A DNA stretch of 50,787 nt. Source: Ilumatobacteraceae bacterium. Lineage in GTDB: Bacteria; Actinomycetota; Acidimicrobiia; Acidimicrobiales; Ilumatobacteraceae. The stretch's first letter is position 1; the number at the start of each line of letters is the position of its first letter. Below the pieces are notes generated by a model. That model was given only the letters and a program-made list of their open reading frames with translations. It did no database searches and was not told the origin of the DNA. A program made the position numbers and the translations under genes. Shown piece by piece: positions 1 to 50,787 of the stretch. Location of the stretch: the NCBI GenBank assembly GCA_025463425.1, contig JAOBWQ010000068.1:1-50787 (forward strand), read 5' to 3'.

Positions 1-227
1 GAGCGCATGCCGCCGAGCCAAGCTCCGGTCGCGATCGCGATGCCTTCCTCCTCGGTGGTCAGCACGTTCGTGACCATGCCGTCATCGGCTGCGCAGAGGT
101 TGATCAAGGCCGTGTGACCGGCGTCGGGCACGTAGCTGACGTGCGTCACGCTGGCGCGTCGCAGCACCCCATGCACCTCGGCGGGCCAGCCAGGCTCCGC
201 CACTCGTTCCAACTCGTCGACGTTCAT
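1..227 (-). CDS. Thiamine-diphosphate enzyme, N-terminal (Pyr) domain, sulfopyruvate/phosphonopyruvate decarboxylase-like; 5' part only, gene runs off the window start
   Basis: Not in the ORF track because it is open at the window edge. My translation of the minus strand from ATG at comp(225..227) gives MNVDELERVAEPGWPAEVHGVLRRASVTHVSYVPDAGHTALINLCAADDGMVTNVLTTEEEGIAIATGAWLGGMR. The VPDxG...T.EEEG.AIA.GA.LGG pattern is typical of TPP_enzyme_N domains. Confidence 0.55.
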   Translation of the reverse strand, partial: MNVDELERVAEPGWPAEVHGVLRRASVTHVSYVPDAGHTALINLCAADDGMVTNVLTTEEEGIAIATGAWLGGMR

Positions 228-285
228 GCCCACACTTCTACCTCCGACGTTGCGGTCTGCCCCGATCGGGTCTAGCAAGGAGTGC

Positions 286-1440
286 GTGGATCCGGAACTG
301 ATCGCCGACATTCGCAGCGCTGTCGCCCAGCTCTGCGCGAACTTCGACGGTGCCTATTGGCAGCGGCTCGACCGCGACATGGTGTACCCCACCGAGTTCG
401 TCACCGCGCTGACCGAGGCAGGCTGGCTGTCGGTGCTGATCCCAGAGGAGCTCGGCGGGGGAGGGCTGCCGCTTTCGGCAGCAGCAGCCGTGCTCGAGGA
501 GATCCAGCGGTCGGGCTGCAACGGCGGCGCGTGTCACGCGCAGATGTACACGATGGGGACGATCCTGCGTCACGGTTCGGCCGAGCAGAAGCAGCGGTAC
601 CTGCCCGCGATCGCACGCGGCGAGCTGCGGATGCAAGCGTTCGGCGTGACGGAGCCGACCAGTGGCAGCAACACCGGAGCGCTGCGCACCCGGGCCGTGC
701 TCGACGGCGATCACTACGTCGTCAACGGCCAGAAGATCTGGACCAGTCGGGCCGAGCATTCGGACCTGATGGTGCTCCTCGCGCGCACCACACCGCTCAC
801 CGACGGGATGAAGCACACCGATGGTCTGTCGGTGCTGCTCGTCGACATGCGCGCAGCGGTGGGCAACGGGCTGACGATCCGACCGATCCGCACGATGATG
901 AACCATGCCACGACCGAGGTGTTCTTCGACGACCTCCGGGTGCCCGCCGAGACCCTGATCGGCGACGAGGGCCGCGGGTTCCGCTACATCCTGTCGGGGA
1001 TGAACGCCGAGCGGATCCTGATCGCTGCGGAGTGCGTCGGTGACGCGAAGTGGTTCATCGACAAGGCGGTCGCCTACGCCGGGCAGCGGTCCGTCTTCGG
1101 GCGGCCGATCGCCGAGCACCAGGGCGTCCAGTTCCCCATCGCTCGTGCTTATGCCAACATGCGCGCCGCCGAGCTGATGGTGAACGAGGCGCTCCACCGC
1201 TACGAGTCGGGCGGAGACTGCGGGGCTGAGGCCAACATGGCCAAGATGTTGGCCGCTGATGCCTCGTTCGAAGCCGCCAACGTGTGCATCCAGACCCACG
1301 GCGGGTTCGGGTTCGCCGAGGAGTACGACATCGAGCGGAAGTTCCGCGAGACCCGCCTGTACCAAGTCGCCCCGATCTCGACCAACCTGATCCTGTCGTA
1401 CCTGGGCGAGCACGTGCTCGGCATGCCCCGCTCCTACTGA
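286..1440 (+). CDS. Acyl-CoA dehydrogenase
   Basis: ORF 226..1440 shows ACAD-like sequence throughout (GVTEPTSGSN, VVNGQKIWTSRAEHSD, QTHGGFGFAEEYDIERKFRETRLYQVAPISTN). I prefer the GTG at 286 because AAGGAG lies at 277-282. The longest start at 226 would overlap the divergent gene's start codon. Confidence 0.9.
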   Translation: MDPELIADIRSAVAQLCANFDGAYWQRLDRDMVYPTEFVTALTEAGWLSVLIPEELGGGGLPLSAAAAVLEEIQRSGCNGGACHAQMYTMGTILRHGSAEQKQRYLPAIARGELRMQAFGVTEPTSGSNTGALRTRAVLDGDHYVVNGQKIWTSRAEHSDLMVLLARTTPLTDGMKHTDGLSVLLVDMRAAVGNGLTIRPIRTMMNHATTEVFFDDLRVPAETLIGDEGRGFRYILSGMNAERILIAAECVGDAKWFIDKAVAYAGQRSVFGRPIAEHQGVQFPIARAYANMRAAELMVNEALHRYESGGDCGAEANMAKMLAADASFEAANVCIQTHGGFGFAEEYDIERKFRETRLYQVAPISTNLILSYLGEHVLGMPRSY

Positions 1441-1479
1441 CGCCACGCTGAACAGCAACACCCCACCCGGAGGAAACAC

Positions 1480-2256
1480 ATGAGGTTCGAGAACAAGGTC
1501 GCCGTCGTCACCGGCGCAGCACAGGGCATCGGCCGAGCCTGCGCGGCGCGCCTGCTGGCCGAGGGCGCGAAGGTCGTGCTCGCCGACATCGCGGCCGACA
1601 CGCTGCGGTCCACCGCAGCCGAGCTGGAGCCGCCGGACCGAGTCCATGCGGTCGTGTCCGACGTGAGCAGCAAGGCTCAGGTCGACGCGCTGGTGGCGGA
1701 GGCCGTGGCCGTGTTCGGTGGGATCGACATCATGGTCAACAACGCCGGCATCGCGATGATGCAGGACCTCCTCGACATCAGCGAGGCCGACTACGAGGCC
1801 GTGCTCGCGGTCAACCTCAAGGGCCCGTTCCTCGGGGTGCAAGCCGCGGCGCGTCAGATGATCGCCCAGGGGAGAGGTGGGGTGATCATCAACATGTCGT
1901 CGATCAACTCTCGCCTGTCGAATCCGCGAGTGACGACCTATGCGATCTCCAAGGGTGGGCTCAACCAGCTCACCGGAACTGCGTCGATCGCCCTCGCTCC
2001 GCACGGCATCCGGGTGTGTGGGGTCGGTCCGGGCACGATCGCGACCGAGATGATCGCCGGATCGTTCATCCGCGACGAAGCTGAGCACCGGATGATCATG
2101 TCGCGGACGCCGGCGGGCCGGTTCGGGATGCCCGAGGAGGTCGCCGGTGTCGTCGCGTTCCTCGCCAGCGACGATGCCTCCTACATGACCGGCCAGACCG
2201 TCTATCCCGACGGCGGGCGCCTCGTGCTCAACTACACCGTGCCCGTCGAGGACTGA
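1480..2256 (+). CDS. Short-chain dehydrogenase/reductase (SDR)
   Basis: It has the TGAAQGIG cofactor motif, NNAG, and the catalytic YAISKGG (YxxxK) motif. Length is 258 aa and GGAGG-like AGGAAAC lies upstream. Confidence 0.92.
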   Translation: MRFENKVAVVTGAAQGIGRACAARLLAEGAKVVLADIAADTLRSTAAELEPPDRVHAVVSDVSSKAQVDALVAEAVAVFGGIDIMVNNAGIAMMQDLLDISEADYEAVLAVNLKGPFLGVQAAARQMIAQGRGGVIINMSSINSRLSNPRVTTYAISKGGLNQLTGTASIALAPHGIRVCGVGPGTIATEMIAGSFIRDEAEHRMIMSRTPAGRFGMPEEVAGVVAFLASDDASYMTGQTVYPDGGRLVLNYTVPVED

Positions 2257-2259
2257 TCG

Positions 2260-2742
2260 ATGCCGGAGATCTTCGACCACCTCCACCACATCTGCATCGT
2301 CGTCCGGGACATCGATCGCACCCAGGCCTCCTATGAGTCGATCGGGATCGGACCGTGGCAGTCGTATCCGCCGTTGACCGACTACACCGACCTCGAGGTG
2401 CCGAACCGCGAGGGATTCCTGGCGATGCAGTACCGCGTCTGCAACCTGCCCAACGTGCAGCTCCAGCTCTGCCAGCCGAACGACGACCCGAGCCCGCAGC
2501 GGATCTTCCTCGACACCAAGGGCGAAGGCGTGTTCCACATCGGCTTCGAGGTGCCAGATGCCGACTCGGCACGGACCGCGGCGCTGGCGACGGGTCTCGA
2601 GCCCTTGATGCACGGTCGAAGATCGAACGGCACCGGCTTCGACTACTACGCCACCGAGGAGTTGGCCGGTGTGGTGCTGCTGACCCGGTCGACCCCTCCG
2701 GCGCCAACTCCTCCGGCGTCCATCCCCCCGGCATCGACGTGA
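2260..2742 (+). CDS. VOC (glyoxalase/bleomycin-resistance/dioxygenase) family protein, methylmalonyl-CoA-epimerase-like
   Basis: HHICIVVRDIDRT ... GEGVFHIGFEV is the typical paired beta-alpha-beta-beta-beta VOC signature. It starts 4 nt after the SDR stop. Confidence 0.75.
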   Translation: MPEIFDHLHHICIVVRDIDRTQASYESIGIGPWQSYPPLTDYTDLEVPNREGFLAMQYRVCNLPNVQLQLCQPNDDPSPQRIFLDTKGEGVFHIGFEVPDADSARTAALATGLEPLMHGRRSNGTGFDYYATEELAGVVLLTRSTPPAPTPPASIPPAST

Positions 2743-3566
2743 ACGCCTGGGAGGGGTGGATCGGAACCAGCCACACGACCTCCGCGACGCTGGATCCGGC
2801 GCCGGCCAACCGGATGGCCGTCACCATCGATCGCGAGCCGAGGTTCGCGGTGGGGGACGAGCTCCCGCCGGCGTGGCACTGGCTCTACTTCCACGACGTC
2901 GTGCGGGCCTCCCGCCTCGGCGCTGATGGTCATCCGGCGCTCGGCGAGACGATGCCTCCCGTGCCGCTGCCGCGCCGGATGTGGGCCGGCGGCGACCTCA
3001 TGTTCACCGCACCCATGCGGCTCGGCGCGACCGCCGCGCGCACGTCCACCTTTCGGGACATCACCGAGAAGCAGGGTCGAACGGGCCCGCTGTACTTCGT
3101 CACCGTCGAGCACGACATCCACGTCGACGGCACGCTGGCCCTCGCCGAGACGCAGACCATCGTCTACCGCGAGATGCCGACAGGCCCTGCCCGGGTCTCC
3201 GGTCCACCTGCGCCCGAGGACGCACAGTTCGTCGAGACCTGGCAGTTCGACAGCACCGCCCTCTTCCGGTACTCGGCGCTGACGTTCAACGGTCACCGCA
3301 TCCACTACGACGCCGACTACGCACGCTCCGTCGAGGGCTACCCGAACGTCGTCATCCACGGCCCGTTGTTGGCCACGCTGTTGATCGACCTGGCGGTCCG
3401 TCGGCTGGGACCGCTGCGTTCGTTCCGGTACCGGGCCGAGTCGCCGCTGTTCCTCCCGGACGCCTTCACGATCAACGCCGGCCCCGAGGGAGACACGACG
3501 ACGTTGTGGGCCGCCTCTGCCGATGGTCGCCTGGCGATGTCTGCCGAGGCCACAGGGTTGTCCTGA
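2739..3566 (+). CDS. MaoC-like (hot-dog fold) acyl-CoA hydratase, mesaconyl/itaconyl-CoA hydratase-like
   Basis: The C-terminal two thirds of ORF 2355..3566 carry PPAWHWLYF ... FRYSALTFNGHRIHYDADYA ... VVIHGPLLATLL, typical of HTD2/FAS1-like dehydratases. The GTG at 2739 overlaps the VOC stop as GTGA, which suggests translational coupling. Confidence 0.75.
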   Translation: MNAWEGWIGTSHTTSATLDPAPANRMAVTIDREPRFAVGDELPPAWHWLYFHDVVRASRLGADGHPALGETMPPVPLPRRMWAGGDLMFTAPMRLGATAARTSTFRDITEKQGRTGPLYFVTVEHDIHVDGTLALAETQTIVYREMPTGPARVSGPPAPEDAQFVETWQFDSTALFRYSALTFNGHRIHYDADYARSVEGYPNVVIHGPLLATLLIDLAVRRLGPLRSFRYRAESPLFLPDAFTINAGPEGDTTTLWAASADGRLAMSAEATGLS

Positions 3567-3580
3567 GCCTGCGGCGAGCG

Positions 3581-5122
3581 TCAGCCGTGTTCGGGTTCGT
3601 TCCGGAGTTGCTCGCGCAGGTCGCGCTTGACGACCTTGCCGTAGTTGTTGGTCGGCAGGGAGTCCACGAACCGGTAGGCCTTGGGCCGCTTGTACCGGGC
3701 GATGCTCTCGAGGCACGTGCGATCCAGGTCGTCAGCGTCCGGCGCGGCGGCGCCCGAGGCGACGACGAACGCCACCACTGCTTCGCCCCACTCCGGGTCT
3801 GGCCGGCCGACGACCGCGACGGCACCCACGCCGGGGTGGCGCAGGAGCGCCTCCTCGACCTCGCGGGGGTAGATGTTCATCCCACCACGGATGATCAGGT
3901 CCTTGGACCGGTCGCGCAGGGTCAGGTACCCGCCGGCGTCGAAGCTGCCGACGTCGCCGGTGTGCAGCCAGCCGCCTCGGAGCGCTTCAGCGCTGGCCTC
4001 GGGCTCGTTCCAGTAGCCGGGCATGACCACCTCGCCGCGCACCACGACCTCGCCCACCTCGCCTGCGGGCAGCTCGTTGTCCTCGTCGTCGACGACCCGC
4101 ACCTCGACATCGGTGCGGGCCGTGCCGACGCTCTGCAGGCGCTCCTGCCAGTTGGGATGGTCGACGTCGGCGTGGTCGGCCTTCGACAGGGCGGTGATCG
4201 TCATCGGCGTCTCCCCCTGCCCGTAGATCTGGGCCAGTCGGGGACCGAACACGCCGAGGGCGGCTTCGAGATCGGCGAGGTACATCGGTGCCCCGCCGTA
4301 GATGATCGTTTTCAGGTTGGCGAGGTCGGCAGCTGTGATCGATGGGTCGCCGGTCAGCCGCTTGATCATCGTCGGAGCGGCAAAGAACGACACACCCTTC
4401 CAGCGCTGGAGGAGCGCAGCGATCTCGTCGCCGTCGACGCCTCCGGAGTGGGGCACGACGCTGACTGCGCCACGCGCGATGTGGGGGAGTCCGTACAGCC
4501 CCGAGCCGTGCGAGATCGGCGCGGCGTGGACGATGCTGTCCTGCGCCGACACGGGGTCGATGTCGGCGAAGTAGCTGAGCGATGCCATCAGCAGGTTGCG
4601 GTTGGTGAGCGTCGCGCCCTTGGGCCTCCCCGTCGTGCCGCTCGTGTAGAACAGCCAGGCAGGATCCTGCGCCTGCCGTTCGACGAGTGGGGTCGGCGCT
4701 GATGCCGTGAGCCGATCCCAACGTTCACCTGGTGCCACGACCGCTGCCCGCAGCGACTCGACCGAGTCGACGAGCAACTCGACGTCGTCGGCATGGTCGG
4801 CGTCGGTGAGCGCGACGGCTGAGCCGCTGTGCCCGAGGATGTAGGCGATCTCGTCGCGGTGCAGACGAGCGTTGACCGGCACGGCCACGAGACCCGCGTG
4901 CCAGATCGCGAACAGCGCTTCGAGGTACTCGGGGCGGTTGCGCATCACGATCGCGACGCGGTCGCCCGGCACGAGGCCGAGGTCGTCGCGCAGGCCGGCG
5001 GCCGCGGCGGCCGTGCGGACCGCGAACGTGGCCCACGTGGCGTGAACACGCTCACCGTCTGCCAACGCTGGGTCGTCGGGCCGTGCCCGGCCGTGACGTT
5101 CCACCCACACGGCAGGGTTCAC
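3581..5122 (-). CDS. AMP-dependent acyl-CoA synthetase/ligase
   Basis: It has the AMP-binding signature YTSGTTGRPKG, GYWN, TGD and a C-terminal KVVKRDL-type lysine. Length is 513 aa. Confidence 0.93.
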   Translation of the reverse strand: MNPAVWVERHGRARPDDPALADGERVHATWATFAVRTAAAAAGLRDDLGLVPGDRVAIVMRNRPEYLEALFAIWHAGLVAVPVNARLHRDEIAYILGHSGSAVALTDADHADDVELLVDSVESLRAAVVAPGERWDRLTASAPTPLVERQAQDPAWLFYTSGTTGRPKGATLTNRNLLMASLSYFADIDPVSAQDSIVHAAPISHGSGLYGLPHIARGAVSVVPHSGGVDGDEIAALLQRWKGVSFFAAPTMIKRLTGDPSITAADLANLKTIIYGGAPMYLADLEAALGVFGPRLAQIYGQGETPMTITALSKADHADVDHPNWQERLQSVGTARTDVEVRVVDDEDNELPAGEVGEVVVRGEVVMPGYWNEPEASAEALRGGWLHTGDVGSFDAGGYLTLRDRSKDLIIRGGMNIYPREVEEALLRHPGVGAVAVVGRPDPEWGEAVVAFVVASGAAAPDADDLDRTCLESIARYKRPKAYRFVDSLPTNNYGKVVKRDLREQLRNEPEHG

Positions 5123-5351
5123 CGCACCCTCCCCGCGTCGATCGTGAGGTTCCTGTACGGGGAGCGCATGAGATGAGCCACGTCGGCAGAGTAACTCCGC
5201 CGGTGCCGAGGCCGGCTGCCCGTCGACGTGTCACCTGGCCGGGTCTGACTCCGACTCGGCACGGGTAGAAGCGGTCTCGCCCCCCGACCACGAACGGAAC
5301 CGACCATGAACCACCCGACGACTTCCACCCCGGCGAAGAGGTAGCTGAGCC

Positions 5352-6323
5352 GTGCGGGAGAACGTTCCATCGAGTCGACGGATCGGCCTGGTGCTCGGGG
5401 CCGGAGGCACCGTCGGCTGTGCCTACCACGCAGGGGTGATCTCCAGCCTCGAACACCACTTGGGCTGGGACGCGCGCCAGGCGACGTCGATCGTCGGCAC
5501 CAGCGCGGGCAGCCTCGTCGGGGCACTGCTGCGGTGCGACGTCGGGCCGGCTGATCTCGTCGCCCTCAGCCGTGGCACGACGCTCGACGAGTTCGGCACG
5601 GATGCCTTCACCCACCTGCGCCAGGCCACGGCCCGTCGAACACCCGGGTTGGTCGACCTCGCCCGCGGTGTCCGAGCGCCGAGCGTGCTCGGACTGTTGC
5701 GCACGTTGCGTCATCGCTCCGTGCGTCCCGCGCTGCTGTCGATGATGAGCGGCGCACGTGAGGACCTGTCCGAATCCGTGGCGGACCTGGATGCCCTCAT
5801 CGGCAGCGCTTGGCCGACGGCGGATCTGCGGATCTGCACCGTCGATGCGAACACCGGCCTGCGCTACGTGGTCGACCGGGCTTCGGGCATCTCGCTGGGC
5901 ACCGCGGTCGCGGCGTCGTGCGCGGTGCCAGGCGTCTTCGCTGCACAGCGCGCGAACGGTCGACGACTGGTCGACGGCGGCGTCCATTCGGCGACCAACC
6001 TCGACGCGCTCGAGCTTGATGCGCTCGACGAGGTCTGGGTCATCGCACCGATGGCGGGTCGGACGTTCCACCAGCTGCCCACTCGACACATCCAACGGTT
6101 CATCGCCGCCCAGCTCGGCCGCGAGTTGCGGTCCGTTCCCAAGGGGATGCCGGTCCGGATGTTCGTGCCCGGGCGGGAAGCGTCAACGGCGATCGGCATC
6201 GACCTGATGGCGACCGATCGAGCGGATCGCACGATCCTCGCCGGATTCCTGGAGACCGGCGACCAGGTCTCGTCCGCGCGAGATGACCCGAAGCCGGTCG
6301 CCCCCGGCCTGCTCGCCTCGTAG
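5352..6323 (+). CDS. Patatin-like phospholipase
   Basis: It has the GxGxxG oxyanion motif (GLVLGAGGTVG), the serine nucleophile GTSAGS, and the catalytic Asp in VDGG. Confidence 0.88.
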   Translation: MRENVPSSRRIGLVLGAGGTVGCAYHAGVISSLEHHLGWDARQATSIVGTSAGSLVGALLRCDVGPADLVALSRGTTLDEFGTDAFTHLRQATARRTPGLVDLARGVRAPSVLGLLRTLRHRSVRPALLSMMSGAREDLSESVADLDALIGSAWPTADLRICTVDANTGLRYVVDRASGISLGTAVAASCAVPGVFAAQRANGRRLVDGGVHSATNLDALELDALDEVWVIAPMAGRTFHQLPTRHIQRFIAAQLGRELRSVPKGMPVRMFVPGREASTAIGIDLMATDRADRTILAGFLETGDQVSSARDDPKPVAPGLLAS

Positions 6324-6324
6324 C

Positions 6325-7182
6325 TCAGGCGGCGACGGCGCGGAGCGGGCGCTTGCAGACGCACAGGGCCACCGTCGAAGCGGCCGACGCCATCGCCAGG
6401 GACCACGCCCTTCGGCTGCGGCCGACGCGAGCTGCACCCACGAGCGCCGCAAGGGTCATCGTGTTCGCGGCAACGAGTGCTCGCTGGACCGGAGGTACGG
6501 GATGTCCGCCGAAGGCGGCGACCACCGCCAACGATCCGGCGAGCATCGCTGCGCCACCGTAGAGAGCGCGTGTCGGACCGAGCCGTTGTGGCAAGCCACG
6601 CACCGATGTGAGCGTGTCGGCCTCGACGTCGGGGAGGACGTTGATGAAGTGGGCTCCGGCGCCGAGCAGTGCTGCTGCGGCGATCGTCCACGTGGGCGGC
6701 AGACTCGGCTTCTCTGCCGAGAGCGTCACGAACGCCGGCAACGCCCCGAAGGCAGCGACGTACGGCGCGACGCTGAACGGCGTCCGCTTGAGACCGAGGT
6801 TGTATGCCAGTCCGCTGCCCACCGCCGCGAGGTGCACGGCAGCCGCGCGTCGACCCGCGAGCAACGAGAGCGGGATGCACGCGATCGCAGCAGCGACGGC
6901 CGCGTCGCGGACCACGTTCGGCGCCACCAGGCCTGCGACGATCGGCTTGTCCGTTCGCCGGGCGACGGTGTCTCGCGACCGATCGATGAAGTCGTTGCTC
7001 CAGCCAACGGCGAGCTGACCGCACAACACCGCGGCCCCGATCGCGTACGAGCGGCGCCCCTGATCGGCGGAGACAGCGAGTGCTGTCGTGAAGCCCGTCA
7101 CGGCGAGTGTCGGCTGCAGGTGGCACGCCTGGAGCAGCCCGCGAACCGTCGTCGAGGCGTGCGGGGATCCCAGGTCGCTCAC
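6325..7182 (-). CDS. UbiA-family aromatic prenyltransferase (membrane)
   Basis: It carries the NDFIDRSRD (NDxxDxxxD) motif and multiple hydrophobic helices. Length is 285 aa. Confidence 0.8.
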   Translation of the reverse strand: MSDLGSPHASTTVRGLLQACHLQPTLAVTGFTTALAVSADQGRRSYAIGAAVLCGQLAVGWSNDFIDRSRDTVARRTDKPIVAGLVAPNVVRDAAVAAAIACIPLSLLAGRRAAAVHLAAVGSGLAYNLGLKRTPFSVAPYVAAFGALPAFVTLSAEKPSLPPTWTIAAAALLGAGAHFINVLPDVEADTLTSVRGLPQRLGPTRALYGGAAMLAGSLAVVAAFGGHPVPPVQRALVAANTMTLAALVGAARVGRSRRAWSLAMASAASTVALCVCKRPLRAVAA

Positions 7183-7308
7183 GCCGATGGTCTACCCCAG
7201 CGCAGCGCCACCGAGACGCACACGAGCTGCGCGCGAAGCCGTCGGTCGCGGTGGAGCGCTTGCAGTGGAGCTGGTCTGTCCCGTCTCGGCCGTGGGTACG
7301 CCTGTGCC

Positions 7309-8859
7309 ATGGCGGATGGACCCCAGACGACCACATCAACCGCATCGACCGCATCTGCCGCCGTGGACGAGTCGTTCGGCGCCGCCGAGGAAGCAGACAC
7401 TGTCCCTGCCGCCGCGGTCGAACGCGTGGTGCGCTCGGAGCGCGACCGAGGTCGGGCGGCCGGGTCTCCCACGCAGATCCCCGCACGTGGGATGCGCGAC
7501 GTGTTCGCACGAGTGCGCGTCGAGGTCAAAGGGGACCACATCCCGCTGCTCTCTGCGGGCATCGCGTTCTATGCGTTGTTGGCGCTTGCCCCGGCGCTGG
7601 TCGCAGTGATCTCGATCTACGGACTGGTCGCCAGCGCAGACCAGGTCCGCAGCCAGATCCTCAATGCCCTGTCGGCTGCCCCGCGCGAGGTGCGCGCCTT
7701 GGTGTCCACGCAGCTGGAGTCGATCGCGGCCTCGTCCGGGGCGACGACGATCATCGCTCTGGTGATCGGGATCATGGCCGCGCTCTGGTCGGCGTCGGCC
7801 GGTGTGGGGCACCTCATCGACGCGCTCAACGTCGCGTACGACGAGGAGGAGACGCGCGGGTTCGTGCGCGGCAAGGCCGTTGCGTTGGCGTTCACGGCGG
7901 GTGCCGTGCTGTTCGTCGCCGTGGCGTTCGTCGTGATCACCGTACTGCCGGCGTTGATCGCCAGCACCGGACTCGGCGCCGTGGGTCGGATCACGATCGG
8001 GATCGTGCGATGGATCGTGCTGCTCGCAGGCATGCAGCTCGGACTTGCCGTTCTCTACCGATACGGGCCGGATCGCGACCCGGCCAAGTGGCGCTGGGTG
8101 TCGCCGGGTGCGTTGATCGCCGCAGTCATGTGGATCCTCGGCTCGCTGTTGTTCTCGCTCTACACCGCCAACTTCGCCAAGTACAACGAGACCTACGGCT
8201 CGCTCGGCGCAGTGGTCGTCCTGATGCTCTGGTTGTTCCTGACCGCGCTCGCCGTGCTCGTCGGTGCCGAGATCAACGCCGAGATGGAACGGCAGACGGC
8301 ATTGGACACCACGGAGGGTCGACCACGACCGCTCGGCGAGCGACGAGCCCACGCCGCCGACACGGTCGGCGCTGCTGTCGGTGACGCGCACATCGTGGGC
8401 AATCGCGATGCGGCGCTGGTCGACGATGCCCTTCCCTCCTCGATCGGGGCCGACGAGATCCCGCTCCGCATCGCCGGCCTCGTCGGGCTCGCGGCCCGAT
8501 GTGTCGGGGTGCGATCCGACCGTGCCAGGGTCGTCATATCACGCACCACGATCACGGTTCGCTACGGGCGATGGGTGCTCGTGACGCCGCTGGCGAACAT
8601 CGTGTCGGTGGACGTCACCGGCCCGTACAAGACCTGGAAGGTCGCCGGCCCGCCCCACCTCTCGTTCAGTGATGCCGGCCTGACCTTCGCGACCAACCGC
8701 GACCGTGGTGTGTGCATCACCTTCGCCGACAGCGTGCCCGGGCTGCTGCCCTTCGGCCTCCTCCCACATCCGAGCCTGACGTTCACCGCGGCAGACCCGG
8801 ACCGAGTCGCCGAGATCCTCCGAACCCGGATCGATGGAGCGCTCGCAACGATCCCGTGA
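7309..8859 (+). CDS. YihY/BrkB-family membrane protein with an extra ~170-aa cytoplasmic C-terminal domain
   Basis: I start it at the internal ATG at 7309 (MADGPQ...) of ORF 6283..8859, because the upstream part is antisense to the UbiA gene. The core runs IPLLSAGIAFYALLALAPAL ... LVGAEINAEMERQ. The C-terminal extension runs from about aa 345. Confidence 0.8.
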   Translation: MADGPQTTTSTASTASAAVDESFGAAEEADTVPAAAVERVVRSERDRGRAAGSPTQIPARGMRDVFARVRVEVKGDHIPLLSAGIAFYALLALAPALVAVISIYGLVASADQVRSQILNALSAAPREVRALVSTQLESIAASSGATTIIALVIGIMAALWSASAGVGHLIDALNVAYDEEETRGFVRGKAVALAFTAGAVLFVAVAFVVITVLPALIASTGLGAVGRITIGIVRWIVLLAGMQLGLAVLYRYGPDRDPAKWRWVSPGALIAAVMWILGSLLFSLYTANFAKYNETYGSLGAVVVLMLWLFLTALAVLVGAEINAEMERQTALDTTEGRPRPLGERRAHAADTVGAAVGDAHIVGNRDAALVDDALPSSIGADEIPLRIAGLVGLAARCVGVRSDRARVVISRTTITVRYGRWVLVTPLANIVSVDVTGPYKTWKVAGPPHLSFSDAGLTFATNRDRGVCITFADSVPGLLPFGLLPHPSLTFTAADPDRVAEILRTRIDGALATIP

Positions 8860-8936
8860 CGTGTCCACCCTGCGATTCAAGTGCTGCGGGGCATGTGTCG
8901 ATACCTGCTGTGGTTGGCTGAGGGGAGGTTGGAGTC

Positions 8937-11684
8937 ATGGCAGGAGATCAGGCGGGTCGTCGCGCACCGACGAGCATCGTGTCGTTCTTCGTCGTGTTCG
9001 CCACGCTGATCGTCGTCGCCGCCGGCGTCGGGACGTACTTCGTGTGGCGCGCAACCCAAAACGCAGCGCTCAGCGAGGCCACCCGCGACGCTCAGTTTGC
9101 GGCTGGCGGCGCTGCCGGATCGATCGATGCAGCTGTTCGTGATGCTGAATCGCTGGTCGTTTCAACGGCCGAATCGCCGTCGGTCGTCGTGGCGATCAAG
9201 ACACCAGCCGGCTGCACGTTGTCGTTCGCCGGGGTCGGACCGTTCACATCGGGGCACCTCGATTTCATCGGTCCGAACGGTGACGTGCGGTGCACGTCGA
9301 GTCCGACCGCGGGGACGACGTACCCGATGACGTCATGGTTCCCTGACCTCCGCAGCGGCGGACCCGCAGCGGTCGCATTGCATGCGGAGGCGTCGAAGCG
9401 TCAGGTGTTGGTTGTCGTGGGGGCGGTTCCCAGTGGTGGTTACGTCGCGGCATTCCTCGATGTCGACGTGCTCGGCGAGGGGCTCAGCGCGCTGTACGGC
9501 GGGCGCAGAAATCTTGAGTTCGTGGTCGCGACGCACAGCGACGAGCGGATCCTGACGAGATCGGTGGACGACGCTGCCTGGCGGGGCAAGTTGGTCGCGG
9601 ACACCAAGCTCGCAGGTGTGGGAGCCGGCGGGAGCCACCCCGACGTTGCCTCGGTGCCGCGGGTCTATTCGAGAGCCGGCACCACCGAGGCCGTGGATTG
9701 GTTCGTGTACGCGGGAGCCGATCGAACGACAGCGATCTCGGAGGGCACCTCGGACTTCCGACTGCTCATCATCGTGGTCGGTGCGGCAGTCCTCGGCCTG
9801 CTGGCGCTGTTCGCGGTGATGTACCGCCGAATCGTGGGACCGATCCGCGCCCTGTATCGCGGGACCCGAGCCCAGCGCTCGAGCCCCTTGGTCGTGCCGC
9901 TGCCCGTCAACGGACCCCGGGAGATCGGCGCGGTGGCGCGAGAGCTCAACGCGGTGATGAGCGAGTTGAGCGAGTCCGAGCAGACGTATCGGGTGTTGTT
10001 CGACGGCAACCCCCAGCCGATGTGGGTGTGGTCGCTCCGATCGGGCTGCTTCCTGGCGGTCAACCAGGCAACGATCGACCTCTACGGGTACACGCGAGAG
10101 GAGTTCCTCGCGATGCGGGTCGACCAGATCGTGCCGAGTGCGTATGGCAACTCGGCGACGGACGGCGTTGATTCGGCCGGCGTGAGACGTGTCGCCCATT
10201 CTGGACCGCTGGTCAAGTCCGGGCCGTGGACCCACGTGATGAGATCGGGTGACACGATCAGTGTCGAGGTGACCTCGCAGGACTTCACCTATCTCGGTGA
10301 GCCTGGACGATTCACGATCGTCGTCGACATCAGCGAGCGGCTCGAGCACGAACGGCAGCTGCAGCACCTCGCGCTGCACGACGAGCTCACCGGACTTGCC
10401 AACCGGACGCTGATCCTCGATCGGCTGTCGTCAGCGATCGGCCATGCGCAGTCACAGTCGCGCGTCGCCGTGCTCTTCGTCGATCTCGACGGCTTCAAGC
10501 TGATCAACGAGGTACATGGGCACGATGCGGGCGACCACTTGCTGACCGTCGTCGGCCGGCGCCTGTCGGAGGGACTGCGCCCGACCGATTCGATCGGTCG
10601 AGTGGGCGCGGACGAGTTCGTCATCGTCTGCCCCCACCTCTCCGGTGAGACCGAGGCGATTGCAATGGCGAGTCGAGTCGAGGGACTGCTTGCGCTTCCG
10701 ATCGAGCTCGAGGGGACCAAGACGTTCGTCACGGCCAGCGTGGGCATCAGCATGTCCACCGACGGCTCAGCGCCCACTCACCTCGTTCGCGACGCCACGC
10801 TGGCGATGAACCGAGCCAAGGAGCGCGGTGGTGATCGGTTCGAGATCTTCGACGAGGGGATGAGAGAGCGAACCCTCGTCAAGCTGGCCACGATCACCGA
10901 GCTCCGCCGCGCCGTCGACAACGACGAGCTGCGCCTGCAGTTCCAACCCGAGATCGACTTGTCGACGGGCGTGTGCAATGGCTTCGAGGCATTGGTCCGG
11001 TGGGAGCACCCGTCGAGAGGTTTGCTGGCCCCAGCGCACTTCGTCGAGCTCGCCGAGGAGACCGGCTACATCGTCCAGCTCGGCGCATGGGTGCTCGACG
11101 CAGCGTGTCGTCAAGCCGCCACATGGGTCCGCCAGGGCCTCGCGGTCGGCACGATCTCCGTGAACCTGTCGGCGCGAGAGCTGGCTCAACCATCGCTCGT
11201 CGGACAGGTCAGCTCGGCATTGGATCGGTCCGGACTCGAGCCGGGCAGGCTCTGCCTGGAGATCACCGAGACGTCCTTGATGGACGATCCCGACGGTGCC
11301 GTCTCCGTGCTCGCGGCGCTCCGGGATCTCGGGGTCAAGTTGAGCATCGACGACTTCGGCACCGGGTACTCCTCGTTGCAGTACCTCAGGCGCTACAAGG
11401 TCGACTACCTGAAGATCGACCGAAGCTTCGTCGCCGGCCTCTGCTCGGACCCACAGTCCACCGCGATCGTGTCCAGCGTGATCCGCCTCGCCCACGCGCT
11501 GGAGCTCGCGGTGGTCGCGGAGGGCGTCGAGTCCGTCGAGCAGGCAGAGATGCTCACTGCGATGGACTGCGATCTCGGGCAGGGATACCTGTGGTCTCGG
11601 CCGGTGTGGCCGGTGGATGTGCCGGCGCTGTGCGGACGAACGTTGATCACGCCGCGTCCGCTCGTCTCGACGGTCCTGGGATGA
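8937..11684 (+). CDS. Membrane sensor c-di-GMP phosphodiesterase (periplasmic sensor-HAMP-PAS-degenerate GGDEF-EAL)
   Basis: The N-terminal TM segment, extracytoplasmic region and second TM are followed by a PAS region (YRVLFDGNPQPMWVW). The GGDEF domain has a GADEF signature. The EAL domain has intact EALVRW, DDFGTGYSSL, KIDRSFV and EGVE motifs. Confidence 0.92.
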   Translation: MAGDQAGRRAPTSIVSFFVVFATLIVVAAGVGTYFVWRATQNAALSEATRDAQFAAGGAAGSIDAAVRDAESLVVSTAESPSVVVAIKTPAGCTLSFAGVGPFTSGHLDFIGPNGDVRCTSSPTAGTTYPMTSWFPDLRSGGPAAVALHAEASKRQVLVVVGAVPSGGYVAAFLDVDVLGEGLSALYGGRRNLEFVVATHSDERILTRSVDDAAWRGKLVADTKLAGVGAGGSHPDVASVPRVYSRAGTTEAVDWFVYAGADRTTAISEGTSDFRLLIIVVGAAVLGLLALFAVMYRRIVGPIRALYRGTRAQRSSPLVVPLPVNGPREIGAVARELNAVMSELSESEQTYRVLFDGNPQPMWVWSLRSGCFLAVNQATIDLYGYTREEFLAMRVDQIVPSAYGNSATDGVDSAGVRRVAHSGPLVKSGPWTHVMRSGDTISVEVTSQDFTYLGEPGRFTIVVDISERLEHERQLQHLALHDELTGLANRTLILDRLSSAIGHAQSQSRVAVLFVDLDGFKLINEVHGHDAGDHLLTVVGRRLSEGLRPTDSIGRVGADEFVIVCPHLSGETEAIAMASRVEGLLALPIELEGTKTFVTASVGISMSTDGSAPTHLVRDATLAMNRAKERGGDRFEIFDEGMRERTLVKLATITELRRAVDNDELRLQFQPEIDLSTGVCNGFEALVRWEHPSRGLLAPAHFVELAEETGYIVQLGAWVLDAACRQAATWVRQGLAVGTISVNLSARELAQPSLVGQVSSALDRSGLEPGRLCLEITETSLMDDPDGAVSVLAALRDLGVKLSIDDFGTGYSSLQYLRRYKVDYLKIDRSFVAGLCSDPQSTAIVSSVIRLAHALELAVVAEGVESVEQAEMLTAMDCDLGQGYLWSRPVWPVDVPALCGRTLITPRPLVSTVLG

Positions 11685-13819
11685 ACGCCATCGACGACGC
11701 CGGCGGCCACGGTTTCGGCTGCCGACACTTCAGCAGTGCGAACAACCAGTACGTCATCGCGTACCTGCGGGCGCGCACCCCGGCCGGCACCCTCGAACGA
11801 GTGCTGGCGCGCGCCGGTGAGGTTCGATCGCCGGAGGTCCTCGTCGACCCGGGCACATGGAGCACGTACGAAGAGTTTCGCCGCCTGCTCGCCGCCTGCG
11901 TTGCCGAACTCGGCGAAGAGGTGCTTCCCGAGTTCGGTCTCGACTCGTTCGCCGACATCACCACCCCCGACACGGCGGCAATGCTGGCAGCGTTCGGTTC
12001 ACCCGCCGCGTTGTACGCGGACATCGGCCCGGCCGCGGCCGGAGTCTCCCCGATCGTCGCGATCAGCGGCCAACCCGTCGGCGAGACGGAGTGGCTGATG
12101 AGCATGCACTTCGAGCCGGGCTTCGAACCATTTCGCGAGTACTGCAGGTACGCGTCAGGTCTCGTGGCGGTGACGCCCCGACTCTTCGGGTATCAGCCGG
12201 CCACCGTGGTCGAGGAAGCATGTCAGTGCTACGGGGATCCCGCGTGCGTCCTTCGCGTCACGTGGGAGCCGACTGACGAGGCGACCCGACGCACGCAGCA
12301 ACTCGACGTCCAGGTGCAGATGCTGCAGGGGAGCCTCGAAGCCCTGCAGGTCACCGTCGGAGACCTGGTCTCCGGTGAAGGCCTCGATGTGGTGCTGACC
12401 CGGATCGTCTCTTCGGCCGCTCGCGCCGTCAGCGCGCCAAGTTTTGTGCTCGCGATCGACAGCGGGGTGAAGAGCTCGAAGCGGGTCTTCTCCGATGGGC
12501 TCGCGCCCGGCGAGGCGGAAGAAGTCGCCGGCGCGCTCCTCGACGGCGTCCGGCAGACGGACTCGCACTGCCTCGTCGTCGACCTGACCTCGACCCGTCG
12601 CAACTACGGACGCCTCGCGGCGCTGAAACCGAATGGAGAGTTCTATCCGCAGGAGCTCTCGACCCTTCGTGCGTACGGCCGCCTCGCAGCCGCCGCACTC
12701 GACGCGGCCGCGGCGCACGAAGCGACACGCGATCAAGCGGCGCGCGCCCAAGCGCTGCTGACCCTCTCGATCGCGCTCGCCGAAGTCGCCTCGTCCGACG
12801 AGATGGCCCAGCGCATCGCGGATGCGATGCTCTCGGTCATCGATTGCGACCGTGCGCTCGTCATCCTCGCCGACGGGCCGACGGATGGCCGCGTGGTCGG
12901 GATCGCCGGCTACCCCCCGCATCTTGCCGCCGCTCTCGTTTCGCGAAGGTTCGCCTTCGAGGTCGGCGCCGAACCCGAGGTGACGATCGAACAACGCACG
13001 GCGCCGAACGGAGGACCGATCTCCGGTGGTCAACGCGCCATGGCTTTGACCGGGACCGTCGCGTCCGCCTCGTTTCCGCTCACTTCGGACGGACAGCTGC
13101 TGGGGTTCATCTCCGCGAGCGTGACGAACCAGCCCGAGCGGCTGACCAAGTCTGCCGATCTCGACGTGCGGTTGCGCGGGCTGGGAAGTCAGGCGTGCAC
13201 GGCCCTCAACAACGCCGCCCTCCTCGAACGAGTGCGGCACCAGGCCTTGCACGACGGCCTCACCGGGCTGCCGAACCGCGCGCTGATCCTCGACCGCGCC
13301 GAGCAGATGCTGGCCCGGGCCCAGCGCTCGGATGTCCCGGTGGCCGCGTACTTCATCGACCTCGACAACTTCAAGCTCGTCAACGACACCCTGGGTCACG
13401 CCGCCGGCGACCAGATGTTGCGAGCAGTCGCCGACCGCCTGTCGGGGATCCTGCGCGCGCACGACACGCTCGGAAGGCTGGGCGGAGACGAGTTCGTCGT
13501 GCTCGCCGAATCCGACTCGCTGGAGCGAGGAGCTGTCTGGCTCGCGGCCCGACTCCTCGACGAGTTCTCGACCCCGTTCCCGCTCGAGGGGTTCATCAGT
13601 CGAACGGTGGCGACCTCGGCCAGCATCGGAATCGCAACTGGTTGGCGGGCGACGGCTGATGAGCTGTTCCGCGACGCGGACATCGCCCTCTACCGTGCCA
13701 AGGCGGCCGGCCGGGGACGAGCGATGGTGTTCGAGCCGTTCATGTTGGGCGAGGCGATGCGCGAGCTCGAGGGCGAGTTCTCACAGCTCCCCGCCGGTTC
13801 GCAACGATCCGGCGTGTAG
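11681..13819 (+). CDS. Cytoplasmic diguanylate cyclase (V4R-like N-terminal sensor-GAF-GAF-GGDEF)
   Basis: The ATG at 11681 overlaps the upstream stop as ATGA. The C-terminus has canonical RLGGDEF with RAHD (an RxxD I-site) 5 aa upstream. The central regions are GAF-like. The N-terminal module ends with EEACQCYGDPACVLRV. Confidence 0.88.
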   Translation: MNAIDDAGGHGFGCRHFSSANNQYVIAYLRARTPAGTLERVLARAGEVRSPEVLVDPGTWSTYEEFRRLLAACVAELGEEVLPEFGLDSFADITTPDTAAMLAAFGSPAALYADIGPAAAGVSPIVAISGQPVGETEWLMSMHFEPGFEPFREYCRYASGLVAVTPRLFGYQPATVVEEACQCYGDPACVLRVTWEPTDEATRRTQQLDVQVQMLQGSLEALQVTVGDLVSGEGLDVVLTRIVSSAARAVSAPSFVLAIDSGVKSSKRVFSDGLAPGEAEEVAGALLDGVRQTDSHCLVVDLTSTRRNYGRLAALKPNGEFYPQELSTLRAYGRLAAAALDAAAAHEATRDQAARAQALLTLSIALAEVASSDEMAQRIADAMLSVIDCDRALVILADGPTDGRVVGIAGYPPHLAAALVSRRFAFEVGAEPEVTIEQRTAPNGGPISGGQRAMALTGTVASASFPLTSDGQLLGFISASVTNQPERLTKSADLDVRLRGLGSQACTALNNAALLERVRHQALHDGLTGLPNRALILDRAEQMLARAQRSDVPVAAYFIDLDNFKLVNDTLGHAAGDQMLRAVADRLSGILRAHDTLGRLGGDEFVVLAESDSLERGAVWLAARLLDEFSTPFPLEGFISRTVATSASIGIATGWRATADELFRDADIALYRAKAAGRGRAMVFEPFMLGEAMRELEGEFSQLPAGSQRSGV

Positions 13820-13927
13820 CCCGCAGGCCTGTCCGCTACCCGACCGTGGCTGTGGTTGGGGGCACTCTCGTGCTCGGGCACCGTCGTCAACCGCTCCGTC
13901 GGCCCCGCGAGATGGCAGCATCTCTTC

Positions 13928-14695
13928 ATGATCGACACAGCGACTGCTCTCGCTCGCCTGGATGCCGACGGTTACGTGGTTCTCCCCGACGCCGTGGATG
14001 CCGACCTCGTGGCGCGGATTCGCGGCGAGGTCGACCCCTACCTCGCGTCCGCGCCATTCGGCCGAAACGACTTCGAGGGTTTCCGAACCCAGCGGCTGTA
14101 TGCGCTGTTCGCCAAGGCGCCGTCGACGGCAGCGCTCGTGGCCCACCCGGCCGTCCTCGCGCTTGTCGACCACCACCTCGCCCAGCCATGCCTGCTCTCG
14201 GCGAACATCGCGATCAACGTGCACCCGGGCGAGACGGCGCAGGACCTGCACCCCGACGACGGCTACTGCGGTGTGCCCCGGCCGCGCCAGCCCTACGGAC
14301 TGTCGGCCATCTGGGCGATCGACGACTTCACGGCCACCAACGGCGCCACCGAGGTGGTCCCGGGCAGCCACCGCTTCGGCAACGACGCCACGCCCGCCGC
14401 TGACGATCCACGCATCCGTTCGATCGAGATGCGCGCCGGGTCCGTCCTGGTGTTTCTCGGCACGACCTATCATCGGGGCGGCGCCAACCGGAGCGATCGC
14501 ACCCGCCTGGCGATCACGCCGCAGTACTGCGCTCCGTGGATGCGCCAGATCGAGAACATGTCGCTCGCCATCCCGAACGCCGTCGCCGCAGCCATGCCCG
14601 AGCGCGTGCAGGAGCTGCTCGGGTACAGCATCATGTCGCCGTTCATCGGGTACGTCGACGGCATGCACCCGCGGCGCCTGCTGGAGCACGAATGA
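13928..14695 (+). CDS. Phytanoyl-CoA dioxygenase (PhyH) family Fe(II)/2-oxoglutarate oxygenase
   Basis: DGYVVLPDAV is followed by HPDDG (the HxD iron ligands), a distal H in TYHRGGAN, and R in the RLAI region. The start is uncertain; a GTG at 13856 is also possible. Confidence 0.8.
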   Translation: MIDTATALARLDADGYVVLPDAVDADLVARIRGEVDPYLASAPFGRNDFEGFRTQRLYALFAKAPSTAALVAHPAVLALVDHHLAQPCLLSANIAINVHPGETAQDLHPDDGYCGVPRPRQPYGLSAIWAIDDFTATNGATEVVPGSHRFGNDATPAADDPRIRSIEMRAGSVLVFLGTTYHRGGANRSDRTRLAITPQYCAPWMRQIENMSLAIPNAVAAAMPERVQELLGYSIMSPFIGYVDGMHPRRLLEHE

Positions 14696-14702
14696 TGAAC
14701 CG

Positions 14703-15266
14703 ATGAAGGAACCACCCCACATCGTGCTCGTCGCGCTCGACGCCGAGATCGTTCGGCGCCGACTTTCGGCCGACGACTTTCGACTCGAACGACCCATTGC
14801 CGGCACTGGCCGGGCGGTGCACTTCGGCCCCGAGTTTCCGGGCGAGGCGCTGGCCTTCTACCCGACGTTTCTCGAACAGGCCGTCGGTCGATCGATCGTG
14901 GAAGGCAGCTACGTCGTCGTCGACATCGGATCGGGCGAAGCACTGGGTCAAGTCGGCACGATCGGCTCGCCGCACCGTGCGACCGTCGAGATCGGCTACG
15001 GGATCAATGCCGCCTTCCATGGACGATGCATCGCAACGGCCGCGGTCAGTGCGATCGTGACGCTTCTCGCGTCGAATGGCACGGTCGACGTCGTGACAGC
15101 TCGCACCTCGGTGACGAATCCGGCGAGCGGCCGAGTCCTCGAGAAGAACGGCTTCGGTGTCACTGGGCGAGAGGAGAGCGACGAAGGCGAACTTCTCGTG
15201 TGGGCGCTCGCGACAGCACCCGGCCACCTTGCAGAGGCCGTCGGCCATCGACATCCATTCCGGTAG
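14703..15266 (+). CDS. GNAT-family N-acetyltransferase
   Basis: It is the internal ATG of ORF 13962..15266. EIGYGINAAFHGRCIATAAV ... NPASGRVLEKNGF is a typical GNAT A/B motif region. Confidence 0.8.
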   Translation: MKEPPHIVLVALDAEIVRRRLSADDFRLERPIAGTGRAVHFGPEFPGEALAFYPTFLEQAVGRSIVEGSYVVVDIGSGEALGQVGTIGSPHRATVEIGYGINAAFHGRCIATAAVSAIVTLLASNGTVDVVTARTSVTNPASGRVLEKNGFGVTGREESDEGELLVWALATAPGHLAEAVGHRHPFR

Positions 15267-15273
15267 ACGCGCA

Positions 15274-15314
15274 CAGGCGCTCGCTGCCGACCCTGCGGTG
15301 GCAGCGAGCGCCTG
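15274..15314. terminator. Bidirectional intrinsic-terminator-like hairpin between convergent GNAT and hsp20 genes
   Basis: A perfect 15-bp stem, CAGGCGCTCGCTGCC (15274-15288) paired with GGCAGCGAGCGCCTG (15300-15314), encloses an 11-nt loop. There is no clear U-tract, which is usual in high-GC actinobacteria. Confidence 0.6.
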
Positions 15315-15334
15315 AGTGTGGGCGTCGTGCGTTG

Positions 15335-15784
15335 CTACGAGGCAGCGGCGGTGGTCGCCTCGATGGCGTCTGGTGATGCGGTCTGGTGCTGTCCGAGCTG
15401 AACCTTGCGAGGCTTGGCCTGTTCGGCGACCGGGATGCGCACGGTGAGGACGCCATCGTGCAGGTCCGCTTCGAGGTTCTGGAGATCGAGACCGTCACCG
15501 AGTTGGATCTGGCGCCGGAAGGAACCGCGGTAGCGCTCGCCGAAGTAGGGCTGATCGTTCTCTTGGCGCTGCCAGTTGCGCTCAGCCGCGATCGTGAGGA
15601 CGTTGCGCTCGACCGTGATGTCGAGGCTGTCGGCCTTCACGCCGGGCAAGTCGATGTGCACCCACACGTCGCTGCCGCGCCGAAAGGCGTCCATCGGCAT
15701 GACGCCGCCGGCGTTCTGCTGCCGACTCGACAGCCGACTGAAGAGCGTGTCGAGGTCACGGAACGGATCGGTCTGGATGATCAT
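15335..15784 (-). CDS. hsp20: Hsp20/alpha-crystallin small heat-shock protein
   Basis: The alpha-crystallin domain reads DVWVHIDLPGVKADSLDITVERNVLTI ... GVLTVRIP. I chose the ATG at comp(15782..15784) because GAAGGAG lies 8 nt upstream. Confidence 0.92.
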   Translation of the reverse strand: MIIQTDPFRDLDTLFSRLSSRQQNAGGVMPMDAFRRGSDVWVHIDLPGVKADSLDITVERNVLTIAAERNWQRQENDQPYFGERYRGSFRRQIQLGDGLDLQNLEADLHDGVLTVRIPVAEQAKPRKVQLGQHQTASPDAIEATTAAAS

Positions 15785-15830
15785 GTCAACACTCCTTCTG
15801 GGTTGTCGACCACGGTGTGGTCGGGATCGG

Positions 15831-15857
15831 TCAACATAATATGGGCGATTATGTTGA
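15831..15857. promoter_or_regulatory. Operator-like perfect inverted repeat TCAACATAAT-N7-ATTATGTTGA overlapping the hsp20 -10 box
   Basis: The 10-bp arms at 15831-15840 and 15848-15857 are exact reverse complements. They are AT-rich in a ~68 % GC background. Confidence 0.65.
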
Positions 15858-15864
15858 GTGTCAA
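15836..15864 (-). promoter_or_regulatory. Near-consensus sigma-70/SigA-type promoter of hsp20
   Basis: The minus strand reads TTGACA (comp 15859-15864), a 17-nt spacer, then TATTAT (comp 15836-15841). This lies about 50 nt upstream of the hsp20 ATG in an AT-rich island. Confidence 0.6.
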
Positions 15865-15892
15865 GTGGCTGCGTCACGCGGAGAACGATGTG

Positions 15893-15902
15893 ATTATGTT
15901 GA
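15893..15902. promoter_or_regulatory. Third exact copy of the half-site ATTATGTTGA
   Basis: This 10-mer is identical to 15848-15857 and lies 45 bp downstream of it. It overlaps a TTGACA hexamer (15899-15904) facing the recombinase-like gene. Confidence 0.5.
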
Positions 15903-15933
15903 CAGTGGTGCCTGCGAGAGGCACCATGGTCTC

Positions 15934-16830
15934 ATGTCCGAACGAGCATCCAGTCGAGCCAGCGCGGCGAGGTCGCGATCGGCGCTGGAGGGCTGGCTGA
16001 AGACTCAGCCGTCGATGAACACCCGGGCCGCGTACCGTTCCGATCTGGAGACGTTCGGCCGCTGGTGCGCTGAGCACGACGCACTGCCGCTCACGGCGGA
16101 CGCATCGACGCTCGTCGCCTTTCAGCTCGCACGCGAAGTCGTGGGAGACAGTGACTCGACGATCCGGCGGCGATGGTCGGCGCTGTCGTCGTTCTACGAG
16201 TTCGCTGTCGAGCACGAGTTGGCTGCGTCGAACCCCACGATCGGGGCCGACCGCCCGAGGGTGCGATCTGGTGATCCGAGCCCCACCCTGCGGCTGTCGC
16301 CAGCAGCCGTGGCGGCCTACCGTTCGACGGCGGCCGCGCTCGATCCACGGCTGCACGCACTCGTCGCACTGTTGGTGTCCGACGGTCTCAAGATCGGCGA
16401 AGCACTGGCCTTGGACATCGACGATGTTGCCGGCAGGTCGCCGACGACGTCGATCACCGTTCGTCGGCGAGGAGAATCGCGCCGCATCGTCATCGACCGG
16501 GACAGCGCCAAGGCGATCCGGCGGTGCATCGGTCAGCGTCGGTCCGGTCCGGTCTTCGTCAGCGAACGCGCCGGGACATCACATGCTCCGCAGCGGCTGA
16601 CTCGCTTCGGCGCTGACCACCTCATCCGCCAGCTCAGAACCGACGAGATGACCGAACCAGTCACTGCCAACGCCCTCAGGCGGTTCCACTTCTCCACTCG
16701 CCAAGCGGACGGCGCCGACCATGCCGAGGTCCGAGACGGCGCCGGTCTCGCTGATGTTCGCGGCGTCCGTCGTTACTCGAACAGGTCGGACGACGACGCG
16801 GCGAGGACGTCCAGGACGCACGCCCACTGA
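15934..16830 (+). CDS. Tyrosine-recombinase (XerC/D, phage-integrase) fold protein with degenerate catalytic residues
   Basis: The N-terminal SAM-like core-binding domain reads TRAAYRSDLETFGRWC ... RRRWSALSSFYEFAV. The C-terminal domain aligns by eye to XerD but has GLK instead of GLR, NALRR instead of HxLRH, and GAGL instead of LLGH. The Tyr in RRY is retained. Confidence 0.65.
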   Translation: MSERASSRASAARSRSALEGWLKTQPSMNTRAAYRSDLETFGRWCAEHDALPLTADASTLVAFQLAREVVGDSDSTIRRRWSALSSFYEFAVEHELAASNPTIGADRPRVRSGDPSPTLRLSPAAVAAYRSTAAALDPRLHALVALLVSDGLKIGEALALDIDDVAGRSPTTSITVRRRGESRRIVIDRDSAKAIRRCIGQRRSGPVFVSERAGTSHAPQRLTRFGADHLIRQLRTDEMTEPVTANALRRFHFSTRQADGADHAEVRDGAGLADVRGVRRYSNRSDDDAARTSRTHAH

Positions 16831-16889
16831 GGCGAGCACATGACGGGGGCGACGCTGCAGAGGCCCGAGAGCTCGTCACCGACGGCTCC

Positions 16890-18152
16890 TCAGTCCGCTG
16901 TCAACTCTGCAGCGTCGTCCGCGCTCCATTCGACGACGACCACCGACGCATCGTCCTGCAGCACACCGTGCTGATGTTCGAGCACCTGGTGCACGACGAG
17001 CCGCAGGGTCTCCGGTGCCCGCTGATGCTCGGCCGCACTGTGCTCCAAGATGTCGACGAAGCGTTGGAGACCGAAGAAGTCCCGCTCTGAATCACGCGCC
17101 TCGACGATTCCATCCGTGTAGATGACGACGACGTCTCCGGGCTCCAGCTGCTCTTCGGCTGCGACCACGGTCCTGTTCGGATACCCGAGCAGGATGCGTC
17201 GACCGCCGTCGAGGGACTTGACCACCTTGCCTCCGCGCAGCAGCAACGGGGCGAGATGGCCGGCGTTGACGTAGCGGAAGGTGCCGGTCGTCAGGTCGAG
17301 CTCGGACAAAAATCCGGTTGCGAAGGTGTCTGCACCGAACTCGAGCAGCGTGGTGTCGATGTGTGCTGCAATCGCCGGCAGGTCGGCAGACCGTCGGCGC
17401 CCGTTCCGGTACGCCGCCAGCGCGAGCGCACCGATGACGCTGGAAGTCAGGTCGTGCCCGGTTGCGTCGAACATCGCCACGTGTGCGACACCGTCCTGAA
17501 CCGCATAGTCGAAGACGTCTCCGGCGACTCTCTCGGCTGGTTCGAGCAACCCGGAGATCACCATTCCGGTGCACGCGATCGTCAAGGGTGGCAGCAGTGA
17601 CCAGACCAGCTCGGAGGCCACGCTGCGCTGACCACCCGATCGAGCGCGGTGGAACTTGTCGCCGTACGGGCTCTTGGCTGCGATGAGGTGTCCGACGAGG
17701 TGAGAGAACCAACGGATCTGGTCGCGGATGCGCTCTGAGTCGACGTCGACACCCACCGGAAATCGCAGATCGATCACGCCCAGACGTTCGACGCCGTCGA
17801 GGAGTGGCGCCCACATCCGCGGCTGATCGCCGATGTGTGACTCCACGGTCTGAACCGTTCTGAACGCCCGTCCGGCGAGGGTCGAATCGACGTCCTCGCT
17901 CGGTGGAGTGTCCGCACCGTTGATGTCCAGCGGCACGAGGCACCGTTGTGCGTAATCGATGAGGTACAACCGTGCGGACCATCCCATCCGAGCTGCGGCG
18001 TCATCCACGACGGTCGGCAGGACATCTGGTGGAGCAAGGTGCGTGCCGTCGAGCAGGGAGGTGAGCTGGGCGAGCGCTTCGTCGTCACCCATGTCGTGCA
18101 CTTCGCCAGTGTACGGACGCGCCCGACGCTCGGGCGCCTGGACAACCGTCAC
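16890..18152 (-). CDS. GAF-domain PP2C (SpoIIE-type) serine/threonine phosphatase
   Basis: The N-terminal GAF-like region is followed by PP2C motifs (DVFDY, FDATGHD, VVVIYTDGIVEA, DDASVVVVEW). It starts 8 nt after the multicopper oxidase stop. Confidence 0.88.
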   Translation of the reverse strand: MTVVQAPERRARPYTGEVHDMGDDEALAQLTSLLDGTHLAPPDVLPTVVDDAAARMGWSARLYLIDYAQRCLVPLDINGADTPPSEDVDSTLAGRAFRTVQTVESHIGDQPRMWAPLLDGVERLGVIDLRFPVGVDVDSERIRDQIRWFSHLVGHLIAAKSPYGDKFHRARSGGQRSVASELVWSLLPPLTIACTGMVISGLLEPAERVAGDVFDYAVQDGVAHVAMFDATGHDLTSSVIGALALAAYRNGRRRSADLPAIAAHIDTTLLEFGADTFATGFLSELDLTTGTFRYVNAGHLAPLLLRGGKVVKSLDGGRRILLGYPNRTVVAAEEQLEPGDVVVIYTDGIVEARDSERDFFGLQRFVDILEHSAAEHQRAPETLRLVVHQVLEHQHGVLQDDASVVVVEWSADDAAELTAD

Positions 18153-18159
18153 CTTCTGC

Positions 18160-19500
18160 TCAGCTGACGATCACGGCAGTGACCATGCCGAACATGCCGT
18201 TGGGTCCTTCGGCGTGGTTGAGGATGTGGCAGTGCCAGGCCCACACACCAGGGTCGACGAAGTGGTAGAGCACCGTGTATCGCTCGCCGGGAGCGACGAC
18301 GACCGTGTCCGCCGGCATCGGGTCGATCAGTGGCACACCATCTTTGGCGATGATCCAACCGGTCGGCTGGTGCAGGTGCATCGGGTGGCTCATCAGGCCC
18401 TCGTTGAAGTAGTTGACCTCCATCGTCTGGCCGACCTTCATGGTGTAGGCCTCGGTCGCGGGGAAGCTCTTGCCGTTGAGCGTGAGGCCGATCGTGCCAG
18501 CGTCGTTGAGCACCATGTTGACCAACTTGTCGACCTGGGTGATGCCCTTCGCTGCCAGCACGGCTGGGATCGGCATGTCGCCGATCAAGAACGCTCCGGC
18601 CATGCCGTTCGGCACCTGTGTCTGGGCGTCGTGGTGCGAGTGGTACATCCCGACGGCGGGTTCGAGCGCGGTGAACGCGTATGTGAACGTGGCGCCGGGG
18701 AGGATCGGATCCTGTGTGTAGGGATCGACGCCGTCCATCGCGTTCGGCACTCGTATCCCGTGCAGGTGCAGCGATGTCGACTCGGGTAGCTCGTTGGTGA
18801 GGACGATCTCGACCTTGTCCCCGACGTCGACACGCATCTCGGGGCCGGGCACCATCCCGTTGTACGTCCACGCTTTCACGATCTTGCCGGGCGACACCTC
18901 CCAGTCGACGATCTTCGCGGTCAGATCGAACTCCTTGGTCCCGTCGGCCTTGATGATCGGCTCGAGTGGCGTGCCGCCGAACGTCCCTTTCGGATCGTTG
19001 ACGAACGCGAGCGCGGCGTCGGTCATCGCTTGGTCCATCTGCTGGTACGACATAGTCGTCGGCGTCGCCGCATCGGCCGATCCCGCCGCTGGTGCACCGT
19101 TGACGGCCATGAGCATGCCCTTCATGCCGGAGTCGGCGTGGCCGGGGATGGTGCAGATGAACGTCATGTCGCCCGCCTCGACGTTCTTGAGCGTGATGGT
19201 CTGGCTCTCGCCGGGCTGCAGATCTCGCGTCGCGACATTGCGTTCGACGAAGGTCAGGCTGTGAGCGATCGTGCCGCCGTTGGTCACCCGCACGGTCACG
19301 TCGCCGGGCGGCACCGTGACCATCTCCGGTGTCATCTTGAACTCGGACAGGGTGATGTCGACCACGGCAGCCGTCGATGTCGTCGACAGCGAATGCGCAT
19401 CGCCGGCCGAGTTCGCGATCGCGTAGCTCCCGAACACGAGCGCGATCACGCCGAAGATGAAGGCGCCCACGGACAGGAAGGATCGAGAATCGTTGTTCAT
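18160..19500 (-). CDS. Membrane-anchored multicopper oxidase (two-domain laccase-like) fused to an N-terminal type-1 cupredoxin domain
   Basis: The N-terminal TM anchor is FLSVGAFIFGVIALVF. The plastocyanin-like domain has H..C..H..M ligands (AHSL, FICTIPGHADSGMKGM). The MCO copper motifs are HLHG, YHSHH, HPMHLHQ and HCHILNHAEGPNGM. I chose the ATG at comp(19498..19500); the longest ORF starts at 19617. Confidence 0.85.
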   Translation of the reverse strand: MNNDSRSFLSVGAFIFGVIALVFGSYAIANSAGDAHSLSTTSTAAVVDITLSEFKMTPEMVTVPPGDVTVRVTNGGTIAHSLTFVERNVATRDLQPGESQTITLKNVEAGDMTFICTIPGHADSGMKGMLMAVNGAPAAGSADAATPTTMSYQQMDQAMTDAALAFVNDPKGTFGGTPLEPIIKADGTKEFDLTAKIVDWEVSPGKIVKAWTYNGMVPGPEMRVDVGDKVEIVLTNELPESTSLHLHGIRVPNAMDGVDPYTQDPILPGATFTYAFTALEPAVGMYHSHHDAQTQVPNGMAGAFLIGDMPIPAVLAAKGITQVDKLVNMVLNDAGTIGLTLNGKSFPATEAYTMKVGQTMEVNYFNEGLMSHPMHLHQPTGWIIAKDGVPLIDPMPADTVVVAPGERYTVLYHFVDPGVWAWHCHILNHAEGPNGMFGMVTAVIVS

Positions 19501-19557
19501 GCCGTCAGTGTGAGTCTCGGCCGGGTACCCGATGAGAGGCCGAGGTCCCTGGCGCGT

Positions 19558-19571
19558 GGGACTCAGGACCC
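19558..19571. promoter_or_regulatory. Candidate DosR/DevR-type box GGGACTCAGGACCC in the MCO/ADH divergent region
   Basis: It has the 5-4-5 architecture GGGAC-TCAG-GACCC and matches 13/20 to the Mtb DosR consensus TTSGGGACTWWAGTCCCSAA as I recall it. Further GGTCCC/GGGACC/GGGAG..CTCCC elements lie nearby. Confidence 0.3.
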
Positions 19572-19706
19572 GAGTTGAAGATGACAAAGGTCCCGAGTCG
19601 TCCCTCGACGAGCTCACCGAATGACCTTCGGCCCTATGGGACCTGGTGCGTCGGGCGCACGATCGGGTGGGAGATCGACTCCCGAACTCGAACGAAGAGG
19701 TGACTG

Positions 19707-20750
19707 ATGAAGGCTCTCGTGTATCACGGACCGGGGAAGAAGTCGTGGGACGATGTCGCCGATCCGGTGATCCTGGACGGCACTGACGCGATCGTGCGGG
19801 TCGAGGCGACCACGATCTGCGGAACCGACCTGCACATCCTCAAAGGTGACGTGCCCGCAGTGACCGACGGCAGGATCCTCGGCCACGAAGCGGTCGGCAC
19901 GGTGGTTTCCGTCGGCGACGGCGTTCGTCGCGTCGCTGTCGGCGACCGCGTCTTGGTCTCGTGCATCACCTCGTGTGGCACCTGTCAGTACTGCCGTGAC
20001 GGCCACGCCGGGCAGTGCCTCGGTGGTGGTGGATGGATCCTCGGTCACAAGATCGACGGAACGCAGGCTGAGCTCGTCCGAGTGCCGTTCGCCGATCTCT
20101 CGACGTATCCGATCCCGGCCGGAGTCAGTGACGAGGCCGTGCTGATGCTGGCCGACATCCTCCCGACCGGGTACGAGGTCGGTGTCCTCAACGGTCACGT
20201 ACGTCCCGGCGACGTCGTCGCCGTAGTGGGTGCTGGCCCGATCGGTCTGTCGGCGATCATCGGTTCCAGGCTGTACAGCCCGACCACGGTCATCGCGATC
20301 GATCTCGCCGACAGCCGGCTCGAGGCCGCCAAGTCGTTCGGGGCAGACGTCACCGTCAACAACGCACGCGAGAACCCGGTCGAGGTCGTGATGGCACTGA
20401 CCGGCGGCTTCGGGGCCGACGTCGCGATCGAAGCTGTCGGCACGCCAGCCACGTTCGAGCTCGCCACGAGATTGATCCGTCCCGGCGGGCACGTCGCGAA
20501 CATCGGTGTCCACGGTTCACCGGCCACGTTGCATCTCGAAGACCTGTGGATCCGCAACGTCACGATCACGACCGGACTCGTCGACGCGTCCTCGACGCCG
20601 ACCCTGCTGCGCTTGATCGGCAGCGGCCAGCTCGATGCTGCGCGGCTCGTCACGCACCACTTCGCGCTCGACGAGATGGAGCGCGCCTACGACGTGTTCG
20701 GTGACGCCGCGAACAGCGGCGCGCTGAAGGTGATGATCAGCGCCGGCTGA
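19707..20750 (+). CDS. Zinc-dependent alcohol dehydrogenase (MDR family)
   Basis: It has the catalytic Zn motif GHEAVG, the structural Zn cluster CITSCGTCQYCRDGHAGQC, and the Rossmann motif GAGPIG. Confidence 0.92.
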   Translation: MKALVYHGPGKKSWDDVADPVILDGTDAIVRVEATTICGTDLHILKGDVPAVTDGRILGHEAVGTVVSVGDGVRRVAVGDRVLVSCITSCGTCQYCRDGHAGQCLGGGGWILGHKIDGTQAELVRVPFADLSTYPIPAGVSDEAVLMLADILPTGYEVGVLNGHVRPGDVVAVVGAGPIGLSAIIGSRLYSPTTVIAIDLADSRLEAAKSFGADVTVNNARENPVEVVMALTGGFGADVAIEAVGTPATFELATRLIRPGGHVANIGVHGSPATLHLEDLWIRNVTITTGLVDASSTPTLLRLIGSGQLDAARLVTHHFALDEMERAYDVFGDAANSGALKVMISAG

Positions 20751-20817
20751 GCATCCGGAGGTCAACTGGTGACCATCGGCTCTATTCACGACGCCGCTGC
20801 AGCGGCAACGTGAAGCC

Positions 20818-21672
20818 ATGACCAATCACATCGTCGTCGGCTTCGACAACTCACCGTCCTCCACCGAAGCAGTCGAGTGGGCGGCGCTCGAAGCAGTTGC
20901 TCGGAAGTGCCCGCTGCGGATCGTCGCCTGCTACGACATCCCGATCGCCGCCGGCGCCGGCGCAGCGTGGGTCAGCGGTGAGGCCGTGACCCTGGTCGAA
21001 GATTGCACGTCGGCGGCAGCGGCAGCAGTGATGGCAGCTGTCGCTGCCCGACATCCAGATCTCCGGGTCGACGTCGACGTCCGCCCCGGACCACCGCGGA
21101 CGACATTGATCGACAGCCTCTCGCCGGGCGACCTCCTGGTCGTCGGAACGAGCAGCCACGAGGGTGCTGCGGGGTTCTGGTTGGGCAGCACCTCTCGTTG
21201 GGCCACACGCCACAGCCCGTGCCCCGTCGCCATCGTGCGCGGCGCTGCGTCACGAGGAGCTCCTGATCGCGTGGTCGTCGGTGTGGACAGGTCCGCCGCC
21301 TCAGGTGCGGCCCTGCTGTGGGCGGCCGACGAGGCAGATCTCCACGGTGTCGATCTGCTGATCGTCCACGTGTGGGACGACGCGTACGCCGGCGTCGACA
21401 CACACGCCGAACAAGTGCGAGATCTCACCCGCATCGACGCGGCGACGGTCCTCGACCACGCAACGGAGCTCGCTCGCGAGCGATGCGGGGTGAGTGTCAA
21501 GGACGTGCTCGTCGAAGGTCGAGCCGTCACGGCCCTGTTGGATGCGGTGCGCGACGGCGATCTGCTCGTGCTCGGAGCGCAAGGGCGAGGAGTCGTGGCA
21601 GCCGGACTGCTCGGCTCGACAGTCAACGACGTCGTGGAGCAAGCAGCGGTGCCCGTTGTCGTCGTGCGTTGA
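20818..21672 (+). CDS. Universal stress protein, tandem Usp domains
   Basis: It has two Usp repeats (IVVGFDNSPSS...CPVAIV and VVVGVDRSAAS...VPVVVV) with G-x2-G-x9-GS-type ATP motifs (GTSSHEGAAGFWLGST, GAQGRGVVAAGLLGST). Confidence 0.9.
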   Translation: MTNHIVVGFDNSPSSTEAVEWAALEAVARKCPLRIVACYDIPIAAGAGAAWVSGEAVTLVEDCTSAAAAAVMAAVAARHPDLRVDVDVRPGPPRTTLIDSLSPGDLLVVGTSSHEGAAGFWLGSTSRWATRHSPCPVAIVRGAASRGAPDRVVVGVDRSAASGAALLWAADEADLHGVDLLIVHVWDDAYAGVDTHAEQVRDLTRIDAATVLDHATELARERCGVSVKDVLVEGRAVTALLDAVRDGDLLVLGAQGRGVVAAGLLGSTVNDVVEQAAVPVVVVR

Positions 21673-21766
21673 CGGCGGGGCATGAGATGGACGTCAGCGG
21701 AACACGGTTCGAGCGATGTGTCTCTGGGCCCTAGCGAGCCATCCGCCGATGGGTCAGCCTGAACGT

Positions 21767-22246
21767 ATGGAGCTCGATCTCGACGGCATGAGAACTCTGA
21801 GCCTCGACGAGTGCGCTGAGCTGCTCACGACCACGCGACTCGGAAGGGTGGCGCTCTCCGAGAAGGCGCTGCCGACGATCGTGGCAGAGGCCTACGCCGT
21901 CCGTGGATCCGTGATCACCTTTCTCGCGCCGTGCGGCCTTCTCGCCGCTGCGGCACGACGGGGTGACATCGTCTGCTTCGAGGCCGACTCCGCCGAGGCC
22001 GCGGAGGGTGAGTTCTGGAGTGTCGTCGTCATCGGAAAGCTGCAGCTGCGGCGTACGTCACCGGACTTCGCCGAACAACGACACCTCGACTCGGCCCGCG
22101 ATGTCGTTGCTCTGCCGATGACCGTCGTGACCGGGCACGCGGCTGCGGCAACGATCGTCCACTCAACGACCGAGGGTCGCGACCATGACGGCCTTGATCG
22201 TGTGGAGGCGGTTCTCGGCCTGGTCGAAGACGATCGAGCGCGGTGA
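21767..22246 (+). CDS. Pyridoxamine 5'-phosphate oxidase (PPOX/flavin- or F420-binding split-barrel) family protein
   Basis: [20 protein letters not shown] ... [10 protein letters not shown] ... is the typical Pyridox_ox_2 pattern, and it is a paralog of 38685..39116. The start is uncertain (21716, 21749 or 21767). The 3' end overlaps arcB by 84 nt in convergent orientation. Confidence 0.65.
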
Positions 22247-23164
22247 CTCGAACACCTCGTCGGTCACTTCGAGCTCACTGAGGCCGGTGTGTTCGAAGAG
22301 GGTCTGCGCTGTCGCGGTGTCTCTGTTGTGGAACGCGGGAAGGCAGTGCATGAACGACACGGTCGGGTTCTTCGTCGCCGCGACCGTCGATGCGTTCACC
22401 TGGTAGGGCATGAGCAGCTCGATGCGTTCGTCCCACGTGGCCGCCGGTTCGCCCATCGACACCCACACGTCGGTGTAGAGGAAGTCGACGCCGAGCACGC
22501 CCTCGTCGACGTCGTCGGTGATCGTGATCCGGGCCCCGGTCGTTTCGGCGATCTGACGCGCTTCAGCCTGGAGCCGGTCGTCGGGCCACAACGAGCGCGG
22601 CGCAGCGATCCTGACATCCATCCCGAGCATCGCGCCGGTGACCAGCAGCGACCTGGCGGTGTTGTTGCGGCCGTCACCCAGGTAGCAGTAGGCAATTTCG
22701 TTGGGGTGCTTGTAGCTGTGCTCGTGCATGGTCAGCATGTCGGCGAGCATCTGCGTGGGGTGCCATTCGTCGGTGAGGCCGTTCCACACCGGAACGCCGG
22801 CGAACTCGCCGAGGATCTCGACCGTGGCCTGGGCGAAGCCGCGGTACTCGATGCCGTCGAACATGCGCCCGAGCACCCGCGCGGTGTCCTTGACCGTTTC
22901 CTTCTTGCCGAGTTGTGAGCCGGACGGATCGAGGTACGTGACGTGTGCGCCCTGATCGTGGGCGGCGACTTCGAACGCGCATCTGGTGCGGGTGGACGAC
23001 TTCTCGAAGATCAGCGCGATGTTCCGACCGATGAGGGCCGGCTTCTCGTACCCGCCGGCCTTGGCGGCTTTCAGCGTCGCGGCGAGCGCGATCAGGTGAC
23101 GCAGCTCGTCGGGGGTGAAGTCGAGCTCTTTGAGGAAGTTGCGACCGTGCAGGTTGAGCGGCAC
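22163..23164 (-). CDS. arcB: Ornithine carbamoyltransferase (catabolic context)
   Basis: It has the STRTR, HPTQ and HCLPAFH motifs and a full-length C-terminus ([15 protein letters not shown]). It starts 1 nt after the arcA stop. Confidence 0.95.
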
Positions 23165-23165
23165 G

Positions 23166-24407
23166 TCAGCTCGGATCTCGTTGGATCGGGCAGGTCATGC
23201 ATCGTGGGCCGCCGCGCCCTCGTCCGAGCTCGCTGCCGCTGACGGAGATGACCTCGATGCCGTTGCTGTGCAGCATCCGGTTGGTGGTGACGTTGCGGTC
23301 CCAGCCGATGACGACACCGGGGGAGACGGCGAGGAAGTTGGTGCCGTCGTCCCACTGCTCGCGCTCGGCGGCACGGATGTCTTCGTCGGCGGTGAGGATC
23401 TTGACCTTGTCGATGTCGAGTGCCTCGGCGATCGCTTTCCAGAGGTCGTGGTTGTGGGTGATCGAGTGGCCGTCGTCATCGCGTTGCAGCGTCCACGATC
23501 GCAGGTTGTGGTCCAGGTACGGGTAGACGATGAACGTGTCGTGGTCGACCATGCTCATCACGGTGTCGAGGTGCATGAACGCGTGCGAGTGGGGGAGCTC
23601 GATCGCGATGACGCGTTCGGCGGCGCGATGGGCGAAGAGCTTCGCAGCCAGCATCTCGACAGCCATCGCATTGGTGCGCTCGCCCATGCCGATCAGGACG
23701 GTGCCGTTGCCGATGACGTGGACGTCGCCACCTTCGAGCGTGGCGGGCTGGTGGTCGGTGTCGTCCTCGCCGGCCCAGTATTCGAAGTCTGCCGGGGCGA
23801 AGTGGGGGTGATAGCGGTAGATGGCCCGGCTGTGGAGGGTCTCGCGTTGGCGGGCCGGCTTGGCCATCGTGTTCACGCTGACTCCGTTGTAGATCCAGCA
23901 CGAGTTGTCGCGTTGGAACAGGTGGTTGGGGAGCGGGGCGAGGATCAGGTCGTCGCGACGCATCGAGCTCCAACGGAGGCTGTGCACCTTCGATGGGTGG
24001 AGATCGTGCTTCGTGACGCCGCCGACGAGGTACTCGGCCAGCGTCGTTCCGTCGGCGTCATCGGCGAGCCGACGCAGCGGGTCCACGAGCGAAGGCCCCA
24101 CCATCTCAGGTGTGCAGATCCGGTTGAGCACGTAGTCGCGGGCCTCGGGGATCTCGAGGGTCTCGGCGAGCAGCTCGGCGAAATGATGCACGACCACTCC
24201 CTTGCTCTGGAGGGCTTGCACGAACTCGTTGTGCTCGTCGATGGCGCGGTCGGCCCAGAGGATGTCGTCGAACAGCAGCGACTCGATGTTGTCCGGCGTC
24301 AGTCGCGACAGCTCGAGGCCGGGTCGATGCACGATCGCCTGCCGGAGCTTGCCGACCTCGGAATGCACGCCGAGGGATGGCGAGCCGAGTTGGGTGATTC
24401 GAACCAT
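23166..24407 (-). CDS. arcA: Arginine deiminase
   Basis: [19 protein letters not shown] at the N-terminus and [10 protein letters not shown] at the C-terminus (catalytic Cys) are ADI hallmarks. The start is ATG at comp(24405..24407), preceded by GGAGTCACC. Confidence 0.93.
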
Positions 24408-24484
24408 GATGGTGACTCCTCTGTGATGCCTTGCCGCGTGCGGCGCTTCTCTTCCAAGCTCGCCCAGATCTCCGAGGCGCCACA

Positions 24485-24498
24485 GGGTCTGAAGTCCC
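24485..24498. promoter_or_regulatory. Candidate DosR/DevR-type box GGGTCTGAAGTCCC in the arcA/arcD divergent region
   Basis: The 20-mer ACAGGGTCTGAAGTCCCGAA (24482-24501) matches 15/20 to TTSGGGACTWWAGTCCCSAA, and the 3' half AGTCCCGAA is perfect. It lies 78 nt upstream of the arcA ATG. Confidence 0.4.
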
Positions 24499-24610
24499 GA
24501 ATCCACGGGTCACACCCACAAAGGTCATTTGGCACTACGGCGCAGAGGTTCCAGCGCGCACTGTGTTCCAAGAGCGCGCCGTTCGCGCTCGCCTCGGAGG
24601 AGGGTCTGAC

Positions 24611-26044
24611 ATGGCCGCAACGATCGACACGCCCCCAACATCACCACCATCACCAACCGGACCGACGCCACGGATCGAAACCACGCCGGGCAGCGATCCG
24701 GCACGATCGCTCGGCCTCACATCGACGACCGCGATCGTGGTCGGCAGCATCATCGGGACCGGAGTGTTCACGATGCCCGCAGTGATGGCCGGAGCCGGCA
24801 CGAGCTCGATCCTCACACTCGGGGCGATCTCCGTCGGCGCCGTGCTGCTCGGTGTGCTCTTCGGCCAACTGACCCGGCGCGTGCCGCACAACGAGGGCGG
24901 TCTGTACGCCTACGCCAGACACGAGTTCGGAGACTTTGCCGGCTACATGACCGCGTGGTGCTACTGGATCACATGCTGGGCGGGCAACGCGGCGATCGTC
25001 TCGTCGTGGGTGCTATACGTCGAAGACCTGTTCGGCATCAAGAACCCGTCGGCCTGGACCAACCTCGGCATCGCGATGTGCGGCCTCTGGATCCCCGCTG
25101 CGGTCAACCTGATGGGCGTGCGCCAGATGGCGGCCGTGCAACGCATCACGACGATCCTCAAGTTCATGCCGCTGCTGCTCGTCGCAACCCTCGGCTGGTT
25201 CTTCGTGAGCAAGGCGAACTTCGGACCGTTCAATGCATCGGGTGGCAGCCTCTACGACGCCGTCAACCTGGCCGCCGGCGTCGCTCTGTTCTCGTTCATC
25301 GGCGTCGAGTGCGCCGCAGTCGTCGCCGGCAGGGTCAAAGATCCCGGCCGCAACGTGGGTCGGGCATCCGTGTACGGAACCGCGGCGAGCGCTCTGCTCT
25401 ATGTCGCCGTCACGGCGTCGGTGATGGGGCTCGTGCCACACGACAAGCTGGTCGGTAACGGCACACCGTTCGTCGCTGCGTTCGACAGCATGTTCGATGG
25501 TGCGAGCTGGGTCGGCAAGTTGGTGGCGCTCACCGCAGTCGTCTCCGGCCTCGGAGCGCTCAACGGCTGGACGATGGTCACTGCCGAAGTACCACTCGCC
25601 GCAGCACGCGACGGACTCTTCCCGAGCACCTTCGCCCGGATGAGCCATCGCGACGTCCCCTGGTTCGGAATCGTGAGCTCCACCGCGGTCGCGTCGATCC
25701 TCATGGCCTGGAGCTACAGCGGCTCGACCGGGCTCAAAGTGTTCACCTACCTGGTGTACCTGTCGGTCGTGACCGTTGCCATTCCGTACTTCATCTCGGC
25801 GTGCGCACAGTTGTCCTACCTCGTGTCGCGACGTCGCAGGGTCGAAGGCCGGCGACTGGTACGTGATATGACGATCTGCGTCGTCGGCGGCCTCTTCTCG
25901 CTGTGGGTGACCTTCGCGTCCGGTTACCAGTCCGTGTACCAGACGATGCTGTTGATCCTCATCGGCATCCCCATCTACGCCTTCCTCAAGGCCAAGCGCG
26001 AGCGCCAGGGTCAAGTCGAGGAGCCGGTCGATGCGATCGTCTGA
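24611..26044 (+). CDS. arcD: APC-superfamily amino-acid permease, arginine/ornithine antiporter-like
   Basis: It is the internal ATG of ORF 24431..26044. It has about 12 predicted TM helices and the APC N-terminal motif AIVVGSIIGTGVFTMP. It is divergent from arcA-arcB. Substrate assignment rests on context only. Confidence 0.75.
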   Translation: MAATIDTPPTSPPSPTGPTPRIETTPGSDPARSLGLTSTTAIVVGSIIGTGVFTMPAVMAGAGTSSILTLGAISVGAVLLGVLFGQLTRRVPHNEGGLYAYARHEFGDFAGYMTAWCYWITCWAGNAAIVSSWVLYVEDLFGIKNPSAWTNLGIAMCGLWIPAAVNLMGVRQMAAVQRITTILKFMPLLLVATLGWFFVSKANFGPFNASGGSLYDAVNLAAGVALFSFIGVECAAVVAGRVKDPGRNVGRASVYGTAASALLYVAVTASVMGLVPHDKLVGNGTPFVAAFDSMFDGASWVGKLVALTAVVSGLGALNGWTMVTAEVPLAAARDGLFPSTFARMSHRDVPWFGIVSSTAVASILMAWSYSGSTGLKVFTYLVYLSVVTVAIPYFISACAQLSYLVSRRRRVEGRRLVRDMTICVVGGLFSLWVTFASGYQSVYQTMLLILIGIPIYAFLKAKRERQGQVEEPVDAIV

Positions 26045-26097
26045 TCTCGCCCCGGCGCCGACACAGGAAGACCGCGCCGGTCGAGCGCGCAGACACC

Positions 26098-26568
26098 TCA
26101 GCTGTCGCTGAGCCTCGAACGATCCTCGGCGGACGAGGACCGGTCTGACCTGGAGTCGGATCGGTCGTTCGCCGAGGAGCGTCTCGCCTTGATCGCAGCG
26201 TCGTGCTGGTCGTTCGGGTGGATGAACGCGTCGAGGCTCGCGGCGCGCTCGCGCTCGTCGGCCACCCTGTCCCGAGCGTCTGCACTGTCATCCCGCCTCG
26301 CCGCGTTGGCCAGGACAACGCTGGCCTGGTCGACACGAGCGTCGATCCCCGCTTCGAAGGCGGCGGTGCGAACTTCTCGTACGTCGAGCGCTGTCTCGCG
26401 TTCGTCAGCCTCATGATCGCGTTCGTCGGCGTCATGGTCGCGTTCGTCTGCGAGGTGATCCCGCTCGTCGGCTTCGTGATCGCGATCGTCAGCCGCCTGG
26501 TCGCGGTGAACCTGGCTGGCTTCGTCGGTGGGGTCGAGTGGATTCGAACTCGGTCGGTCGGTGACCAT
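26098..26568 (-). CDS. Highly acidic/charged hypothetical protein with HxADERD heptad repeats (hydrophilin-like)
   Basis: GGAGAAACCC precedes the ATG. The protein is 156 aa, rich in D/E/R, has no hydrophobic core, and carries 5 tandem heptads. There is no recognisable domain. Confidence 0.6.
   Translation of the reverse strand: MVTDRPSSNPLDPTDEASQVHRDQAADDRDHEADERDHLADERDHDADERDHEADERETALDVREVRTAAFEAGIDARVDQASVVLANAARRDDSADARDRVADERERAASLDAFIHPNDQHDAAIKARRSSANDRSDSRSDRSSSAEDRSRLSDS
26398..26502. repeat. 5 x 21-bp in-frame tandem repeat inside the acidic protein gene
   Basis: The units on the plus strand are gcgttcgtcagcctcatgatc, gcgttcgtcggcgtcatggtc, gcgttcgtctgcgaggtgatc, ccgctcgtcggcttcgtgatc and gcgatcgtcagccgcctggtc. 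They encode (D/E)RD-H-x-A-D/E heptads. Confidence 0.85.
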
Positions 26569-26652
26569 GGGTTTCTCCGATCGGTCGAACCGTAGCCCGG
26601 CTGGTGACGTTGTGCTCTACCTGCGTTCGCCGTCAGCAGGCACGGTGAGTGC

Positions 26653-27423
26653 ATGAGCATTGATGTCGAACCTCGCACTGACCCCAGCCCGGTGACGCCC
26701 GTCGTGGCCGCAGCGATGTTGCACGGCAGGAAGATCTACGGCAAGGGTGACACCGAAGTACGCGCGCTGGATGACGTCAGCGTCGAGTTCCAACGCGGTC
26801 GGATGACGGCGATCATGGGGCCGTCGGGGTCGGGCAAGTCGACGCTGATGCATTGCCTCGCCGGGTTGGACGACCTCACGTCGGGCGAGGTGTGGCTCGG
26901 CGATGTCGAGTTCTCGACGATGAACGAGCGTCAGCGGACAAGGATCCGTCGTGACCGCGTGGGCTTCGTCTTCCAAGCCTACAACCTCCTGCCGACGTTG
27001 ACCGCCGGCGAGAACATCAAGCTGCCGCAGCTGCTGGCCGGCCGCAAGCCGGACCAGACGACGTTCGATGCGGTCGTCGCTCGATTCGGACTGGCCAACC
27101 GGTTGCGTCACCGCCCGGCTGAGCTGTCCGGTGGGCAGCAACAACGCGTCGCCGTCGCGCGAGCGCTCGTTGCCAAGCCCGATGTGATCTTCGCCGACGA
27201 GCCGACCGGCAACCTCGACTCGCATGCGGGTGGCGAGGTGCTTCGGCTGCTGCGCGAAGCCGTTGACGAGTTGGGTCAGACGGTGGTCATGGTCACTCAC
27301 GACCCGAGTGCGGCAGCGATCGCAGACCGGGTGCTGTTCCTGGCCGACGGCAAGGTCCGCGAAGAGATGACCGACCCGTCGGTGGCCAAGATCCTCGATT
27401 CGATGAAAGCCCTCGGCGGCTGA
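26653..27423 (+). CDS. ABC transporter ATP-binding protein (MacB/LolD/FtsE-like)
   Basis: It has Walker [10 protein letters not shown], the signature LSGGQQQRV, Walker B IFADEPT and the H-loop VTHD. Confidence 0.95.
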
Positions 27424-27437
27424 AAGGCAGGTCCGTC

Positions 27438-29969
27438 GTGTTCCGCGTCGCCCTCAAGAACTTGATCGCACACAAGATCCGCTCGCTCGGCCTGATCATC
27501 ACGGTCGTGCTCGGTGTGTCCTTCGTCGTCGGCACCTATGTGCTGACGGACACCATCAGCAACGTGTTCAACGGGATCTTCACCGATGTCTACGCCGGCG
27601 TCGACGTCAACGTCCGCCACAGCAGCGAGCTCGGCCTCGACGCCGCCCGGCCACCAGTGCCCGCCTCACTGCTCGAACAGATCAAGGGAGTCGACGGCGT
27701 CGGCCACGCCGAAGGCAACGTGTTCGGTCCGGGTGTCGAGATCATCGATGCCAACGGCGATCGTGTCGGCAACGCTCAGGCGCCCGCGTTCGGAACCGTC
27801 TGGGCAGACGATGCAGCGCTGACCCCGTTCATCCTGCGCACGGGCACTGTCCCCGTGGCTGCCGACGACGTCGCCATCGACGCGCAATCGTTCGACAGCG
27901 GAGGGTTCGCCCTCGGTGAGAAGATCATGCTCGTCACCCCCCACGGACCGCAGGAGTTCAACTTGGTCGGTGTCGCCGGCTTCGGCCGAGCGTCGAACCT
28001 GGCCGGAGCGACGATCAGCATCTTCACGCTCCCGACAGCGCAGACCCTCCTCGATCGTGTCGGGCAGTTCGATTCGATCAACATCGCAGCTGCAGATGGA
28101 GTCGATCCTGCGGTCCTCCAAGACGACGTTGCCGCTGCGCTGTCGCCCGGCTACGAGGCAGTCTCGTCCGCTGACCTCACCGAGGAGAACAGCAAAGCCG
28201 TCTCCTCTGCGCTGCAGTACTTCCAGACCTTCATGCTCGTCTTCGCGTTCGTTGCCCTGTTCGTCGGCGCGTTCATCGTCTACAACACCTACAGCATCGT
28301 GATCGCCGAACGCACCCGCGAGCTCGCCCTCGTGCGAGCGCTCGGCGCGTCCGGCGCCGCAGTCTTCGCATCGGTTCTCGCCGAAGCGGTGGTCACCGGT
28401 CTGCTCGCATCGGGCCTCGGGATCGCAGCCGGCGTCGGCATCGCCATTGCCCTGCAGCGACTTCTCAGCGCCGTCGGCTTCACGATGCCGTCCGGCGACC
28501 TCGTCCTCGCCGGACGCACCATCTGGGTCGCTCTGATCGGCGGGCCGCTCGTCACCGTCGTCGCATCCGTGATGCCGGCGATCAAGGCATCTCGCGTCGC
28601 GCCGATGGCCGCCATGCGCGACTCCGCCACCGGCGGTACCAGTGGCGTCCTCCGGAACGTTGTCGGGGGAGTCGTCGGCGCCGGCGGCGTCGCCGCAGTG
28701 CTCGTCGGCCTCGACCGGGGAGAGCTCGCATACGTCGGAGGCGGTGCCATCGCAGTCTTCGTCGGACTCGCGATGATCGCGCCGATGTTGAGCCGTCCGG
28801 TCGTCTCGGTGCTCGGCGCTCCCGTTGAAGCGGTCTGCGGGGTGACCGGGATGGTTGCGCGCGACAACGCCCGCCGCAGCCCACGCCGAACAGCGACGAC
28901 CGCCTCGGCGCTGATGATCGGCACCGCGCTCATGGCCGCGTCGTTCATCCTCTCGCGGTCCATCACAGAGTCCGTCGAACGCTCGGTCAGCGGCACGGTG
29001 GCGGCCGACCTCGTCGTCACCGCCGATACGCAAGCAGGGTTCAGCGACGCCCTCGCCGGCGAGATCGACGACGTTCCCGGTGTCCACTCGATCGCCAGGT
29101 TCCGAACCGCACAGTTCAAGATCGGCAACGCGACCAAGAGCATCGCAGGTGTCCCTGCTGCGGCACTCGACACCAAATCACCGGACCTCGCCATCGACAT
29201 CGCGGTCGATGCCGGCGACATCACCCACCTGGCCGACGGCGGCATCGCGATCCACGATGACGTGGCACGCGACCACGGCTGGCACATCGGCGACGTCATC
29301 GACGCGACGTTCCCGCTCGGGAACCGTCCACTCACGCTCGTGGCCACCTATTCGCAGAACACGCTCGTCGGCGACTACCTCGTCGACCTCCCCACCTTCG
29401 CAGTCTCGTATGTCGCCACCGCCGATCTCGTGGGCATCGTCTCCGTCGACGCCAGCGCGGACGTGAAGGCGGTGCAGGCTGCCATACAGCACATCGTCGA
29501 CGTGCGGTACCCCGGTACCAAGGTCCAAGACCGCAAGCAGTACGTCGCAGACATGAAGGCCTAGGTCGCTCGGTTCACGAGCCTGATCACCGCCCTGTTG
29601 CTCCTTGCCGTGTTGATCGCTCTGCTCGGTGTGCTCATCACGATGCTGCTCGCCGTATCGGAACGTGCGCGTGAGATCGGACTGCTCCGAGCCGTCGGGA
29701 TGTCGCGCCGACAAGTTCGATCGATGGTCCGCTGGGAAGCGGCGATCGTGTCCCTCTTCGGAGCTCTCATGGGACTGGCCGTCGGAACGTTCTTCGGGAT
29801 CGCGCTGGTCCGTGCGCTCGCGGGCCAGGGGATCACGGTCACGATCGTGCCGATCAGCACGCTGGTGATCCTCGCCGCAGCGATCGCACTGCTGGGTGTG
29901 ATCGCATCCATGTACCCCGCCCGTCGGGCAGCGCGACTCAACGTCATCGCCGCCGTCGCCAACGGCTGA
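27438..29969 (+). pseudogene. FtsX/MacB-type ABC permease (double FtsX domain, about 840 aa) interrupted by a single in-frame TAG at 29562-29564
   Basis: ORFs 27438..29564 and 29598..29969 are in the same frame. Translation across the stop reads ...QYVADMKA*VARFTSLITALLLLAVLIALLGVLITMLLAVSERAREIGLLRAVGMSRRQ..., one continuous second FtsX domain. The stop falls just before its first TM helix. Confidence 0.8.
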
Positions 29970-29988
29970 CGTCACAGAGCCGTCAGCG

Positions 29989-30552
29989 TCACGAGTCGAG
30001 TGGCCGTCCACCCGCCGGGACCAACTGCGCTCTTCGCTTCTGTCGAGCGGCGTGCATCGCAGCGAGCGTGGTCACGTCGAGCGCGGTGTACAGGATCCCG
30101 TCGTCGAACGTCGTCCGTACGGGGAGGCCAACGGTCCGGAAGACGAGTTGCATGTCGGCGTTGCTGGGCAACGTCATCGCAGTCAGCCGGAGCAAGCCAC
30201 GGTCGTGGGCGACGAGCGCGAGGTGCTCCAGGAGCAGTGTGGCGACTCCTTCGCGATGGTGGTCGTCGGCGACCGCGAATGCGACCTCGGCCTCCGTTGG
30301 ATCGTTCCCGACGATGTACTCGCCGATCCCGATCATCGTTCCAGCCTGTCGCGCGAGCAATGTGACGTGATCGTCGGTGCCGCCGACGACGCGACCGAGC
30401 TCTGCGACGGGCAGCGATCGGCGGATGCCGAAGAACCTCAGGTACGTCGCGTCGTCGCAGAGGAGCGCGTAGAAGCGCGACACGGTGTCGAGATCGTCCG
30501 GTCGAGCTCGATCGATGTCGACGTCCGCACCGGAGCGCAGCAGTTCCTTCAT
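29989..30552 (-). CDS. GNAT-family acetyltransferase (Pat-like GNAT domain)
   Basis: EAEVAFAVADDHHREGVATLLLEHLALVAHDRGLLRL is a GNAT motif A region. Length is 187 aa and GAGGAGAG lies upstream of the ATG. Confidence 0.8.
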   Translation of the reverse strand: MKELLRSGADVDIDRARPDDLDTVSRFYALLCDDATYLRFFGIRRSLPVAELGRVVGGTDDHVTLLARQAGTMIGIGEYIVGNDPTEAEVAFAVADDHHREGVATLLLEHLALVAHDRGLLRLTAMTLPSNADMQLVFRTVGLPVRTTFDDGILYTALDVTTLAAMHAARQKRRAQLVPAGGRPLDS

Positions 30553-30679
30553 GAGACTCTCCTCGTGCGCCGCCGTTGGGTCGTTTCCACAGTGCGCTGC
30601 CCACTGGCCGGCGAACAGAGCAGGAGGTCATCTCTTGTGGATGTGCGCAGTTCCCCTTCGCCTGGGGTTACATGGAGCA

Positions 30680-31966
30680 GTGAGCGCCGGCCGATCAGTC
30701 ATCGAACCCTCACCGCCGGCTGCTGTCCTCGAACACATCGCTGCGCGGGCCGACATCATCGTTCCGATCGCGAACGGTGAACCCGTCACGCTGTTGGACG
30801 CGATCGAGCGGCACGAGTCGTCGCTGTCGGGTGTGCGGGTTCATCAGATGCACGCGCTGCATGATCGTCCGTATCTGCACGGTTCGTGCGGCGATCGACT
30901 TCGCCACGTCTCCTACTTCCTGTCGCACGTCACGCGTCCGTGCTTTCGTGCCGGCACCATCGATCTCGTTCCGAACAACTTCTCCGAGATGCGCGCGATC
31001 CTGCAGGGCTCGACATCGGATCCACTGGTTGTCGCGTCGGCGTCGCCGCCGGATCGCCACGGGTACTTCAGCCTCGGATCGAACGCGGACTACGTCGCGT
31101 CGTTCATCGGCAGGGCGCGCTTCTTCCTCGAGGCGAACCAGCAGATGCCGCGCACGTTCGGTCGCAACCAGATCCACATCAGCCAAGTGGTCGGATGGAG
31201 TGAGGCCGACTACCCGTTGGCGATCGTCGCCCCGCCATCACCGACGGAGGCTGACCTGCGCATCGCAGGGTTCGTCGCAGAGCGAGTCCTGGACCGCTCG
31301 ACGATCCAGGTCGGGATCGGCGCGATTCCCAACGCGATCCTGTCGGCGTTGACCGAGCATCGCGACCTCGGGATCCACACCGAACTGATCTCGGACGGCG
31401 TCATGGATCTCGTCGAGGCCGGAGTCGTCAACGGAGTCGCGAAGGAGTTGAATCGGACGAAGACGGTGGGCACGTTCGCGCTCGGCACCCAGCGCCTGTA
31501 TGAGTTCCTCCACGAGAACACCGCCCTCGAACTGTGGCCCGTCCGGTACGTGAACGATCCGCGAGTCATCGCTCAGGAGACGGACTTCGTGTCGATCAAC
31601 TCGACCATCGCTGTGGATCTGATCGGCCAATGCGCTTCCGAGACGGTCGCCGGCAGCTACTACTCGTCGAGCGGCGGCCAAGCGGACTTCGCGAGGGGCG
31701 CCATGTACTCACCGGGCGGTCAGGGCTTCGTCGTCCTGCATTCGACGACCAAGGATGCGACGATCTCCAAGATCGTCCCGCAACTGGCCGCAGGTGACGT
31801 CGTCACGACATTGAAGAACACCGTCGACAAGGTCGTCACCGAATGGGGAGTGGCAGAACTGCGCGGCCGCAGCATCCGGGCCAGAGCAGGAGCATTGATC
31901 GCGATTGCCCACCCCGCCCATCGCGAGTCGCTCGCCGCCGAAGCGCGCCGGCTGGGTTACATCTGA
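30680..31966 (+). CDS. Acetyl-CoA hydrolase/transferase family protein (4-hydroxybutyrate CoA-transferase-like)
   Basis: It has the HTELISDG glutamate region and the SSSGGQADFARGA (GGQxDF) motif. I chose the GTG at 30680 inside ORF 30485..31966. Confidence 0.85.
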   Translation: MSAGRSVIEPSPPAAVLEHIAARADIIVPIANGEPVTLLDAIERHESSLSGVRVHQMHALHDRPYLHGSCGDRLRHVSYFLSHVTRPCFRAGTIDLVPNNFSEMRAILQGSTSDPLVVASASPPDRHGYFSLGSNADYVASFIGRARFFLEANQQMPRTFGRNQIHISQVVGWSEADYPLAIVAPPSPTEADLRIAGFVAERVLDRSTIQVGIGAIPNAILSALTEHRDLGIHTELISDGVMDLVEAGVVNGVAKELNRTKTVGTFALGTQRLYEFLHENTALELWPVRYVNDPRVIAQETDFVSINSTIAVDLIGQCASETVAGSYYSSSGGQADFARGAMYSPGGQGFVVLHSTTKDATISKIVPQLAAGDVVTTLKNTVDKVVTEWGVAELRGRSIRARAGALIAIAHPAHRESLAAEARRLGYI

Positions 31967-32030
31967 GCGCTACCACCGCGCAGTTGACCGGCACCCGATG
32001 AGCGCGCAGAGACGGCTGCACCGGACGCGA

Positions 32031-32924
32031 TCATCGCGTGAGCTCCGGGTCGAGCGAGCGAGGGTGCAGGATCGCAACAGGGCATTGAGCGTGTTCTGCG
32101 ACGTCGAGTGCCACGGACCCGAAGAGGACCGTCTTGAAACCACTGCGACCTCGGGAGCCGAGCGCAATGAGATCGAAGTCGCAGCTGGATCCGATGAGCA
32201 CTTGGCCAGGCTCACCCTCGGTGAGCCGGCCGACCACCGGAGCGAGCGTTCGACGGCGGCAACGGTCGACGACGAGATCGAGCGCCGACTGAAGGTCCGC
32301 GTGCGCCAAGTGGCGTTCCCGGGCCGATCGTTGACGATGGTTGGCGCTGAGCGAGGCGTGGACGATCACGACGCTCGCACCGTGCAGATCAGCTTCCTGA
32401 CACGCCCAGTCGGCGGCGGCGATGGACGCACTCGAGCTGTCGACGCCGACGAGTATCCGCCGAATGCCATCGCGTTGCGCTCCACGCACCACCACGACGG
32501 GGCAGGGGCTGCCCCGCAGCGCAGCTCGGGGCACCGAGCCGAGCAGCCATGCGGAGGCCACGCCACGGTGAGGGGCGCCGACGACGAGGAGGTCAGATCC
32601 CGTGAGTCCCACGGTGAGCGCGTCTCGGGGATCGAGATGCGTCCTCGTCAGATCGACCTTCAACGATGGGTGAAGCGACCGCACTGCGTCCACCGCCTCC
32701 GCACATCGTCGTCGCTCGCGCGCCCCGATGCCGTAGTAGTCCACTGCGTCGGGGACTGCGAGGCACGTGCTGACGCGAAGCGCTGATGTGCGCGCCACGG
32801 CTTCCCTTGCCGCCCACTCCACTGCCTCTCGAGCACCGGCGGAACCGTCGAAGCCGACGACGACTCGTCCGCCAGGTCGCATGATGACATCTGGGCCGAC
32901 GCTGAGAGAGAGCGGCGGTTCCAT
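32031..32924 (-). CDS. Universal stress protein, tandem Usp domains
   Basis: It has two Usp repeats (VVVGFDGSAGA...CPVVVV and ILVGVDSSSAS...CPVAIL). The alternative start MRPGG at comp(32880..32882) is equally plausible. Confidence 0.9.
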   Translation of the reverse strand: MEPPLSLSVGPDVIMRPGGRVVVGFDGSAGAREAVEWAAREAVARTSALRVSTCLAVPDAVDYYGIGARERRRCAEAVDAVRSLHPSLKVDLTRTHLDPRDALTVGLTGSDLLVVGAPHRGVASAWLLGSVPRAALRGSPCPVVVVRGAQRDGIRRILVGVDSSSASIAAADWACQEADLHGASVVIVHASLSANHRQRSARERHLAHADLQSALDLVVDRCRRRTLAPVVGRLTEGEPGQVLIGSSCDFDLIALGSRGRSGFKTVLFGSVALDVAEHAQCPVAILHPRSLDPELTR

Positions 32925-32959
32925 GACTGCATTGTGACGATCGTCCGACCCTCGCGATA

Positions 32960-32973
32960 GGGCCTTGAGACCC
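32960..32973. promoter_or_regulatory. Candidate DosR/DevR-type box (minus strand GGGTCTCAAGGCCC) upstream of the USP gene
   Basis: It has the same 5-4-5 layout as the arc box and is nearly identical to it (GGGTCT[C/G]AAG[G/T]CCC). It lies in the 57-nt gap between the kinase stop and the USP start. Confidence 0.35.
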
Positions 32974-32981
32974 GCGTCGCC

Positions 32982-34193
32982 CTAGCCGTCTTCCTCCTGC
33001 GCGTTCACCTCGGCGGTGCGAGGTGCGGCCTCCAGGTCGTCGCTCGGAGGCGGGAACTGGCCGACGGGTGCTTCCCACACGACGAGCGTGCCCCCGTCGG
33101 GCCGGCCGCTGATGGTGAAGGTGCCACCCACTGCCTCAGCACGCGTCCGCATGTTCACCAATCCGCTCGAGGAGCGCGCAGGATCGTGGCTGTATCCCGT
33201 CCCGTCGTCGGCGATGCGCAGAGCGAGCACGTTCCGATCCGATGTCACGCTGACGTCCACGCGAGTGGCGTTCGCGTGCCGGGCAACGTTCGAGAGCGCC
33301 TCGCGCAGGCACAGCATGATGTGACCGTGCATCGAGTCGGACACGGTGCTGTCGACGGGTCCGCTGATCTCGCAGCGTGGCTCGAATCCCAATGCACGCG
33401 TCGCTTCGTTGCAGACATCGAGGATGTCGCTGCGCAGACTCGGCAGACCGGAGAAACGATGGTGCAACTCGAAGATCGTCGATCGGACCTGCCGGATCGA
33501 TGTGTCGAGATCGTCCACGGCGCGCATGATCCGTTCGACTGCCACCGGTTCTCTCACCATCTGGGCTGCCGCTTGCAGCGAGAGGCCTGTCGCGAACAAA
33601 CGTTGGATGACGTCGTCGTGCAGGTCTCGCGCGATCCGCTCCCGTTCGTCGAGCAGCGTCGCGGTGCGCGCCTGCTCGTTGAGCCGAGCGTTCTCGATCG
33701 CCAGACCAGCGGCCGCGGCCAGACCGACGGCAAGTTCCTGATCGACGTCGGTGAACACCTGCCCGTCATGCTTGTCCGTGAGGTAGAGGTTGCCGAACAC
33801 CTTCCCGCGAAGCAGGATCGGGACCCCCAGGAAGGAAGTCATCGGGGGGTGACCGGGTGGGAAACCGAAGCTGTCGGGATGCTCGTGGATGTCGGGAAGG
33901 CGAAGCGGCTTCGGCTCGACGATCAGGAGTCCGAGGATCCCGTGCCCGTCCGGGAGCGCGCCGATCCGCGCCGTCTCCTCCTCGGTCAGCCCGACGGTGA
34001 TGAACTCGGCCAGCATCGTCCCCGAAGCGTCCAGAACGCCGAGCGCGGCGTACTTCGCATCGACGAGCTCTGCAGCGGTGTGCGTGATCCGCCGCAGCGC
34101 AGCCGACAGGGACAACTCCGAGCCGATGGCCATCACTGCGTCCAGAAGGCGAAGCAGCTGCTTCGGCCCGGAAAAAGCGAAGCGGTCAGGCAT
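32982..34193 (-). CDS. GAF-domain sensor histidine kinase (HisKA_3 class, DevS/DosS-like architecture)
   Basis: The N-terminal GAF region reads [13 protein letters not shown] ... [17 protein letters not shown]. The HisKA_3 H-box is [18 protein letters not shown]. The HATPase_c motifs are [13 protein letters not shown] and GLVNM. Confidence 0.9.
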
Positions 34194-34270
34194 GCGGCGA
34201 GCCTACGGCACCTGGGCTACCTTGGGCCCGTGGCATCTACGCTGGACGGTCGGGGAAACCGGTTGAGGCA

Positions 34271-34921
34271 GTGATCCGCGTCTTCCTCGTCGATGACCAC
34301 GAGGTCGTTCGTCGAGGGGTGCGCGAGCTGTTGGAGAGCGCCGGTGACATGGAGATCGTCGGCGAGGCAGGAACCGCCGCTGAGGCGCTGCAGCGAGTGC
34401 CGGCAGTGGCGCCGGACGTCGCCGTGCTGGACGTTCGGCTGCCTGATGGCAGTGGCGTCGAACTCTGCCGCGACCTTCGGTCGGAGATGCCGACGTTGAA
34501 GTGCCTGATGCTGACGTCGTTCAATGATGACGAGGCCCTGTTCGATGCAATCATGGCCGGCGCCGCCGGATACGTGCTCAAAGAGATCCGCGGATCCGAC
34601 CTGATCGAAAGCGTGCGTCGCGTCGCAGCCGGCCAGTCGTTGCTCGACCCGCAGGTCACTGCTCGGGTGATCGATCGCCTCCGGAACCCGCCTCGTGACG
34701 CACGGTCGGCGACCTTGACCGCTCAAGAGTCGACCATCCTCGCCCATCTCGCCGACGGGCTGACGAACCGCCAGATCGCGGCCGCGATGTTCCTCGCCGA
34801 GAAGACCGTCAAGAACTACGTCTCGAACATGTTGTCCAAGCTCGGGATGAGCCACCGAACGGAGGCAGCGGTGTACGCAGCTCGCCTCGCTGATCGTCGG
34901 CTGGCGAAGCCGAACGAGTAG
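34271..34921 (+). CDS. NarL/LuxR-family response regulator (DevR/DosR-like)
   Basis: The receiver domain has VFLVDDH, the phospho-Asp in LDVRLPDG, and MLTSF. The C-terminal LuxR HTH reads [44 protein letters not shown]. Confidence 0.92.
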
Positions 34922-34940
34922 CGGGGGCGAACGACGCCGA

Positions 34941-37553
34941 TCACGAGGTGGTGTGCCGGCTGAAGCGGGCAGCACGGCGAACGATGCGGTGTTCGTGCCG
35001 TTGCTGCGGGGTCGGCCGTTGCACCGCACGTCGAGCCTCGGCCTTGTAGAACCTTGCTTTCGCAGCCTCGATCAAGACGAGGTACACACCGATCATGCCG
35101 AGCAGGATGAGGAAGAACGCCACCGGCAAAGTGGTGAAGCCCAGCACATGGGCGGCCGGACTGAATGGCAGCAGCACACCGACGCCCGCCGCAGCGGCCG
35201 GGATGATCACCATCGCCGGGCTCGGTCGGCTGCGGAGGAACGGGACTCGTCGGGTCCGGATGAGGAACACGACGAGGGTCTGAGTGGCCAACGATTCGAC
35301 GAACCAGCCGGTGCGGAACTCACTGTGACTGGCGTCCAGGATCTCGATCATCACGAAGAACGTGGCGAAGTCGAACAGCGAGCTGACCGGGCCGAAGACC
35401 ATCATGAACCGGCGGAGGAAGGCGATGTCCCACGCGGCCGGCCGGGCGAGCACCTCCGGATCCACGTTGTCGGTCGGGATCGCGAGTTGGCCGACGTCGT
35501 AGAGCAGGTTGTTGAGCAGGATCTGGGAAGGCAGCATCGGAAGGAACCCGAGGAACAGCGACGCGCCGGCGGCGCTGAACATGTTGCCGAAGTTCGACGA
35601 GGTGGCCATCAGTACGTACTTGAGGGTGTTGGCGAAGATCCGCCGACCTTCGACGACACCGTCGGCGAGCACACCGAGGTCCTTGTCGAGGAGCACGATG
35701 TCGGCCGCGTCCTTGGCGACATCGGTGGCGGAATCGACGGAGATGCCGACGTCCGCGACGTGCAGCGCGACCGCGTCGTTGACGCCGTCGCCGAGAAACG
35801 CGACGTCTGCTCCGCCACGTCGAGCCACCTTCACGATCCTCGACTTCTGATCGGGGCTGACTCGCGCGAAGACCGTGGTGCCGGGAATCGCGTCAGCGAG
35901 CGCATCGTCGTCGAGGAGCTCGAGCTCGTGGCCGCTGAGCACACCGTCGACGTGCATGCCGATGTCTCGGCAGACCTTGGCGGCGACCGCGCCGTTGTCG
36001 CCGGTGATGATCTTGACGGCGATGCCCAAGCGGTTGAGCTCGAGGATCGCCGCGCCGGCATCCGGTTTCGGGCGGTCGATGAAGGTGAGGAACCCGGCGA
36101 ATTCGAGATCGTGTTCGTCAGCGGCCGTTGGCGCACGAGCTTCCAACGCCTTGGTGGCGACTGCGATGACTCGGGCGCCGTCGGCGAACAGCTCGTCGAG
36201 CACGCCCGTTGCCGAGGCCGGCACGTCGACACAGCGTCCGAGGACGATCTCGGGCGCCCCCTTGGTCACGAGAACCGTCGTACCGTCCGGCCGGCTCGTG
36301 ACGACTGACGCCAGCTGACGTTCGTGGTCGAACGGGAGCGACCCACATCGGCGATGCGCGGCAAGTCCGTTCGCTCCCGTCATCAGCACCTGGGCGTCGG
36401 GCGCCGAGATCATCGCTTGATCGAGCGCGTTTCCCCCGAGGGGACCGGTTGGCGTCATGGTCGATTCGTTGCAGACCAGACCGAGCATGAGGGCTGCGGT
36501 CGACGGGTGGCCGAGCGGGTCGAGCGCGCGGTCGAAGGTGACGGCTCCTTCTGTCAACGTTCCGGTCTTGTCGGTGAACAGGAGTTCGATGTTGCCGAGG
36601 TCTTCGATCGTGACGAGGCGTTTGACGAGCACCCGGCGCTTGGCGAGTTGACGCGAACCCGTGGCCAGGCTGACGCTGACGATTGCCGGGAGGAGTTGCG
36701 GCGTGATCCCGATCGCGATGGCGAGTGAGAACAAGAGAGCGTCGATCAGCGGTCTGGACAGCGCGACGTTGATCGTGAAGATCGAGATCGTGAGGACGCC
36801 GGCGACGGCGACGAGCAGCTTGGAGAAGTTCTTCAGTCCGGTCTGGAAGGCGGTCTGGGCCGGACGATCGGCGAGGCCGACGGCGATCTTGCCGAACTCC
36901 GTGCGCGAGCCGGTGGCGACCACCACTCCGCGTGCCGAGCCCTGGTGGACGATCGTGCCCATGAACGCGCACGAGGCCAGCGCGAGTGCACTGGCGCCGC
37001 CACGTTCGGTTGGAGTCGACGTCTTCGCAACGGGCGCCGACTCGCCCGTCAAGACAGCTTCGTCGCACTCGAGCTGGACGGCCTCGATCAGCCGCAGGTC
37101 GGCGGGCACGATGCCACCGACGGAGACCTCGACGACGTCGCCCGGGACGAGATCACCGACGCCGATTCGCTGCCTGCTTCCGTCACGCCAGACGACGGTC
37201 TCGTGATGGATGTTGGCGTGCAACGCTGCCGCGGCTCGTTCTGCGCGGAGCTCGTTGAAGAAGCCGAGGCCGACGCTGAGCACGACGATGAGCCCGATGA
37301 TGATCGCATCCGTTGGATCGCCGGTTGCACCCGAGACGAAGGCAGCGCCCACCAGCAAGATCAGCAGCGGGTTGCGCACCTGCCGCATCAACACACCGAA
37401 CGCGGTGACATGACGCTCGGCGAGCACGTTGTGGCCGACATCGACCAAGCGATGCTGAGCCTCCACGGTCGTCAGACCGTCGGCCGTCGACTGCAGCGAC
37501 TCGAACGATGCGTCGACCGGCTGACCCGAGGCCTGGAGCAGTGAGAGGGTCAC
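34941..37553 (-). CDS. mgtA: Magnesium-translocating P-type ATPase (MgtA-type)
   Basis: It has DKTGTLT, TGES, PADLRL, TGDN, GDGVNDAVAL, and the MgtA-typical TM segment SSNFGNMFSAAGASLFLGFLPMLPSQILLNNLLYDVGQLAIPTDNVD. The GTG at comp(37551..37553) overlaps the upstream stop as GTGA. Confidence 0.88.
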   Translation of the reverse strand: MTLSLLQASGQPVDASFESLQSTADGLTTVEAQHRLVDVGHNVLAERHVTAFGVLMRQVRNPLLILLVGAAFVSGATGDPTDAIIIGLIVVLSVGLGFFNELRAERAAAALHANIHHETVVWRDGSRQRIGVGDLVPGDVVEVSVGGIVPADLRLIEAVQLECDEAVLTGESAPVAKTSTPTERGGASALALASCAFMGTIVHQGSARGVVVATGSRTEFGKIAVGLADRPAQTAFQTGLKNFSKLLVAVAGVLTISIFTINVALSRPLIDALLFSLAIAIGITPQLLPAIVSVSLATGSRQLAKRRVLVKRLVTIEDLGNIELLFTDKTGTLTEGAVTFDRALDPLGHPSTAALMLGLVCNESTMTPTGPLGGNALDQAMISAPDAQVLMTGANGLAAHRRCGSLPFDHERQLASVVTSRPDGTTVLVTKGAPEIVLGRCVDVPASATGVLDELFADGARVIAVATKALEARAPTAADEHDLEFAGFLTFIDRPKPDAGAAILELNRLGIAVKIITGDNGAVAAKVCRDIGMHVDGVLSGHELELLDDDALADAIPGTTVFARVSPDQKSRIVKVARRGGADVAFLGDGVNDAVALHVADVGISVDSATDVAKDAADIVLLDKDLGVLADGVVEGRRIFANTLKYVLMATSSNFGNMFSAAGASLFLGFLPMLPSQILLNNLLYDVGQLAIPTDNVDPEVLARPAAWDIAFLRRFMMVFGPVSSLFDFATFFVMIEILDASHSEFRTGWFVESLATQTLVVFLIRTRRVPFLRSRPSPAMVIIPAAAAGVGVLLPFSPAAHVLGFTTLPVAFFLILLGMIGVYLVLIEAAKARFYKAEARRAVQRPTPQQRHEHRIVRRAARFSRHTTS

Positions 37554-38587
37554 GACCCGAGCGGCTCGACGACAGGGCCCCCGGGTTCGCTGCGACGCCA
37601 CAGTCGAAAGGCCACAGCGAGCAGTGCGGCTGAGCATGCGGTCGTCGTGATTCCAGCGACGAGCGCCCGTGGAGATGTCGATCCGGCGAAGAGCAGCGCG
37701 ATGCTGGCCGCAGCCGCCATCGCCCATGCCACGATCGCGACGCACGATGCGATGTTCTCGACGCGCGTGAACTCCGGATCGTTGCGCACCGATGATCCCG
37801 TCGCCCCCTCGGCTCGGAGGAGGCTCTCGATCCATCTCACCGGGGCCGTTGCCGAGACGATCACGACCGGTGCCCACATGCAGTACGTCGCGGCGATCCA
37901 GCGTTGATCAGCGATCGTCGACGTGGTCGCGGCACCCGTTGCCGCCGACGCGATGTACGTGGCCAGGACGGTCGTGACGACGACGAGGAGCGCTTTGACG
38001 TACCGCAGGACGACGACCTGCAAGCGCAGCACGTGCCGGGCGAGACCGAGCTCGACCTTGACCGCCTCTTCGAGCAGCGATCGGGTGCGCGACGCTGCCA
38101 GCTCGAGCAGCGCCTCGACCCGCTGCGCGTCCGTGCGCTCATCCTCGCGCAGCGCCGCGTACGCATCGAGTTGCCGGTCGATGCGGTCACGACCTCGGGA
38201 GTTGGCCGGTACGAGCAGGTCGAGGTTGCGTTGTTCGCTCCTGAGCTCGCCGGCGAGAGCCGTCGAAGCCGCGCTCAGTTCGCCCGACGGCAACCGCAGA
38301 CCCGTCAACGTGAAGCGCGGCGTGAACGTCTCCGCGCCGTACCGACTGATGTGGTTGGCATGGAAGTAGAACTGCGTGAGTTGCTTCACCACCAGCCACA
38401 CCAGCGTGAGCGACAAGCCGACGGAGAGCGCGACGGTGACGGCGAGCAAGACCTTGGGCACGGTGAGGGCGCCGGTCATGAACGACCGCAGCACCGTCTC
38501 GATCGCGTCGCGCTGCAACGCCGGCAGCAGCACGAGGATTCCTGCTCCCGACAGGAGCGCCGTTGCGACGCGGTGGATGGTCGACAA
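37550..38587 (-). CDS. Hypothetical integral membrane protein (2 N-terminal TM, charged coiled-coil-like middle, about 4 C-terminal TM)
   Basis: It is a 345-aa ORF with a TTG start and GAGG 7 nt upstream. The hydrophobic segments and codon bias are consistent with coding. It is translationally coupled to mgtA. I recognise no domain. Confidence 0.6.
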   Translation of the reverse strand: MSTIHRVATALLSGAGILVLLPALQRDAIETVLRSFMTGALTVPKVLLAVTVALSVGLSLTLVWLVVKQLTQFYFHANHISRYGAETFTPRFTLTGLRLPSGELSAASTALAGELRSEQRNLDLLVPANSRGRDRIDRQLDAYAALREDERTDAQRVEALLELAASRTRSLLEEAVKVELGLARHVLRLQVVVLRYVKALLVVVTTVLATYIASAATGAATTSTIADQRWIAATYCMWAPVVIVSATAPVRWIESLLRAEGATGSSVRNDPEFTRVENIASCVAIVAWAMAAAASIALLFAGSTSPRALVAGITTTACSAALLAVAFRLWRRSEPGGPVVEPLGS

Positions 38588-38684
38588 CCGGACCTCGCAG
38601 CGCTGCAGGAAGGCGCGTATCGCGGAACGCTCATCCGCCGTCGACAGCGCCTCGACGGCGATTGCCGGCTGACCGTCGTCGACC

Positions 38685-39116
38685 TCAGACAGGGGTCAGC
38701 TCCCACTCGACCGAGAAGCCGTCAGCCGCGGTGCGCACCTCGAACCGACGTCCGCTGATCGCTGAGATCTCGAGCGTGATCCATTGGTGGCGTCCCTCGC
38801 TGAGCAGCGGCTTCGGGTCGGGCAGCTCGTGGTGGCCGACGACTCGGCGGATCGATCCGCGCAGGATCACGCTCCACGCTGCGCCGTGCTCGAGGTCGAT
38901 GCAGTCCACCTCCAGCGAGCCCGGTCCCTCGTAGCGTCCCAGCATCGTGTCGCGATCGGTGCGCACGACGACCCGGCTGTCGTCCGCCACGAGTGCGTAT
39001 GAGACCGGGATCGCGAGTGGGTAGCCGTGCTCGACGATGCACATTCGTCCCACTGCTTGCTGGCTCACCAGCGCGATGCTGTCTCTGTTGGTCAGTTCGA
39101 AGCGCTCTGCGCCCAT
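38685..39116 (-). CDS. Pyridoxamine 5'-phosphate oxidase (PPOX split-barrel) family protein
   Basis: The ATG at comp(39114..39116) is preceded by GAGGAG. AVGRMCIVEHGYPLAIPVSYAL ... WSVILRGS ... is the Pyridox_ox_2 pattern. Confidence 0.75.
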   Translation of the reverse strand: MGAERFELTNRDSIALVSQQAVGRMCIVEHGYPLAIPVSYALVADDSRVVVRTDRDTMLGRYEGPGSLEVDCIDLEHGAAWSVILRGSIRRVVGHHELPDPKPLLSEGRHQWITLEISAISGRRFEVRTAADGFSVEWELTPV

Positions 39117-39156
39117 GATCGTCTCCTCGGTGTGGGGTTCTTGTTCGGTCGCGGGT

Positions 39157-41547
39157 TCATCCTGACCACGTCCAATCACGGATCTCGGGCAGGTCTTCGA
39201 AGTGCTCACGGATGTAGTGCGCGTGGTTGTCGAGCATCTCTACGCAGTGCGCGGTGAGTGCTTCGGCCCCTTCGGGGACGCGGCGTGCGTAGTGCAGTGC
39301 GGCCATGACGAGGTGGTAGCGACTCATCTTGTTGAGCACCACCATGTCGAACGGGGTCGTGGTCGTGCCCTGTTCGGTGAAGCCGCGGACGTGAAATCGT
39401 CCGGGTTCGTTCCGGCCGTGGAGGAGCTGGTGAAAGGCGCGGGCGTAGCCGTGCCACGCGACCACCACGTGGCCGACCCGCCCGAACAGGACCTCGAACC
39501 GGTCCTCGGTCATTCCGTGGGGGTGGATGTCTCGGGGTGGGAGGACCATCAGATCCATCACGTTGACGACGCGCACGCGCAGGTGCGGGACGTGCTGTCG
39601 GAGCAGCTGTGCTGCGGCAAGGGTCTCCTCGGTCGGCACGTCACCGGCGCATGCGAGGATCACGTCGGGCTCACCGTCGATGGCGTTCTCGCTGCTCGCC
39701 CAGTCCCACGCGGATGCGCCGGCCGCTGCGTGCGAGCGGGCGGCCTCGAGGTCCAAGTACTGCGGATGGGCCTGCTTGTCGACGACGAGCAGGTTCACGT
39801 AGTCGTGGCTGCGCAGCGCGTGGTCTGCCGCGACGAGGAGCGTGTTCGCGTCGGGTGGCAGGTAGATCCGGACGACCTCGGTCGACAGCGACAGCATCGT
39901 GTCGATCAGGCCCGGGCCTTGATGGCTGAAGCCGTTGTGGTCGTTTCGCCAACAGGTCGAGGTGAGCAGGATGTTGAGGCTCGCGACCGGTTCGCGCCAC
40001 GGCAGTGCTCGTGCGTGTTGCAGCCACTTGGCGTGCTGGATCGTCATCGAGGCGCTGACCATCGCAAACGCTTCGTAGGTCGCGAAGAGTCCGTGTCGTC
40101 CGGTGAGCAGGTAGCCCTCCAGCCATCCCTGACAGAGGTGCTCGGAAAGCACCTCCATCACGCGTCCGTCGCGGCTGACGTGGTCATCCGCGGTCGTGGT
40201 GTCGACGACGAGGCAGCGGTCGGTCGCCTCGAACACCGCGCCGAGCCGGTTGCTGTTGGTCTCGTCGGGGCAGAAGACCCGGAAGTTGGCGCTCGCTTCG
40301 GTGCGCCGGTACACGTCGCGTAGCAGTTCGCCGAGTGGACGGGTGGTCTCGTGATGCGTGGCCCCAGGAGCCGTCACGGCGAGCGCATATGGCTCGAGCG
40401 GCGGGATGTCGAGCGCGACGAGCAACCGACCGCCATTCGCGTGAGGTGACGCGCCCATCCGCTTGTCGCCGGTCGGCGCGAGCGCAGCGAGTTCCCCTAC
40501 CAGCCGTCCGTTGGTGTCGAACAGATCCTCGGGATGGTACGAGCGGAGCCAGGCCTCCAGCATCGCAAGGTGCTGTGGGTCGTCGCGGACGTTCGCGAGA
40601 GGGACTTGATGCGAACGGAAGGTGCCTTCGATCGCGAGACCGTCAACCATCTCGGGGCCGGTCCATCCCTTCGGTGTCCGCAGGATGATCGCCGGCCACG
40701 TCGGACGCTGCCACGAGTCGTTCTCCCGAGCGTCCTCCTGGATGCGGCGGATGTCCGCGTGGGCAGCATCGAGGGCAGCCGACAGAGCGCGGTGGACGAG
40801 CGTCGGATCGTCGCCGGACACGACGACCGGTGCCCATCCGTGGGCGCTCAGCAACGCCAGCACCTGTTCGTCGGTCTGACGTCCGAGCACGGTCGGACCG
40901 GAGATCTTGTAGCCGTTGAGGTGGAGGATGGGGAGAACTGCCCCGTCATGTGCGGGGTTGAGGAAGAACGGCGCCTTCCAAGAGCCCTCGAGCGGACCGG
41001 TCTCGGCCTCACCGTCGCCGACCACGCACGCCACGATCAGGTCGGGGTTGTCCATCGCCGCACCCGTTGCGTGCACGAGTGCGTACCCCAGCTCGCCTCC
41101 CTCGTGGATCGAGCCGGGTGTCGGCACGCCCACGTGGCTCGGTATCCCGCCCGGCGTCGAGAACTGGCGGACGAGCTTGCGGACCCCGGCGAGGTCCTGG
41201 CTGATGGACGGATAGATCTCGGAGTAGGTGCCCTCGAGGTAGACGTTCGCGACCATCGCCGGGCCGCCGTGGCCGGGTCCGGCGACGTACAGCACCTGCG
41301 CGCCCGTCTTGCGGATCAACCGGTTGAGGTGGGCATACAAGAGCGAGAGCCCGGGACTCGTGCCCCAATGTCCCAAGAGTCGCGGCTTGATGTGCTCTGC
41401 CCGCAGGGGCTCGCGAAGGAGAGCATTCTCGGCGAGGTAGATCTGCGCCACGGTGAGGTAGTTCGCCGCGTCCCAGTAGCGGTCCAACAACTGCAGTTCG
41501 TCATCCAGTGTGGGCGAATCGCCGAGCGCATCGATCGTGGCCGTCAT
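39157..41547 (-). CDS. xfp: Xylulose-5-phosphate/fructose-6-phosphate phosphoketolase
   Basis: The protein is 796 aa. LLGHWGTSPGLSLLYAHLNRLI, HEGGELGYAL and GDGEAETGP are XFP signature regions. Confidence 0.95.
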   Translation of the reverse strand: MTATIDALGDSPTLDDELQLLDRYWDAANYLTVAQIYLAENALLREPLRAEHIKPRLLGHWGTSPGLSLLYAHLNRLIRKTGAQVLYVAGPGHGGPAMVANVYLEGTYSEIYPSISQDLAGVRKLVRQFSTPGGIPSHVGVPTPGSIHEGGELGYALVHATGAAMDNPDLIVACVVGDGEAETGPLEGSWKAPFFLNPAHDGAVLPILHLNGYKISGPTVLGRQTDEQVLALLSAHGWAPVVVSGDDPTLVHRALSAALDAAHADIRRIQEDARENDSWQRPTWPAIILRTPKGWTGPEMVDGLAIEGTFRSHQVPLANVRDDPQHLAMLEAWLRSYHPEDLFDTNGRLVGELAALAPTGDKRMGASPHANGGRLLVALDIPPLEPYALAVTAPGATHHETTRPLGELLRDVYRRTEASANFRVFCPDETNSNRLGAVFEATDRCLVVDTTTADDHVSRDGRVMEVLSEHLCQGWLEGYLLTGRHGLFATYEAFAMVSASMTIQHAKWLQHARALPWREPVASLNILLTSTCWRNDHNGFSHQGPGLIDTMLSLSTEVVRIYLPPDANTLLVAADHALRSHDYVNLLVVDKQAHPQYLDLEAARSHAAAGASAWDWASSENAIDGEPDVILACAGDVPTEETLAAAQLLRQHVPHLRVRVVNVMDLMVLPPRDIHPHGMTEDRFEVLFGRVGHVVVAWHGYARAFHQLLHGRNEPGRFHVRGFTEQGTTTTPFDMVVLNKMSRYHLVMAALHYARRVPEGAEALTAHCVEMLDNHAHYIREHFEDLPEIRDWTWSG

Positions 41548-42482
41548 TCCGTCACCTCGACCGACGTCGGGCGAGCCGCGGCGGTGATGCGAGTGCCGGC
41601 GGTACCGGCGACCACGGCGTCGATCTCGTCCAACGAGCCGATCACCGCTGTACGGCCGGTGGCAGCAGCGAAGTTGCAGGCGGCGACGACCTTCGGGCCC
41701 ATCGAACCCTCGGCGAACTGCTCGCGCCGGAGTGCTTCCACCGTGACATCGCCGAGCGGTCGTGCCGACGGAGTGCCGTAGTCGGCGATCACGGCAGGCA
41801 CATCGGTGAGGATCACGAACAGGTCGGCGTGCAGCGACACGGCGAGGAGTGAGGCGACGTGGTCCTTGTCGACCACCGCCTCGACGCCCGTCAACCGCTG
41901 ATCGATCTCCACGACGGCACTTCCTGCGCCGCCCGCGCAGATCACCGTGACACCGTGTCCGAGCAACCCTTCCACGACCCCCGATTCGACGACGCGCACA
42001 GGGAGCGGGCTCGCGACGACTCGGCGCCAGTGGTCCCCGTCAGCGGCGACGTGCCATCCGTGTTCGTCGGCCAGCGCATTCGCCTCGCGTTCGTCGTAGA
42101 TGCGGCCGATGAACTTGGTCGGCGTGGCGAACGCTGCGTCATTCGGATCGACCACGGTCTGGGTGACGACAGTGACGATGGGGCCACCGAGACCACCGTT
42201 GTGGATCGCCTGCTGCAACCAGTAGCCGAGGAGACCCTGGGTCTCGGCGACGAGCGCGTCGAGCGGATATGTCGCGCTCAACGAGCGGTCGGCCTCACGT
42301 TCCAGCGCGAGCAGACCGACCTGTGGGCCGTTGCCGTGAACGATGACGACGCCCCACTCGCGGGCGACCTTTGCCAACCCGGGCGCGGCCTGGGCGATGT
42401 GATCGAGCTGAACGCTCGCATCGGCGCGTTCACCGCGCCGGAGCAACGCGTTGCCGCCGAGGGCGATCACAACTCGTCGCAC
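41544..42482 (-). CDS. arcC: Carbamate kinase
   Basis: VVIALGGNALL and VHGNGPQVG are carbamate-kinase N-terminal motifs. The GTG at comp(42480..42482) is preceded by GGGAG. The stop overlaps the xfp ATG as ATGA. Confidence 0.9.
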   Translation of the reverse strand: MRRVVIALGGNALLRRGERADASVQLDHIAQAAPGLAKVAREWGVVIVHGNGPQVGLLALEREADRSLSATYPLDALVAETQGLLGYWLQQAIHNGGLGGPIVTVVTQTVVDPNDAAFATPTKFIGRIYDEREANALADEHGWHVAADGDHWRRVVASPLPVRVVESGVVEGLLGHGVTVICAGGAGSAVVEIDQRLTGVEAVVDKDHVASLLAVSLHADLFVILTDVPAVIADYGTPSARPLGDVTVEALRREQFAEGSMGPKVVAACNFAAATGRTAVIGSLDEIDAVVAGTAGTRITAAARPTSVEVTE

Positions 42483-43096
42483 ACGAGCTCCCGCCTCGCG
42501 ACGGCGATGCCGGCCATCCAGCCGGGCGCCCGTCCGTTCGGCGGTGGCTCGATCCCGTCGACCTCGATCCCGCTGCGAACCAACAACCACGCGATCACGG
42601 AGTTCGAGTTCCACATCTCGCCGGCCCGGAGCTCGTCGCGTCCCCACACGGGTGTCGGCACCATCGGGGCGAGGTCGACGAGGTGCTGCGCAACCGAGGA
42701 CGTGACCGGAAATCGCGTGGAGCTGACCGACGAGGCCCAGTCAGGGATCAGTCCGTCGAGCCAGCAACGGTTCTCGTAACGGAACAAGCGGAAACGCCTC
42801 AGCCGGCGCGAGCCGACCGCGCCGGTTCCGACGACCCCGCGTCGTTGGCCGTGGTCGTCGGGAGTCGGCGCCATCTCGATCGTGTACACGTCGTCGCCGA
42901 CGGCGACCCGGAGTGCTGAGTGGTAGATGTCGGCCGTGCGGCGGCGGTGCAAGGCTGCGGAGACGGCCTCGAACATCCGGCCGTTCGCCCGGACGACTGA
43001 GCTGCCGGCACCCAGGGGGATCCATGAGAGCTCGACGGACGCACTGCCGACAAGGGCGACGCCAGTGGTCGATCGGGCCACGACGCTGCTGTGCAT
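42467..43096 (-). CDS. Conserved-looking hypothetical protein (209 aa), first gene of the arcC-xfp-mgtA operon
   Basis: The composition is coding-like and not low complexity (SWIPLGAG, YHSALRV, YTIEMAP, GEMWNSNSVIAWLL). It overlaps the arcC start by 16 nt. I recognise no domain. Confidence 0.6.
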   Translation of the reverse strand: MHSSVVARSTTGVALVGSASVELSWIPLGAGSSVVRANGRMFEAVSAALHRRRTADIYHSALRVAVGDDVYTIEMAPTPDDHGQRRGVVGTGAVGSRRLRRFRLFRYENRCWLDGLIPDWASSVSSTRFPVTSSVAQHLVDLAPMVPTPVWGRDELRAGEMWNSNSVIAWLLVRSGIEVDGIEPPPNGRAPGWMAGIAVARRELVCDEL

Positions 43097-43132
43097 GGAC
43101 TCATTCGACCACTGGCGGGGCCGCCGGGAATA

Positions 43133-43146
43133 GGGCCATTGGTCAG
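43133..43146. promoter_or_regulatory. Weak DosR-type box-like element GGGCCATTGGTCAG upstream of the long minus-strand operon
   Basis: The 5' arm GGGCC and the 4-nt spacer resemble the USP box, but the 3' arm is imperfect. It lies 37 nt upstream of the start codon at 43096, a similar offset to the USP box relative to 32924. Confidence 0.2.
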
Positions 43147-43254
43147 CACTTCAGCGTTGGTGCGCTTCCGATCGATGCGATCGATCTCGTCTGGCGCTCC
43201 GAACGGAGTGTGCGGAGCTCGACGTTCGGGTACACAGCGTCAAAGCGAGGTCTC

Positions 43255-44280
43255 ATGAGCGCAAATCACGTCTTCACCCACCACAACGCCGGCATCATCT
43301 CCGTCACGGCGACGGAGGCCCCCGACGTCATCACGTCGGCTTGGATCGACGAACAGCTCGCCGACACGTACGCGCGCACGGGCGTCCGCCCGGGGCTCTT
43401 GCGGGATCTGGCCGGCATCGTCGAGCGGCGTTGGTGGCCGGAGGGGATGACCTTCGCCGAACAGGCGGCCACGGCGGGGTCAGCCGCACTCGAGGCATCC
43501 GGCGTCGACCCCGGGCGCGTCGGGTTGATGATCTCGACATCGGTGAGCCGCCACCATCTGGAGCCGTCGATGGCATGTGCGATCCACCATGCCCTCCGCC
43601 TCCCCAGCTCGTGCGCCAACTTCGACATCGCCAACGCGTGCCTCGCCTTCGTCAACGCGATCCACGTCGCCAGCACGGCGATCGATGCCGGCGACATCGA
43701 GTACGCACTGATCGTCGACGGTGAGGGCAGCAGGCACACGCAGGAGGTCACGCTCGAGCGGTTGCGCCGCCCTGACGTGACGGCTGAACAGGTCTCAGCA
43801 GAGATCGCAACGCTCACGCTCGGCTCAGGCGCCGCGGCGATGGTCTTGGGCAAGCTCGATGCGCATCCCGATGCGCACCGGATCGTTGGCGGCGTGAGCC
43901 GAGCGGCGACAGAGCACCATGACCTGTGCGTCGGCGATCTCGAACGAATGCGAACCGACACCGGCCGACTGCTCGATGCAGGACTCGACCTCGCCGAGGC
44001 CTGCTGGAAGGCCTCTGCCGAACGATGGGACTGGTCACTCGGGATGGATCGCTACGTGGTTCACCAGATCAGTCAGGTGCACACGAGGTTGATGTGCGAG
44101 CGGCTCGGCATCGATCCCACACGAGTCCCTCTCACGTTTCCGTACTACGGCAACGTCGGCCCCGCCTCGATACCGATCACGCTCGCGTCGATCGCCGATG
44201 AGCTCACCGCCGGCGACCGTGTGCTCTGCATGGGGATCGGCTCTGGCCTGAACGCCAGCTTCACCGAGGTGGTGTGGTGA
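43255..44280 (+). CDS. 3-oxoacyl-ACP synthase III (KAS III/FabH-like) family protein
   Basis: It is the internal ATG of ORF 42913..44280. The Cys-His-Asn triad context is present (ANACLAF, VVHQIS, YGNVGPASIP), followed by GIGSGLN at the C-terminus. Confidence 0.85.
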   Translation: MSANHVFTHHNAGIISVTATEAPDVITSAWIDEQLADTYARTGVRPGLLRDLAGIVERRWWPEGMTFAEQAATAGSAALEASGVDPGRVGLMISTSVSRHHLEPSMACAIHHALRLPSSCANFDIANACLAFVNAIHVASTAIDAGDIEYALIVDGEGSRHTQEVTLERLRRPDVTAEQVSAEIATLTLGSGAAAMVLGKLDAHPDAHRIVGGVSRAATEHHDLCVGDLERMRTDTGRLLDAGLDLAEACWKASAERWDWSLGMDRYVVHQISQVHTRLMCERLGIDPTRVPLTFPYYGNVGPASIPITLASIADELTAGDRVLCMGIGSGLNASFTEVVW

Positions 44281-44381
44281 GCTGAACCAGCACAATCGTC
44301 GACGTCACCGGCTACTACCGCTGACGCCCCTCGTACCGCGGACAAGCAACCGCCAGTGCCGATGCGATCACGAGCGAATGC

Positions 44382-45176
44382 TCACGAGACCTTGGTGAGC
44401 ACGACGTTGGTGACTACTTCGATGATCGCGTGGAGGATGTCGGGTTGGAACGGATCGACGCCGGTCGCCGGGGTCGCGGTCGCGGCGCCGGACTGCGCGC
44501 TGTAGTCGAGGTCGACCTCGACGGACATCGGCAGCGAGGCACGCAGGACGCTGAAGTTGCTGGCGACGGCCTCGCTGATTCCGACGTTCCGTGTGTAGTA
44601 GTCGTCGAAGAAGGCGCCCTCGCCGAAGCCCGTCGCGGACGCGAACGAGCTCTGGTGGTCGGAAGTGGCGTCGCCGTTGACGGAGCCGCTGGTGTAGGCC
44701 TTGTGGGTCGCGAAGAGGTCACGGACGGCCTGTGGGGTCGGGATGCCGTCGACGCTCCCATCTTCGATCGTGATGATGAACGTCATGTCTTGCGCCTCTG
44801 CCTCGGTCAGGGCGAGGTCGGGGTAGCGGTTGGACGTGAACAGGAAGTCGCACACCAAGGGATCGCCGAACTCGTCGGCGAGCCGGATGGGCGCGACGGA
44901 GCCGGCGGTGGTCGCGGGAGCGATCGTCTGCACCGCCGCCAGCAGGTCAGCGGCTGAGAAGCTGTCGCACGTGTACTGCCGGGCGTCGTGACCGTCGACG
45001 GCGCCTGCGTCGGCCGCATTCGACGAGACCCCGCCGGCGTCTGGGGCGGCACCACCCGCGGCGGGTGGCGAGCTCGCCCCTGACTTCGTGGCCGTGCTGG
45101 AGCACGCCGATCCGAAGACAGCGAGCAGGAGGAGCAGGGTGGCCCCAGTGACACGTGAACCGTTCATTGTGCGCAT
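44382..45176 (-). CDS. Secreted lipoprotein of unknown function
   Basis: The ATG at comp(45174..45176) is preceded by AGGAG. The signal peptide has a lipobox (LLLLLAVFGSAC) followed by an Ala/Gly/Pro-rich linker. The start overlaps the SnoaL gene stop by 13 nt. Confidence 0.75.
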   Translation of the reverse strand: MRTMNGSRVTGATLLLLLAVFGSACSSTATKSGASSPPAAGGAAPDAGGVSSNAADAGAVDGHDARQYTCDSFSAADLLAAVQTIAPATTAGSVAPIRLADEFGDPLVCDFLFTSNRYPDLALTEAEAQDMTFIITIEDGSVDGIPTPQAVRDLFATHKAYTSGSVNGDATSDHQSSFASATGFGEGAFFDDYYTRNVGISEAVASNFSVLRASLPMSVEVDLDYSAQSGAATATPATGVDPFQPDILHAIIEVVTNVVLTKVS

Positions 45177-45580
45177 GTTGTTGACTCCTGAGAGAGGGCG
45201 AAGAGCATCGCGGGTGTGTCGATGAAGAACTCGGCCTGATGCACGAGGCCGTCTCGAATCGTCCACAGATGGCATTCGGAGATGTCGAACGAGGCACCGT
45301 TGGCTCGCACGGTTCCGCTGGTCCTGCCGTACTGGACGACGCGATCTCCGGCTTGGAAGAGTTGTTCGGCCTCGATCGTGGACTCGGTCGCTGTGATCAG
45401 CTTCGTGACGAAGTCGACGACGCCCGAAGGACCGACGAACGTCCCGCCCCACGGCAGAGCTGGGTCCTGGATGACGACGACATCCGGGGAGCACCACACG
45501 AGGACGCCCTTCAGGTCGTTCCGTGAGAAGCCGTCGTAGATGGTCTGCACGATGTCGACGGGTGTGCTGCTGCGGTTCAT
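45164..45580 (-). CDS. SnoaL-like/NTF2-fold (ketosteroid-isomerase-like) protein
   Basis: The protein is 138 aa. IVQTIYDGFSRNDLKGVL ... WTIRDGLVHQAEFFIDT is typical of SnoaL_2/NTF2-like domains. Confidence 0.7.
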   Translation of the reverse strand: MNRSSTPVDIVQTIYDGFSRNDLKGVLVWCSPDVVVIQDPALPWGGTFVGPSGVVDFVTKLITATESTIEAEQLFQAGDRVVQYGRTSGTVRANGASFDISECHLWTIRDGLVHQAEFFIDTPAMLFALSQESTTCAQ

Positions 45581-45598
45581 GACGCGATGTTGGGCGCT

Positions 45599-45630
45599 CG
45601 TGCCGGTTGGCGAATCAGGGAAACCATGTA
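45599..45630 (-). promoter_or_regulatory. Left copy of a bipartite cis element (minus strand TACATGGTTTCCCTGATTCG-N3-ACCGGCACG)
   Basis: The 20 nt at 45611-45630 are the exact reverse complement of 48020-48039, and the 9 nt at 45599-45607 match 48044-48052. It lies in the 93-bp divergent region between the SnoaL operon and the LAL regulator gene. Confidence 0.7.
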
Positions 45631-45673
45631 GGTCTCGACAACTGCCGAGCGCGCGGGTTGATAGACCTGGGAG

Positions 45674-48001
45674 GTGAGCAGCGCTGGTGATGGGGCAGGG
45701 TCGGGCCCTGGGGCGCTGATCGTCCCACTGAGTCCGTTCATCGGCCGCGACCGTGAGCTCGCCGAGCTCGCAGCGCTCTTCGACCGAACCCGGATGCTCA
45801 CCCTGACCGGATCGGGTGGCGTGGGCAAGACGAGGTTGGCGGTCGAGTTGGCGGATCGCTGCGCGCGCCCCGATGAGATCGTCACCATGGTCGGTCTGGA
45901 TGTCGTCAGCGATCCCTCGCTGGTGGCAGCAACGATCGGCGCCGCGATCGGCGCGCGCATGGCTTCCGCATCATCCGTCGACGACCAGGTCGTCGCCCTT
46001 CTCGCGGGTGCGCCTCGGTTTCTCGTGCTGGACAACTGCGAACACGTCGCATCTGTCGTGGCGCGGTTCGTCGAGCGAGCAGTGGCGGGTGCCCCGAGCT
46101 TGCGTGTCCTGGCAACGAGCAGGGCGGTCTTGCACGTGGCCGGTGAGCAGGTGTGGCCAGTTCCGCCACTCGGCGTCGCCCCGTCCGGCAGCAGCGGAGA
46201 CGAGGTCGCTGCGTCCGACGCAGGTCGCCTGTTCATCGAACGGGCCCGACGGAGCCAGCCTGGCTTCGTGGTGGACACGACGGCTGCGGCGGCCATCGTC
46301 GGGATCTGCGACGTGCTCGATGGGTTGCCACTCGCGCTGGAGTTGGCCGCTGCGTGGGCGTCGACACTGTCGATGACCGAGCTCGTCGGCCGGCTCTCCG
46401 AGAGCATGGCGCTGCTCAACCCGGAGGCTCCCGAACCAGGCAGGCACCGCACGCTGCGGTCGGTCGCAACGTGGAGTGACAGCCTCCTCGATCCGCTCGA
46501 CCGGGTCGTGCTTGCCGCGATCTCCGTGTTCGCCGGCCCGTTCACCATCAGCGATGCCGAACAGGTTGTCTCCGGAGTCGAGCCGGCCGAGGTTGTCCAC
46601 GCATTGCGCCGTCTCGTCGATTCGTCGTGGCTCTTCGCCCTGCACGGCGACGAGACCGGCTACGGAATGTTGAACACGCTGAGGGACTTCGGTCGCGAAC
46701 TGTTGCGGGCAGGTGAGCACGAGTCCGCCGTGCGGAGTCGCCACGCGCACACGTTCGCGGCCAAGGCAGAGGCATCAGAGTCCGGACTGTCCGGGCCTGA
46801 GCAGGCGATCTGGCAGGCCCGGATGGAACGCGCGGCCGGCGACTTCACGCTCGCGCTCCAATGGTCGACTGGGCGCGTGGATGACGACGATGTCGGCGTC
46901 CGACTCGTCGGAGCGCTCTGGAGGTGGTGGTACACATCGGGTCGCATTGCCGAGGGTCGCGCCTGGGCGACTCCCGTGCTCACCCACTCGCGGGCCGCGT
47001 CACCCGTCCTCCGCGGTCGAGCGTTCTACACGAGCGCGATCCTCGCAGTCGAGAACGGCGACTACGGCACCGCCTGGGCCCATGCTCAATCGGCTCGACG
47101 AGCCTTCGACGTGATCGGCGATCACGACGGCGCCTCGAGAGCCAGCACGATCCTCGGCAACGTCGCCAAGTACCGAGGTGACCTCAATGCGGCGATGACT
47201 CATCTCAGCGACGCCGTCACCGGGCAACGCGCCTTCGGTGATGATCGCGCGACGGCAGTGGCCCTGCAGAACCTCGCTGCGTTGGTCATCGACCAGGGTG
47301 ACCTCGCCCACGGTCGGCTGTTGATGGAAGACAGCCTGACGTTGAAGCGCAGAGCCGGCGATCGACGGTCACTCGGATACGGGTTGATCAACCTGAGCGA
47401 CCTGCTCGTGCGCGAGCACAACGCCGATGCCGCCCGAACGGCACTGGGCGAGGCCGCAGGAATCGCAGCGGAGCTCGACGACGATCGTTTGGCAGCGTTC
47501 GTTGCCCACAACCTCGGCGACATCGCTGCCACCGATGACGAGCCCGCGTTCGCCGTTGCTCACTACCGCAACGCGATTGCCGGCTTCCGTCGCGTCGGCG
47601 ACGTCCGGGATGTCGCACTCGCGCTGTGCAGCTTGGGCCGGACGCTCGTGCACATGGGCGAGGTGGAGCAAGGGCTGACCGCGCTGCGAGACAGCGAGCA
47701 GCTGGCCGCCGAGATCGGCGACGAGCTCCGTCTCTCGGAGGCCCGTGGAGCATTGGCCTCATCGCAGGCGACACCAGCATCGAGCAGCCTCCCGGGTGGC
47801 CTCACCGCTCGCCAGGCCGAGATCCTGGCTCTTCTCGCGAGCGGGATGTCGAACCGCGACATCGCTGCGCACCTCGTCTTGTCGGCCGGGACAGTGGAAC
47901 GCCACCTCGCCAACGTGTACCAGAAGCTCGGTGTGTCGAACAGGGTGGGCGCCACTCGCTACGCCTTGGCACACGGGCTCGGCACGTCGGCAGCACCTTG
48001 A
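45674..48001 (+). CDS. Large ATP-binding LuxR-family (LAL/MalT-like) transcriptional regulator: NTPase-TPR-HTH
   Basis: It has a P-loop (GSGGVGKTRLA), a long TPR-like helical middle, and a C-terminal LuxR HTH (LTARQAEILALLASGMSNRDIAAHLVLSAGTVERHLANVYQKLGV). Confidence 0.9.
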   Translation: MSSAGDGAGSGPGALIVPLSPFIGRDRELAELAALFDRTRMLTLTGSGGVGKTRLAVELADRCARPDEIVTMVGLDVVSDPSLVAATIGAAIGARMASASSVDDQVVALLAGAPRFLVLDNCEHVASVVARFVERAVAGAPSLRVLATSRAVLHVAGEQVWPVPPLGVAPSGSSGDEVAASDAGRLFIERARRSQPGFVVDTTAAAAIVGICDVLDGLPLALELAAAWASTLSMTELVGRLSESMALLNPEAPEPGRHRTLRSVATWSDSLLDPLDRVVLAAISVFAGPFTISDAEQVVSGVEPAEVVHALRRLVDSSWLFALHGDETGYGMLNTLRDFGRELLRAGEHESAVRSRHAHTFAAKAEASESGLSGPEQAIWQARMERAAGDFTLALQWSTGRVDDDDVGVRLVGALWRWWYTSGRIAEGRAWATPVLTHSRAASPVLRGRAFYTSAILAVENGDYGTAWAHAQSARRAFDVIGDHDGASRASTILGNVAKYRGDLNAAMTHLSDAVTGQRAFGDDRATAVALQNLAALVIDQGDLAHGRLLMEDSLTLKRRAGDRRSLGYGLINLSDLLVREHNADAARTALGEAAGIAAELDDDRLAAFVAHNLGDIAATDDEPAFAVAHYRNAIAGFRRVGDVRDVALALCSLGRTLVHMGEVEQGLTALRDSEQLAAEIGDELRLSEARGALASSQATPASSSLPGGLTARQAEILALLASGMSNRDIAAHLVLSAGTVERHLANVYQKLGVSNRVGATRYALAHGLGTSAAP

Positions 48002-48019
48002 GCTCCACGTGAGGTGACA

Positions 48020-48052
48020 TACATGGTTTCCCTGATTCGGGGTACCGGCACG
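48020..48052 (+). promoter_or_regulatory. Right copy of the bipartite cis element (TACATGGTTTCCCTGATTCG-N4-ACCGGCACG)
   Basis: It is an exact 20-nt plus 9-nt match to the left copy in inverted orientation. It lies 58 nt upstream of the lipoprotein ATG at 48111. Confidence 0.7.
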
Positions 48053-48110
48053 GCGTCTTACCGTCAGCGTCGAGCAGTCCCATCCGGGGCCTGCGCGTCG
48101 AGGAGACCGA

Positions 48111-49466
48111 ATGTCCATCACCGCTGTCACACGAGGTTTCACGGTCGCCGCCATCCTCTGCGCGGGCTGCGCCAGCACCTCCACCAAATCGGCTCCCGAC
48201 GGCGCGCCGTCAGCGTCGACGCCGTCCACGCCCGCACCGTCCACGCCGCCCGCACCGGCCACGCCGCCCGGATCGGACGAGGCGCCGGACGGAGGAGGGG
48301 CAGTGCAGGTGCGGTTCGTGAACCTCTACGCCCCATCGGATCATCCGGCCGGTGTCGGGCTCAACGGCTTCTTCCAGGGTGACACCTACCTGAACAGCAC
48401 CGACGGCAGCGGGACACCCAACTTCTCCGACATCGCCTACGGCCAGACCAGCGGGTACAAGAGTGCTGACCCGTCCAAGGTCGGCCAGCTCGAACTGTTC
48501 GTCAGCGGTCAACCGCAAGCGATCTCGTCGGTCAACATCGACGGAAGTGCAACGGGCAGGTACACGTTCGTCGTCTACGACATCGGTCAACCCGGCTTCG
48601 CCGCCGTCGAGGGATTCAACGAGACCCCGTCCGCCAGCGACGTCGCCCAGAAGTTCCCAGGTGCGCTGTCCGCCGCGCCAGACGGCAAGGCACTCATCGT
48701 CGCGGTCGGTGGCCCACTCCAGACCATCACCGACCAGAAGGGCTTCACCCTCGGTCAACCCGGGAAGGGTTGCTTCGCGCTCCAGGTCCCGGACCCACCG
48801 AACTCGGGGCAGAGCCTGATCCCGTCCGGCGGTTCGCTCAACTTCGTCGCCGACCCGGGCCCGCTCCAGATCGCCTACTTCGGCAGTGACGACACAGACT
48901 GCAGCCAGAGCCCGGTCATCGCTCCGGTCGCCGTCACGCTGGCCGCCGGTGACCGCACCTACGTCGTCGCCTACGGAACGGCAGGGTCTCCAGAACTGCT
49001 CAGCATCGACGTTCCGATCGCGGCGCTCGCCGGCGATCAACCGCTGATCCCGAGTCCCACAGCTGTGACCGAGACGCCGTCGTCGGACGTCGATCCGTGC
49101 TCGGTCCTCACCGATGATCAGGCAGCGACCGCTCTCGGCGCACCAGTCGACAACAGCACTGGCGACACAACCTCGGGGGCCTGCACCTACACCGCCGGGG
49201 CGGCGACCCTGTTCGTCTCCATCCAGACCGGTGTCGACACCGCAGCGTTCGACGCGATCAAGTCAGGAGCATCGAACGGCCAACCCGCTGAAGGCATCGG
49301 CGACGACGCGTTCTTCACCACTGACCCGGACAGCATCGTCGCGATCAAGGGCACCACGATGCTCGCGATCGGCCTCGACCGCCACGCCGACAGCGGGCCC
49401 GACGACCCCGCCATCGACGACCCGATCATCGCCGCTCTGGCGACCGCGGCGCTGCAGCAGCTGTAG
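48111..49466 (+). CDS. Secreted lipoprotein of unknown function (451 aa)
   Basis: GAGGAG lies 6 nt upstream of the ATG. The signal peptide has a lipobox (VAAILCAGC) followed by a Pro/Ser/Thr/Ala linker. The C-terminal module shares a C..L...D and GIGDDAFF pattern with the other lipoprotein. Confidence 0.8.
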   Translation: MSITAVTRGFTVAAILCAGCASTSTKSAPDGAPSASTPSTPAPSTPPAPATPPGSDEAPDGGGAVQVRFVNLYAPSDHPAGVGLNGFFQGDTYLNSTDGSGTPNFSDIAYGQTSGYKSADPSKVGQLELFVSGQPQAISSVNIDGSATGRYTFVVYDIGQPGFAAVEGFNETPSASDVAQKFPGALSAAPDGKALIVAVGGPLQTITDQKGFTLGQPGKGCFALQVPDPPNSGQSLIPSGGSLNFVADPGPLQIAYFGSDDTDCSQSPVIAPVAVTLAAGDRTYVVAYGTAGSPELLSIDVPIAALAGDQPLIPSPTAVTETPSSDVDPCSVLTDDQAATALGAPVDNSTGDTTSGACTYTAGAATLFVSIQTGVDTAAFDAIKSGASNGQPAEGIGDDAFFTTDPDSIVAIKGTTMLAIGLDRHADSGPDDPAIDDPIIAALATAALQQL

Positions 49467-49500
49467 TCAAGTGTGCCGGACCCCATGCCGATGAGTTGAC

Positions 49501-50601
49501 GTGGATTCCAGCGAGCTCCGTGCCGGTTACGTGGCCGAGCAACGCGCTGCTGCTCGTTCAACAGCGTTGCTCGCCGGAGTCGTCGCGATCGCCGTCTTCC
49601 CGCTCTGGACGGTGTTCGACGAGATCGTCCTGGTGCACGGTGAGGAGTTCATCGGGCTGCGCATCGGCTTCGAGGTCGCCATCGTCGTCGCGTGGTTCGC
49701 GCTCCGCTCGGCGCGGATCGGGCGTCGCTGGCCCGAGCCGGCGGCGTTCTTGCTGGTCGCGCTTCCGGAGATTGCGATCAGCTGGATGATTCCCCGCACC
49801 GGCGACCACATCGAGCCATACCTGCTCGGCTTGTCGATCACCATCTATGCGAGTGCTTTCGTGATCGTGTGGCACTGGCACCTCACCGCTCTCCTGGTCG
49901 TGTTGACCGGAGCGCTGGTTGCACTGTTCTGCGTGCAGGCCGCCGATCCGATCTCCGCGCCGCAGATCGCGACGATCGTGTTCTACCTCGGTACGGCAGG
50001 AGCCATCTCCATCGTCGGCCAGATCTATCGTCACCGCACCGGCTGGCTCAAGTTCGTCACCGAGGCCGAGCTCGCTGACGAACGGCAACGCAACGCCGTC
50101 CTCGTGGAAGAGCTCAACCAGCTCAGTCGACAGGATCCGCTCACCGGCATCGGCAATCGCCGGGCATGGGAAGAGCGCGTCGTCGCCGAACTGCTGCGCA
50201 GCGAACGGCACGGACGAGCCCTCTCGGTGATCCTGTGCGACCTCGACGACTTCAAGGCGGTCAACGACACGCTCGGGCACGCCGCAGGCGATCGGGTTCT
50301 GAGGGCAACTGCGGCCCTGCTGCTCGATCGAGTGCGGGCGACCGATTTCGTGGTCAGGTTCGGCGGTGACGAGTTCTGCGTGCTCTGCCCCGACACCCCG
50401 CTCGCCCTCGCGCAGGGCCTCGCCGACGACATCGTTCGACGTGCTCGAAGCTTCGCCTGGCCCGACGGCCTTCGGCTGAGTGTCTCTGTCGGAGTTGCGC
50501 AAGCTCAACCGACCGAGACCGATCCGAGCCTCGTCGTGCAACGCGCCGACGCAGCGATGTATCGCGCCAAGCGCGCTCGGAGCACCGTCGCAACGAGCTG
50601 A
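49501..50601 (+). CDS. Membrane-bound diguanylate cyclase (about 5 TM helices plus GGDEF)
   Basis: The hydrophobic N-terminal half is followed by RFGGDEF with RATD (an RxxD I-site) 5 aa upstream, DPLTGIGNRR, and LCDLDDFKAVND. Confidence 0.9.
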   Translation: MDSSELRAGYVAEQRAAARSTALLAGVVAIAVFPLWTVFDEIVLVHGEEFIGLRIGFEVAIVVAWFALRSARIGRRWPEPAAFLLVALPEIAISWMIPRTGDHIEPYLLGLSITIYASAFVIVWHWHLTALLVVLTGALVALFCVQAADPISAPQIATIVFYLGTAGAISIVGQIYRHRTGWLKFVTEAELADERQRNAVLVEELNQLSRQDPLTGIGNRRAWEERVVAELLRSERHGRALSVILCDLDDFKAVNDTLGHAAGDRVLRATAALLLDRVRATDFVVRFGGDEFCVLCPDTPLALAQGLADDIVRRARSFAWPDGLRLSVSVGVAQAQPTETDPSLVVQRADAAMYRAKRARSTVATS

Positions 50602-50704
50602 CATTCTTTACAGCGACGTGTTTGGTCGTATGGCGGAGTGGGTAAGAAGCCACTGATATTCAGGGTTACTGCGGGCGGTGATATCCACGGCGAGAGGATT
50701 CATC

Positions 50705-50787
50705 ATGCAGTCACGATCCCATACCCGTTTGTCGCGTCGGCGACTTGCGGCAGTTCTGCTGGGGGGCAGCCTCATCGCTGCGTCCAC
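50705..50787 (+). CDS. Start of a secreted/exported protein (signal peptide only; runs off the window end)
   Basis: GAGAGGA lies upstream of the ATG at 50705. My translation is MQSRSHTRLSRRRLAAVLLGGSLIAAS..., with a basic n-region and a hydrophobic h-region. Confidence 0.5.
   Translation, partial: MQSRSHTRLSRRRLAAVLLGGSLIAAS

Follow-up and report, generated by a model that had tools for sequence, protein, structure and literature searches.

The locus described here raises the question of what controls a small heat-shock gene whose promoter is embedded in a perfect palindrome, and of whether the recombinase-like gene that diverges from it has a part in that control. The window, that is, the whole stretch of DNA that was analysed, is 50,787 bases long. 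It contains hsp20 (15335..15784, minus strand, with the ATG at 15784), coding for a 149-aa alpha-crystallin small heat-shock protein that is identified by a Pfam HSP20 match (3.5e-21). A Shine-Dalgarno sequence, AGAAGGAG, can be read upstream of it at 15792..15799 on the minus strand and is kept as AAGGAG in related loci. A promoter scan places the -35 hexamer, TTGACA, at 15859..15864 and the -10 hexamer, TATTAT, at 15836..15841, both on the minus strand and 17 nt apart, with the -10 ending 51 nt 5' of the ATG. This promoter scores 11/12, a level that shuffles of the region reach approximately zero times, and its -35 recurs as TGTCAA after the half-site referred to below as B in nearly all related loci.

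The palindrome consists of TCAACATAAT (15831-15840), the seven bases ATGGGCG and ATTATGTTGA (15848-15857), which together make a perfect 10-7-10 arrangement. A third exact copy of ATTATGTTGA is found at 15893-15902, as part of an 11-mer direct repeat with 15847-15857 and of an 11-mer inverted repeat with 15830-15840. When up to one mismatch is allowed, ATTATGTTGA has three matches in the whole window, all at 15831-15902, while shuffled windows contain 0.28 on average and none of 100 shuffles reached three. The operator also coincides with a local dip in GC content (0.52-0.54 vs 0.63-0.74 in the flanks). Three half-sites can thus be delineated. Half-site A (15830..15840) reads ATTATGTTGAC on the minus strand, includes all but the first base of the hsp20 -10 and reaches across the predicted +1 (~15829). 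Half-site B (15848..15859, plus strand) reads ATTATGTTGAGT and lies within the 17 nt that separate the hsp20 -35 from its -10. Half-site C (15892..15904, plus strand) reads GATTATGTTGACA, and its last six bases are the TTGACA that serves as -35 of the divergent xerD-like gene. The centre of the palindrome (15841..15847) is not conserved, and its 7 bp between the 10-mers correspond to 9 bp from CATAA to TTATG, a distance that in other genomes, where the central sequence differs, comes to 9 bp at 17 loci and to 10 bp at eight. Since the palindrome is placed on the TTGACA-17-TATTAT promoter, the spacer, the -10 and the predicted +1 are all covered. This geometry supports the reading of A and B as a repressor-type operator over a strong hsp20 promoter, which is what the preliminary description had proposed. 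That description had also reported the palindrome with its exact third copy and the near-consensus promoter inside it, and had considered the repeats beyond chance; all of its statements on the sequence hold, and the shuffles bear out its view on chance.

Inverted-repeat operators lying over heat-shock promoters are a feature of Actinobacteria, as in the HspR/HAIR and HrcA/CIRCE systems, which the locus resembles in this respect although the repressor families differ. Site B includes TTGAGT, which is similar to a HAIR arm but has the opposite orientation to the dyad. A closer parallel in layout is offered by RheA and hsp18 of Streptomyces albus, where the genes of a dedicated, autoregulating repressor and of a small heat-shock protein diverge from a single short intergenic region with inverted repeats; RheA is intrinsically thermolabile. 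The present locus likewise pairs a divergent small heat-shock gene with a proposed autoregulated repressor. However, the protein family is unrelated to RheA, and the RheA operator, TGTCATC-N5-GATGACA, is absent at the locus. In the 50,787-base window, HAIR and CIRCE gave no matches with up to three mismatches, and a RheA-type operator gave two, with three mismatches each, both away from the locus and at chance level. The earlier view that the operator belongs to none of the three systems is therefore upheld at the locus, and so is the view that it is undescribed, as no description was found in the searchable literature. The same literature also yielded no paper on a heat-shock gene regulated by a Xer-derived protein. 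The hsp20 leader offers a further candidate element, namely a 5'-proximal hairpin predicted at 15807..15823 (minus strand; CGACCAC-ACC-GTGGTCG on the mRNA strand), which is predicted with differing sequences in nearly all related loci and does not pair with the Shine-Dalgarno sequence. An RNA thermometer or another known RNA element was rejected, as the leader had no Rfam match at E <= 1 and the hairpin leaves the Shine-Dalgarno sequence free.

The gene on the other side of the operator (15934..16830, plus strand) encodes a protein of 298 aa and most plausibly starts at the ATG at 15934. It is faced by the TTGACA at 15899-15904 that half-site C overlaps, and 17 nt after this -35 comes a -10-like hexamer, CACCAT (15922..15927, plus strand; CATCAT in the family consensus), followed after 6 nt by the ATG. 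The same arrangement of N17, hexamer, N6 and ATG or GTG is present upstream of the gene in nearly all loci, and the distance between -10 and ATG suggests that the mRNA is leaderless. The protein has the two domains of XerD, an N-terminal SAM-like core-binding domain (SAM_1) and a Phage_integrase domain, both as weak Pfam matches (~1e-9). Its closest families are XerD, XerC and XerA, and among solved structures XerD is the best match (profile search of PDB sequences, 1e-13). XerD is also the best NCBIfam match, at 82 bits against an equivalog cutoff of 329.6, followed by XerC (66.7 bits, cutoff 335), XerA (59, cutoff 220) and XerS (24, cutoff 267). The AlphaFold model is moderate (pLDDT 75, pTM 0.52); its top Foldseek matches are XerA, Tn1549 Int, Cre, XerH and XerD, with SroF (9rd5) also present, and they agree with the Pfam domains on a tyrosine-recombinase fold.

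As regards XerD/XerC membership, the catalytic R-K-H-R-H/W-Y set is not intact in this protein. In alignments to solved XerD and XerA, the position of Arg-I is taken by Lys153 (GLK instead of GLR), that of His-II by Asn246 (ANALRR instead of HxLRH) and that of His-III by Leu272 (AGL instead of GH), while Arg249 and Tyr281 are kept. Among 30 members of the subfamily (58-75 % identical), Lys153 and Arg249 are invariant, and Asn246, Leu272 and Tyr281 are present in at least 90 %. By its sequence, the neighbour of hsp20 thus derives from XerD and carries conserved replacements of catalytic residues. Because Tyr281 is kept in at least 90 % of the members and Arg249 in all of them, the subfamily may have residual DNA cleavage.

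The half-site can be compared with the arms of dif, which is GGTGCGCATAA-TGTATA-TTATGTTAAAT in E. coli and is predicted as CACGCCGATAA-TGCACA-TTATGTCAAGT in Frankia alni (PMC3025954). Its consensus, TTATGTTGAGT, agrees with the XerD arm of either species (TTATGTTAAAT in E. coli, TTATGTCAAGT in Frankia) in nine of the 11 bases, for which the calculated chance probability in one fixed 11-mer register is ~1e-4. It differs from E. coli dif in having a G where dif position 25 has a highly conserved A (PMC2731167). As in dif, the arms are inverted; in contrast, both arms are here of the XerD type, the centre is 9-10 bp long and variable, and the sites sit on the promoters of hsp20 and of the xerD-like gene itself. 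The centre of dif is always 6 bp, a length critical for cleavage (PMC2731167), and the geometry of the 28-bp dif, with two 11-bp arms and a 6-bp centre, is not found at the locus. A true dif site was rejected, given the wrong central spacing and the degenerate catalytic residues. When metagenomes were scanned for both arms at any spacing, the matches listed showed a sharp peak at 6 bp in unrelated, mostly low-GC organisms, and therefore ordinary dif-type sites use the same arm sequence. High-GC matches with a 9-10 bp centre, among those listed, were again hsp20/xer-like loci. One possible extra target (L127) appeared among the listed matches of the metagenome-wide scan, 5' of an adenylate-kinase-like ORF, and may be a chance occurrence.

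Comparison across genomes indicates how tightly the genes and the sites are tied together. A scan with one genome per species yielded 45 loci, all from uncultured genomes (MAGs) and mostly labelled Acidimicrobiia, e.g. Ilumatobacteraceae. The gene pair and the sites occur together in about 40 related uncultured genomes, the labelled ones again being Acidimicrobiia. In 37 of the 45 loci hsp20 adjoins the xer-like gene, divergently in 33 (with hsp20 78-93 % identical across them) and co-directionally in four; in these four, which are among the most distant loci, hsp20 is directly downstream on the same strand, and two other loci end before that region. Genes flanking the pair are not conserved. 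The intergenic regions are alike only in their architecture, which runs CTCAACATAATA, N6-7, GGTTATGTTGAGTGTCAAG, a variable stretch, GATTATGTTGACA, N17, CATCAT, N6 and ATG or GTG. Within it, the 9-mer TTATGTTGA is ~100 % conserved at A, B and C (31-43 loci, with proteins 52-83 % identical), and outside this intergenic region exact TTATGTTGA hardly occurs in the other ~350 kb examined. Site B is ~100 % conserved in 31 loci, though promoter spacers usually vary freely, and the 9-mer core of A reaches the same level in 31 loci, including the GTTGA(G) 3' of the -10. Site C is the most conserved and widespread of the three (42 of the 45 loci, operon-type ones included), and it is also kept in a locus that has no hsp20 (L001). 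Consequently, the third half-site, which the preliminary description had listed with the palindrome at a distance of 45 bp, needs another reading: lying on the -35 of the xerD-like gene itself and being conserved above the other two, C is no mere appendage to the operator of hsp20. Single sites have been lost at times, A in six genomes and B in another six, and the co-directional loci carry only single half-sites at each promoter. For these reasons, a simple model of a dimer on a palindrome is incomplete. As to a mobile or phage origin, no relative of the xerD-like family was found on viral contigs and the flanks of the window are without mobility genes, and this origin was rejected.

The position of C relative to the palindrome is also constrained. 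Distances from B to C are 22-24 bp in 20 loci, 33-34 bp in five, 45-46 bp in four, and 79 bp and 125 bp in one locus each. The extra length amounts to 10/11 or 22/23 bp, that is, to steps of ~11 bp (R=0.97, p≈3e-5 vs uniform lengths). The longer spacers do not share sequence and are therefore independent insertions. The spacing pattern thus indicates that the hsp20 operator and site C are held to one face of the helix, as would be expected if proteins bound at both places touch.

A wider view of the family was obtained by a profile search of 1.84 billion representatives, which returned 135 clusters at E <= 1e-30; 69 of the full-length ones make up a clade here named "N-type". In this clade, Arg-I is replaced by Lys in 53 representatives and is Arg in 15, His-II is Asn in 66, and Arg-II is retained in 69/69. 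The nucleophile is Tyr in 38, and in about one third of the 69 it is replaced, by Leu (11), His (8), Phe (4) or Val (1). Canonical R-H-R-H-H-Y recombinases are found only further down the search list. Members without Tyr retain the same half-sites and the linkage to hsp20. Because Tyr is replaced in part of the clade, a function conserved throughout it cannot depend on the Tyr nucleophile, and catalysis looks dispensable in the xerD-like family as judged from these alignments. All family members are annotated merely as XerD or integrase.

The linkage to hsp20 extends to distant members. Indeed, an HSP20 gene lies beside the six of them with enough contig (P0144, P0190, P0152, P0231, P0172 and P0162), down to 127 bits. 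Three of these have lost Tyr: P0144 (Tyr to Leu) is followed by an HSP20 and a DnaJ_C gene; P0190 (Tyr to Leu) has a C-type site upstream and a TTGACG-N18-TATTATGTTGAG promoter ahead of the downstream HSP20; and P0152 (Tyr to His) has an A-type hsp20 promoter, TTGACG-N17-TATTATGTTGAG. The other three retain Tyr: P0162, where TCCACATAAT-N7-ATTATGTTGACA, its right arm serving as the -35, precedes the xer-like gene and then hsp20; and P0231 (127 bits) and P0172, both with a divergent HSP20 and a palindrome. A further member, P0141 (Tyr to His), has an exact GATTATGTTGACA upstream and, downstream at the contig end, TATTATGTTGAGTG, which is an A-type half-site, with a Shine-Dalgarno sequence. The nearest canonical recombinases, P0184 and P0191, have no hsp20 beside them and neighbour zeta-toxin, MobC/NikA or Prim-Pol genes.

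The preliminary description had seen no repressor gene next to the operator. On the present evidence the strongest candidate for binding the operator is the product of the divergent recombinase-like gene, because the half-site is of the XerD type, the neighbour is XerD-derived, and the gene and the sites are together in every layout examined. The reading that we favour, with a probability of about 0.7, is that an autoregulated, XerD-derived pseudo-recombinase represses hsp20 through the three copies of ATTATGTTGA. In particular, a XerD paralogue would have lost the chemistry of recombination, as suggested by its missing catalytic residues and by the lack of rearranged variants among the loci compared, and would have kept sequence-specific binding to XerD-type dif arms. 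Two subunits on the inverted arms A and B, 9-10 bp apart, would cover the spacer, the -10 and the +1 and exclude RNA polymerase, while another subunit on C would repress the gene of the protein itself; the location of C on the -35 of the putatively leaderless promoter fits autoregulation. The complexes on A/B and on C may contact each other on one helical face, one to three turns apart, like recombinase subunits in a synapse. Upon heat or proteotoxic stress the protein would be released and hsp20 induced, either because the oligomer is heat-labile or through titration by unfolded proteins or chaperones. The comparison establishes the sites and both promoters, the degenerate active site, the likeness to dif arms, the joint inheritance of gene and sites and the helical phasing; that the protein binds, that it represses and does not activate, that an oligomer links the complexes and what triggers induction are inferred.

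Of the alternatives, the one that survives best, although it is unlikely, assigns the palindrome to an unlinked stress repressor, with the recombinase-like neighbour as a bystander or a co-regulated gene. The geometry of an operator alone names no binding protein, and the adjacent genes include no classical HTH repressor, both of which would suit such an arrangement. However, the sites stay with the xer-like gene whether the layout is divergent, co-directional or palindrome-plus-operon, even though all other neighbours change, and site C persists in L001, where hsp20 is missing. Moreover, an unlinked repressor leaves unexplained why a XerD-type arm should be found next to a XerD-derived gene.

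Active site-specific recombination, either at a dif-like module with its linked gene or as a promoter switch inverted through A and C, is very unlikely. What speaks for it is the tyrosine-recombinase fold, the dif-like arms, the 11-bp perfect inverted repeat formed by A and C, the retention of Tyr281 and Arg249 in the subfamily, and the gene-site linkage known from the single-Xer systems XerS/difSL and XerH/difH; in addition, the one complete chromosome that gives a position (L011) has the locus at 45 % of its 5.26 Mb, a value that is not origin-referenced. These points are countered by the change of Arg-I to Lys, which is invariant, and of His-II to Asn and His-III to Leu, which are nearly so, by scores far under the XerD, XerC, XerA and XerS cutoffs, and by the loss of Tyr in about one third of the clade with sites and linkage retained. 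Likewise, the centre of 9-10 bp varies in length, as opposed to the strict 6 bp of dif, and A or B is individually lost in 12 genomes. The A-C interval is 52 bp, and its inverted orientation was seen neither in the window nor in any of the 45 related genome loci. With this single orientation and a degenerate active site, an invertible switch of the FimB/FimE type was rejected.

It is also quite improbable that the repeats are pure promoter architecture, extended -10/-35 or UP-like elements of two back-to-back promoters that RNA polymerase or a special sigma factor would recognise without the help of a dedicated DNA-binding protein. Every copy does touch a hexamer, TATTAT in A, TGTCAA beside B and TTGACA in C. 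The conserved TTATGTTGA positions nevertheless go beyond the hexamers: B is entirely within a spacer, GTTGAG of A is 3' of the -10 and GATTATG of C is 5' of the -35, which puts an identical 9-mer in three promoter registers. In addition, neither B nor C conforms to a TANNNT -10, and with the variable spacing between them they have no fixed upstream partner. A SigH/SigR-type promoter based on the GTTG of the half-site was considered and rejected, GGAAT being absent by eye at the required distance. Finally, the idea that the xer-like protein binds the sites but activates hsp20 and its own gene, or serves them as an architectural factor, deserves very little credence, for although C abuts or overlaps a -35 as class II activator sites do and helical phasing would also suit contacts between activator and polymerase, A and B occupy a repressor position over the -10 and +1, and a near-consensus hsp20 promoter (already 11/12) should make an activator unnecessary.

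The favoured reading, an autoregulated repressor derived from XerD, has precedents in phages. MrpR (YopR) of prophage SPbeta and SroF of phi3T are recombinase-fold repressors that act on repeated elements and have lost recombinase activity (PMC10516654; bioRxiv 10.1101/2025.11.27.690993). A single substitution makes MrpR heat-labile (PMC10516654), which indicates that a recombinase fold can yield temperature-dependent repression. MrpR and SroF are, however, repressors of the phage lysis-lysogeny decision, whereas the xerD-like family is chromosomal and absent from the viral contigs searched, and the operator is here dif-arm-like. Neither protein appeared at E <= 10 in the profile search of PDB sequences. 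A specific kinship to them, undetectable by sequence, was rejected; the derivation is therefore independent and the likeness an analogy of function. What seems new relative to these phage repressors is thus the combination of a chromosomal location, a XerD-derived protein and a dif-arm-like operator. Among cellular systems, XerS/difSL and XerH/difH also have the binding site in genetic linkage with the gene of its recombinase (PMC2731167), as the present gene is linked to its candidate site, but those recombinases are active near the terminus with intact catalytic residues, whereas the active site is here degenerate.

An extension of this reading to the whole clade is put forward with odds somewhat better than even. 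According to it, chromosomal XerD paralogues annotated as 'XerD/site-specific integrase' would be non-recombinases dedicated to the autoregulated control of small-heat-shock genes, in which the recognition of dif arms is reused for operators and contacts of the recombinase style connect two promoters along one face of the helix. This bridging complex may also be what senses heat or stress. The carriers would be high-GC uncultured bacteria, those taxonomically labelled being Acidimicrobiia.

The system is small, consisting of two genes and ~150 bp, and although the evidence is comparative it is of high interest to the fields of heat-shock regulation and of site-specific recombination. If true, it would add a new class of bacterial heat-shock regulator to sigma-32, HrcA, HspR, CtsR and RheA, and would provide the first cellular, non-phage tyrosine recombinase turned transcription factor in bacteria. 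Upon confirmation, the conversion of an enzyme into a transcription factor could be followed with both partners traceable, from XerD paralogue to repressor and from dif arm to half-site, and recombinase-fold repressors, so far known from SPbeta-like phages only, would have arisen independently in cellular genomes. The annotation of these genomes would be affected as well, since hundreds of proteins named 'XerD' or 'site-specific integrase' would probably not be recombinases and the start codons of several such genes would be mis-called inside the operator. Acidimicrobiia, a lineage without experimental knowledge of this kind, would be found to have a heat-shock regulator class.

The segment from the SD to the start codon of hsp20 (GGAGTGTTGAC-ATG, window 15785-15799) is kept in most related loci and contains the motif TGTTGAC, which is similar to the half-site ATGTTGAC. 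Together with site C, the half-site on the -35 element of the predicted leaderless promoter of the xer-like gene, this motif forms an 8-bp inverted repeat; it could represent a fourth partial site or merely ribosome-binding context. The leader predicted for the minus-strand hsp20 mRNA also carries, at its extreme 5' end, a GC-rich hairpin (window 15807-15823), which is found at the equivalent place in nearly all related loci (L002-L043), with its structure conserved and its sequence different. No Rfam family fits this hairpin, which forms no base pairs with the SD and could work as a 5' stabiliser of the mRNA.

The operator is also visible in the annotation of the xer-like homologues. In particular, the proteins P0028, P0053, P0054, P0065, P0093 and P0106 have N-terminal extensions that start with 'MLT…' or contain 'DYVD' or 'YVECQ', all of which represent translated operator (ATG TTG ACN; GAT TAT GTT GAC). 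Thus, the starts of these homologues are mis-called within or upstream of site C, and translation probably begins instead at the leaderless ATG or GTG.

A different arrangement of half-sites is present at L032, a related locus of the operon type. Here, three half-sites follow one another head to tail (2940-2970, CTCAACATAG-TCAACATGA-TTATGTTGAC) upstream of the xer-like gene, which is in turn followed by hsp20, and they form a 7-4-7 palindrome whose spacing is unlike that of sites A and B, the 10-7-10 palindrome over the hsp20 promoter. The metagenome scan retrieved the same 10-7-10 palindrome as that of A and B, here TGTCAACATAAT-CACGAGA-ATTATGTTGAGTG, on L127 (229-254), where it precedes an adenylate-kinase-like ORF by around 50 nt. 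This 1.2 kb metagenome contig has a GC content of 0.65 and includes neither hsp20 nor an xer-like gene, and its palindrome may mark a second member of the regulon or may have matched by chance in a very large database. Among the matches listed for the arms CAACATAA…TTATGTTGA (L046-L165), a 6-bp centre is the commonest (53/136), chiefly in low-GC organisms such as those of gut metagenomes, and ACTCAACATAATAGTAGTTATGTTGAAT is one recurring sequence. The matches with a 6-bp centre have the look of ordinary dif-type sites, almost palindromic, that belong to other bacteria. As for the dif-like rival explanation of the module itself, L011 (OZ257157.1), the sole complete chromosome retrieved, carries the module at 2.36 Mb of 5.26 Mb, around 45% of the sequence length, a position that would be relevant only if the record begins at the origin.

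In the window, the module is flanked by a large GGDEF-type ORF (10973-13819, plus strand) and by a SpoIIE/PP2C-type phosphatase that carries a sensor region at its N-terminus (16890-18152, minus strand). Neither is conserved beside the module in other genomes, a PP2C relative being present only in L014 and L022. Among distant members, hsp20 is followed by a DnaJ_C-domain gene on the contig of P0144 and adjoins a RelA_SpoT gene in P0172 (L173/L174). These neighbours make larger stress gene groups a possible setting, and hint that the module is able to reside inside them.

What the first reader, a model, noticed from the sequence alone, without database searches (positions are those of the whole stretch)
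45599..48052. Exact 20-nt (plus 9-nt) inverted copies of one cis element bracket the LAL/LuxR regulator and face two lipoprotein operons
CGAATCAGGGAAACCATGTA (45611-45630) is the exact reverse complement of TACATGGTTTCCCTGATTCG (48020-48039). A second block is shared 3-4 nt further on (ACCGGCACG, comp 45599-45607 and 48044-48052). Read toward the flanking genes, both copies have the same orientation. The left copy faces the SnoaL-lipoprotein operon (start comp 45580) and the right copy faces the 451-aa lipoprotein gene (start 48111). In both, a TANNNT-like hexamer follows the 20-mer at the same distance (CAACAT on the left, TACCGT on the right, 18-19 nt away). That places the 20-mer at about -31 to -50, where LuxR/MalT-type activators usually bind. 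The left copy is also only 44 nt upstream of the regulator's own GTG. A 20-nt exact match within 50 kb is far beyond chance. I infer a self-contained regulon in which the LAL regulator controls two secreted lipoprotein modules and possibly itself. I do not recognise the motif.
Basis: partly seen in the sequence, partly recalled or inferred. Interest (0 to 1): 0.72.

Follow-up and report, generated by a model that had tools for sequence, protein, structure and literature searches.

The report
Conserved promoter-operator of a LuxR-type regulator
The two inverted 20-base copies are real and are best read as matching promoter-operator sites through which the regulator gene lying between them controls its two neighbouring operons; this regulator-site pair is undescribed but is an ordinary kind of bacterial gene switch.

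Summary
TACATGGTTTCCCTGATTCG lies at 48020-48039 (+) and 45611-45630 (-). No other copy exists in the 50.8-kb window, even weakly.

The same 20-mer (consensus TACAT-R-R-TTTC-C/G-NN-GAT-K-C-R) sits beside homologous regulators down to about 38% identity. It also sits beside a second LAL lineage that shares only the LuxR helix-turn-helix.

The site always points at a downstream gene. It is followed by a -10-like hexamer, a clean TAnnnT in most, 18-19 nt downstream (18-20 in the AIM24 and SnoaL_2 promoters). The targets are SnoaL-like proteins, DUF3558-type or other lipoproteins, a secreted repeat protein, or AIM24.

Seventy-nine more distant relatives (29-39% identity) lack the site. Nearly all site-bearing regulators carry a T(V/I)ERH recognition helix. 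The three lacking the Glu have G instead of C at site position 12.

The 9-nt second block lies in the spacer and is not conserved elsewhere. The transposon-end, repeat-element and RNA readings are rejected.

The most likely mechanism is class II-type activation from about -50 to -31. Binding and the sign of regulation are inferred, not shown. This is a new member of a known kind, of moderate interest.

The parts
48020..48039 (+). Right copy of the 20-bp operator/promoter element TACATGGTTTCCCTGATTCG. It starts 18 nt after the regulator stop codon and faces the 451-aa lipoprotein gene.
   Evidence: Maximum weight-matrix score of 37.7 bits. The same placement (regulator stop, then site, then target) is seen in L001, L005, L126, L210, L038, L039, L072, L104, L109, L082, L102 and L118.
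45611..45630 (-). Left copy of the same 20-bp element, read on the - strand. It faces the SnoaL-lipoprotein operon and lies in the divergent intergenic region, 43 nt before the regulator GTG.
   Evidence: Orthologous SnoaL promoters in L001, L002/L003 and L004 carry the site at the same distance from a -10 hexamer and the start codon.
48059..48064 (+). -10-like hexamer TACCGT, 19 nt downstream of the right site. The predicted transcription start is near 48071, giving a 5' UTR of about 40 nt with GAGGAG before the ATG at 48111.
   Evidence: Sequence. TACCKT occupies the same position in L001, L002, L004 and L005. The transcription start is inferred, not mapped.
45587..45592 (-). -10-like hexamer CAACAT, 18 nt downstream of the left site and 6 nt upstream of the SnoaL ATG at 45580. 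This predicts a leaderless mRNA.
   Evidence: Sequence. The identical arrangement CAACAT-N6-ATG is found in L001 and L002.
48044..48052 (+). ACCGGCACG block inside the right promoter spacer. It is real, but it is not part of the conserved element.
   Evidence: The spacer columns sit at background information content. A 7-nt core, CGGCACG, recurs only in L005.
45599..45607 (-). ACCGGCACG block inside the left promoter spacer.
45674..48001 (+). Regulator gene of 775 aa. It encodes a P-loop STAND-type ATPase (Walker A GSGGVGKT, Walker B-like LVLDNCEH), TPR repeats and a C-terminal LuxR/GerE HTH with recognition helix GTVERHLANVYQKLGV. It is the proposed reader of the 20-mer.
   Evidence: Pfam hits: GerE 64.5 bits, TPR_12, AAA_16 at 32.1 bits against a cut-off of 32.6, TPR_MalT below its cut-off. 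No specific NCBIfam family. Homologues. HTH-to-site covariation.
45164..45580 (-). Target gene 1: a SnoaL-like (NTF2-fold) protein of 138 aa.
   Evidence: Pfam SnoaL_2, E = 2.3e-13. SnoaL or SnoaL_2 genes are also the target in L001, L002, L004, L082, L102 and L118.
44382..45176 (-). Target gene 2, second gene of the SnoaL operon: a putative lipoprotein of 264 aa (MRTMNGSRVTGATLLLLLAVFGSAC...). Its start overlaps the SnoaL stop by 13 nt.
   Evidence: No Pfam hit. Its homologue in L206 (282 aa) is driven directly by a site.
48111..49466 (+). Target gene 3: a putative lipoprotein of 451 aa with sub-threshold DUF4397 and DUF3558 matches.
   Evidence: Orthologues in L001, L002 and L004 each have their own site.
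49501..50601 (+). GGDEF diguanylate cyclase gene, 34 nt downstream of the lipoprotein gene. It may be co-transcribed with it, but operon membership is not shown.
   Evidence: Pfam GGDEF, E = 1.6e-38. No terminator-like site was found between 45400 and 48300. The 49466-49501 gap was not tested separately.
45662..45668 (+). Candidate -10 (TAGACCT) for the regulator's own, possibly leaderless, transcript, 6 nt before the GTG at 45674. The left 20-mer would then lie at about -44 to -63 in the opposite orientation.
   Evidence: Sequence inspection only. Speculative, and not conserved in position across loci.

Best explanation
Each 20-mer is the activator-binding part of a promoter. It occupies roughly -50 to -31, replacing a recognisable -35, and sits a fixed 18-19 nt upstream of a TAnnnT-like -10 hexamer. 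I propose that the C-terminal LuxR-type helix-turn-helix of the STAND ATPase-TPR regulator encoded at 45674-48001 binds it. The binding form is probably an ATP- or ligand-induced oligomer, as for MalT-like proteins. Binding would recruit or position RNA polymerase in the class II manner. This would switch on the leaderless SnoaL-lipoprotein operon on the left and the 451-aa lipoprotein gene on the right, possibly with the GGDEF gene behind it. The two copies form an inverted repeat only because the two target operons point away from the regulator gene.

Shown: the sequence, its conservation, its orientation and spacing, its linkage to the regulator gene, and the covariation between HTH and site. 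Inferred: direct binding, activation rather than repression, the transcription start points and the inducing signal.
For: 1. Both window sites are exact, unique in the window, and score the matrix maximum.

2. Protein-side test. Loci fetched through regulator homologues carry the site. These are P0001 (82% identity), P0002 (78%), P0006 (66%), P0008 (63%), P0009 (62%), P0017 (58%), P0020 (56%) and P0039 (43%), plus metagenome locus L126 (42%). Their sites have 0-3 changes and score 30 bits or more.

3. DNA-side test. The genome-collection scan was dominated by chance hits. Even so, each of the nine strong high-GC actinomycete sites except L032 lies directly after a LuxR-HTH regulator gene on the same strand (L038, L039, L072, L082, L102, L104, L109, L118). 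L032 is the orthologue of a third site that lies 4 kb from the regulator in L001.

4. Specificity. Seventy-nine loci encoding relatives at 29-39% identity (558 kb) have no site; the best score there is 14.9 bits.

5. Promoter geometry. In 21 aligned sites the 20-mer has sharp boundaries with flanks at background. It always points at the downstream gene and is followed by a -10-like hexamer: a clean TAnnnT/ANNNT after 18-19 nt in most. In the AIM24 and SnoaL_2 promoters it is TAGACA(T) or an ANNNT hexamer at 19-20 nt. SnoaL promoters keep CAACAT-N6-ATG. Spacing this constant suggests a stereospecific contact with RNA polymerase. A simple repressor operator would not need it.

6. Site-positive regulators share T(V/I)ERH(L/V)A(N/T). 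About 40 site-negative outgroup HTHs have other residues at these positions. Regulators in L082, L102 and L118 belong to a different LAL lineage in which only the HTH aligns (about 50% identity, HTVERHVAN). They still have the site, and it still drives a SnoaL_2 gene. The window protein lacks the N-terminal XRE HTH found in many homologues but keeps the site.

7. Residue-to-base covariation. The only regulators that have lost the Glu are L207 (TVASH), L211 (TVARH) and L126 (TVQRH). They are also the only ones with G instead of C at site position 12. The L211 case was predicted before it was fetched.

8. There is no RNA-family match and no stable fold.
Against: There is no experimental binding, transcription-start or expression data. 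Two homologues with a TVERH helix (L208 at 45% and L209 at 42% identity) have no site within 10 kb on either side. One with TVGRH (L212) has none.

The site is asymmetric, whereas most LuxR-type dimers bind inverted repeats. The -10 hexamers already fit the actinobacterial TAnnnT pattern. These promoters might therefore fire without an activator, which would make the protein a repressor.

The covariation rests on only two independent lineages.
Confidence: 0.72

Rival explanations
1. The elements and the binding protein are the same, but the regulator is a repressor, or a dual regulator. By occupying -50 to -31 it would block RNA polymerase from promoters that are intrinsically active through their TAnnnT -10.
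For: The -10 hexamers fit the actinobacterial TAnnnT pattern without needing a -35 (the point about actinobacterial promoters is general knowledge). At least one Streptomyces LAL protein, SCO6993, is reported as a repressor (PMC9628970). In L082, L102 and L210 the site abuts or overlaps the regulator stop codon, so a bound protein could also block read-through.
Against: The 18-19-nt spacing to the -10 is essentially invariant across all sites and target genes. That spacing is expected for stereospecific activation, whereas repression does not need it. The site never overlaps the -10 or the predicted start point. STAND-LuxR regulators such as MalT are typically activators (general knowledge).
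Confidence: 0.18
2. The 20-mer is a promoter element read by a different protein encoded elsewhere, such as an alternative sigma factor or another transcription factor. On this view the LuxR regulator is merely a frequent neighbour or a co-regulated gene.
For: No binding data exist. L208 and L209 have the TVERH helix without a nearby site. L032 has a site without a regulator on its 6.6-kb contig.
Against: Linkage to a LuxR-HTH gene holds across three gene arrangements and two unrelated LAL backbones, while the target genes change. The HTH recognition helix covaries with site presence and with base 12. A 20-bp, nearly invariant element is much longer than a sigma -35 element. The sequence contains no GGAAC-type ECF motif in the transcribed orientation.
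Confidence: 0.06
3. The two copies are the terminal inverted repeats of a mobile element (IS- or MITE-like) carrying the regulator gene, or they are copies of a dispersed REP-like repeat.
For: The layout is an inverted pair of about 24-37 nt bracketing a 2.4-kb segment.
Against: No transposase lies between the arms; the only gene there is the regulator. There is no flanking direct duplication (sequence). There are only 2 copies in 50.8 kb. In L002 both sites lie on the same side of the regulator. L005, L126, L038 and others have a single site, and L001 has three. In every case each site keeps a fixed distance to a -10 hexamer and a gene start. The outer part of the 'arm' (ACCGGCACG) is not conserved.
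Confidence: 0.02
4. The 20-mer acts as RNA. Possibilities are a 5'-UTR or 3'-UTR element, a riboswitch, or complementary ends that pair the regulator mRNA's 5' and 3' regions.
For: On the + strand the left and right copies would be complementary within a read-through regulator transcript (sequence).
Against: There is no Rfam match at E <= 1. Folds are no better than shuffled controls, with z of 0.2 and -1.5. The SnoaL ATG lies only 30 nt beyond the site, with a -10 hexamer in between. Many loci have only one copy, or both copies on one side. The flanks carry no conserved pairing partner.
Confidence: 0.02

Closest known systems
MalT and MalT boxes (E. coli maltose regulon), the prototype of large ATP-binding LuxR-family (LAL) regulators
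   Same: The architecture matches: a P-loop STAND ATPase, helical or TPR-like sensor repeats and a C-terminal LuxR/GerE HTH. The recognition sequence is asymmetric. The promoter-proximal site overlaps or replaces the -35, and activation depends on correct phasing with the -10 (MalT properties are from general knowledge; the MalT box is quoted in PMC9628970).
   Different: Neither strand of the 20-mer contains a GGA[TG]GA / GGGGAKGAGG box (sequence). There is one 20-bp site per promoter instead of arrays of 6-10-bp boxes. The protein matches the MalT NCBIfam model only over the HTH (47 bits against a cut-off of 537), and TPR_MalT falls below its Pfam cut-off. The protein is 775 aa rather than about 900.
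LuxR/TraR-type lux boxes (class II activation from about -42.5)
   Same: The site is 20 bp long and centred near -40/-41, overlapping the -35 region of a promoter that has only a -10. The binding domain is a LuxR-type HTH.
   Different: Lux boxes are inverted repeats bound by symmetric dimers. This 20-mer has no conserved dyad: the pairing CATGG/CCCTG in the window falls on the two variable positions. The regulator has no autoinducer-binding domain.
Streptomyces LAL regulators (PikD, NysRI, SCO6993 and others)
   Same: They share the taxon (Actinomycetes) and the overall domain order. They are often encoded next to their target genes, and some autoregulate (PMC9628970).
   Different: The characterised sites are short, degenerate palindromes with no derivable consensus (PMC9628970). 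Here the site is nearly invariant at 30 bits or more. The targets are SnoaL, lipoprotein and AIM24 genes rather than antibiotic clusters. Identity to plasmid-borne Rhodococcus or Streptomyces relatives is at most 32%.
AfsR/SARP-type STAND activators
   Same: They have an NB-ARC-like ATPase plus TPR (a weak NCBIfam AfsR match over the TPR region). Their binding sites overlap the -35 at fixed spacing from the -10 of actinomycete promoters (general knowledge).
   Different: Their DNA-binding domain is an N-terminal SARP (OmpR-like) domain that reads direct heptamer repeats. It is not a C-terminal LuxR HTH.

Membership tests
[quoted passage not shown] | N-terminal P-loop NTPase domain with Walker A and Walker B motifs | tested here: met
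   Walker A GSGGVGKT and Walker B-like FLVLDNCEH are present in the translation (invariant G46, G49, G51, K52, T53, D120, E123). Pfam AAA_16 scores 32.1 bits, just under its 32.6 cut-off, and AAA_22 gives a weak match.
[quoted passage not shown] | C-terminal LuxR/GerE-type helix-turn-helix | tested here: met
   Pfam GerE, E = 6.7e-18, 64.5 bits, residues 710-764. PDB matches cover the HTH domain only: LiaR, VraR, NarL, GerE and DosR.
[quoted passage not shown] | MalT-type sensor/TPR-like superhelical domain and membership of the MalT equivalog | tested here: inconclusive
   TPR_12 passes its cut-off. TPR_MalT scores 29 bits against a cut-off of 45. NCBIfam MalT scores 47 bits against a cut-off of 537 and matches the HTH only. 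No structure was predicted.
MalT box operator | Presence of the GGA[TG]GA / GGGGA(T/G)GAGG box | tested here: not met
   The box is absent from both strands of TACATGGTTTCCCTGATTCG. The box sequence is as quoted in PMC9628970.
lux box / palindromic LuxR-family operator | 20-bp site with conserved dyad symmetry | tested here: not met
   The length is 20 bp, but the aligned sites show no conserved inverted half-sites. Positions 13-14, which the window's partial palindrome needs, are the variable ones.
Class II activator-dependent promoter | Activator site overlapping the -35 region at fixed phasing with a -10 hexamer | tested here: met
   All 21 aligned sites are followed by a -10-like hexamer starting 18-20 nt after the site (a clean TAnnnT at 18-19 nt in most) and have no TTGACA-like -35. 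The positions are relative to inferred start points.
Class II activator-dependent promoter | Transcription depends on the activator, and the mapped start point lies downstream of the -10 | not testable with these tools
   This needs 5'-RACE or dRNA-seq together with regulator deletion or overexpression.
IS/MITE terminal inverted repeats or REP-like dispersed repeat | Transposase or multiple dispersed copies, target-site duplication, and positions independent of gene starts | tested here: not met
   No transposase is present. There are 2 copies in 50.8 kb and no flanking direct repeat. Copy number and layout vary between loci, while the distance to the -10 and the gene start stays fixed.
Known RNA families (Rfam 15) | Covariance-model match | tested here: not met
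   No match at E <= 1 in 45000-48600 on either strand.

The most novel reading that the evidence does not exclude
The 20-mer and the T(V/I)ERH LuxR helix may form a portable, highly specific regulator-promoter cassette. Two otherwise unrelated LAL backbones have acquired it, and it is repeatedly placed so that the regulator's stop codon abuts its target promoter. In this reading the LuxR HTH, a structural cousin of sigma region 4, acts as a surrogate -35 reader on an asymmetric site. It would use a simple recognition code in which the helix Glu reads C at position 12, and Ala or Gln reads G. That would give an orthogonal, re-programmable switch from uncultured soil actinomycetes. It would also point to an unknown signal controlling a secreted lipoprotein/SnoaL module, possibly with a diguanylate cyclase.
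Probability: 0.25. Interest if true: 0.6.

Novelty: new member of a known kind. Interest (0 to 1): 0.42.

Why it matters
Operators of LAL/STAND-LuxR regulators are poorly defined. Published actinomycete examples give short, degenerate palindromes with no consensus (PMC9628970). Here comparative genomics alone yields several concrete things:
- a sharply bounded, nearly invariant 20-bp site;
- its promoter geometry;
- a candidate recognition helix;
- a single residue-to-base covariation that can be tested by swapping one amino acid and one base pair.

It also assigns a regulatory context to several protein families of unknown function: SnoaL-like proteins, DUF3558-type lipoproteins, a 264-282-aa lipoprotein family and AIM24. 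These occur in largely uncultured soil Actinomycetes. The very high specificity (sites of 30 bits or more, or nothing) makes the pair attractive as an orthogonal expression switch. It remains a conventional transcription-factor and operator system, not a new kind of mechanism.

Tried and rejected
1. Genome-collection scan. The pattern TACATRRTTTCCNNGATKC was too loose for 596 Gb; I estimate about 550 chance matches. Many hits were coding sequence (...TACATGATTTCCGTGATGCG...) in Verrucomicrobia and Planctomycetes. The actinomycete subset was still informative.

2. Metagenome scan with the regulator alignment. I used these as a negative control rather than as new positives.

3. Source contig. 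An exact-protein look-up of the window regulator found nothing.

4. TIR, MITE and REP reading. Rejected; see the rival explanations.

5. RNA reading. Rfam gave nothing and folding was not significant.

6. Small ORF or start-stop reading. Neither the ATG inside the motif nor the one on its complement is conserved: ATA replaces ATG in L005, L126, L082, L102 and L118, and the following codon varies among TAG, TAT, TAC and TAA.

7. ECF-sigma -35 reading of GGAAAC on the complement. Nothing is conserved upstream of TACAT.

8. E. coli-type promoter and terminator scan. It found nothing, as expected for a high-GC actinomycete.

9. Internal 9-bp direct repeat within the 20-mer (TACATGGTT / TCCNNGATT, 6 of 9 matches). 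By my estimate this is not significant.

10. Anti-phage defence models. PADLOC gave only generic TPR and HTH matches.

11. Plasmid collection. There is no close homologue; the best is 32% identity.

12. Literature. A search for the motif found only unrelated eukaryotic primers.

13. The GAGCAGTC 8-mer downstream of some -10 boxes. It is common in these genomes (7 per 50 kb), so it is only weak evidence for a second element.
Full report
**Observation**

The window has 66.7% G+C. CGAATCAGGGAAACCATGTA lies at 45611-45630 and its exact reverse complement TACATGGTTTCCCTGATTCG lies at 48020-48039.
- The repeat finder extends the pair to 24 nt at 96% complementarity (pair I2).
- ACCGGCACG follows 3 nt after the left copy (complement of 45599-45607) and 4 nt after the right copy (48044-48052).
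- With up to three mismatches the 20-mer occurs exactly twice in the window and never in 100 dinucleotide-preserving shuffles.
- A weight matrix built later from 16 non-redundant sites gives both copies the maximum possible 37.7 bits. No other window position reaches 8 bits.

**Genes around the sites**
- Between the copies lies one ORF, 45674-48001 (+), of 775 aa. It has a P-loop ATPase (Walker A GSGGVGKT; AAA_16 just under its cut-off), TPR repeats and a C-terminal GerE/LuxR HTH (64.5 bits).
- No NCBIfam model names this protein. MalT and AfsR models match only parts of it, far below their cut-offs.
- To the left, on the - strand, is a SnoaL-like gene (45164-45580). A 264-aa putative lipoprotein gene (44382-45176) follows it, and its start overlaps the SnoaL stop.
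- To the right are a 451-aa putative lipoprotein gene (48111-49466; weak DUF4397 and DUF3558 matches) and, 34 nt later, a GGDEF gene (49501-50601).
- Each 20-mer, read 5'-TACAT...TTCG-3', points at its flanking operon.
- On the left, 18 nt after the site comes CAACAT, then 6 nt, then the SnoaL ATG. This predicts a leaderless mRNA.
- On the right, 19 nt after the site comes TACCGT, then about 46 nt including GAGGAG, then the ATG.

**Protein-side test**

A homologue search with the regulator gave relatives from 82% identity downward. I fetched the contigs of ten of them.

| Homologue | Identity | Locus | Sites found |
|---|---|---|---|
| P0001 | 82% | L001 | 3: before SnoaL, after the regulator stop before the lipoprotein orthologue, and 4 kb downstream before a DUF3558 gene |
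| P0002 | 78% | L002/L003 | 2, both on the same side of the regulator (SnoaL and the lipoprotein orthologue) |
| P0006 | 66% | L004 | 2 |
| P0008 | 63% | L005 | 1, after the stop, before a lipoprotein |
| P0009 | 62% | L206 | 1, divergent, before the homologue of the window's 264-aa lipoprotein |
| P0017 | 58% | L207 | 1, before a secreted Cys-repeat protein |
| P0020 | 56% | L211 | 1, before the orthologue of that Cys-repeat protein |
| P0039 | 43% | L210 | 1, overlapping the regulator stop codon |

Eight of the ten have the 20-mer with 0-3 changes. L208 (45%), L209 (42%) and L212 (44%) have none. Of the 80 loci returned by the metagenome scan, only the closest (L126, 42% identity) has the site, again just after the regulator stop. 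The 79 loci at 29-39% identity (558 kb) have none; the best matrix score there is 14.9 bits.

**DNA-side test**

Nine strong high-GC actinomycete sites were nevertheless recovered. Eight of them (L038, L039, L072, L104, L109, L082, L102, L118) lie 0-120 nt after the stop codon of a LuxR-HTH regulator gene on the same strand. The ninth, L032, is the orthologue of the L001 third site.
- In L038, L039, L072, L104 and L109 the regulator is 38-47% identical to the window protein and the downstream gene encodes an AIM24-family protein.
- In L082, L102 and L118 only the HTH aligns, at about 50% identity. The rest of the L118 protein is a different LAL backbone. The downstream gene is again SnoaL_2.

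Because sites sampled at random from genomes are almost always next to a regulator, the regulons appear to be small and local.

**Anatomy of the element**

I aligned 21 sites.
- The boundaries are sharp. Information content jumps from about 0.2 bits in the flanks to 1-2.6 bits across exactly 20 positions, then falls back.
- The consensus is TACAT-R-R-TTTC-(C/G)-N-N-GAT-K-C-R.
- A weaker signal reappears at +19 to +24 (T-A-n-n-n-T). In most sites a clean TAnnnT/ANNNT hexamer starts after 18 or 19 nt. In the AIM24 and SnoaL_2 promoters it is TAGACA(T) or an ANNNT hexamer at 19-20 nt.
- Scores are bimodal, either 30 bits or more or nothing.
- The element is A+T-rich in genomes of 66-74% G+C.
- It has no conserved dyad, because the window's partial palindrome uses the two variable positions.
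- It contains no MalT box.

**The 9-nt block**

ACCGGCACG lies in the spacer between the site and the -10. The spacer is not conserved between orthologous promoters.

Within-genome pairs sometimes share spacer strings: 9 nt in the window and 7 nt in L001. Background pairs mostly share 3-4 nt, and only 4 of 225 reach 7 nt or more. The core CGGCACG recurs at the same place in L005. This may reflect occasional gene conversion between the two promoters or weak constraint. It is not part of the conserved operator.

**Which protein reads the site**
- All site-positive regulators with an intact pattern carry T(V/I)ERH(L/V)A(N/T) in the recognition helix.
- About 40 site-negative outgroup HTHs carry TVNTH, TVNNH, TVHAH, TVDWH and similar.
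- The second LAL lineage shares little but this helix and still has the site.
- The window protein lacks the N-terminal XRE HTH present in many homologues, so that domain is not needed for the association.
- The three regulators that have lost the Glu are L207 (TVASH), L211 (TVARH, same clade) and L126 (TVQRH, independent). They are the only ones whose site has G rather than C at position 12. I predicted the L211 case from its protein sequence before fetching the DNA.
- By alignment with NarL (TVKVHVK), the Glu and Arg correspond to the base-contacting Lys188 and Val189. That numbering is from memory and was not tested here.

There are exceptions. L208 and L209 have TVERH but no site within 10 kb, and L212 (TVGRH) has no canonical site.

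**Mechanism**

If transcription starts about 7 nt after the -10, the 20-mer spans about -50 to -31, centred near -40/-41. This overlaps the place of a -35 that these promoters lack.

The invariant phasing with the -10 across unrelated target genes argues for a stereospecific contact with RNA polymerase, that is class II-type activation as for MalT or LuxR. A plain repressor operator would have no need of fixed spacing. Repression remains possible (rival 1), because TAnnnT promoters in actinomycetes can be active without a -35 (general knowledge).

Autoregulation is open. A candidate -10 (TAGACCT, 45662-45668) lies 6 nt before the regulator GTG and would put the left site at -44 to -63 in reverse orientation. 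However, the distance from the site to the regulator start ranges from about 20 to 450 nt in other loci.

**Rejected alternatives**
- Mobile-element ends: there is no transposase and no target duplication. Copy number and layout vary, while promoter geometry stays fixed.
- RNA element: there is no Rfam match and folds are no better than shuffles. Single-copy loci also argue against it.
- Small ORF: the ATG is not conserved.
- ECF-type promoter on the complement: the upstream flank is not conserved.

**Comparison with known systems**

The regulator works like a MalT/LAL-type STAND activator, and the site is placed like a lux box. It is not a MalT box, because the sequence is absent. It is not a lux box, because there is no dyad. 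Characterised Streptomyces LAL sites are short, degenerate palindromes with no consensus (PMC9628970).
- No paper in the searchable library contains the motif.
- No PDB entry resembles the protein beyond the HTH.
- No plasmid-borne homologue exceeds 32% identity.
- All positive loci come from soil metagenomes or MAGs labelled Streptosporangiaceae or 'Actinomycetes'.
- A possible cultured example is Nocardiopsis sediminis (L048). Its regulator helix is TVETH and the site lies 25 nt after the stop, but there is no clear downstream gene.

**Verdict**

It is a previously undescribed regulator-operator pair of a familiar kind. Interest is moderate. Its value lies in an unusually well-defined LAL operator, a testable residue-to-base recognition rule, and a regulatory handle on several families of unknown function.

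Noticed in passing
window 48071-48100; L001 about 2728-2752; L208 13420-13450; L039 5797-5810: A second short conserved string follows the -10 in some promoters: CGAGCAGTCC-N3-4-C(C)GGGG-N1-3-GCGC. It occurs in the window, in L001, and in L208, which lacks the 20-mer and has a GGDEF gene downstream. TAGACATGAGCAGTCATCAT occurs before AIM24 genes. The 8-mer GAGCAGTC is common in these genomes (7 per 50 kb) and the predicted 5'-UTR hairpin is not significant (z = -1.0), so this is only a weak lead.
   Followed up: partly
L207 9531-9550, L211 136-155, L126 6419-6438, against all other sites: There is a residue-to-base covariation. Regulators whose recognition helix lacks the Glu of T(V/I)ERH (TVASH, TVARH, TVQRH) are the only ones whose site has G instead of C at position 12. 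This represents two independent lineages. The L211 case was predicted before its DNA was fetched.
   Followed up: yes
window 45674 (regulator start), compared with L004 6001-8610, L211, L212, L210: Many homologues (P0006, P0007, P0010, P0020, P0026, P0039 and others) carry an extra N-terminal XRE-type HTH (PF01381/PF13560) of about 90 aa. The window protein and its closest relatives lack it. The window ORF cannot be extended upstream, and only 93 nt separate it from the SnoaL gene.
   Followed up: partly
window 45674-48001: The protein collection holds a 534-aa version of this gene product (P0004, 100% identity over 69% of the ORF). A gene caller therefore chose an internal start. Homologues align from residues 1-14 onward, so the 775-aa ORF is the better model.
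   Followed up: partly
L082 2335-2341, L102 1228-1234, L210 12490-12496: In several loci the regulator's stop codon lies inside or directly against the 20-mer (for example ...ACA TAG within TACATAG). The target promoter therefore begins where the regulator gene ends, forming a very compact regulator-operator-target cassette.
   Followed up: partly
window 45593-45610 and 48040-48058; L001 spacers; L005 8488-8505: Promoter spacers are more alike within a genome than between orthologues. They share 9 nt in the window and 7 nt (AGGCCCG) in L001. The window core CGGCACG recurs at the same spacer position in L005. This may reflect gene conversion between sister promoters or weak constraint.
   Followed up: partly
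L048 4574-4593 (-), Nocardiopsis sediminis TBRC 1826, NZ_JBHSBH010000004.1: This is a cultured strain. It has a 959-aa LAL regulator (helix TVETH) whose stop is followed after 25 nt by TACATGGTTTCCGGGATGCA and, 18 nt later, GACGAT. No convincing downstream gene lies within about 1.9 kb. It could be an experimentally tractable relative, or a decayed site.
   Followed up: partly
window 48229-48266: A tandem 18-nt near-repeat (CGCCCGCACCG[T/G]CCACGCCG) encodes a Pro/Thr/Ser/Ala-rich linker just after the lipoprotein signal sequence of the 451-aa protein (families D4 and D17).
   Followed up: no
window 34715-34879 (+): The window contains a second, unrelated LuxR-type HTH (…[27 protein letters not shown], a NarL/DosR-like helix). 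It does not carry the TVERH signature, and no 20-mer lies near it.
   Followed up: no
window 42913-44280 (+): A FabH/KAS III-like ORF (ACP_syn_III and ACP_syn_III_C) converges on the SnoaL-lipoprotein operon. It has no site upstream and no evident link to the regulon.
   Followed up: no
L102 (JADGRD010000719.1): This 2.9-kb contig is binned in a MAG labelled 'Proteobacteria bacterium'. It carries the actinomycete-type LuxR-site-SnoaL_2 cassette at 67% G+C, so it is probably a mis-binned contig.
   Followed up: no
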